Part shown: in pieces, positions 1-32,000 of the stretch
Position numbering within the stretch: the stretch's first letter is position 1
How the letters are laid out: every line of letters begins with the position of its first letter
Assembly (NCBI GenBank): GCA_017543285.1
Contig: JAFYGK010000008.1
Coordinates: 10,558 to 42,557, forward strand
Source of the DNA: Clostridia bacterium
GTDB lineage: Bacteria; Bacillota; Clostridia; Oscillospirales; Acutalibacteraceae
Direction of reading: 5' to 3'
Length of the DNA: 32,000 nt
Translations under genes and position numbers: made by a program
Notes under the pieces: generated by a model
Databases searched by the model: none
Told to the model about the DNA's origin: nothing
The model's input: only the letters and a program-made list of their open reading frames with translations

Positions 1-147
1 TTTGCCCGACCGTTTCGCCGCACTCACAGACCGTCCAGGTCTTATTATCCGGTTTATCCTTCCGGACGATACCGTACCCTGCTTTGTCGATCCTTCTAAA
101 GCTGATTTGCGATTGAAAACATATCGGATAAAAAACCAAATAACATA

Positions 148-176
148 TTGACATTGTGTCAGAATAGGTGTATGAT
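148..176 (+). promoter_or_regulatory. sigma-A type promoter of the TetR-led operon: -35 TTGACA (148-153), 17-nt spacer, -10 TATGAT (171-176)
   Basis: Hexamers and spacing read directly. It lies about 45 nt upstream of the TetR start. Confidence 0.6.
149..166. promoter_or_regulatory. Operator-like repeat O1, TGACATTGTGTCAGAATA, with palindromic core TGACA-N3-TGTCA; overlaps the -35
   Basis: 17/18 identical to the 185-202 copy. The inverted-repeat core is typical of TetR-family operators. Confidence 0.6.
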
Positions 177-184
177 ATAGATAC

Positions 185-202
185 TGACACTGTGTCAGAA
201 TA
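185..202. promoter_or_regulatory. Operator-like repeat O2, TGACACTGTGTCAGAATA, with palindromic core TGACA-N3-TGTCA; just downstream of the -10
   Basis: Second copy of the 18-mer, 36 nt from O1, covering the expected transcription start. Confidence 0.6.
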
Positions 203-222
203 AATCGTTACAGGTGAAGATT

Positions 223-846
223 ATGCCGAAGGGTTCTCCCGAGCTGGCCAATGCTCGTAAAGAGGAAATAATATCAGCATGCAAAACTCTCTATAGGGAG
301 ATGAGTTTCAAGGATATAACAATTAAACTGATCGCGGAATACACGAGCTTTTCCCGCGCTTCCATATACAACTATTTCGAAACAAAGGAAGAAATCTTCC
401 TCGCTGTTTTGCAGAAGGAATACGAGCTGTGGGTGGCCGATTTAGAGGATATAACCGGCAGCAGCGAGCGCATGACAAAGGACGCTGTCGCAAGGGCGCT
501 GGCTTCTTCGCTTGAAAAGCGTGAACTGCTTTTAAAACTCATGAGTATGAATCACTACGACATGGAAGAAAACAGCCGGGAGGAGCGGCTTGTTGAGTTC
601 AAGGTGGCATACGGCGCGTCGCTGAAAGCGGTTGATCGACTGCTCAAAAAATTCTGTCCGGAAATGAGCGGGGAAGCAAGACAGATATTTCTGTACTCGT
701 TCTTTCCGTTTGTCTACGGTATCTATCCCTACTCGGTCGTGACGGATAAGCAGAAGCGAGCGATGGAGCGGGCAAATGTCGGGTTCTCCTTCCACTCCAT
801 CTACGACCTGGCATATGTCTGCGCCGTAAAGCTGTTGGAGGGATAA
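223..846 (+). CDS. TetR/AcrR family transcriptional regulator
   Basis: N-terminal HTH (FKDITIKLIAEYTSFSRASIYNYFETKEEIF) and a helical C-terminal domain. ATG 223 follows SD AGGTGA (212-217). The ORF track start, GTG 214, overlaps that SD. Confidence 0.85.
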   Translation: MPKGSPELANARKEEIISACKTLYREMSFKDITIKLIAEYTSFSRASIYNYFETKEEIFLAVLQKEYELWVADLEDITGSSERMTKDAVARALASSLEKRELLLKLMSMNHYDMEENSREERLVEFKVAYGASLKAVDRLLKKFCPEMSGEARQIFLYSFFPFVYGIYPYSVVTDKQKRAMERANVGFSFHSIYDLAYVCAVKLLEG

Positions 847-847
847 C

Positions 848-1177
848 ATGATCACGATAAATATTTATTACAGCGGCAAAAGCGACTGCGCGCGGCGCTT
901 CGCGGAAGAAATGGAGAGCAGCGGAACGGCGGAGCTTATCCGCGCTGAAGAAGGGAATATGAGATATGAATACTTTATTCCTCTCAGCGATCCTGCTGCC
1001 GTACTGCTGATAGACAGCTGGAAGGATCAGGCTTCGCTCGACCGTCATCATGCGTCGCCGATGATGCGGAGGATTGCAGAGCTTCGGGAGAAGTATGATC
1101 TGCATATGCATGTTGAACGATATATCAGCGATCAATCCGGTATAACCGATAACGATAAACAATACATAAAGGAGTAA
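848..1177 (+). CDS. Antibiotic-biosynthesis-monooxygenase (ABM) domain protein, quinol monooxygenase-like
   Basis: About 109 aa, with an ABM-like pattern (IDSWKDQASLDRHHASPMM). GGAGG RBS at 837-841. Starts 2 nt after the TetR stop. Confidence 0.65.
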   Translation: MITINIYYSGKSDCARRFAEEMESSGTAELIRAEEGNMRYEYFIPLSDPAAVLLIDSWKDQASLDRHHASPMMRRIAELREKYDLHMHVERYISDQSGITDNDKQYIKE

Positions 1178-1183
1178 TGCGAT

Positions 1184-1939
1184 ATGAAGAATAAGATCAT
1201 ACAAACGGCAGGCCGGGAGCAGCTCGGCGAATTCGCGCCCGCGTTCGCTCACCTCAACGACGATGTTTTATTCGGAGAAGTATGGAACGAAGAGGCTATC
1301 GGCGTCAAGACCAAGTGTATCGTCACAGTCGTTTCTCTGATGGCGTCGGGAATCACCGATTCCTCGCTTCTTTACCATTTGCAGAATGCCAAGGCACATG
1401 GCGTCACCAAAGAAGAGATCGTCGCGATAATCACCCACGCGACCATGTATGTCGGCTGGCCGAAGGGCTGGGCGGTATTTCGTCTGGCTAAGGAGGTGTG
1501 GAACGAAGAGGTTCCGGCGCCGACCGAAAAGGACAGATTCCAAAGTGAGGTCTTCTTCCCGATCGGAGAACCGAACCCATACGGAGAGTTCTTTGCCGGT
1601 CAGAGCTATCTGGCTCCCGTTTCGACAGAGCAGATACCGATCTACAATGTCACATTTGAGCCTGGATGCCGCAATAACTGGCATATCCATCACGCAAAAA
1701 GCGGCGGCGGTCAGATGCTTATCTGCGTCGGCGGACGCGGCTATTATCAGGAATGGGACAAGGAGCCTGTCGAGCTGACGCCCGGAACGGTTATCAACAT
1801 TCCCGCGAATGTCAGGCATTGGCACGGAGCCGCGCCGAACGCATGGTTCTCACATCTCGCCGTCGAGATCGATGGCGAAGACGCGTCGACCGAATGGCTT
1901 GAGCCTGTTGACCCAGAAGCATATAGCAAATTGAAATAG
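1184..1939 (+). CDS. Carboxymuconolactone decarboxylase (AhpD-like) family domain fused to a C-terminal cupin domain
   Basis: The N-terminal half resembles the CMD family (LFGEVWNEE...VTVVSLMASG...HGVTKEEI...YVGWP). The C-terminal half is cupin-like (NWHIHHAKSGGGQMLICVGGRG...NVRHWHGA). AAGGAG RBS. Confidence 0.75.
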   Translation: MKNKIIQTAGREQLGEFAPAFAHLNDDVLFGEVWNEEAIGVKTKCIVTVVSLMASGITDSSLLYHLQNAKAHGVTKEEIVAIITHATMYVGWPKGWAVFRLAKEVWNEEVPAPTEKDRFQSEVFFPIGEPNPYGEFFAGQSYLAPVSTEQIPIYNVTFEPGCRNNWHIHHAKSGGGQMLICVGGRGYYQEWDKEPVELTPGTVINIPANVRHWHGAAPNAWFSHLAVEIDGEDASTEWLEPVDPEAYSKLK

Positions 1940-1969
1940 GACGGTGTTGCATATGACTAAAAAACAAAG

Positions 1970-2680
1970 TTGGTAAAAACTGCAGCCTTGCTTTTGACAA
2001 TGGTGTTTTTGTTTGCCCTTGTCGCCTGCTCAGGAGCGTCGTCAAACGGTGAAACGCAGACTGCCCCAGCCGCCTCCGCCGAGGTTAAAGAGTCTGATTC
2101 ACAACAGGACGGATCCTCCGAAACCACATCGGATGCCCCTCAAAAAACCGAAACCTCCGAAGCCGATAAGCAGGAAACGACTGAAAAAGCCAGTGAGCCT
2201 GAGACCGGCGGCACAAAAACGCTGGTTGTTTATTTTTCGGCGACAGGCACGACAAAGGGCGTTGCGGAACAGATAGCTTCCGTGACCGGCGCGGACATCT
2301 ATGAGATCACTGCCGCCCAAACATACACAGCGGACGACCTGAACTGGAATGATTCGGAAAGCCGCACAACCAAGGAACAGAACGATAAATCCGTTCGTCC
2401 CGCTATCGGCAGTGACACGACCTCACTCGACGATTATTCCGTCATTTTCATCGGATATCCGATCTGGTGGGGCGAGGAACCGCGCATCATGGATACCTTT
2501 GTCGAGAGCTATGATTTCAGCGGCAAGACCGTGATCCCGTTCTGTACATCAGGCGGATCGGGTATCGGTTCAAGCGGAACAAACCTTGAAGCGAACGCCG
2601 GAAGCGGAAACTGGCTCGAAGGCAAACGACTGAGCGGTTCATCAGATATTGCCGGATGGGTCGACGGACTCGGCTTATAA
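1970..2680 (+). CDS. Lipoprotein flavodoxin: signal peptide with lipobox LVAC, about 65 aa of S/T/E-rich linker, then a flavodoxin (Flavodoxin_4-like) domain
   Basis: MVKTAALLLTMVFLFALVAC|SG lipobox, a low-complexity acidic linker, then LVVYFSATGTTKGVAEQIA...GYPIWWGEEP...FCTSGGSG. TTG start without a clear SD (see the A6-tract finding). Confidence 0.8.
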   Translation: MVKTAALLLTMVFLFALVACSGASSNGETQTAPAASAEVKESDSQQDGSSETTSDAPQKTETSEADKQETTEKASEPETGGTKTLVVYFSATGTTKGVAEQIASVTGADIYEITAAQTYTADDLNWNDSESRTTKEQNDKSVRPAIGSDTTSLDDYSVIFIGYPIWWGEEPRIMDTFVESYDFSGKTVIPFCTSGGSGIGSSGTNLEANAGSGNWLEGKRLSGSSDIAGWVDGLGL

Positions 2681-2717
2681 TTTAAATGAGGCGGCACGCG
2701 TGAAGGGAGCGCTGCGA

Positions 2718-3401
2718 GTGAAGTCAAATAATATTGTCAAACGGGTTCTCGATGTGACGCTGACAGCTGCATTACTGCTGCTGATGGCGTTTCAGGTAAC
2801 CGAACAGCTCATGCATGAGTGGCTGGGGGTCGCCATGTTTGCGCTGACGATCCTGCATAACGTTCTAAACCGCAGATACTATGCGGCGATCTTCAGGGGT
2901 AAGTACAGTCCGCTGAGAATCTTTCGGTTGGTTGTCAATATCCTTTTGGCGCTGTCCTTCGTCTGTACGGCTTTATCGGGCATGATAATGAGCCGATTCG
3001 CGACTCCTTTTATGAACGGGACGCTTCCGCCGTCCGTTGTCCGTCAGGGGCACCTTGCGCTGTCGCACTGGTCGTTTGTGCTGATGGGCTTGCATCTCGG
3101 ACTGCATTTCGGCACCATCACCTCAAAGGTAAAGAAAAAAGCCGTAATAATCACGCTGGGAGCGGCGGCGGGCAGTATTTCGGTTTATGGATTCTATCTG
3201 TTTTTCAAGGCAAATTTCTTTGACTATATGTTTTTCAGGGCTGCTTTTGCTATGCTCGATTATGATAAGGCATGGTGGCTCGTGATACTCGAAAACCTTA
3301 TTATGCTCCTCGCGTGGGGCTTCGCGGCATATTTGCTGTCCCTCGTTCTAAAAACATTCAGACGAAAAAATAAAATCATCGAAAAAGGAGAAAAGTCATG
3401 A
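2718..3401 (+). CDS. His-rich integral membrane protein with about 6 TM segments, DUF4405-like / cytochrome-b-like candidate
   Basis: Six hydrophobic stretches by eye. Conserved-looking His residues in or near them (LMHEWLG, TILHNVLN, QGHLALSHW, GLHLGLHF). GTG 2718 follows GAAGGGAG (2702-2709). The ORF track start at 2649 would overlap the upstream gene. The stop overlaps the next start (ATGA at 3398-3401). Confidence 0.7.
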   Translation: MKSNNIVKRVLDVTLTAALLLLMAFQVTEQLMHEWLGVAMFALTILHNVLNRRYYAAIFRGKYSPLRIFRLVVNILLALSFVCTALSGMIMSRFATPFMNGTLPPSVVRQGHLALSHWSFVLMGLHLGLHFGTITSKVKKKAVIITLGAAAGSISVYGFYLFFKANFFDYMFFRAAFAMLDYDKAWWLVILENLIMLLAWGFAAYLLSLVLKTFRRKNKIIEKGEKS

Positions 3402-3871
3402 GTAAGAAATTAGTTGCTTATTTCTCTGCAAGCGGCACCACCGCAAGAGCCGCAAAGGATTTGGCGAAAGCGGCAGAAGCCGATCTGTACGAGATCAAGC
3501 CTGCCGCCCCGTATACAAAAGCCGATCTTAACTGGATGGATAAGCAGAGCCGCAGCTCTGTTGAAATGCGTGATAAATCCTCGCGTCCTGCTCTCGCCGA
3601 TGCCGATGCGAACATCGCCGGTTATGATACCATTTTTATCGGCTTCCCGATCTGGTGGTATATAGCCCCGACGATCATCAATACCTTCCTTGAAGCGTAT
3701 GATTTCAGCGGCAAAAAGATCGTGCTGTTTGCCACCTCCGGCGGCTCGGGTTTCGGAAAGGCCGTCGACTCTTTACGGCCAAGCGCACCGAAGGCACAGA
3801 TAATCGAAGGCGCGATCCTCAACGGCAGACCAAACGTATCAAGACTCAAGGAGCTTGCGGAGAAATACTGA
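3398..3871 (+). CDS. Cytoplasmic flavodoxin (Flavodoxin_4-like), paralogue of the domain in 1970-2680
   Basis: No signal peptide. LVAYFSASGTTARAA...ADLNW...GFPIWWYIAP...YDFSGKKIVLFATSGGSG. AAAGGAG RBS. Roughly 40-45% identical by eye to the exported paralogue. Confidence 0.85.
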   Translation: MSKKLVAYFSASGTTARAAKDLAKAAEADLYEIKPAAPYTKADLNWMDKQSRSSVEMRDKSSRPALADADANIAGYDTIFIGFPIWWYIAPTIINTFLEAYDFSGKKIVLFATSGGSGFGKAVDSLRPSAPKAQIIEGAILNGRPNVSRLKELAEKY

Positions 3872-4162
3872 TCCTTGACGCTTGCAGACAATCTTTAACC
3901 CCGGAGTCTTCGGCTGAGATATGGTTCTCTATGGTACATCAAAGGCAGGATTTTGGAACATTGATTTCGATGCGGCGCGTACTCATGACTATCTCATAGA
4001 ATTGATCATTTCTCTGTCTGGTCATGGGAAAACAAAGACTTTGCAAGTGCAGTATCAGAAGCAAAAACTGTTATTGACTCCGATCCGAATAATATGTTTT
4101 CTTCAGCATAAAGACGACCTGAGCTTTATTTCGGCTGCGTCATCAGACGCAAAAGTCTATAC

Positions 4163-4195
4163 AAACCGCCTGAATATCAGGCGGTTTTATTTTGT
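4163..4195 (+). terminator. Rho-independent terminator: stem CCGCCTGA/TCAGGCGG, 3-nt loop, then TTTTATTTT
   Basis: Perfect 8-bp GC-rich stem plus a T-run. It lies about 290 nt after the last supported plus-strand CDS. Confidence 0.7.
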
Positions 4196-4200
4196 ACGCA

Positions 4201-4240
4201 TAAAAACAAAGTCCCCGTCCGAATGACCCGGTCGGGGACT
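4201..4240 (-). terminator. Rho-independent terminator downstream of lysS: stem AGTCCCCG/CGGGGACT, T-run on the minus strand
   Basis: 8-bp stem at 4210-4217 and 4233-4240. The plus-strand A-rich run at 4201-4209 gives TTTGTTTTT after the stem on the minus strand. Confidence 0.6.
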
Positions 4241-4364
4241 CTTGCATCGTGTTGTATTTCTGCCGCTTACCTTTCTCCAGCTTACCCCGGTTTTTTCATG
4301 TTTTGGGGTAAGCTGTGGGGTAAGCCCATGTTAATGAACCCTAATGAGCCTTATTCACTGTTAA

Positions 4365-5873
4365 TCAGTCAAGAGGCTTCATTGTCGGGAACAGCAGCAC
4401 GTCTCTTATAGCGGCGCTGTCGGTCATCAGCATGCACAGCCTGTCTATGCCGTAGCCGATTCCGCCTGTGGGCGGCATACCTATCTCAAGAGCATTGAGG
4501 AAATCCTCGTCGGTGTGGTTGGCTTCTTCGTCTCCGGCGGCGAGCTGACGTTCCTGTTCGGCAAAGCGCTCGCGCTGGTCTATCGGATCGTTGAGCTCGG
4601 AGTAGGCGTTGGCCATCTCCCAGCCGTTCATAAAGAACTCAAAACGCTCGACGTAATCGGGATTTTCCGGCTTTTTCTTGGTGAGCGGAGAAATCTCGAT
4701 CGGATGATCCATGACAAAGGTCGGCTGGATGAGATGCTCCTCAGCGAACTGTTCAAAGAACAGATTGAGGATATCGCCCTTCCTGTGACGCTGCTCGTAT
4801 TCTACGCCCTTTTCGTCGGCTATGGCGCGCGCCTGCTCAAGCGTTTCTATCTCGTTGAAATCTACGCCGGAGTACTTCCTGACAGCGTCGAGCATGGTAA
4901 TGCGCTCGAACGGCCTGGACAGATCCATTTCTATGCCGTTGTAAACTATCGTAGTAGTGCCGAGCACCTGCTGCGCGACATAGCGGTACATTTCCTCGGT
5001 GAGATCCATCATACCGTGGTAGTCGGTGTATGCCTGATAGAGCTCCATCAGAGTAAATTCCGGATTGTGGCGGGTGTCAAGCCCCTCGTTGCGGAAGACA
5101 CGGCCGATTTCATAAACGCGCTCAAGTCCGCCGACGATAAGCCTTTTGAGGTAAAGCTCGAGGGAGATGCGCAGCTTAAAGTCCTCGTCGAGCGCATTGA
5201 AGTGGGTCTCAAAGGGCCGCGCAGCTGCTCCGCCCGCGTTAGAGACAAGCATTGGGGTTTCGACCTCCATGAAGCCCTTTTCGTCGAGGAAGCGGCGGAT
5301 TGCCGCGATTATTCTGGAACGCTTTATGAACGTATCCCTGACCTCGGGATTCATTATAAGATCGACATAACGCTGCCTGTAGCGGGTATCGGTGTCGGTG
5401 AGGCCGTGGAACTTTTCGGGAAGGGGCTTTAACGACTTGCAGACGAGACGGATCTGCTTGCAGTGGACCGAAATCTCGCCGCGCCTTGTTTTGAAAACAA
5501 AGCCCTTTATCTCAACAATGTCGCCGATATCCCACTTTTTGAACGCGGCAAATTCTTCCTCTCCTATATCGTCGCGGCGGACGTAAACCTGTATTCTGCC
5601 GGTTTTGTCATGCACATCTATAAAATTAGCCTTGCCCATGTCTCGCCATGTCATTATTCTGCCGCAGATGGAAACGTCGGCATTTTCCAGCTCATCGAAA
5701 CGCGCAATTATTTCGGCATTGTGTATCGACTGCTCGCAGGTGGTTATGACAAACGGATCGTTTCCGCTTTCCTGCAGCGCGGACAGCTTTTCTCTGCGTA
5801 TTCTTTCGATTTCGCTTATATTAACTGCATTTTCCCGCTCGGCGGCAGGAGCGTTATTGTTGTTTTCTGCCAT
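4365..5873 (-). CDS. lysS: Lysine--tRNA ligase (class II)
   Basis: Full-length 502 aa. N-terminal OB-fold (ICGRIMTWRDMGKANFIDVHDKTGRIQVY), class II motifs (FRNEG; GGIGYGIDRLCMLM). Confidence 0.97.
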   Translation of the reverse strand: MAENNNNAPAAERENAVNISEIERIRREKLSALQESGNDPFVITTCEQSIHNAEIIARFDELENADVSICGRIMTWRDMGKANFIDVHDKTGRIQVYVRRDDIGEEEFAAFKKWDIGDIVEIKGFVFKTRRGEISVHCKQIRLVCKSLKPLPEKFHGLTDTDTRYRQRYVDLIMNPEVRDTFIKRSRIIAAIRRFLDEKGFMEVETPMLVSNAGGAAARPFETHFNALDEDFKLRISLELYLKRLIVGGLERVYEIGRVFRNEGLDTRHNPEFTLMELYQAYTDYHGMMDLTEEMYRYVAQQVLGTTTIVYNGIEMDLSRPFERITMLDAVRKYSGVDFNEIETLEQARAIADEKGVEYEQRHRKGDILNLFFEQFAEEHLIQPTFVMDHPIEISPLTKKKPENPDYVERFEFFMNGWEMANAYSELNDPIDQRERFAEQERQLAAGDEEANHTDEDFLNALEIGMPPTGGIGYGIDRLCMLMTDSAAIRDVLLFPTMKPLD

Positions 5874-5949
5874 GCTATTTATTCCTTTCGTTTTTTTGCG
5901 TCAGCTTTTTAATCGCTGCGGGTCAGACCGGATACTTTTATAAACATTT

Positions 5950-5978
5950 ATGGCGGATCAATCAAACCGATCCGCCAT
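5950..5978 (-). other. 10-bp perfect stem-loop (ATGGCGGATC/GATCCGCCAT) between greA and lysS, with no adjacent U-tract
   Basis: Read directly. The missing T-run on either strand argues against a strong intrinsic terminator, so greA and lysS are probably co-transcribed. Confidence 0.5.
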
Positions 5979-6009
5979 CCAGACCTATGCCTTTTGCGGC
6001 AGAGGATAT

Positions 6010-6486
6010 TTATCTTGATATTTCCAGGATTTTCAGTTTGAGAGTTCCGTCCGGCACCTCTATGTCGACCTCTTCGCCTGCGAGATGTCCCATAAGGGCC
6101 TTTCCGACAGGGGACTCATCGGAGATCTTTCCGGAAAGCGGCTCGGCTTCGGTGGAGCCGACGATATGGTATTCCATCTCCTCATCGTACTCCATGTCGT
6201 AAATCCTTACCTTGGAGCCTATATTTACAACGGAGGTATTGAGATCGCTTTCGTCGAGGACTGTGGAATTCTTGAGTATTTCCTCGATCTCGATAATTCT
6301 GGCTTCGTCTTTCGCCTGCTGGTTTTTAGCTTCGTCATATTCGCTGTTTTCCGAAAGATCGCCAAAGGACAAAGCGATTTTCAGTCTCTCGGCGTTTTCT
6401 TTTCTTGTGACGTTTTTAAGCTGCTCCAGCTCGTCGACAAGATTCTGCCTGCCTTTTTCTGTCAGGACATATTTTTTGGATGCCAT
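6010..6486 (-). CDS. greA: Transcription elongation factor GreA
   Basis: 158 aa. Coiled-coil N-terminus with the acidic tip motif (FGDLSENSEYDEAK) and a C-terminal FKBP-like domain (SDESPVGKALMGH). Confidence 0.95.
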   Translation of the reverse strand: MASKKYVLTEKGRQNLVDELEQLKNVTRKENAERLKIALSFGDLSENSEYDEAKNQQAKDEARIIEIEEILKNSTVLDESDLNTSVVNIGSKVRIYDMEYDEEMEYHIVGSTEAEPLSGKISDESPVGKALMGHLAGEEVDIEVPDGTLKLKILEISR

Positions 6487-6565
6487 TTCCTCAACTCCAG
6501 TAATACATAGTAATATTAAAATATATTAACCTGCTGAGCTGTATTATAATAGCTTCGTCAGGATA

Positions 6566-7249
6566 TTATTCCACATAGTCGCCGTTGTAGCTTACGAGCG
6601 ATGCGCTGTAAACTCCGTTGATGAGAGAAACCTTATCGACAAAGGAGGTTGTTTTGCCCTTGACACTGATTTCAACGGTAAGCTCTGTCCTGTTGCGCGA
6701 TACGTTTTTGCTCTTGATTTTGGGATCAAGGCCCCTGAGCTCCTGCATGACGTATTGTGTCAGGCCGGATTCATAAACAACGACAAGAAGATAGATCGTC
6801 TTTTTGGTGCGCAGTTTGAAAAAGACAATGCAGATCGCGCCGATAATCAATGTGGAAATAATGGCGAACAGATAATTCTGCGCTCCGACTATTATACCTT
6901 CGGTCAACGCCCAGAACAAGAATATTATGTCGACGGGGTCCTTGATAGCCGAGCGGAATCGCACGATGGAGAGCGCGCCGACCATACCGAGTGAAAGAGC
7001 GATATTGGAACTGATCGTGATAATAATTGCTGTCGTGATGACGCACATGAGAACAAGGGACACGTTGAAGCTGTGGCTGTAGACAACGCCCTTGTAGGAT
7101 ATTTTATAAACCGCGTAGACGGCAAGTCCCACCACAAGAGAAAACAGGAATGACAGGATCATGTCGGTGATGGAAAACGCGCTCGCTTCCCAGTTTTCAA
7201 CAAACTTACTCTTAAAAAGATCAGAAAATGAATATGCCAATGTGTTCAA
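6566..7249 (-). CDS. DUF4956-like integral membrane protein, partner of the VTC-domain protein
   Basis: Multi-TM N-terminal part plus a soluble C-terminal domain. TTG 7249 overlaps the upstream stop (TTGA) and follows GGAAGGAG by 9 nt. An alternative ATG at 7294 would overlap the upstream gene by 49 nt. Confidence 0.7.
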   Translation of the reverse strand: MNTLAYSFSDLFKSKFVENWEASAFSITDMILSFLFSLVVGLAVYAVYKISYKGVVYSHSFNVSLVLMCVITTAIIITISSNIALSLGMVGALSIVRFRSAIKDPVDIIFLFWALTEGIIVGAQNYLFAIISTLIIGAICIVFFKLRTKKTIYLLVVVYESGLTQYVMQELRGLDPKIKSKNVSRNRTELTVEISVKGKTTSFVDKVSLINGVYSASLVSYNGDYVE

Positions 7250-7971
7250 GCTAATTCGCTCCTTCCGCTGTATTGCATTGCCTTTTGTCTGCAAAGAACA
7301 TATTTTGAAATTGCCATATGGTACTGGGTTGCCGGCTGGACGATCTGTCTTATATGAGCCGGCAGGTAATCGTCGAATTTAACCTCCAGAACGAGCAGCC
7401 TCGGGGGATAGGCGTCCACCGTGATAAGCTGCGGATCAAAAATATCGATTCCGTTCACTCCGGCTCTCAGGCGGCTGTCAAAGGTGATCCTGACATTGCC
7501 TTCGTTGGCGATAAAGGCCTCTCTCATATAATCGACCACGACGCAAGGCTTAAGCAGCCGCGTTTTGTTGGCGATATATACGTCGCGGAGAAGGGGAGAG
7601 TCGCTCGAAAGCATGAAGCTGTAGTCGCCGTCCATTATGCTTTCGTACTGCGGCCTGCTTATTATCGCGGTGCTCTTGGAGATGTATTCGGCGAATTTCT
7701 CTTTCTTTTCTATCCGTATTATGCTGTCCGACTTGTTATAGATCCGTATCCGGTATTTAGAGCGGTGAAAGACTCCGCCTTCCTTTTGCTCCATTGCCGA
7801 ATTGTAGACGTCGTCAAAATACAGCGAGCGGATATGGTAGCTGCTGGTGCCCTCATAATTGTTCCGATCACGGTGCATGCAGTGCTTGAGCCGCTCGCGC
7901 AGAATAACATATTCCGGCCAGTTGATGTAGTACTTCTGCTCGTGTCTGAGGGTCTTTCCTTGATATTTCAT
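7246..7971 (-). CDS. VTC-domain (polyphosphate polymerase domain / triphosphate-tunnel) protein
   Basis: N-terminal RHEQKYYI, plus YHIRSLYFD and KYRIRIY strands typical of bacterial VTC/CYTH-like proteins. ATG 7971 preferred over the upstream TTG at 8016. Confidence 0.75.
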   Translation of the reverse strand: MKYQGKTLRHEQKYYINWPEYVILRERLKHCMHRDRNNYEGTSSYHIRSLYFDDVYNSAMEQKEGGVFHRSKYRIRIYNKSDSIIRIEKKEKFAEYISKSTAIISRPQYESIMDGDYSFMLSSDSPLLRDVYIANKTRLLKPCVVVDYMREAFIANEGNVRITFDSRLRAGVNGIDIFDPQLITVDAYPPRLLVLEVKFDDYLPAHIRQIVQPATQYHMAISKYVLCRQKAMQYSGRSELA

Positions 7972-8174
7972 GAAATCAACCTTTATGATTCGCTGTTTGG
8001 TAATAAAAGACAACAAACAGCAAAGAAAATAATGATATTTTTAGTAAATTAATACAAAAAACGCTTCAGAACATACAAAATCCAAGGGGAAGAAAGAAAT
8101 CAACCCCTCAGATGGACGGCTCGGTATGTTTTTGCATTAATCAGCTTAAAATAACATATTATTGCATTTTCTAT

Positions 8175-8203
8175 ATTATATCAGCAATTATTTTAGGAGT
8201 CAA
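8175..8203 (-). promoter_or_regulatory. Near-consensus sigma-A promoter for the VTC/DUF4956 operon: -35 TTGACT (8203-8198), 17-nt spacer, -10 TATAAT (8180-8175)
   Basis: Hexamers and spacing read on the minus strand. Implies a 5' leader of about 195 nt to ATG 7971. Confidence 0.6.
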
Positions 8204-8284
8204 TAAAAATATTTTGATCGCGGAATAAAAATCCGAGGTGTGTTCATACCGAAAACCCGGCGATTTATTTATGACCGCGGTGCA

Positions 8285-9196
8285 TCAATCCTCAAATCTC
8301 AGAGTTATCTGCAAATTGTTCTCTCCGGGAGTGGTATCGGGGAAAATATCCCTTGCAGCACCGATACTTTCGACAGGGTCGGCAAGCGACGGGCTGTAGT
8401 GGGTAAGCCACAAACGCTTCACCCCTCCTGCCCTTGCAATGGACGCGGCCTCGGAGAAAAGCATGTGCTTTTTGTCGCGCGCCATTTGCTTTTTATCCTC
8501 TTCACTGTACATACCCTCGCATATGAAAAGGTCGCTGCCGCGCACAAAATCGGGCATGCGCCGCGTCGGACGGGTGTCTGTGCAATAGCTGATCTTGAGC
8601 CCCCTGCGGTTTTCGCCCATTATTTCGCCGGGATAAACGACCCTTCCGCCGACCTCGACGGCAAGACCCTGCTGAAGCGTTTTCCACATCGGTACCGGAA
8701 CGCCAAGCTCCCTTGCCCTGTCGGGGTTGAATTTGCCCGCGCGGCGCAGTTTGAGAGAATAGCCGAGGCATGCGATGCGGTGATCAAGCCCGAGCGTTTT
8801 TACCTCAAGCTCGCCGATCTTAAAGCTGTTGTCCTTTTTGTCGTCCAGCTCATGGATCATTACCTCAAAGGGCAGCTCGCCGCAGATAGAGCAGATACTA
8901 CGAATTATATTAATGCATCCGAGCGGGCCGTAAATATGAAGCGGCTCGGTACGGTCGCTGTTGCCGATGGTCAGCAGCAGACCCGGTATTCCGGCGGTGT
9001 GATCGGCATGAAAATGCGTAAGCAGTATGGTATCGATATTTTTGAAGCCGAAGCCGCTTTTACGGATGGCGAGCTGGGTCGCTTCGCCGCAGTCGATGAG
9101 GGTGCAGCGTCCGTTGCAGCGCACGAGGAGCGAAGTCAGAAAGCGGTCGGGCAGGGGCATCATACCTCCGCAGCCGAGAAGACATATATCGAGCAT
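8285..9196 (-). CDS. rnz: Ribonuclease Z (MBL-fold tRNA 3' endonuclease)
   Basis: MLDICLLGCGG...LTHFHADHTAGIPGLLL (HxHxDH motif), about 303 aa, typical short-form RNase Z. ATG 9196 chosen over the longer ORF start at 9256. Confidence 0.85.
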   Translation of the reverse strand: MLDICLLGCGGMMPLPDRFLTSLLVRCNGRCTLIDCGEATQLAIRKSGFGFKNIDTILLTHFHADHTAGIPGLLLTIGNSDRTEPLHIYGPLGCINIIRSICSICGELPFEVMIHELDDKKDNSFKIGELEVKTLGLDHRIACLGYSLKLRRAGKFNPDRARELGVPVPMWKTLQQGLAVEVGGRVVYPGEIMGENRRGLKISYCTDTRPTRRMPDFVRGSDLFICEGMYSEEDKKQMARDKKHMLFSEAASIARAGGVKRLWLTHYSPSLADPVESIGAARDIFPDTTPGENNLQITLRFED

Positions 9197-9322
9197 GGGA
9201 TTATTCCTTTGCAGTTTTGTGATGGGTTTATTATAGCAAAAGAAGAATGGTTGCACAAGTACACAATTGCCGTGTATGCGCGCGTGTTAACAAAATATTT
9301 TATATTTTTTTCTGTTATTCCC

Positions 9323-9351
9323 TTTACAAATCCAGCTTAATGAGATATAAT
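9323..9351 (+). promoter_or_regulatory. sigma-A promoter for the fur-family/rubrerythrin operon: -35 TTTACA, 17-nt spacer, -10 TATAAT
   Basis: Hexamers at 9323-9328 and 9346-9351. A strong AGGAGGAGGAGGAG RBS lies downstream. Confidence 0.6.
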
Positions 9352-9386
9352 ATCAATAAGAAAAGCAGGAGGAGGAGGAGCTGACT

Positions 9387-9806
9387 ATGCCGAACAAAAC
9401 CAATAAGGCATATGGGCCCTCCAAAAAAGAGCGCAACACCCGCCAAAAGGAAACCGTCCGAGCCGCCTTTTGCGGAATGAGGAATCATCCGACCGCACAA
9501 ATGGTTTATGAAGAGGCGGTTAAGCTCGACCGGTCAATTGGACGCGCCACCGTATACCGCATATTAAACTCGTTTGTCGAAAGCGGAGCCGCCGTCAGGG
9601 TACCGGTTTCCGACGGAGCCGACCGTTTTGATATAACCCTCACGCCGCATGCTCACGCCAGATGCAGGGTCTGCGGCGCGGTTTTCGACGTTGAGCTTTG
9701 CGGCGAAATGCCGAAGGCAAAGGAAACCGGCAGATTTGAAATCGAGTCCTGCGCTGTGCTTTTCAGCGGACTTTGCAGAGAATGCAAAAAGGTCAAAAAT
9801 GCGTAA
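9387..9806 (+). CDS. Fur family transcriptional repressor, PerR-like by context
   Basis: Winged-helix region ([14 protein letters not shown]) and two CxxC pairs (CRVCG, CRECK). Immediately upstream of rubrerythrin. Confidence 0.85.
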
Positions 9807-9841
9807 AACGCAAAAAATATAATAATATGGAGGAAATCACC

Positions 9842-10381
9842 ATGAAGTATGTATGTCCCGTTTGCGGTTATGTCCATGAGGGAGACGCACCCCCCGAAAA
9901 ATGTCCCATCTGCGGAGTTCCCGGCGCGAAGTTCACCGTCCAGCAGGGCGAAATGACATGGGCAGCCGAGCATGTTGTCGGAGTTGCTGCCGACGCTCCC
10001 GAGGATATCAAGAAGGATCTCAGAGATAATTTCACAGGCGAATGTTCCGAAGTCGGCATGTATCTCGCCATGGCGAGAGTAGCATACCGCGAGGGCTATC
10101 CCGAGATCGGACTTTACTGGGAAAAGGCTGCCTTTGAAGAGGCTGATCATGCGGCAAGATTTGCTGAGCTTCTGGGCGAGGTCGTGACCGACTCCACCAA
10201 GAAGAATCTCCAGATGCGTGTTGACGCCGAGAACGGCGCGACAGCAGGCAAGACCGACCTCGCAAAGAGAGCAAAGGCCCTCAACCTCGACGCCATCCAC
10301 GACACCGTCCATGAGATGGCCCGCGACGAAGCGAGACATGGGAAGGCTCTTAAAGGTCTCCTTGACAGATATTTCGGCTAA
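9842..10381 (+). CDS. Reverse rubrerythrin: N-terminal rubredoxin-like domain plus C-terminal diiron ferritin-like domain
   Basis: [10 protein letters not shown]...CPICG at the N-terminus. ExxH diiron motifs ([18 protein letters not shown]). ATG 9842 follows GGAGG. Confidence 0.9.
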
Positions 10382-10390
10382 TAGAATTTG
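10335..10390 (+). repeat. Direct repeat copy A (56 nt): genuine 3' end of rubrerythrin, its stop and the following spacer
   Basis: 53/56 identical to 10834-10889. Confidence 0.9.
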
Positions 10391-10399
10391 AAGTTTTTC

Positions 10400-10445
10400 A
10401 AAGGATATGCTATCATTTAAGGCAGCATATCCTTTTACTTTTCGG
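10400..10445 (+). terminator. Rubrerythrin terminator: stem AAAGGATATGC/GCATATCCTTT then TTTTACTTTT
   Basis: 11-bp perfect stem at 10400-10410 and 10425-10435, followed by a T-rich tail. Confidence 0.7.
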
Positions 10446-10463
10446 AAAAGGCGGCAAAAGAGC

Positions 10464-10835
10464 ATGAGCAAAAAGCCAAAAAAGAAGAAAAAGAGAAAAA
10501 TAGGAATGACTCCTCCAAGGGGAGCGATGTCTTATTTTGATCCGGCGTCCGATGAAGAATTCAGAAAAAAGTATCCTCTCGGATATACCCTCCTTGTCTT
10601 CCTCGGCATAGCTGCTTTGCTGATACCTGTGATTATTTTTATAATCGTTGCCCATACAATAAATCCAGAACCGGATGGCTGGATAATGGTTGGCTGGATA
10701 GGCGCCTTCATTATCGGCATTGGCTTTTTCAATTTTGTAGCAATAATCATTAATCAGTATCTCGGGCACCTCGTTTCAATCGGAGCGTTCTTGATAGGGG
10801 GAATTTTGGTCGCCACAAGCCTGAACCATCTCTGA
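10464..10835 (+). CDS. Small hypothetical membrane protein with a Lys-rich N-terminus and about 3 TM segments
   Basis: MSKKPKKKKKRK... followed by three hydrophobic stretches. Visibly more AT-rich than its flanks. The start is uncertain (ATG 10464, 10506 or 10527). The ORF track start at 10407 lies inside the terminator hairpin. Confidence 0.5.
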   Translation: MSKKPKKKKKRKIGMTPPRGAMSYFDPASDEEFRKKYPLGYTLLVFLGIAALLIPVIIFIIVAHTINPEPDGWIMVGWIGAFIIGIGFFNFVAIIINQYLGHLVSIGAFLIGGILVATSLNHL

Positions 10836-10889
10836 CACGGCAAGGCTCTTAAAGATCTCCTTGACAGATATTTCGGCTAATAGAATTTG
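10834..10889 (+). repeat. Direct repeat copy B (56 nt) of the rubrerythrin 3' end
   Basis: 53/56 identical to 10335-10390. Begins at the stop codon of the small ORF. Confidence 0.9.
10836..10880 (+). pseudogene. Relic of a rubrerythrin C-terminus (HGKALKDLLDRYFG*), in frame with and directly after the TGA of the small ORF
   Basis: Compare the genuine [14 protein letters not shown]. Two of the three nucleotide differences in the 56-nt repeat are synonymous. The TGA at 10833-10835 corresponds to AGA (Arg) in the intact copy. Confidence 0.6.
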
Positions 10890-10904
10890 GTTTTACTAAA
10901 CAAC

Positions 10905-10946
10905 AAAGGATATGCGGCGCTTTCTGCGGCATATCCTTTTGCTTTT
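10905..10946 (+). terminator. Second copy of the terminator: same 11-bp stem AAAGGATATGC/GCATATCCTTT, different loop, then TTTTGCTTTT
   Basis: Stem at 10905-10915 and 10929-10939. Confidence 0.7.
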
Positions 10947-10955
10947 GGTACGGCT

Positions 10956-10984
10956 CAAAAAAACAAAGCCGGAAAAGTTCCGGC
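10956..10984 (-). terminator. Terminator of the metG-tatD-radical SAM operon: stem GCCGGAA/TTCCGGC then TTTGTTTTTTT on the minus strand
   Basis: 7-bp stem at 10968-10974 and 10978-10984. The plus-strand A-run at 10956-10967 is the minus-strand T-run. Confidence 0.7.
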
Positions 10985-10992
10985 CATGCGTA

Positions 10993-11592
10993 TCATTCAA
11001 TATATTCCCTCACCCTGTATTCCACGCCGATTTCCCGGGCAATAGCGCGGCATTTCTCGATTTCCTCAGCGCCGATGGTATCAACGACCGAGAGTATTAC
11101 GCGCGGAATAAATTTTTTGGAGGCCGAGGCAAATTCGAGCATAGCGCCGAATGCCTTCCGGCCGTAGACTGAATGGCAGACCTCGTCGTATTTTTCAGAA
11201 TCCGAGGCGTTGAGGCTGATGGAGACTATATCGACAAGGCCCCTCAGCCTTTCGGCGGAGTTTTTGCCGTTTATCAGATCGGAGAGGCCGTTGGTATTTA
11301 TGCGTATGGGCTTATCGGTGCGGCTTCTGATATATTTCGACACCTCGACGACCTCATCCAGACGCTCGAGAGGCTCGCCGTAGCCGCAGAATACAATGCT
11401 GTCAAAGGAATCGAGGTCGCGTTTTTCGAGGTCGTTGATTATCTCACCATGCGACGGTTCCCGTTCCAGCCAGAGACTTTCCGCGTCGCCCAGATGATCG
11501 GTGTTGTTGCGCACACAAAAATCGCAGTTGTTGGGACACTTGTTGGTAAGATTGAGATAGAGCGAGTTTCCTAAAACATATGAGATGGTCAA
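10993..11592 (-). CDS. Small radical SAM protein, TatD-associated type
   Basis: CPNNCDFC (CxxxCxxC) near the N-terminus, 199 aa, no SPASM-like extension, adjacent to tatD. TTG start preceded by AAGGA. Confidence 0.8.
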   Translation of the reverse strand: MTISYVLGNSLYLNLTNKCPNNCDFCVRNNTDHLGDAESLWLEREPSHGEIINDLEKRDLDSFDSIVFCGYGEPLERLDEVVEVSKYIRSRTDKPIRINTNGLSDLINGKNSAERLRGLVDIVSISLNASDSEKYDEVCHSVYGRKAFGAMLEFASASKKFIPRVILSVVDTIGAEEIEKCRAIAREIGVEYRVREYIE

Positions 11593-11629
11593 TGAATCAC
11601 GTCCTTTGTAATGTTAATGCCGCCGCGGA

Positions 11630-11801
11630 CGGCAAATCATAACCTGAAGGGTCAAATCATGCTGCCAAAAGACAGCGATTTATGCCGCATAAGCGGCAAA
11701 TCATAAGCATTAAGGTTTTTGCGGTTTGGCAGCTAACGCTGTCATGAATTGGCTGCGCTTTAATGATTTGACGGCGCTGCCGTCGCGAGGCGCTGCCGTC
11801 G
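11630..11801 (-). repeat. Repeat-dense, foldable intergenic spacer with four copies of G[G/T]CAAATCAT, including a 10-bp perfect inverted pair, nested 9-bp helix arms and a tandem 13-mer
   Basis: CGGCAAATCATAA at 11630-11642 and 11694-11706. GTCAAATCAT at 11651-11660 pairs with ATGATTTGAC at 11763-11772. GCTGCCAAA at 11661-11669 pairs with TTTGGCAGC at 11725-11733. GGCGCTGCCGTCG at 11773-11785 and 11789-11801. Confidence 0.8.
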
Positions 11802-11810
11802 GCGACGGAT

Positions 11811-12665
11811 TTAATCCGGTTTCACTTTAACCGCAAACAGCCTCTCGAAATTTTCCGTCGTCGTCCTATATATTTCTTCGATGGGGACGCTTTTTATCTC
11901 GCTTATCTTTTTTGCGGTCTCGGCTATCATCAGCGAATCGCACCGTTTGCCGCGGTAGGGAACGGGCGACATATACGGCGCGTCCGTTTCGAGCAGCAGA
12001 CGGTCGAGCGGGAGCTCCCGCGCTACCTCGACGGGGATTTTCGCGTTTTTGAAGGTGACAGCGCCGCCGAGCCCGACATACATACCCAGCGCAGCAGTTT
12101 CACGCATGGTTTCAACACTGCCGGAAAAGCAGTGCACGACCCCCTTGGGACGGTATTTGCGCAGCAGATTCATTGTGTCGCCGTGAGCCTCGCGGTCGTG
12201 GATTATTACCGGCATATCCAGCTCCTTTGACAGCCGAAGCTGTTTTTCAAAAACCTCGATCTGCTTTGCGCGCGGCGAAAAATCGTAGTGGTAATCGAGC
12301 CCGATTTCGCCTATGGCTATCACTTTTGGATGGGACATCAGCGATGCTATTTCTTCGAGCCATCCGACGCCGCATTTTGCCGCCTCATGCGGATGAACGC
12401 CGGCGGCGGCATAGCAAAACCCAAACCGTTTGGCAAGGGCGATGCATTTATAGGAGCTGATATAATCCTCGCCGCAGTTGAGGATGGCTTTTACTCCTGC
12501 GCCGTTTATTCTTTGCAGCAGATCATAGCGGTCGGAATCAAACGCCTCGTCATAATAATGGGCGTGCGAATCGACAAAATCAAAACTGCCGTTTATCTCG
12601 TTTTTGTTTATCTGCATGGAGCGTCCGCCGGTTGATACGGCGGACGCATTGATGTTATTGTCCAT
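11811..12665 (-). CDS. TatD family metal-dependent hydrolase (DNase)
   Basis: DSHAHY, HCFSG and ETDAPYM motifs. ATG 12665 overlaps the metG stop by 1 nt (TAATG). An alternative start is ATG 12617. Confidence 0.9.
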   Translation of the reverse strand: MDNNINASAVSTGGRSMQINKNEINGSFDFVDSHAHYYDEAFDSDRYDLLQRINGAGVKAILNCGEDYISSYKCIALAKRFGFCYAAAGVHPHEAAKCGVGWLEEIASLMSHPKVIAIGEIGLDYHYDFSPRAKQIEVFEKQLRLSKELDMPVIIHDREAHGDTMNLLRKYRPKGVVHCFSGSVETMRETAALGMYVGLGGAVTFKNAKIPVEVARELPLDRLLLETDAPYMSPVPYRGKRCDSLMIAETAKKISEIKSVPIEEIYRTTTENFERLFAVKVKPD

Positions 12666-14602
12666 TATCTTAATTTTGCTCCTGCCGGCACGCTGTCATC
12701 CAGGAAAACCACCCTTGCGCTGCCGTCGGGCATATCGTTTGCCATAATCATGCCCCGGCTTTCAACGCCGCACAGCTTGACCGGCTTGAGGTTTGCCACA
12801 ACGACAACCGTCTTGCCGATGAGATCCTCCGGCTTGTACCAGAGAGCTATGCCGGAAACGACCTGTCTTGTTTCGCCGGAGCCGTCGTCAAGCTCAAGAC
12901 GAAGCAGCTTCTTTGCCTTTTTGACCGGTTCGCACACCTTGACCTTGGCGGCTCTCAGCTCCACCCTTGCAAAGTCGTCTATGGTTATTTCGGGAAGGCT
13001 CTCATATGCGGGTTTTTCTTCCGTCTGTCCGGTCTTCGGCATATTGTTTTCCTGCAAATACCGGAGTTCCTTCTCTGTATCGATGCGCGGGAAAAGAGTT
13101 TCGCCCTTTTTGACCGTGAAGCTCGCGGGCTGAACGCCCCATTTGCCGGCGTTTTCCCATTTAAGCGCTTCCTCGTTGAAGGAGAGCTGATCGGCGATCT
13201 TCTGAGGCGTTGACGGAACAAACGGCGCTATGAGCGTCGCGGCTATTCTGATGGCTTCGACGAGATTGTACATAACGGCTGCAAGTCTTGCCTTGCGGCT
13301 CTCGTCCTTTGCGAGTATCCACGGGGTCGTCTCGTCGATATATTTGTTGGTGCGGGAGATCAGCTTCCATATTTCGGTCAGCGCGTTGGAAAACTGCATT
13401 CCGTCGAGATACCTTTCGGCGTTTTCCTTGGTTGCGAGCGCGAGCTCTTTAAGCTGATCGTCAAATTCGCCTTCCTCACGGTCTGCGATGAGGGTTCCGC
13501 CGAAGTATTTTATTATCATGGCGGCCGTTCTGGAAACAAGGTTGCCGAGATCGTTGGCGAGGTCGGAATTTATGCGGCTGATGAGCGATTCGTTTGTAAA
13601 GTTGCCGTCCGAACCGAACGGAATCTCACGCAGCAGGAAGTATCTTATTGCGTCAACGCCGTAGCGTTCGCAAAGAACGACCGGATCAACGACGTTGCCC
13701 TTGGATTTGCTCATTTTGCCGCCGCCGATGACCAGCCAGCCGTGACCGAACACCTTTTTGGGAAGCGGCTCGTCGATGGACATAAGCATTGCGGGCCAGA
13801 TTATAGTGTGGAATCGCACTATCTCCTTGCCGACAAGATGAATGTCGGCAGGCCAGTATTTTTTATAAAGGCTGTCGTCATCCGAGCCGTAGCCCATGGC
13901 GGTGATGTAGTTGGAGAGGGCGTCCACCCAGACATATACGACATGATCGGGGTCAAAGGTGACGGGAATGCCCCATTTGAAGGTGGTTCTGGAAACGCAG
14001 AGATCTTCCAGCCCGGGCTTTATGAAGTTATTTATCATTTCATTCAGACGCGACTGCGGCTCAATGAAATCGGGATGTTCCTCGTAATATTTCACCAGCT
14101 TATCGGCGTAGTTGGAAAGACGGAAAAAATAGGCCTCTTCTTCCGACAGAGTGACTTCTCTGCCGCAGTCGGGACATTTTCCATCGACAAGCTGTGTCTC
14201 AGTCCAGAAGGATTCGCAGGGCGTGCAGTACCAGCCCTTGTACTGACCCTTGTAGATGTCACCTTTGTCGTACATCTTTTTGAATATCTTCTGCACAGCC
14301 TTTTCGTGGTAATCATCGGTGGTGCGGATAAATTTATCGTTGGAAATGTTGAGAAGTTTCCAAAGGTCTTTTATGCCCGCGACGATGTTATCTACATATT
14401 CCTTGGGCGTAACGCCCGCGGCCTGCGCCTTCTGCTCGATTTTCTGGCCGTGTTCGTCGGTTCCGGTGAGGAACATGACGTCATAGCCCTGAAGTCTCTT
14501 GTAGCGCGCCATTGTGTCGGCGGCGACGGTGCAGTAGGCGTGACCTATGTGCAGTTTGTCCGAGGGATAGTATATCGGCGTCGTAATATAGAATTTTTCC
14601 AT
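12665..14602 (-). CDS. metG: Methionine--tRNA ligase with a C-terminal tRNA-binding domain
   Basis: HIGH-type motif (KLHIGHAY), KMSKS (GKMSKSKGN), a Zn knuckle (CTPCE...CPDCG) and a C-terminal Trbp111-like domain. ATG 14602 follows AGGAGG by 6 nt. The ORF track start at 14641 is probably too long. Confidence 0.96.
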   Translation of the reverse strand: MEKFYITTPIYYPSDKLHIGHAYCTVAADTMARYKRLQGYDVMFLTGTDEHGQKIEQKAQAAGVTPKEYVDNIVAGIKDLWKLLNISNDKFIRTTDDYHEKAVQKIFKKMYDKGDIYKGQYKGWYCTPCESFWTETQLVDGKCPDCGREVTLSEEEAYFFRLSNYADKLVKYYEEHPDFIEPQSRLNEMINNFIKPGLEDLCVSRTTFKWGIPVTFDPDHVVYVWVDALSNYITAMGYGSDDDSLYKKYWPADIHLVGKEIVRFHTIIWPAMLMSIDEPLPKKVFGHGWLVIGGGKMSKSKGNVVDPVVLCERYGVDAIRYFLLREIPFGSDGNFTNESLISRINSDLANDLGNLVSRTAAMIIKYFGGTLIADREEGEFDDQLKELALATKENAERYLDGMQFSNALTEIWKLISRTNKYIDETTPWILAKDESRKARLAAVMYNLVEAIRIAATLIAPFVPSTPQKIADQLSFNEEALKWENAGKWGVQPASFTVKKGETLFPRIDTEKELRYLQENNMPKTGQTEEKPAYESLPEITIDDFARVELRAAKVKVCEPVKKAKKLLRLELDDGSGETRQVVSGIALWYKPEDLIGKTVVVVANLKPVKLCGVESRGMIMANDMPDGSARVVFLDDSVPAGAKLR

Positions 14603-14662
14603 GTTTTCCTCCTGATATATGTTATGCCGTTTTAGTTTCAAAGGTATTTTATAATTATATCA

Positions 14663-15844
14663 TTACTGTTGGAATAATTCAACAGCGAGAGACAGCAGCT
14701 TTTGCCTTTCGTTGAGCGACGGATCGTCGATAACCGCCTGCAGCAGTCTGTTCAGAATTATGCCGACCTCGCGCCCTTCCTTTGCGGCTCCCGACCTGAT
14801 TATCTCATTCCCGTTGATTTTCAGATGGGATATCTTATAGGGAAGGTCATTGTCAACGACATATCTCAGCATATTGCGGCTGATTTTTGTATCGTCGTCG
14901 TACAGCGCCTCTCTTAAAGAATAATATTGCTCGGACAGCTCATACGGCAATGCGCCGAGAAGGCGGCATATATCGGGCGCGGTTACGGGCGGCTTAACGC
15001 TGCTGTTCATCGTTAAAACCGACACCGTGTTTATCGTTCTGTTGTCAAGCCTTAGATTTTTCAAGAAGGCGTTTTCGGTTTTTGTAAGCAGCAGCAGGGC
15101 TGCAAGACGGGCGCAGCGGTCGTTCATTATCCGGTCAAGCCGGGACAGATCCGAGCCGCCGTTCATACCCAAAAATGTCAGACAGCCTGTGTCCAGCAGG
15201 GTTTTAAGCCGCGCGGGACATTTCGCGGCAAGACAGCCCGTAAGCTCGACGGCAATGCGCTCGACGCTTATTTTTTCAAGGTTGCCGGACATCTCAAGAG
15301 CCGCCGAAAGGGTCTCCTGCTCGATATCAAAGCCAAGCCGCAGCGCGAAGCGGAAGCAGCGCATTATGCGCAGAGCATCCTCTGAGAAGCGGTCGGCGGG
15401 TTTTCCGACGCAGCGGATGACGCCGTTTTGCAGATCGCTCTGTCCGCCGAAAAGGTCGACGAGGCCGCTTTCATGATTGTAAGCCATGGCGTTTACGGTG
15501 AAATCGCGGCGGGACAGATCGTCCTCGATTTTGCTGCCGAAGCTGACGGTTGTCGGCCTGCGAAAATCGTCGTATTCGCCGTCGCTTCGGTATGTTGTGA
15601 CCTCGATGGGCAGTGAATCCATCATAACCGTGACCGTGCCGAAGGCAATCCCGGTAGGTACTGTTTTTGGGAACATGCCGATTATATCGTCGGGCGCCGC
15701 GTTTGTGGCAACATCATAGTCCTTCGGGTTCCTTCCCAAAAGAGAATCACGGACGCAGCCTCCTACGGCAAAAGCTTCAAATCCATGGGAGGTGATCGTG
15801 TTTATGCAGTTTTCGACGCCTGTCGGCAGATTCAGTTTCTTCAT
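14663..15844 (-). CDS. cca: CCA-adding tRNA nucleotidyltransferase / poly(A) polymerase family
   Basis: AVGGCVRDSLLGRNPKDYDV head-domain motif and RRDFTVNA, 393 aa. Confidence 0.85.
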   Translation of the reverse strand: MKKLNLPTGVENCINTITSHGFEAFAVGGCVRDSLLGRNPKDYDVATNAAPDDIIGMFPKTVPTGIAFGTVTVMMDSLPIEVTTYRSDGEYDDFRRPTTVSFGSKIEDDLSRRDFTVNAMAYNHESGLVDLFGGQSDLQNGVIRCVGKPADRFSEDALRIMRCFRFALRLGFDIEQETLSAALEMSGNLEKISVERIAVELTGCLAAKCPARLKTLLDTGCLTFLGMNGGSDLSRLDRIMNDRCARLAALLLLTKTENAFLKNLRLDNRTINTVSVLTMNSSVKPPVTAPDICRLLGALPYELSEQYYSLREALYDDDTKISRNMLRYVVDNDLPYKISHLKINGNEIIRSGAAKEGREVGIILNRLLQAVIDDPSLNERQKLLSLAVELFQQ

Positions 15845-15879
15845 TGTCTCAACCCGCTGCTCCTGATAGTATCACGGTT

Positions 15880-15907
15880 ATTATACCACACCGCCGTAAA
15901 ATGCAAA
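15880..15907 (-). promoter_or_regulatory. Promoter for cca: -35 TTTGCA, 16-nt spacer, extended -10 TGGTATAAT (minus strand)
   Basis: Plus strand has ATTATA at 15880-15885, CCA at 15886-15888 and TGCAAA at 15902-15907. Confidence 0.5.
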
Positions 15908-16046
15908 GAGCCATGTGAATAAATTACTCAATAATGTTGACTTTGCGCGGCAACAATAGTAACATTAATTATATATGTAAATGCTTATGAATTTACAAAA
16001 TGTGATGATTGTTTACACAGTTAATCGTTTGAAAGGGATTGGTCAT

Positions 16047-17099
16047 ATGAAAATTTTTCTTTCGGCCTTTCTTAACAACAATTTCGGCGACGATCTTATG
16101 ATAAGACTGCTTTGCCGCAGCTTCCCCGAACATATTTTTGAGCTGGAAAACCCGGCAAAGGACTTGCTTCCGCAGTTTTCCGACATAGAAAACCTGAGAC
16201 TATCGCCATATTCTACAAAGCAGATGAGCAGAGTAAACCCCTGTCCATACGATCTGTTTTTGAAAATCGGCGGATCCATTTTCATCATAATGCGCCGCGG
16301 CTCGCTCAAAAGAAGATTTTTTGAATGGAAAAGCGTTGAAAGAATAAGAAAAAACGGCTGCAGGATCGCAACGATCGGATGCAATACCGGACCGTTTTAC
16401 CTGAAAGCCGCCGAATGGGTAGCTTCGGGAGAGCTGAGACAGAACGATCTCGTCACCGTGCGCGACAAAAAATCCCTGAGCTTTTTGCAAAAACACGCAA
16501 AAAAGGTACATTGCGAGTATTATCCCGATATGCTTTTGTCTCTCGGCATAAAGCCGTTTACCGGGCAAAGACGCGGAATGTGCGTATCGACGTTCGGCAT
16601 GAAGGGGAAAGAGACTCCCGGTTATTTCGAAAAGATGGCTGAGGCAATACAGCTTTTTTATGATAAAACCGGCGAAAAAACGACCCTGCTTTGTTTTGAA
16701 AACGATGAGGAAACCGATATTCACGCGGCAAAAAGGATAAAAGAGATTGCAGGCGACTGTATAGACAAAACGATAATACACAAAGGCGACGGCTCTGATA
16801 TTATTGAAGCCGTGTCACGAAGCAGGCTTATAATATCGGCAAGGTTCCACTCGGCGATAATTGCCGTTCGCTGCAATACGCCGCTTGTACCCGTTGTTTA
16901 TTCGGACAAAACGGAAAACGCGCTGAGCGATTACGGATACAGGGGAGCGCGTTATCGTATGGACCGCATAGAGGAAACGCCCGCGCATAGGCTCATTGCC
17001 GCCGAAGGCTTTTACCCGGAGGAATGTTTTGAACAGGCAAAGGGACATCTTGAGGCCCTCGGACGGTTGATAGATTCAATGGAAAACGGAACGGCATGA
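16047..17099 (+). CDS. Polysaccharide pyruvyl transferase family protein
   Basis: MKIFLSAFLNNNFGDDLM N-terminus and SARFHSAIIA motif typical of the CsaB/WcaK-like family. ATG 16047. Somewhat AT-rich. Confidence 0.7.
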   Translation: MKIFLSAFLNNNFGDDLMIRLLCRSFPEHIFELENPAKDLLPQFSDIENLRLSPYSTKQMSRVNPCPYDLFLKIGGSIFIIMRRGSLKRRFFEWKSVERIRKNGCRIATIGCNTGPFYLKAAEWVASGELRQNDLVTVRDKKSLSFLQKHAKKVHCEYYPDMLLSLGIKPFTGQRRGMCVSTFGMKGKETPGYFEKMAEAIQLFYDKTGEKTTLLCFENDEETDIHAAKRIKEIAGDCIDKTIIHKGDGSDIIEAVSRSRLIISARFHSAIIAVRCNTPLVPVVYSDKTENALSDYGYRGARYRMDRIEETPAHRLIAAEGFYPEECFEQAKGHLEALGRLIDSMENGTA

Positions 17100-17779
17100 A
17101 CGACAGTGACAAGATTATTATTCCGGATATAATAAAAAGACTGGGTCCGGATATCAATGCTCCCGAATACAGCAGGCAGGACTACGGCGATGCGCAGGAA
17201 GATTATCCTTCTGTCACCGGCGACTGTTTTTCTGCGCCTTCAGAGCCGCCTTCGCCGCACGATCCGCCCGCTGCGGAAACGGAAAGACACGGGCTGCCTG
17301 ACGATCACCGCGATAGCGGCGAACAGAAAAAAGACGATCCGCCCTATGAGAAATATCTTATCGCGGCAGCAATCGCTCTTTTTATTTGTCTGGCAGTATT
17401 CATCGCGATCACATCGCCCTCTCTCAACGGAGGGAACATACTGCTGAGCACCAAAACACAGCAGGCGCAGAGCCGGACGGCTTATGCACAGCGGCAGTCT
17501 CCGTCAGGCTTGCAGGAGAATAATGAAGACGACGGCGGCCGTATGATCCCTGAGAGAAACGCTCCTTCTGCCGGCGAAGCTGACGGCGGCAAAGTAAACA
17601 TAAACACAGCGTCCGCCGAACAGCTTTGCTCTCTTCCGGGGATCGGTGAGGTGCTGTCGCGGAGGATCATAGAATATCGCGAGCTTTACGGAGATTTCAA
17701 ATCGGTAAACGAGCTGATCAATGTTGAGGGAATAGGAGAAAAGAAGCTGGAAGCTATTGCCGGAATGGCGACCGTCTGA
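17096..17779 (+). CDS. comEA: ComEA family DNA-binding protein: long acidic/Pro-rich N-terminus, one TM, tandem helix-hairpin-helix
   Basis: VNINTASAEQLCSLPGIGEVLSRRIIEYR...INVEGIGEKKLEAI. The start overlaps the upstream stop (ATGA). Confidence 0.85.
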   Translation: MNDSDKIIIPDIIKRLGPDINAPEYSRQDYGDAQEDYPSVTGDCFSAPSEPPSPHDPPAAETERHGLPDDHRDSGEQKKDDPPYEKYLIAAAIALFICLAVFIAITSPSLNGGNILLSTKTQQAQSRTAYAQRQSPSGLQENNEDDGGRMIPERNAPSAGEADGGKVNINTASAEQLCSLPGIGEVLSRRIIEYRELYGDFKSVNELINVEGIGEKKLEAIAGMATV

Positions 17780-17838
17780 TTATTTGAAGCAGGGCAAAGC
17801 TCTCACCTAAAAACCGCTGCGCCATAAAATGTACAGAG

Positions 17839-18210
17839 GTGAGAAATGTGCCCGATATAGTTTTCTGTATCATATTGCTGCTGCTGACGGCGCTGGGAGT
17901 GGTTTTCTGCGCGCGCGAGGTTATCCTGCTGCTGCTTGTGCCGCCGAAAAGCCCGGATATAAGTATCGTTATTCCGTTTGAAGGCGACGGCAAAGAGATG
18001 GAATACACCGTCATGTGCGTTGTAAAAAGGAACAGATGGTTCGACAGATTAAAAAACGCTCGGATAATTCTTCTCAACACAGGCATGGACGAGGAAGCGA
18101 AAAAAGTCGCTTTGCTGCTTTGCCGGAGGTACAGCGAGCTGGAATACTCCGAAGAAAAAAACATAGCGCAGAGTCTTCGCACGAGAAGGGGCAGGACGGA
18201 GAGCAAATGA
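17839..18210 (+). CDS. Hypothetical membrane-anchored protein with one N-terminal TM
   Basis: Only a hydrophobic N-terminus (IVFCIILLLLTALGVVF) and its position between comEA and recD2. The start is GTG 17839 or GTG 17848 (after GAGGTGA). No family recognised. Confidence 0.5.
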   Translation: MRNVPDIVFCIILLLLTALGVVFCAREVILLLLVPPKSPDISIVIPFEGDGKEMEYTVMCVVKRNRWFDRLKNARIILLNTGMDEEAKKVALLLCRRYSELEYSEEKNIAQSLRTRRGRTESK

Positions 18211-18237
18211 AACCGCAGACGGGCAGGTGAAAACAGC

Positions 18238-20466
18238 ATGGAAAAGGAAAGCGTAAAGATTGAGGGCACGGTGGACACGGTGGTGTTCAACAATCCCGAA
18301 AACGGCTGGACCGTTCTGGAGCTCGTAAGCGGGGATGAGCTCATAACCGCCGTGGGGATCCTGCCGCAGATCAATATAGGCGAGCAGCTGAGGCTTATGG
18401 GCGTATGGGACGATCACGCAACCTACGGGCGGCAGTTTCGCATAGAGGCGTGCGAAAGAAGTCTGCCGACCGACGCGGCCGCGATCCTGACATATCTGTC
18501 CAACGGAGCGATAAAGGGAATAGGTCCGTCAACGGCTCGAAAGCTCGTTTCAAAATTCGGCGAAAAAACCCTTGAAATAATAGAAAAGGATCCTGACAGG
18601 CTCTGCGAAATAAAGGGGATAACACTGAAAAAAGCCAAAACGATAAGCGAGGATTTCCTTCGTCAGTTCGGCATAAGGGAGGCCATGCTGTTTTTGGGTC
18701 AGCACGGTCTGACGCAGGCGGAATCGCTCAGAGCCTTCAAAAAATACGGCTCGACACTTGTGGACAGAGTCAAAATAAATCCGTATTCGCTGTGCAGTCC
18801 GGGCGTCGGCATTTCCTTCGAAAGGGCCGACGCCATTGCGCAGAGCTTCGGCATGCATTATGAGGACGAAAACCGCCTGAGCGCGGGTATTCTGCACATA
18901 GTACGGCACAACACGGTAAACGGGCACACCTGTCTGCCGGAGAAAAAAGTGATCGCCATTGCCGTCAACCTGCTCGGAGTCAACAGCGAAACGGTGCAGT
19001 CCGCTTCGGATGAAATGTGCGGTTCTTTCAGACTCAGGCGGGTCAGCATCAGGGAAAAGAGCTTTTTGTTTCTGCCCGAAACATATGAGGCCGAGCTTTA
19101 CTGTGCCAAAAAACTGCTCATGATGGCGTCGTACAAGCCGGAAAAAATGCTTGCCGACATTGACGAGGCAATAGCCGGGTGCGAGATATCCATGAGCATA
19201 AAATACAACGAGCAGCAAAAACGCGCCATTTCTGCGGCAATATCCAAGGGCATCCTTGTGCTGACGGGCGGTCCGGGAACCGGAAAGACAACCATTCTGA
19301 GGGCGATAATCAAGCTGCTGGAGGATATGGGCGAAAAGGTGCTTGTTGCCGCTCCGACCGGAAGAGCCGCGAAAAGAATAAGCGAGCTGACCGACTGCGA
19401 GGCAAAAACCATACACCGCCTGCTTGAAGCCAAATGGCAGGATGACAATGTAACCGCCTTCTCAAGAGACGAGAGCAATCCGCTTGACTGCGACGCGATA
19501 ATAATCGACGAAATGTCCATGGTCGGCTCGCTCCTGATGAGAAGCCTGCTCAGGGCGCTTCGTCCGGGCTGCCGCCTTATTATGGTCGGCGACACCGATC
19601 AGCTTCCTTCCGTCGGCTCGGGAAACGTGCTTCACGACATCATAGAATCGGGCAAGCTGCCCGCCGTATGCCTTGAAGAGGTGTTCAGGCAGGCGCAGAG
19701 CAGTCTGATAGTTACAAACGCGCACAGAATAATTCACGGGCAGTATCCTGACATTTCGCGTCGGGACTCAGATTTTTTCTTTTTGAAAAAGGACAATCCG
19801 TTTGATATAAAAAACACCGTCGTCGATCTGTGCGCGAACCGTCTGCCAAAAGCCTACGGATTTTCTCCGCTGTGGAATATCCAGGTGCTCACACCGAGCC
19901 ATAAAGGAGAGCTGGGCACGGTCGAGCTCAACAGGCGCATGCAGAGCCGTCTTAATCCGGCATTTGAGCAGAGCGACGGAATACGCTCGGGCGCATATAC
20001 GCTTTACGCAGGCGACAAGGTCATGCAGATAAAAAACAATTACGACATAATGTGGGTCAGAGACGACGGAACCGAGGGAGACGGAGTTTTCAACGGCGAT
20101 ATAGGTATAGTAGAGAACATAGACCGTGACGATGACAGCGTTATTGTCCGCTTTGACAACCGCAGGGCATTTTATACCCTTGAAGAAGCGGGAGAGCTGG
20201 AGCTTGCTTATGCCGTTACGGTGCATAAAAGCCAGGGCAGCGAGTTTGAAGCGGTCGTGATGCCGCTCTATCCCGGACCGGGACAGCTTTACTACAGAAA
20301 CCTGCTTTACACCGCCGTGACAAGGGCGAGGCAATACATGATAATGGTGGGAAACCAAAGCGTGCTGACCCACATGGTTGACAACAATATCGTATCAAAG
20401 AGATATACGGGACTGAAACATTTTCTTATGAACGAGGGGCCTCTCGGGGAGGATAATCTTTACTGA
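18238..20466 (+). CDS. recD2: ATP-dependent RecD-like DNA helicase (RecD2, SF1B)
   Basis: N-terminal OB/HhH region, Walker A GGPGTGKTT, DEMSMV, VHKSQGSEF, C-terminal SH3-like region, 742 aa. Confidence 0.92.
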   Translation: MEKESVKIEGTVDTVVFNNPENGWTVLELVSGDELITAVGILPQINIGEQLRLMGVWDDHATYGRQFRIEACERSLPTDAAAILTYLSNGAIKGIGPSTARKLVSKFGEKTLEIIEKDPDRLCEIKGITLKKAKTISEDFLRQFGIREAMLFLGQHGLTQAESLRAFKKYGSTLVDRVKINPYSLCSPGVGISFERADAIAQSFGMHYEDENRLSAGILHIVRHNTVNGHTCLPEKKVIAIAVNLLGVNSETVQSASDEMCGSFRLRRVSIREKSFLFLPETYEAELYCAKKLLMMASYKPEKMLADIDEAIAGCEISMSIKYNEQQKRAISAAISKGILVLTGGPGTGKTTILRAIIKLLEDMGEKVLVAAPTGRAAKRISELTDCEAKTIHRLLEAKWQDDNVTAFSRDESNPLDCDAIIIDEMSMVGSLLMRSLLRALRPGCRLIMVGDTDQLPSVGSGNVLHDIIESGKLPAVCLEEVFRQAQSSLIVTNAHRIIHGQYPDISRRDSDFFFLKKDNPFDIKNTVVDLCANRLPKAYGFSPLWNIQVLTPSHKGELGTVELNRRMQSRLNPAFEQSDGIRSGAYTLYAGDKVMQIKNNYDIMWVRDDGTEGDGVFNGDIGIVENIDRDDDSVIVRFDNRRAFYTLEEAGELELAYAVTVHKSQGSEFEAVVMPLYPGPGQLYYRNLLYTAVTRARQYMIMVGNQSVLTHMVDNNIVSKRYTGLKHFLMNEGPLGEDNLY

Positions 20467-20537
20467 AAAAACGCCCTGCAAACGAGGGCGCCGATGCGGA
20501 AGTGTGCCTTTTGAAAATAACCGAATTTATAACAAGC

Positions 20538-21242
20538 ATGTTCTATCCGGACAGATGCATATACTGCGGAAGGGTAGTTGAACACGGAAAGACGGTCTGC
20601 GGACACTGCCGTCTTCCGAGAGTGGGAGACGCCATATGCTCCAAATGCGGACGTGATCATGACAGATGCGTATGTTCGTCCATGTCATATAGCTTCATCT
20701 CCGCAGTCGCGCCGTTTTACTACGAAGGAGGAGTTAAAAAAGCGCTGCTGAACGTCAAATACGGCAGCAGGCGTGAAATACCGGAGCTCGCAGACGAAAT
20801 ATCCATGGCGTTGGAAAGGAGTTTCGGCAGATCGATAATAACGGATTTTGATTTGGTCGCGTATGTACCCATGCGAACCGAAAAGCAGAGAGAAAGGGGC
20901 TTTAATCAGGCGCGGCTTCTTGCCGAGCGGGTTTCCGGTAATTTCGGCGTACCCCTGGGCGACGTTCTTGAAAAAATAAAGGACGGCGAGCCGCAGCACT
21001 GCCTGACGGCAAGACAGCGCAGACTTAACGTAAAGGGAATGTTTTCCTGCAAAGGTGACTTAGAAGGCAAAAACATCCTGCTGATAGACGATATTTTTAC
21101 CACCGGAGCAACACTCAGCGAATGCTCCCTGCAAATGCTGAAGCATTCTGCGCTGAGCGTATCCGCCGCGGTCGTTGCTCTTGCAGTGCCGAATGACGAC
21201 ATGGTATCAGCGGAAAAGAAGCGTGCCTCCGATTATTATTAA
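20538..21242 (+). CDS. comFC: ComF family protein (ComFC-like, Zn-ribbon plus phosphoribosyltransferase fold)
   Basis: CxxC pairs (CIYCG, CGHC, CSKCG) and the PRTase motif ILLIDDIFTTGATL. ATG 20538 preferred over GTG 20502. Confidence 0.85.
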   Translation: MFYPDRCIYCGRVVEHGKTVCGHCRLPRVGDAICSKCGRDHDRCVCSSMSYSFISAVAPFYYEGGVKKALLNVKYGSRREIPELADEISMALERSFGRSIITDFDLVAYVPMRTEKQRERGFNQARLLAERVSGNFGVPLGDVLEKIKDGEPQHCLTARQRRLNVKGMFSCKGDLEGKNILLIDDIFTTGATLSECSLQMLKHSALSVSAAVVALAVPNDDMVSAEKKRASDYY

Positions 21243-21359
21243 AGCCAGACCGGCAAGCACCACAAGCACCGCGGGCGAGCAGAAAAGTGCGATCAAAAGC
21301 CCCAGCCCGAGCGCGATCAGTATTAAAGCGACATTCTTGCTTTTGTGCCTGCATTTCAT
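21207..21359 (-). CDS. Possible 50-aa small membrane protein
   Basis: MKCRHKSKNVALILIALGLGLLIALFCSPAVLVVLAGLALIIIGGTLLFR, a basic N-terminus plus a hydrophobic hairpin. Weak RBS. Overlaps the comFC 3' end convergently by 36 nt. Confidence 0.35.
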   Translation of the reverse strand: MKCRHKSKNVALILIALGLGLLIALFCSPAVLVVLAGLALIIIGGTLLFR

Positions 21360-21434
21360 AATAAGCACCGCCCTGCATATGTTTTCCGGTCGGTACATAT
21401 TATGCCGGAAGAGGAATATGGGTGATAAGTAATA

Positions 21435-21471
21435 ATACGGCTCAGGATCTTGTTCCGAGCCGTATTTTTTT
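21435..21471. terminator. Bidirectional terminator: stem ATACGGCTC/GAGCCGTAT, with TTTTTTT on the plus strand and a U-rich tail on the minus strand
   Basis: 9-bp stem at 21435-21443 and 21457-21465, T-run to 21471. Placed to stop comFC (+) and the DUF378 gene (-). Confidence 0.7.
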
Positions 21472-21485
21472 GCCGCAAAAACCGG

Positions 21486-21713
21486 CTACTGGCGTTCTCC
21501 GTCGGTGATGACCTCGCGTTCTCTGAAAAGCAGCGAAATGCACCATATTGCGGAAAGCGCTACAAGGGTATAGATCACGCGGCTGAGCGCCGCTGCCTGT
21601 CCGCCGAACAGCCACGCGACAATGTCGAAGCGAAAGACGCCGACGCTGCCCCAGTTGAGACCGCCGATGATCAGGAGAATAAGGGCTATTCTGTCGATGA
21701 TATTCATATTCAT
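21486..21713 (-). CDS. DUF378 (YuzA-like) small membrane protein
   Basis: IALILLIIGGLNWGSVGVFRFDIVAWLFGG is the characteristic DUF378 pattern. GGAGA RBS. Confidence 0.88.
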   Translation of the reverse strand: MNMNIIDRIALILLIIGGLNWGSVGVFRFDIVAWLFGGQAAALSRVIYTLVALSAIWCISLLFREREVITDGERQ

Positions 21714-21868
21714 ATATTATTTCTCCGTTCTTTGATTTAAATTAGGTTTGCCGCACAGCGGCTGACGGTACCGGACGAAAGACCGTCCGGCATGAATATG
21801 CCCGACGTTATTTTCTCCGCCTCGGCCCCGCTTATTCATATTCGTTTAAATATTTTTAAATTTTTATG

Positions 21869-21882
21869 ACAATAATTATTGT
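21869..21882. promoter_or_regulatory. 14-bp perfect palindrome ACAATAATTATTGT in the divergent promoter region
   Basis: Read directly. It lies between the DUF378 leader and the M50 protease promoter. Confidence 0.45.
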
Positions 21883-21902
21883 GCAGAGCACGTGTTTGCC
21901 GA

Positions 21903-21931
21903 TTGAAATGCATTGTGTTTTATGATACAAT
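21903..21931 (+). promoter_or_regulatory. Promoter for the M50 protease-scpAB cluster: -35 TTGAAA, 17-nt spacer, extended -10 TGATACAAT
   Basis: Hexamers at 21903-21908 and 21926-21931, TG at 21923-21924. Confidence 0.6.
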
Positions 21932-22002
21932 TATTTATAATCGGCTAAATATATTCGGAATTGACCATTCCGGCAAAAACAGTGAAAAAAGGAGGCGCGG
22001 CA

Positions 22003-22680
22003 TTGACAATTATCCGTTATCTTATACAGGGTGATACCATAAACGCGCTGATACAGCTTATAGTTTACGCCCTCATTCTGATAGTTCTGATTCCCATTCA
22101 TGAGTATTCCCATGCCAAAGCCGCATATAAGCTGGGCGACGACACTCAGAAATGGACGGGCAGACTGACCCTGAATCCCGCAAAGCATCTGGATTTCATG
22201 GGATCTGTGCTGCTTGTGCTGTTTGGCTTCGGCTGGGGCAAGCCGGTAAAGGTGAACAACCGCAATTTCAAAAACCACCGCACAGGAATGGCTCTGACCG
22301 CGGCTGCCGGACCGATTTCAAACATAATAGTCGCGATTGCCGCCACGATTGTTGCGAGGATATTTTATATCTTTGCCGCCAGTTCGCTGTTTTGCTACGT
22401 GCTGTCCACGCTGTTCAACATGATGGCTTCTCTGAGTATATCGCTGGCCTTTTTCAATCTCATTCCGGTTCCTCCTCTCGACGGTTCACGTATTTTCGCG
22501 TTGGTGCTGCCAGATAAGGTGATATCCGGGATCGAGCGTTATTCGCTGTATTTTGTAATAGGTCTGATGGCTCTCCTCCGGTTCACTCCGGTCGGAGACT
22601 GGCTGCACACTCTGATAGGGTATGTTGACGCCGGGATCTATCTCGGTATTGACGCACTGTTCAGACTGATGGGAGTATAA
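22003..22680 (+). CDS. Site-2 protease (M50) family membrane metalloprotease
   Basis: HEYSHA (HExxH) in a TM segment and NLIPVPPLDGSRI. TTG 22003 follows GGAGG (21991-21995) by 7 nt. The ORF track start at 21961 is less likely. Confidence 0.85.
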   Translation: MTIIRYLIQGDTINALIQLIVYALILIVLIPIHEYSHAKAAYKLGDDTQKWTGRLTLNPAKHLDFMGSVLLVLFGFGWGKPVKVNNRNFKNHRTGMALTAAAGPISNIIVAIAATIVARIFYIFAASSLFCYVLSTLFNMMASLSISLAFFNLIPVPPLDGSRIFALVLPDKVISGIERYSLYFVIGLMALLRFTPVGDWLHTLIGYVDAGIYLGIDALFRLMGV

Positions 22681-22722
22681 AACCGGGAATACTTTTTAGC
22701 AAAGACAAAAGGCTGATGATAA

Positions 22723-23481
22723 ATGGAAGCGATACAATATAAACTGTCCTCATTTGAGGGACCTCTCGATCTGCTGCTGTTTCTGATTAGCAAAAACAAG
22801 CTCAGCATATGGGAAATCAGTCTGGGGGATCTTGTCGACCAGTATATGGAGCATATCGAAGCCATGAGGGAGAACGATCTCGATGTGGCGAGCGAATTTC
22901 TCGAAATGGCGGCCCGCCTCGTATATATAAAAACCGTTTCGCTGCTGCCCAAACACGAGCAGAACGAAGAGGTCGAAAAGGAGCTCAAGGGGCAGCTGCT
23001 GGAATACCAGCTCTGTCGTGAAATGGCCGCGAAGCTCCAGGCGATGGGTACCGGCTTCGGACGTATCGTCCGGGAACCGATGAAAGCCGAGGAAAACAAG
23101 GAATACGGCTGCATTCATCTGCCGGAGCTTCTGGTAAGCGCATATCTAAACGCCGTGGGAAGAGGTTTCCGCCGCGTTCCGCCGCCAGCCGCTTTGTTTC
23201 AGCCGCTGGTTACCCAACGCGAGGTTTCGGTGTCATCCAGAGTAATACATATCCTCCGCCGGCTGAGAAAACAGCCGACAATGAGATATTTTTCCATCTA
23301 TGACGGGATTTTCAACCGCTCGGAGCTTGTTGCCACATTTATGGCGGTGCTGGAGCTTGTCAGAGCGGGCAGGGTGACCCTGTCGGGAGAAAGGGACAGG
23401 GAGATGCTTATGACCCTGAACACCTCAAGGCGCAGGGAAGATGCAGAGGAACAGGAAGAAAGACAGAGAGAAGGAGAATAG
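22723..23481 (+). CDS. scpA: Segregation and condensation protein A
   Basis: FEGPLDLLLFLISKNKLSIWEISLGDLVDQY is the canonical ScpA N-terminus. Followed by scpB. Confidence 0.92.
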   Translation: MEAIQYKLSSFEGPLDLLLFLISKNKLSIWEISLGDLVDQYMEHIEAMRENDLDVASEFLEMAARLVYIKTVSLLPKHEQNEEVEKELKGQLLEYQLCREMAAKLQAMGTGFGRIVREPMKAEENKEYGCIHLPELLVSAYLNAVGRGFRRVPPPAALFQPLVTQREVSVSSRVIHILRRLRKQPTMRYFSIYDGIFNRSELVATFMAVLELVRAGRVTLSGERDREMLMTLNTSRRREDAEEQEERQREGE

Positions 23482-23483
23482 AG

Positions 23484-24179
23484 TTGGAACACGATAAAAT
23501 GAAATCGGCGCTCATGGCGGTGCTTTTTGCGTCGGGAGAGCCTATCGGAGCCGATAAACTCGCCGAGGCGCTCGAAACCGACAGGGCAGCCGTAGAAATG
23601 CTTGCGGACGAACTCGGTCAGGACATAAAAGGCATTACCGGAGGCATATGCCTCATAAAGCTGGAGGACAGATACCAGCTCTGCACCGAATCGGAATACA
23701 TGCCTTTTGTTAAAAGGGCGATGGAAATGAAGCGCAACACCCCGCTGTCCCAGGCGGCAATGGAGGTTCTTGCCGTGATCTGCTACAACCAGCCGGTCAC
23801 AAAATCCTTTGTCGAACAGGTCAGAGGCGTTGAATGCTCGGGTGTTTTTACGACTCTTGTGGAAAAGGGTCTTATCGAGGAACGCGGACGCCTTGAACTT
23901 CCGGGCAGACCGCTTATTTACGGAACGACCGATGTTTTTCTTCGCTGTTTCAATCTGCCGTCGCTGGATTGCCTGCCGCCGCTTCCCCGGATGGATGCGG
24001 TCGCAGACAGCGAGCAGAGGGCGATAGATTCCATTATAGAGGACGAAAGCGCAAAGTCCGGGCAGCAGGACGAAACTCCGCCCGGGCAGCAGGACGAAAA
24101 ACCAGAGCGCGCCGACGCGATGCCAGAGGACTGCTCCGAAGAAAAAAACGCCGAAAATGATTCTTTCGCCAAACAGTAA
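23484..24179 (+). CDS. scpB: SMC-Scp complex subunit ScpB with an acidic, repeat-containing C-terminal tail
   Basis: AVLFASGEPI...LSQAAMEVLAVICYNQPVTKSFVEQVRGV...GRPLIYGTT. TTG 23484 follows GAAGGAGA. The tail carries an 18-nt direct repeat at 24058-24075 and 24082-24099. Confidence 0.9.
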   Translation: MEHDKMKSALMAVLFASGEPIGADKLAEALETDRAAVEMLADELGQDIKGITGGICLIKLEDRYQLCTESEYMPFVKRAMEMKRNTPLSQAAMEVLAVICYNQPVTKSFVEQVRGVECSGVFTTLVEKGLIEERGRLELPGRPLIYGTTDVFLRCFNLPSLDCLPPLPRMDAVADSEQRAIDSIIEDESAKSGQQDETPPGQQDEKPERADAMPEDCSEEKNAENDSFAKQ

Positions 24180-24211
24180 ACATTATTGTCGGCTGAATCT
24201 GAGATTGGGAG

Positions 24212-24937
24212 ATGATAAAAGTGCAGTGGTATTTTATCGTTCTGATAATACTTGCATTTTTGTGCGCGCTTTTCTTCATTCCCGTTACGCTGTCGTTCGG
24301 TTTTGACGGCAAACCGGACATAAAGCTATACTACGGCTTCATACGCGTTTTCCGCATGAAAGATTCGGACGGGAAAAAAAAGAAGCCGAAAAAGGAGAAA
24401 AAAGAAAAGGACAAGAAAAAGGATAAGGAAAAAGGCGGAATTTTCGAAAGCCTGAAAAAAATATCCAGGGAAGAAAACGGCCTTAGGTTTATCCTCGACG
24501 TAATAAAAGAAATAAAGGAAATCGTAAAGCACACAACGAAGAAAACGATAAAAAACCTGCATATAGTCATTAAGAAGCTCTCGATTGCCGTCGCGTCCGA
24601 CGACGCGGCAAAAACCGGACAAACCTACGCCGCGATATGTTCCGCCGTCTTTCCTGCGCTGGGTTTTTTTCAAAGCAAATGCAGCCTGAGAATAAAAAGG
24701 CTGAGCATTATTCCCGATTTCACTCTTATTAAACCGGACGTGAGATGCCATATAAACGTGTGGCTGATACCGGCATTTTTCGTTCCCGTCCTGCTTTCCG
24801 CGCTTTTTAAATGGCTGAAGATCTCTTCGAAGATAGACAAACAGGAGCTTATTATCGACGCAAAAAAGAAAAAGGAACAGTCCGGCAATAAAAGGAAAGA
24901 TCCGGACGGACACGGCTTTAAAACCGCAAATAAATAA
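24212..24937 (+). CDS. DUF2953 (YtfI-like) sporulation-associated membrane protein
   Basis: N-terminal TM, Lys-rich linker, and a position directly upstream of a YtfJ/GerW homologue as in Bacillus ytfIJ. The start is ATG 24212 or GTG 24221. Confidence 0.65.
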   Translation: MIKVQWYFIVLIILAFLCALFFIPVTLSFGFDGKPDIKLYYGFIRVFRMKDSDGKKKKPKKEKKEKDKKKDKEKGGIFESLKKISREENGLRFILDVIKEIKEIVKHTTKKTIKNLHIVIKKLSIAVASDDAAKTGQTYAAICSAVFPALGFFQSKCSLRIKRLSIIPDFTLIKPDVRCHINVWLIPAFFVPVLLSALFKWLKISSKIDKQELIIDAKKKKEQSGNKRKDPDGHGFKTANK

Positions 24938-24991
24938 AACAGTACGAAACGACAAATGATATATCATTATTATGAGAAAGGGTGACTTTCA

Positions 24992-25417
24992 ATGGCAGAT
25001 TCCAATTTGTCCAACATGATGTCCTCGACCATTGATAAAATCAAGGGTATGGTGGACGCGAACACCATAATCGGAAGCCCGATAAAAACCGACGACGGGG
25101 TCACCGTTATTCCGGTGTCCAAGGTGAGTTACGGCTTCGGCTCGGGCGGAACGGATTTTGACAGCAAAAAGGCGGACAATCAGAATTTCGGTGGAGGCGC
25201 AGGCGCAGGTATTACGATTACGCCCATTGCGTTTATCGTAATAACGAACGGCGAGACCAAGATAATGCAGATAGCCAGCGGTAATTCCCCTGCGGAAAAG
25301 GCAATAACCGCCGTTCCCGACATTGTGGACAAAATTGTCACAACGGTAAAGGACATGAGAAGCAGAAGGGCAAAGCCTGCCGCCGACGATATTGACCTGA
25401 CCCTTTCCGACGACTGA
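24992..25417 (+). CDS. GerW / YtfJ family sporulation protein
   Basis: IKGMVDANTIIGSPIKTDDGVTVIPVSKVSYGFGSGG...GGGAGAGITITPIAFIV is the typical Spore_YtfJ pattern. Confidence 0.88.
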   Translation: MADSNLSNMMSSTIDKIKGMVDANTIIGSPIKTDDGVTVIPVSKVSYGFGSGGTDFDSKKADNQNFGGGAGAGITITPIAFIVITNGETKIMQIASGNSPAEKAITAVPDIVDKIVTTVKDMRSRRAKPAADDIDLTLSDD

Positions 25418-25432
25418 CGGCTTAAACAGCGC

Positions 25433-25460
25433 TCATATTATTTCTGATTTTGCATATAAA
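25433..25460 (+). promoter_or_regulatory. Possible sigma-E-type sporulation promoter: TCATATT, 13 nt, CATATAAA
   Basis: Resembles my recollection of the sigma-E consensus (..ATATT about 14 nt CATACA.T). About 75 nt upstream of the DD-carboxypeptidase start. Confidence 0.3.
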
Positions 25461-25536
25461 TGACACAAAAAACAGCGCCGTTTTTGCCGTCCGGCAATCC
25501 TGCCGCAAGGCATGACCCGGCGCAGCGGAGCATGAT

Positions 25537-26676
25537 ATGAGCTTTTTAAAAAGAATAACCTGTCTGGCCGCGGCAATGTTCGCTGCGGTCGGGCTGTGTC
25601 CTGAAACAAACGCCGGCGCTCCGGATGTTTCGGCGAAGGCCGCCGTTCTTATCGAAGCAGATTCGGGCAGACTCATCTTCGGCAAAAACGAAAATGCACG
25701 CCTTTCCATGGCCAGCACGACAAAGATAATGACGGCTCTTTTACTGCTCCAAAACTGCAGGCCGGATCAAACGATAGACGTCACGCCGGAAATGATTGCC
25801 GTTGAGGGCAGTTCTATGGGACTTGCCGCGGGCGACAGGGTAAACCGCGACGCGCTGCTTTACGGTATGCTCCTGTCATCGGGCAACGATGCTGCCAACG
25901 CCGCGGCATATATGGTCAGCGGCGGCAAGGACGAATTTGTTTCGCTGATGAACAAAACGGCCGCCGATATGGGCTGCAAAGACACGTCGTTTGAAACTCC
26001 GTCGGGACTGGACGGAGAAAACCATTATTCGACGGCTGCTGATATGGCAAGGATAGCTCAGGCCGCCATGCAAAATGATGATTTTGCTTTTGCGGCAGAA
26101 CAGCGTCAGGCGACGGTAACCTTTGGCGAGCCGCCGACAAGCCGCACCCTCAAAAACCACAACCGGCTTCTTAGCCTTTACGACGGCTGCTGCGGAATAA
26201 AGACTGGTTTTACAAAAAAATCGGGCAGATGCCTTGTTTCCTGCGCTGTGCGCGGCGGAGTGAAACTGATTTGCGTCACGCTCAACGCGCCGGACGACTG
26301 GGACGACCATATGAAGCTGTATGATTACGGCTTTTCTCTGCTGGAGCGATATACTCCTGAATCAGACGTTCTGCCCGGCACGATCGCGGTCACGGGCGGC
26401 GAAGCGGAATTTGTTCCGGTGGAGCACAGTCTGCCGGCGCTGACACTCAACAGGGGCGACGGCAAAAGAATGATAATAAAGGTTTATGCGCCGGGGTTTT
26501 TATATGCGCCGGTAAAATACGGCCAGGTAATAGGACACGCCGAATATGTTTTAGACGGAGAAACGATAGCCGAGCTTACATTGACCGCGGGCGACGATGT
26601 AGACATACGCAAAAGCGAAAAGAAACCATCCCTGTGGCAGGGTATCGGAGATTTTTTCGCCCGGCTTTTCGGCTGA
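25537..26676 (+). CDS. Serine-type D-Ala-D-Ala carboxypeptidase (S11, DacB/DacF-like) with signal peptide
   Basis: Signal peptide. SxxK (SMASTTK), SGN and KTG (IKTGFT) motifs. C-terminal beta-sandwich domain. Confidence 0.9.
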   Translation: MSFLKRITCLAAAMFAAVGLCPETNAGAPDVSAKAAVLIEADSGRLIFGKNENARLSMASTTKIMTALLLLQNCRPDQTIDVTPEMIAVEGSSMGLAAGDRVNRDALLYGMLLSSGNDAANAAAYMVSGGKDEFVSLMNKTAADMGCKDTSFETPSGLDGENHYSTAADMARIAQAAMQNDDFAFAAEQRQATVTFGEPPTSRTLKNHNRLLSLYDGCCGIKTGFTKKSGRCLVSCAVRGGVKLICVTLNAPDDWDDHMKLYDYGFSLLERYTPESDVLPGTIAVTGGEAEFVPVEHSLPALTLNRGDGKRMIIKVYAPGFLYAPVKYGQVIGHAEYVLDGETIAELTLTAGDDVDIRKSEKKPSLWQGIGDFFARLFG

Positions 26677-26765
26677 ACACGCCGCGAAAGACGCCGCAGT
26701 GCTGATGATCTTGACAAACCGGGCAGAAAGGCGGATTTTTTGCGTTTAAAATCGGAGGACATAAA

Positions 26766-27503
26766 TTGAACGATAACAAAGAACGGCTGCAAAAGATAAT
26801 AGCCACAAGCGGCCTTATGTCCCGGCGGCACGCTGAGGAAGCGATAGAGCAGGGACTCGTCAGGGTAAACGGCAGAAGGGCAAAGCTGGGCGACAGCGCC
26901 GACAAACGCCGTGATTTGATTACGGTGGATGGGAAAAGACTCCCCAGAGCTTCGGAAAATATATACATCATGCTTAATAAGCCGCGCGGCTTTGTCACAA
27001 CCACCAGTGACGAAATGCAGCGCAAATGCGTCATGGATCTCGTGACGCAGATCAAAACAAGGGTTTACCCTATAGGCCGTCTGGACAAAAATTCAGAGGG
27101 TCTTCTTTTGCTGACAAACGACGGCGAGTTTGCAAACGCGCTTATGCATCCGAGACAGCACATCCCCAAAACCTACCGCGTCACCGTTTTTCCCAATCCG
27201 ACCGACGTTCAGCTTGAGCAGATGAGAAACGGCATAGAGCTGGACGGAAGAATGACGCAGCCGGCAGAGGTCTCCATCCATCTGGAGGAGGAAAGCCGTA
27301 CCGTTCTGGAAATCACCATATACGAGGGAAGAAACAGGCAGATACGCCGCATGTGCGAAAGCCTTGATCTGGACGTAAAAAGACTGCGCAGAATAGCATA
27401 CGGCGGCATAAAGTTGGGCATGCTGGCGCAGGGCAAATGGCGAAATCTAACAGAAAAGGAAGTTGCCGCGCTCAAAAAAGTGTCGGGATTAAAAGAAAAA
27501 TAA
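26766..27503 (+). CDS. rluB: 23S rRNA pseudouridine synthase, RsuA/RluB family, with an S4 domain
   Basis: S4 domain (LQKIIATSGLMSRRHAEEAI...V.VNG) and catalytic GRLDKNSEGLLLLTNDG. TTG start after GGAGG. Confidence 0.85.
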   Translation: MNDNKERLQKIIATSGLMSRRHAEEAIEQGLVRVNGRRAKLGDSADKRRDLITVDGKRLPRASENIYIMLNKPRGFVTTTSDEMQRKCVMDLVTQIKTRVYPIGRLDKNSEGLLLLTNDGEFANALMHPRQHIPKTYRVTVFPNPTDVQLEQMRNGIELDGRMTQPAEVSIHLEEESRTVLEITIYEGRNRQIRRMCESLDLDVKRLRRIAYGGIKLGMLAQGKWRNLTEKEVAALKKVSGLKEK

Positions 27504-27531
27504 TTTTACCCTAAAAAATACCGCCAAATCA

Positions 27532-27560
27532 TTGTTTTATTTCGGATAGTATAGTATAAT
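27532..27560 (+). promoter_or_regulatory. Promoter of the biotin-enzyme operon: -35 TTGTTT, 17-nt spacer, -10 TATAAT
   Basis: Hexamers at 27532-27537 and 27555-27560. Confidence 0.5.
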
Positions 27561-27597
27561 ATTTCCTGATTTGATTTTTATTACGGAGGAACTTTAC

Positions 27598-28917
27598 ATG
27601 GGTTTTTACAAATCAAGTGAAAGACTCCAGAAGGAGCTTTCATCCCTCAAAAACAGTGTTGCCCGTGAGAGATTGATAAAGCTGTTTGATCAGGACAGCT
27701 TTAATGAGCTTGACGCTCTTTCCGAGGCAGCTCAGGCAGTTATAGGCTGCGGTCTTATAAACGGTATGCCCTGCTGTGCATTTTCGCAGGACATAAACGT
27801 ATCCGGCGGCGCAGTCGGACAGGCTCAGGCTAAAAAAATGCGGAAGGCTTATGAATACAGCCTCATGAACGGAATGCCTCTTATCGGTATATTCGATTCA
27901 AAGGGCGCATATCTCGACGAGGGCGTGGACGCCATGGCGGCCTACGGCGAGCTTCTGCTGAATGCCAATAATCTTTCGGGTGTTGTTCCTCAGATTTCCA
28001 TAATCGCAGGCGCATGCGCAGGCACTGCCGCGCTTATCGCTTCAAGCGGAGACATTGTAATCCATGTTGACTCCGCTCCGTATTATCTCAATTCCAAGGA
28101 TAAGGATGAACAGCTTGGCTCGACACATATCCGGGCAAAGGATGAGGACGATGCCATCGAAAGAGCCAGGGAGATCCTCTCCTATCTGCCGGCCAACAAT
28201 CTTTCAGAGACTGCCGGATTTGACGCCGTTGCTCCTGCAGACGCCGATTATACAAACACCGACGACATGATCGGCAAGGTTTCCGACGCCTCCAGCTTTA
28301 TTGAACTTCAGGCCGACTTCGGTGAAAACGTCACATGCGGTCTTGGTCTTCTCAACGGAGTTTCGGTCGCCTTTTTGGAGACAAAGGGCGGAATGCTTGA
28401 CTGCAACGCTGCTGCGAAGGCCGCAAGGTTTGTCCGGTTTGCGGACGCATTCTCCGTTCCGGTCGTAACCTTTGTAGACGCCCAGGGCTTTGAGTCGATA
28501 TCCGACGCTGCAAAGCTGGCGCACGCATACGCGGAAGCCACGACCGCAAAGATCGCCGTCATAACGGGCGAAGCCATAGGCAGCGCATATATAGCAATGG
28601 CCGGCCGCGGCGCAAACGCGGATTATGTCGCCGCGCTTGATACCGCTGTTGTTAGTGCGCTCCCGGTTGAATCGGCTGTGGCTGTCATGTGGAACGACAG
28701 GCTCAACGCACTTGAAAATCCGCTTACCGAAAGAGCGGGACTTATCGAAGAATACAAGATGACCGACGGCAGCGCATTTGAAGCTGCCAGAAGAGGCTAT
28801 GTCGAGGATATTGCCGCGCTTGGCGACATCCGCAAAAAAATAATCGACGCGCTGGGACTCCTTTCCTCCAAGAGGGTCGCAACGCTCCCGAAGAAGCATT
28901 CCAATATTCAGCTGTAA
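27598..28917 (+). CDS. Carboxyltransferase-domain protein (12S / MmdA / PccB-like), unusually short at 439 aa
   Basis: Collinear with acyl-CoA carboxyltransferases (ARERL..L.D..SF.EL; SGVVPQISIIAGACAG; DCNAAAKAARFVRFADAFSVPVVTFVDAQGF; C-terminal PKKHSNIQL). ATG 27598 follows GGAGG. Confidence 0.8.
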   Translation: MGFYKSSERLQKELSSLKNSVARERLIKLFDQDSFNELDALSEAAQAVIGCGLINGMPCCAFSQDINVSGGAVGQAQAKKMRKAYEYSLMNGMPLIGIFDSKGAYLDEGVDAMAAYGELLLNANNLSGVVPQISIIAGACAGTAALIASSGDIVIHVDSAPYYLNSKDKDEQLGSTHIRAKDEDDAIERAREILSYLPANNLSETAGFDAVAPADADYTNTDDMIGKVSDASSFIELQADFGENVTCGLGLLNGVSVAFLETKGGMLDCNAAAKAARFVRFADAFSVPVVTFVDAQGFESISDAAKLAHAYAEATTAKIAVITGEAIGSAYIAMAGRGANADYVAALDTAVVSALPVESAVAVMWNDRLNALENPLTERAGLIEEYKMTDGSAFEAARRGYVEDIAALGDIRKKIIDALGLLSSKRVATLPKKHSNIQL

Positions 28918-29110
28918 ATCAATAATCAGAGTCTTATTTAGCGGGAACTGCTTTCCTGTTCTTTTAAAAGCATTGGCGTGAGGCACACGTCTTTGGAATA
29001 ACAGCCGCTCCAAGCGGCAAAGCTCCGAATGTCGCTCGGAGGGTCCGGTGATTGAGACACCAGTGCGGACAGATATTATAATTGCGGCGGAAAGGAAATA
29101 AAAGATCGAT

Positions 29111-29524
29111 ATGAAAACTTTGAGAATAACAGTCAATGGCAAGTCATATGATGTTCAGGTCGAGGAAATCAATGGCGCTGCGGCACCCGCTCCGGCAGCA
29201 GCTCCCGCTCCGGCTCCGGCTGCGGCTCCGGCTCCTGCTCCGGCAGCAGCCCCTGCTCCGGCTGCGGCTCCCGCTCCGGCAGCAGCTCCGGCTCCCGCTC
29301 CGGCAGGCGCGGGCGAAGAGGTCAAGTCTCCCATGCCGGGCAACATCCTCGACGTTAAGGTTGCAAACGGCGACAGCGTGACAAAGGGTCAGGTCCTGCT
29401 CATCCTTGAAGCTATGAAGATGGAAAACGAAATTATGGCTCCCTGCGACGGCACCGTCACATCGGTAGCGGTCAACAAGGGCGACGTCGTAAATCCCGGC
29501 CAGACCCTCATTACAATAGGCTAA
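29111..29524 (+). CDS. Biotin carboxyl carrier protein (1.3S-like biotinyl domain with an Ala-Pro linker)
   Basis: EAMKMENEI biotinylation motif, an (Ala/Pro)n linker, 137 aa. Confidence 0.9.
   Translation: MKTLRITVNGKSYDVQVEEINGAAAPAPAAAPAPAPAAAPAPAPAAAPAPAAAPAPAAAPAPAPAGAGEEVKSPMPGNILDVKVANGDSVTKGQVLLILEAMKMENEIMAPCDGTVTSVAVNKGDVVNPGQTLITIG
29177..29306 (+). repeat. Low-complexity GCN/CCG tandem tract encoding the Ala-Pro linker
   Basis: AAAPAPAAAPAPAPAAAPAPAP... read directly. Confidence 0.9.
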
Positions 29525-29535
29525 CTCTCACTTTT

Positions 29536-29574
29536 GCAGAAAACATGCTGTTTTACGGGACAAGTGTTTTCTGC
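29536..29574 (+). other. Intercistronic stem-loop: 10-bp perfect stem GCAGAAAACA/TGTTTTCTGC, 19-nt loop, no U-tract
   Basis: Read directly between the biotin carrier gene and the 5S-like gene. Confidence 0.5.
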
Positions 29575-29608
29575 TGCCCAGATATTTAATCTTTAAGGAG
29601 TGACTAAT

Positions 29609-31009
29609 TTGGCTAAAATAGGTATCACTGAGACCGTCCTCAGAGACGCTCATCAGTCGCTGTTAGCTACAAGAATGACGACAGAGGATATGCTTCCCAT
29701 GCTTCCTCTGCTCGATGAAATAGGTTTTGCCTCGCTTGAGTGCTGGGGCGGAGCAACTTTCGATTCCTGCCTGCGCTTTCTCAATGAGGATCCATGGGAG
29801 AGACTCCGCACCATACGCAAAAACTGCCCCAAAACAAAGCTGCAAATGCTTTTCAGGGGACAGAACATGCTGGGCTACCGCCACTATTCCGACGACGTTG
29901 TACAGTATTTCGTCGAAAAGAGCGTTGCCAACGGAATCGATATAATAAGAATTTTCGATGCGCTCAACGACGTGCGTAATCTTGACGCGGCAATAAAAGC
30001 CACAAAGCATGAAAAGGCTCATTTGCAGGCGGCTATCTCCTACACAACGGGAGATGTTTTCACGGTCGATTACTACGCAAAATATGCAAAGCGTCTGGAA
30101 AACGCCGGTGCAGACTCCATCTGTATCAAGGATATGGCCGGTCTTCTTACCCCATACGGAACATACGAGCTTGTCAAGGCCCTGAAAAACGCCGTAAAGA
30201 TCCCCATCCAGCTTCATTCCCATTACACCTCCGGCCTTGCCTCCATGGTAATGCTTAAGGGCATTGAGGCAGGCGTTGACGTTATTGATACAGCAATTTC
30301 TCCGCTCGCGCTGGGCACATCCCATCCGGCAACAGAATCCATGGTCGCGGCGCTCAGCGGAACAAAATATGATACCGGCCTTGATCTCAAGAAGCTGACC
30401 GGAATCAGAAGCTATGTCGATACCCTGCGTACAAAGTACATCGAAAGCGGCCTTATTGACCCGAAGATGCTTGCGGTAGACGCAAACGCTCTGCTTTATC
30501 AGGTTCCGGGCGGCATGCTTTCCAACCTTGTTTCCCAGCTCAAGCAGGCGGGACAAATGGATAAGCTCGAGGAGGTTCTCCTCGAAGTGCCCCGTGTGCG
30601 CAAAGACGCGGGCTATCCGCCTCTTGTCACTCCGACGTCCCAGATAGTCGGAACACAGGCCGTTTTCAACATTATCGGCGGCGAGCGCTACAAGATGGTC
30701 ACCAAGGAGTTCAAGGGGCTCGTCCGCGGTGAATACGGACAGACTCCCGTAGCCATAAAGGAAGACTTCCGCAAGAAGATCATCGGCGACGACAAGCCCA
30801 TCACATGCCGGCCTGCCGATCTCATCAAGCCTGAGCTGACAAAGCTGCGCGCCGAGATCCCGTCTGAATTTGTCGAGCAGGAGGAGGATGTGCTTTCCTA
30901 CGCGCAGTTCGGACAGGTCGCTCTCAAGTTCTTCGAGTACCGCCGCAACCGCAAATACGGACTGGACGGAGAACTTCTCGACATGCAAAGCAAAGTTCAT
31001 CCGGTGTAA
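29609..31009 (+). CDS. Oxaloacetate decarboxylase alpha / transcarboxylase 5S-like carboxyltransferase (HMGL-like TIM barrel plus PYC_OADA domain), with no fused biotinyl domain
   Basis: AKIGITETVLRDAHQSL, metal-site LHSHYTSG, no AMKM motif at the C-terminus. TTG 29609 follows AAGGAG by 8 nt. Confidence 0.9.
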   Translation: MAKIGITETVLRDAHQSLLATRMTTEDMLPMLPLLDEIGFASLECWGGATFDSCLRFLNEDPWERLRTIRKNCPKTKLQMLFRGQNMLGYRHYSDDVVQYFVEKSVANGIDIIRIFDALNDVRNLDAAIKATKHEKAHLQAAISYTTGDVFTVDYYAKYAKRLENAGADSICIKDMAGLLTPYGTYELVKALKNAVKIPIQLHSHYTSGLASMVMLKGIEAGVDVIDTAISPLALGTSHPATESMVAALSGTKYDTGLDLKKLTGIRSYVDTLRTKYIESGLIDPKMLAVDANALLYQVPGGMLSNLVSQLKQAGQMDKLEEVLLEVPRVRKDAGYPPLVTPTSQIVGTQAVFNIIGGERYKMVTKEFKGLVRGEYGQTPVAIKEDFRKKIIGDDKPITCRPADLIKPELTKLRAEIPSEFVEQEEDVLSYAQFGQVALKFFEYRRNRKYGLDGELLDMQSKVHPV

Positions 31010-31024
31010 TCCGGATCTGAGAAT

Positions 31025-31052
31025 AAAACCGCCCACGGTTGTGGGCGGTTTT
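31025..31052 (+). terminator. Rho-independent terminator: AAAACCGCCCAC / GGTT loop / GTGGGCGGTTTT
   Basis: 12-bp stem including A/T ends, T-run. Directly after the 5S-like gene. Confidence 0.85.
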
Positions 31053-31110
31053 AGTATAAACGGCTGCATCCGGGCAAACTGTCTGAAACAAAGCGGAAAG
31101 GAGCGCTTTT

Positions 31111-31827
31111 ATGACGGGCTTTCAAATGAAAATCGTCGCGGTGATTTCAATGCTGACAGATCACATAGGCTATATTTTCTTTCCCAGGGAAATGGTTTTC
31201 CGGGTGATAGGCAGGATCGCCTTCCCTATATACGCATTTCTTATCGCGGAGGGCTTTGGGCATACTAAAAGCCGGATAAAATATGCCGCGAGACTCGGAC
31301 TGTTCGCACTGATTTCCGAAATTCCGTTCGACCTGGCGTTTTGCAAAGCGTGGTTCGATCCATCGTCGCAGAATGTCTTTATTTCGCTGCTGCTCGGGCT
31401 CCTGTGTATTTGGACGATAGACGAGCTGAAAACGAGAAATAAAAAACTCGTTATTCTTTCTCCCGCCATCACCGCCGCATTCGGTTATGCCGCCTTTCTC
31501 TTAAAATGCGACTATACATGGTACGCCGTTTTGCTGATTACCGTTTTTTATTTTTGCCTCAACAGCCGTTTTTCTCCCGCTGCGGGGCTTGCCTGCTGCG
31601 TGCCGGTTTATTTCACCGGCAAGGTATACAACAGCATAAAAAATAACACAAAATGGCTGACGGAAAGTTTTATTGTCTTTAATTGCTCCGGGCTTCTGGC
31701 AATACCCTTTATCGCCGCGTACAACGGCGAAAAGGGCTACAGCTCACAGATCGTCAAAATCGCGTTTTACGTCTTCTATCCGGCGCATCTGCTCATACTG
31801 TATGGGATATATCTGATGATACATTGA
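31111..31827 (+). CDS. TraX family membrane protein (putative acyltransferase)
   Basis: MKIVAVISMLTDHIGYIFFP...RIAFPIYAFLIAEGFGHTKS is the typical TraX N-terminus. Multi-TM. AAGGAG RBS. Confidence 0.85.
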   Translation: MTGFQMKIVAVISMLTDHIGYIFFPREMVFRVIGRIAFPIYAFLIAEGFGHTKSRIKYAARLGLFALISEIPFDLAFCKAWFDPSSQNVFISLLLGLLCIWTIDELKTRNKKLVILSPAITAAFGYAAFLLKCDYTWYAVLLITVFYFCLNSRFSPAAGLACCVPVYFTGKVYNSIKNNTKWLTESFIVFNCSGLLAIPFIAAYNGEKGYSSQIVKIAFYVFYPAHLLILYGIYLMIH

Positions 31828-31852
31828 TACATTTCAGCGGTCATTTCAAAAA

Positions 31853-31882
31853 CCGCCGGAGAAAGATTCTCCGGCGGTTTTT
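31853..31882 (+). terminator. Rho-independent terminator: CCGCCGGAGA/TCTCCGGCGG then TTTTT
   Basis: 10-bp perfect stem with a 5-nt loop and a T-run. Confidence 0.85.
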
Positions 31883-32000
31883 CGCATAAACGGGAGTAAA
31901 GTGAAAATCGCGCTGCCATTGCGGCAATAATAAGAGCGTGGACAATTTGCGAGGTGTTTTTTGTGTTCAGGAAAATGGCTGCTGTTTATATAGCTATTAT

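Follow-up and report, generated by a model that had tools for sequence, protein, structure and literature searches.

Known flavin- and haem-based electron routes across the membrane

Bacterial flavoproteins outside the cytosol are thought to need ApbE, which bonds the flavin to them covalently and so prevents its loss. The closest described system is that of Huang et al. 2024 (mSystems, PMC11334425), in which DUF4405 cytochromes are proposed as membrane relays to extracytosolic Flavodoxin_4 proteins encoded in shared gene clusters. These clusters were defined by apbE and include a flavin transporter, and a purified Oscillospiraceae DUF4405 protein binds haem b. The Flavodoxin_4 proteins carry an insert between strand 1 and helix 1 with a Ser/Thr that is flavinylated experimentally, and Flavodoxin_4 that is flavinylated outside the cell is contrasted with unflavinylated Flavodoxin_4 inside. 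Most DUF4405 genes are not neighbours of apbE, and apart from FezC these were left unexplored by the authors (PMC11334425).

Other systems follow the same logic as that proposed here, in which a cytosolic flavin-dependent donor feeds a b-haem six-TM protein that serves an extracytoplasmic redox protein, and include (i) MsrQ-MsrP with a cytosolic flavin reductase and (ii) NOX/STEAP. MsrQ holds b-type haem plus FMN within the membrane protein and has a molybdoenzyme as acceptor (PMC12525009). FdnI (formate dehydrogenase-N), cytochrome b561 and Dcytb hold two bis-His haems stacked across the bilayer in a bundle of helices, as predicted for the DUF4405 protein of this study, with quinones or ascorbate as partners rather than flavodoxins. 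In Listeria, a flavin-based EET route, reported by Light et al. in 2018, comprises Ndh2, demethylmenaquinone, EetA/EetB and the lipoprotein PplA, flavinylated by FmnB/ApbE.

The locus described here lies in a 32 kb stretch of Clostridia DNA that was analysed as a whole (the window). Positions 1970-3871 hold three + strand ORFs (ORF list, Pfam), just where the original prediction had placed them, which encode a lipoprotein Flavodoxin_4, a 6-TM DUF4405 protein and a signal-less Flavodoxin_4. The three genes are considered likely to form an outward transmembrane electron relay. The locus shares with the system of Huang et al. 2024 the DUF4405 family, six TM, four central conserved His and an extracytosolic Flavodoxin_4, the gene for which adjoins the cytochrome gene immediately upstream and carries a lipoprotein signal. 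It differs from those clusters in that (i) apbE is absent from the window and from 80 related loci, as are the flavinylation insert and motif from the flavodoxin, (ii) the window ORFs scanned with Pfam gave no flavin transporter, (iii) the cytochrome has a cytoplasmic partner, Flavodoxin_4 or FMN_red, as a separate gene or a fusion, of which no mention was found in the accessible part of PMC11334425, and (iv) the setting is a TetR/aldo-keto reductase/cupin operon. The architecture had been thought uncharacterised. A DUF4405/extracytosolic Flavodoxin_4 relay was in fact already proposed in 2024 (PMC11334425), and it is the present version, with no nearby apbE, no insert and a cytoplasmic partner, that is distinct.

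In both Listeria EET and the relay proposed here, an outward path has a Gram-positive surface FMN lipoprotein as its final protein-bound carrier. By contrast, PplA has FMN_bind domains with covalent FMN, while the flavodoxin of the window has no flavinylation site; the Listeria membrane step uses quinone plus EetA/B with NADH as donor via Ndh2, whereas a cytochrome and a flavodoxin donor are predicted here. No ApbE/FmnB or FMN_bind homologue was found among the window ORFs (Pfam scans; phmmer for ApbE). The Pfam-scanned window ORFs likewise gave no domain of a Listeria-type EET locus (FMN_bind lipoprotein, ApbE/FmnB, Ndh2, EetA/EetB), as the result of a domain scan rather than of a search by name for Ndh2, EetA/EetB and quinone-synthesis genes.

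Operon organization

The three genes are the distal end of a six-gene operon headed by a TetR gene (Table 1), the true start of which is probably ATG 223. From their position and symmetry, the paired TGACAnTGTGTCAGAAT copies are probably the operator for the operon's own TetR repressor. Rfam, scanned for an FMN riboswitch or other RNA element near the operon, had no match anywhere in the 32 kb window. The ABM protein was considered as a haem-handling partner and ruled out, as an ABM gene occurs in only ~4 of 77 related loci. Fur-family and rubrerythrin genes are located 5.5 kb downstream of the operon in a separate transcription unit.

Table 1. Features of the operon, with positions counted from the first letter of the window.
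Feature	Position	Strand	Assignment	Remarks
Sigma-70 promoter	148-176	+	near-consensus TTGACA-17-TATGAT	
TGACAnTGTGTCAGAAT, two copies	149-165 and 185-201	+	palindrome TGACAnnGTGTCA inside each	overlap promoter; probable TetR operator
TetR-family regulator	214..846	+	TetR_N + TetR_C_34 (Pfam)	operon gene 1
ABM-domain protein	848..1177	+	antibiotic-biosynthesis-monooxygenase fold (Pfam PF03992, E 4.6e-13)	cytoplasmic
Carboxymuconolactone-decarboxylase (AhpD-like) + cupin fusion	1184..1939	+	Pfam	cytoplasmic
Surface lipoprotein flavodoxin	1970..2680	+	signal peptide/lipobox, tether, Flavodoxin_4 domain	
DUF4405 six-TM protein	2718..3401	+	predicted di-haem cytochrome b	N- and C-termini cytoplasmic
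Cytoplasmic Flavodoxin_4	3398..3871	+	Pfam, E 2.9e-70	without signal peptide
Stem-loop	4163..4187	+	strong, 11 bp (6 G-C), then T-run	~290 nt past last gene; probable operon terminator

The surface lipoprotein flavodoxin

The first product of the trio matches Flavodoxin_4 (Pfam PF12682, E 1.4e-52) over residues 83-232 (2216-2665), preceded by an S/T/E-rich tether at residues ~21-80. Read from TTG 1970, its N-terminus is MVKTAALLLTMVFLFALVAC, and the signal peptide (residues 1-20) ends in the lipobox LVAC (MVKTAALLLTMVFLFALVA-C in the window), the Cys of which is codon 20 (2027-2029). The lipobox was assigned by the regular expression [LVI][ASTVI][GAS]C and hydropathy, with a charged region first, an assignment that depends on the TTG 1970 start. 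Public gene callers use ATG 2000 instead, which gives a 226-aa product that would lose most of the signal peptide. The TTG 1970 start is favoured because all 120 of the 120 closest homologues have the full signal with the lipobox Cys, mostly at residues 20-26. Among flavodoxins of related loci, 41 likewise carry a lipoprotein signal, and the exported lipoprotein with an LVAC lipobox that had been predicted is thus upheld. In some relatives, the flavodoxin encoded next to DUF4405 is exported instead by a Sec signal and bears a dockerin or Big_2 domain. No clear ribosome-binding site is seen upstream of TTG 1970, which counts against the relay. A Tat signal was rejected, as RR is missing from the protein of the window and K/R-K is found in most homologues.

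In the lipoprotein clade, conservation of the FMN-binding motifs (FSxTGxT, PIWW and TSGGSG) is 93-100%, and the exported flavodoxin is predicted from its sequence to bind FMN. Its closest solved structures are the FMN flavoproteins 4ICI (E 5e-46) and 3KLB (E 2e-43); together with 4J8P, these Bacteroides structural-genomics Flavodoxin_4 proteins match at E 5e-46 to 5e-42 and align gap-free through the phosphate-binding loop. They have no assigned partner or function, and the first copy of the window differs from them in its lipoprotein signal and its long tether. FMN is held non-covalently in 3KLB (PMC11334425).

No sign of ApbE flavinylation was detected. With E. coli ApbE/Ftp as phmmer queries, no hit at E<=10 was obtained in any ORF of the window or of 80 related loci, the latter taken with up to 8 kb of flank per side where the contig was long enough, and no ApbE domain was found among the window ORFs scanned against Pfam. 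The flavinylation insert between strand 1 and helix 1 is absent from the lipoprotein flavodoxin, which aligns gap-free with its cytosolic paralogue and 4ICI; the same insertion is missing in 40 of 41 lipoprotein flavodoxins. An SGAS right behind the lipobox Cys was considered as an ApbE motif and rejected, as it is not conserved among homologues ([ST]GA[ST] in only 3 of 120). With no site for ApbE flavinylation on the outer flavodoxin, its FMN would have to be bound non-covalently after Sec export. Uptake and retention of non-covalent FMN outside the cell is a problem that counts against the relay.

The DUF4405 membrane protein

The second product belongs to DUF4405 (PF14358; 33.3 bits against a gathering cut-off of 26.7, E 6.8e-8), as the original prediction had proposed. 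No other Pfam family was matched, including the transporter or other non-redox families that would have told against a relay, and 2548 representatives score at E<=1e-3. The start at GTG 2718 lies 38 nt past the stop of the first gene, the spacing originally noted, has AGGGAG 8 nt upstream and fits the N-termini of homologues (MKSN.IVKRV.D); upstream candidates are TTG 2649 and GTG 2700, the latter used in public gene calls with an immaterial 6-residue difference.

Hydropathy gives six helices, and the AlphaFold2 model has six long helices (pLDDT 95.2, pTM 0.90). Four His residues, H33 (2814-2816), H47 (2856-2858), H112 (3051-3053) and H126 (3093-3095), are invariant in a 41-sequence alignment, and each is retained in 97-100% of 117 distant relatives with identities of roughly 30-50%. 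H130 (3105-3107) is 95% conserved among the same 117 relatives. The His placement originally described thus holds for these residues, but not for H117 of 'GH..SHW' (24% conserved), and the loss of His conservation that was named as a weakness of the idea is not what is found. In the model, H33/H47 reside on TM2 (helix 25-50) and H112/H126 on TM4 (helix 105-136), with 14 residues within each pair. This 14-residue spacing is the pattern of di-haem four-helix cytochromes b (cytochrome b of bc1/b6f). The protein is thus predicted, from sequence and model, to be a di-haem cytochrome b with an outer haem at H33/H112 and an inner haem at H47/H126. Many Ruminococcus-like Clostridia are not known to synthesise haem, and haem supply counts against the relay. 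By analogy to the purified family member, the bound cofactor is predicted to be haem b.

The topology is fixed by natural fusions, which put outside domains after a 7th TM and flavoproteins after TM6. In one relative (P0143), a 7th TM is followed by two FMN_bind domains with canonical DTxSGAT flavinylation sites. Flavoproteins fused right after TM6 with no extra TM are Flavodoxin_4 in P0060 and FMN_red in L022; P0060, found in one and the same operon on 3 contigs from at least 2 sequencing runs, has the cytochrome C-terminus joined to the same cytoplasmic Flavodoxin_4. Positively charged loops lie on the N-terminal, TM2-3, TM4-5 and C-terminal sides.

The DUF4405 cytochrome has no solved relative. 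Foldseek of the model against the PDB gave no significant match (best E 1.5) and a weak fold likeness to FdnI, cytochrome b561 and Dcytb (TM 0.39-0.42), none of which has a significant sequence or fold match to the protein; a PDB-sequence profile search returned only chance-level mitochondrial cytochrome b (E 0.33). Ferric_reduct/FRD was not matched in Pfam, and no PDB sequence or fold hit was significant. The DUF4405 protein would work like the MsrQ/ferric-reductase (FRD, NOX, STEAP) superfamily but is not a member of it.

The cytoplasmic flavodoxin and the proposed path

The third gene starts within the stop of the DUF4405 gene (ATGA, 3398-3401), has AAGGAG 7 nt upstream of its start and encodes a product with no signal peptide; both the overlap and the missing signal agree with the original prediction. 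The two flavodoxin domains align gap-free over 146 aa, of which 47% are identical (E 1e-48), the shared motifs noted in the original prediction being present in both, and both copies score above cut-off for NCBIfam PRK07116.

In the proposed mechanism, the cytoplasmic FMN flavodoxin (3398-3871) would be reduced by central anaerobic metabolism and would dock at the cytoplasmic face of the DUF4405 cytochrome b. The inner haem (H47/H126) would take the electron and pass it to the outer haem (H33/H112), from which it would reach the FMN of the paralogous flavodoxin, held at the external face of the membrane on its lipid anchor and ~60-residue flexible tether. The surface flavodoxin would then reduce an extracellular acceptor. 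No terminal electron acceptor is encoded in the operon itself, which counts against the relay.

The hardware is symmetrical, with a paralogous flavodoxin on each side, and direction is not set by sequence alone; electrons could be gathered by the surface flavodoxin from external reduced shuttles and led through the cytochrome to the cytoplasmic flavodoxin. Inward flow is, however, very improbable, as it opposes the inside-negative membrane potential (established bioenergetics), cytoplasmic reductant is in excess in fermentative anaerobes, and electrons are exported in all characterised relatives and analogues, namely MsrQ, NOX/STEAP, cytochrome b561 and the flavinylated systems of PMC11334425. 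An outward relay, as originally predicted from cytoplasmic flavodoxin to membrane protein to surface flavodoxin, is the supported reading.

Conservation across related loci

Related loci were collected with a closer 5-sequence alignment, and 77, mostly rumen Firmicute MAGs, were scored for neighbours; the nearest relatives are Ruminococcus-like. Flavodoxin_4 is encoded at -1 to the DUF4405 gene in 50 loci, 33 of these scored as lipoprotein, and a cytoplasmic short flavodoxin or FMN_red lies <=5 genes away in 35. The full trio is found in 25/77 loci, and so does recur in related genomes, a point on which the original prediction had staked itself; co-occurrence spans Ruminococcus-like, Anaerovoracaceae/Mogibacterium, Lachnospiraceae and Erysipelotrichaceae genomes. 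The closest cytochrome homologues (70-74% identity) often occur in other contexts that lack a lipoprotein flavodoxin, which counts against the relay.

Without a relay, the lipoprotein would serve to bind or scavenge flavin and the DUF4405 protein would be an unrelated operon member, e.g., a quinol-linked cytochrome or ferric reductase. In line with this, contact of the proteins is itself a prediction, and the natural cytochrome::flavodoxin fusion P0060, modelled by AlphaFold2 from a shallow alignment (pTM 0.64), gave no defined docking geometry. Such a reading is nonetheless very improbable given direct adjacency of the genes in 50/77 loci of several families, repeated independent fusions that place flavodoxin-type or FMN_bind domains on either face of DUF4405, and strict conservation of the redox-active flavodoxin motifs in the exported clade.

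The outward relay would form the distal part of a TetR-controlled operon whose other products are cytoplasmic enzymes (aldo-keto reductase, cupin, AhpD-like and ABM). Such a setting points to induction by a redox-active or electrophilic compound or by oxygen, not to a part in core respiration. The same hardware may tentatively be assigned to extracellular detoxification, in which the surface flavodoxin would reduce oxygen, peroxides, quinones or plant-derived electrophiles before entry and the TetR sensor would co-induce the cytoplasmic aldo-keto reductase, cupin and AhpD-like enzymes. Such a purpose is a refinement of the outward relay and does not exclude it. The partners are typical stress and carbonyl-detoxification enzymes (homologous TetR heading the operon in 25, AKR in 35 and a cupin homologue in 27 of the 77 loci), an FMN_red (iron-sulfur-flavoprotein-like) gene follows the cytochrome in 13 loci, and Flavodoxin_4 also matches the quinone-reductase folds FMN_red and Flavodoxin_2 weakly (Pfam). 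The Fur-family and rubrerythrin genes 5.5 kb downstream point the same way but form a separate transcription unit, and the enzymes named are broad families.

A dedicated extracellular enzyme or structure encoded elsewhere in the genome could also be fed by the relay, in an MsrQ-MsrP-like protein-to-protein supply line to FGE-sulfatase-like proteins, DUF362 or cyclophilin-like lipoproteins, or cellulosome-bound partners. In relatives, a 7th TM links DUF4405 to FGE-sulfatase and Flavodoxin_4 domains outside the cell, dockerin-flavodoxin genes flank the cytochrome gene in some, and other clusters hold DUF362 and cyclophilin-like lipoproteins. A supply line of this type is nonetheless rather unlikely, as no such candidate occurs in the operon or the rest of the 32 kb window and the FGE-sulfatase-like, DUF362 and cyclophilin-like domains have no known chemistry in anaerobes.

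Implications

The host is a gut (rumen-type) anaerobe in which the three proteins most likely carry electrons out of the cell. The locus sets out a complete proposed route, made of three proteins and free of quinone, by which low-potential electrons would leave a fermentative Gram-positive cell, and the gene fusion identifies the cytoplasmic donor, which makes the function of the non-ApbE DUF4405 majority directly testable. In the window and dozens of rumen-anaerobe loci, the exported flavodoxin clade keeps its FMN motifs fully conserved with no flavinylation site or nearby apbE; if loaded and active, these flavodoxins would be a sizeable exception to the covalent-flavin rule.

More speculatively, ApbE-independent extracellular flavin redox may be widespread in rumen and gut Firmicutes. 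Flavodoxins with non-covalent FMN would be exported as lipoproteins, dockerin-bearing (cellulosome-attached) proteins or extensions of the cytochrome past a 7th TM, and would be fed quinone-free by a cytoplasmic flavodoxin via di-haem DUF4405, with a previously unrecognised extracellular reductase activity as output. If so, candidate outputs would include oxygen or quinone scavenging, plant-compound detoxification and redox support of fibre degradation by FGE-like domains. The locus itself also directs attention to surface and cellulosome-bound flavodoxins as unexplored redox players in the rumen.

Operon organization

The original prediction described two flavodoxin genes flanking a membrane protein gene; Pfam matches and the ATGA overlap of the last two bear this out, and the three-gene arrangement is genuine, well outside what chance would give. 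The trio lies in a single compact + strand operon (148-4187), with gaps of 1 to 37 nt between the other genes. Two copies of TGACAnTGTGTCAGAAT, each with an inverted repeat, bracket the promoter -10 box and are probably the operator for the TetR of the operon. Between the last trio gene and the terminator are ~290 nt (3872-4162), in which only an unsupported 101-aa ORF (3921-4226, without a Pfam match) and no Rfam match were found. The window is identical in sequence to metagenome contig L001, and at NCBI the lipoprotein is listed as 'MAG: flavodoxin [Clostridia bacterium]'. Contig L002, from another metagenome assembly, is otherwise 99.6% identical, but there the lipoprotein flavodoxin gene is split by an indel of 1 nt; the surface flavodoxin may be inactivated in that strain, or the indel is an assembly error.

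Elsewhere the window carries housekeeping functions (lysS, greA, metG, recD2, scpAB, sporulation genes and a carboxylase). It also encodes a polyphosphate-related pair (VTC-domain and DUF4956 membrane proteins) and a rubrerythrin adjoining a Fur-family regulator; neither pair appears to be part of the flavodoxin operon.

Features of the operon and of related loci (window positions, unless a related locus is named)
Feature	Position	Strand	Remarks
Near-consensus promoter	148-176	+	TTGACA-17-TATGAT
TGACAnTGTGTCAGAAT, two copies	149-165 and 185-201		probable TetR operator
TetR regulator	214-846	+	operon
ABM-fold protein	848-1177	+	operon
Carboxymuconolactone-decarboxylase (CMD) + cupin protein	1184-1939	+	operon
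Flavodoxin_4 lipoprotein	1970-2680	+	PF12682, E 1.4e-52
DUF4405 protein	2718-3401	+	PF14358, 33.3 bits vs cut-off 26.7
Flavodoxin_4 without signal	3398-3871	+	E 2.9e-70
Strong terminator	4163-4187	+	operon end
VTC-domain and DUF4956 proteins	6566-8016	-	
Fur-family regulator and rubrerythrin	9387-10381	+	
Region of contig L002 with the indel	L002:1-1005		= window 1695-2718
Sec + Dockerin_1 + Flavodoxin_4 proteins	L005:7134-7937, L021:7139-7933, L010:8852-9625, L086:3117-3881		
DUF4405::flavodoxin fusion P0060	L086:3920-5092		also in L087
DUF362 (CDCDG motif) or Cyclophil_like2 lipoproteins	L059:1662-2672, L060:8383-9369, L073:9260-9892		just downstream of cytochrome gene

A predicted di-haem cytochrome b

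The DUF4405 protein is credibly predicted to be a di-haem cytochrome b. An exhaustive search with this protein recovers 2548 cluster representatives at E ≤ 1e-3. In 117 full-length representatives, which mostly share 30-50% identity with the window protein, the predicted haem ligands H33 and H47 are each conserved in 97% and H112 and H126 in 100%, with H130 at 95% and H117 at 24%. The AlphaFold2 model has very high confidence (pLDDT 95.2, pTM 0.90) and positions H33 and H47 on one helix (residues 25-50) and H112 and H126 on another (105-136). Both pairs are spaced by 14 residues, the arrangement that holds both bis-His haems in classical cytochromes b. Hydropathy and the positive-inside rule indicate six transmembrane (TM) helices with both termini cytoplasmic; thus, the H33/H112 haem would reside near the outer face and the H47/H126 haem near the inner face. 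Foldseek finds no solved structure related to the model (best E 1.5); FdnI, cytochrome b561 and Dcytb resemble it weakly. DUF4405 has been placed in the cytochrome b family by HHpred (Makarova et al. 2015, PMC5898192), and Huang et al. (2024, PMC11334425) report haem b spectra from a purified Oscillospiraceae DUF4405 protein.

The exported flavodoxin

The two flavodoxin domains of the window share 47% identity over 146 gap-free residues (E 1e-48). The first is preceded by an N-terminal extension, MVKTAALLLTMVFLFALVA-C, and then ~60 S/T/E-rich residues. All 120 of its closest homologues (61-100% identical, mostly full-length) have a signal peptide closed by a lipobox cysteine, mostly at residues 20-26, and so do 41 flavodoxins of related loci. 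Because this signal occurs in all of these homologues, a TTG start at 1970 is favoured over the ATG at 2000 of public gene calls; no clear ribosome-binding site precedes the TTG. The FMN-binding loops are 93-100% conserved in the exported clade, which also has signature residues of its own; thus, the exported flavodoxin is an ancient paralogue under selection rather than a copy in decay.

In other relatives, the cytochrome-adjacent flavodoxin is exported by a Sec signal and carries Dockerin_1 (L005, L021, L010 and L086) or Big_2 (L081). The dockerin-flavodoxin genes adjoin DUF4405 genes 69-74% identical to that of the window. As Dockerin_1 implies attachment to a cellulosome scaffold, these proteins would be cellulosome-borne flavodoxins.

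Sidedness and the proposed relay

Many DUF4405 relatives continue beyond TM6 with a positively charged loop and a 7th hydrophobic helix, from which a polar linker leads to extracellular domains. At related loci L008, L027, L058, L061-L063, L068 and L079-L083, the 7th TM and polar linker are followed by an FGE-sulfatase domain (PF03781), usually plus Flavodoxin_4 (cytochrome ORFs of 711-742 aa; proteins P0124 and P0137); relatives with FGE-sulfatase and an additional Flavodoxin_4 span 710-742 aa. The parts after the 7th TM are predicted to be extracellular. Past TM6, P0143 adds a pair of FMN_bind domains that carry canonical DTxSGAT flavinylation sites. A cyclophilin-like domain is fused to DUF4405 in P0133.

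By contrast, P0060 is a natural in-frame fusion in which a short cytoplasmic flavodoxin follows TM6 of DUF4405 directly, without a further helix. This protein is 69% identical to the window DUF4405 protein, is encoded by three contigs that represent two or more sequencing runs, and has an operon like that of the window (TetR, CMD-cupin, lipoprotein flavodoxin). An FMN_red flavoprotein is fused to DUF4405 in the same way at L022. The difference between these fusions and those with a 7th TM places the C-terminal end of TM6 in the cytoplasm and makes the product of the overlapping downstream gene the cytoplasmic partner. The AlphaFold2 model of the cytochrome::flavodoxin fusion has a pTM of 0.64 and no defined docking geometry.

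The best-supported reading is that the trio probably forms an outward electron relay. Electrons would leave the cytoplasmic flavodoxin, enter the inner haem, pass to the outer haem and reach the tethered surface flavodoxin, which would reduce an external acceptor. The outward direction is suggested by the membrane potential, fermenter physiology and all known analogues.

Gene neighbourhoods and possible roles

A scan at one genome per species yields 80 loci. Nearly all come from MAGs of rumen or gut origin that belong to Ruminococcus-like Clostridia, Acutalibacteraceae, Anaerovoracaceae/Mogibacterium, Lachnospiraceae and Erysipelotrichaceae. Among the 77 loci with a callable cytochrome ORF, a Flavodoxin_4 gene is directly upstream of the cytochrome in 50 and its product is scored as a lipoprotein in 33. 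A short signal-less flavodoxin is encoded within five genes in 28 loci (directly downstream, as in the window, in 5), a 177-aa FMN_red protein is directly downstream in 13, and the full trio is found in 25/77. The original prediction, in which a cytoplasmic flavodoxin passes electrons through a membrane cofactor protein to a surface flavodoxin, withstood each refuting condition it had named: the histidines are conserved, the export signal is real, the genes co-occur and no transporter family is matched.

The recurrent gene order is TetR, short flavodoxin, aldo-keto reductase (AKR), cupin, (AKR), lipoprotein flavodoxin, DUF4405 and (FMN_red or flavodoxin). This company of a TetR sensor, AKRs, cupin, AhpD-like domain and iron-sulfur-flavoprotein-like FMN_red tentatively hints that the relay may have an inducible protective or detoxifying role. 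The FGE-like, DUF362, cyclophilin-like and dockerin partners found in relatives point to another, slightly less likely possibility, that the relay feeds dedicated extracellular proteins. The DUF362 and Cyclophil_like2 lipoproteins are possible extracellular partners.

Relation to known systems

As described by Huang et al. (2024, PMC11334425), DUF4405 was found via apbE neighbourhoods, only a minority of DUF4405 genes are near apbE, and the apbE clusters with DUF4405 often contain a flavin transporter and a flavinylated Flavodoxin_4, whose modified Ser/Thr lies in a segment inserted between strand 1 and helix 1. Extracytosolic flavodoxins are argued there to be flavinylated and cytosolic ones not. 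The window locus belongs to the DUF4405 majority away from apbE, which that study left unexplored but for FezC. No apbE or Rfam element is detected in the window, none of the scanned ORFs is identifiable as a flavin transporter, and a search with E. coli ApbE gives zero matches in the window and the 80 loci, even at E ≤ 10. No gap interrupts the alignment of the exported flavodoxin with its cytosolic paralogue or, in the strand 1-helix 1 region, with 4ICI (E 5e-46); the exported protein also matches 3KLB (E 2e-43), a close relative of 4ICI with non-covalent FMN. The insertion is missing from 40 of 41 lipoprotein flavodoxins, and any [ST]GA[ST] occurs in merely 3/120 homologues. The window proteins are therefore members of the DUF4405 and Flavodoxin_4 families, while the locus departs from the flavinylation-associated system in two defining features. 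MsrQ, which works with a cytosolic flavin-dependent donor and an acceptor in the periplasm (PMC12525009), is the nearest mechanistic analogue; however, the window DUF4405 protein is not a member of the MsrQ superfamily by sequence or fold.

The relay architecture, originally considered uncharacterised, follows a general principle published in 2024. What is new, as judged from sequence, is an ApbE-independent, apparently non-flavinylated lipoprotein-flavodoxin version with a predicted cytoplasmic flavoprotein donor. Rumen Firmicutes conserve this version within a TetR/AKR/cupin operon.
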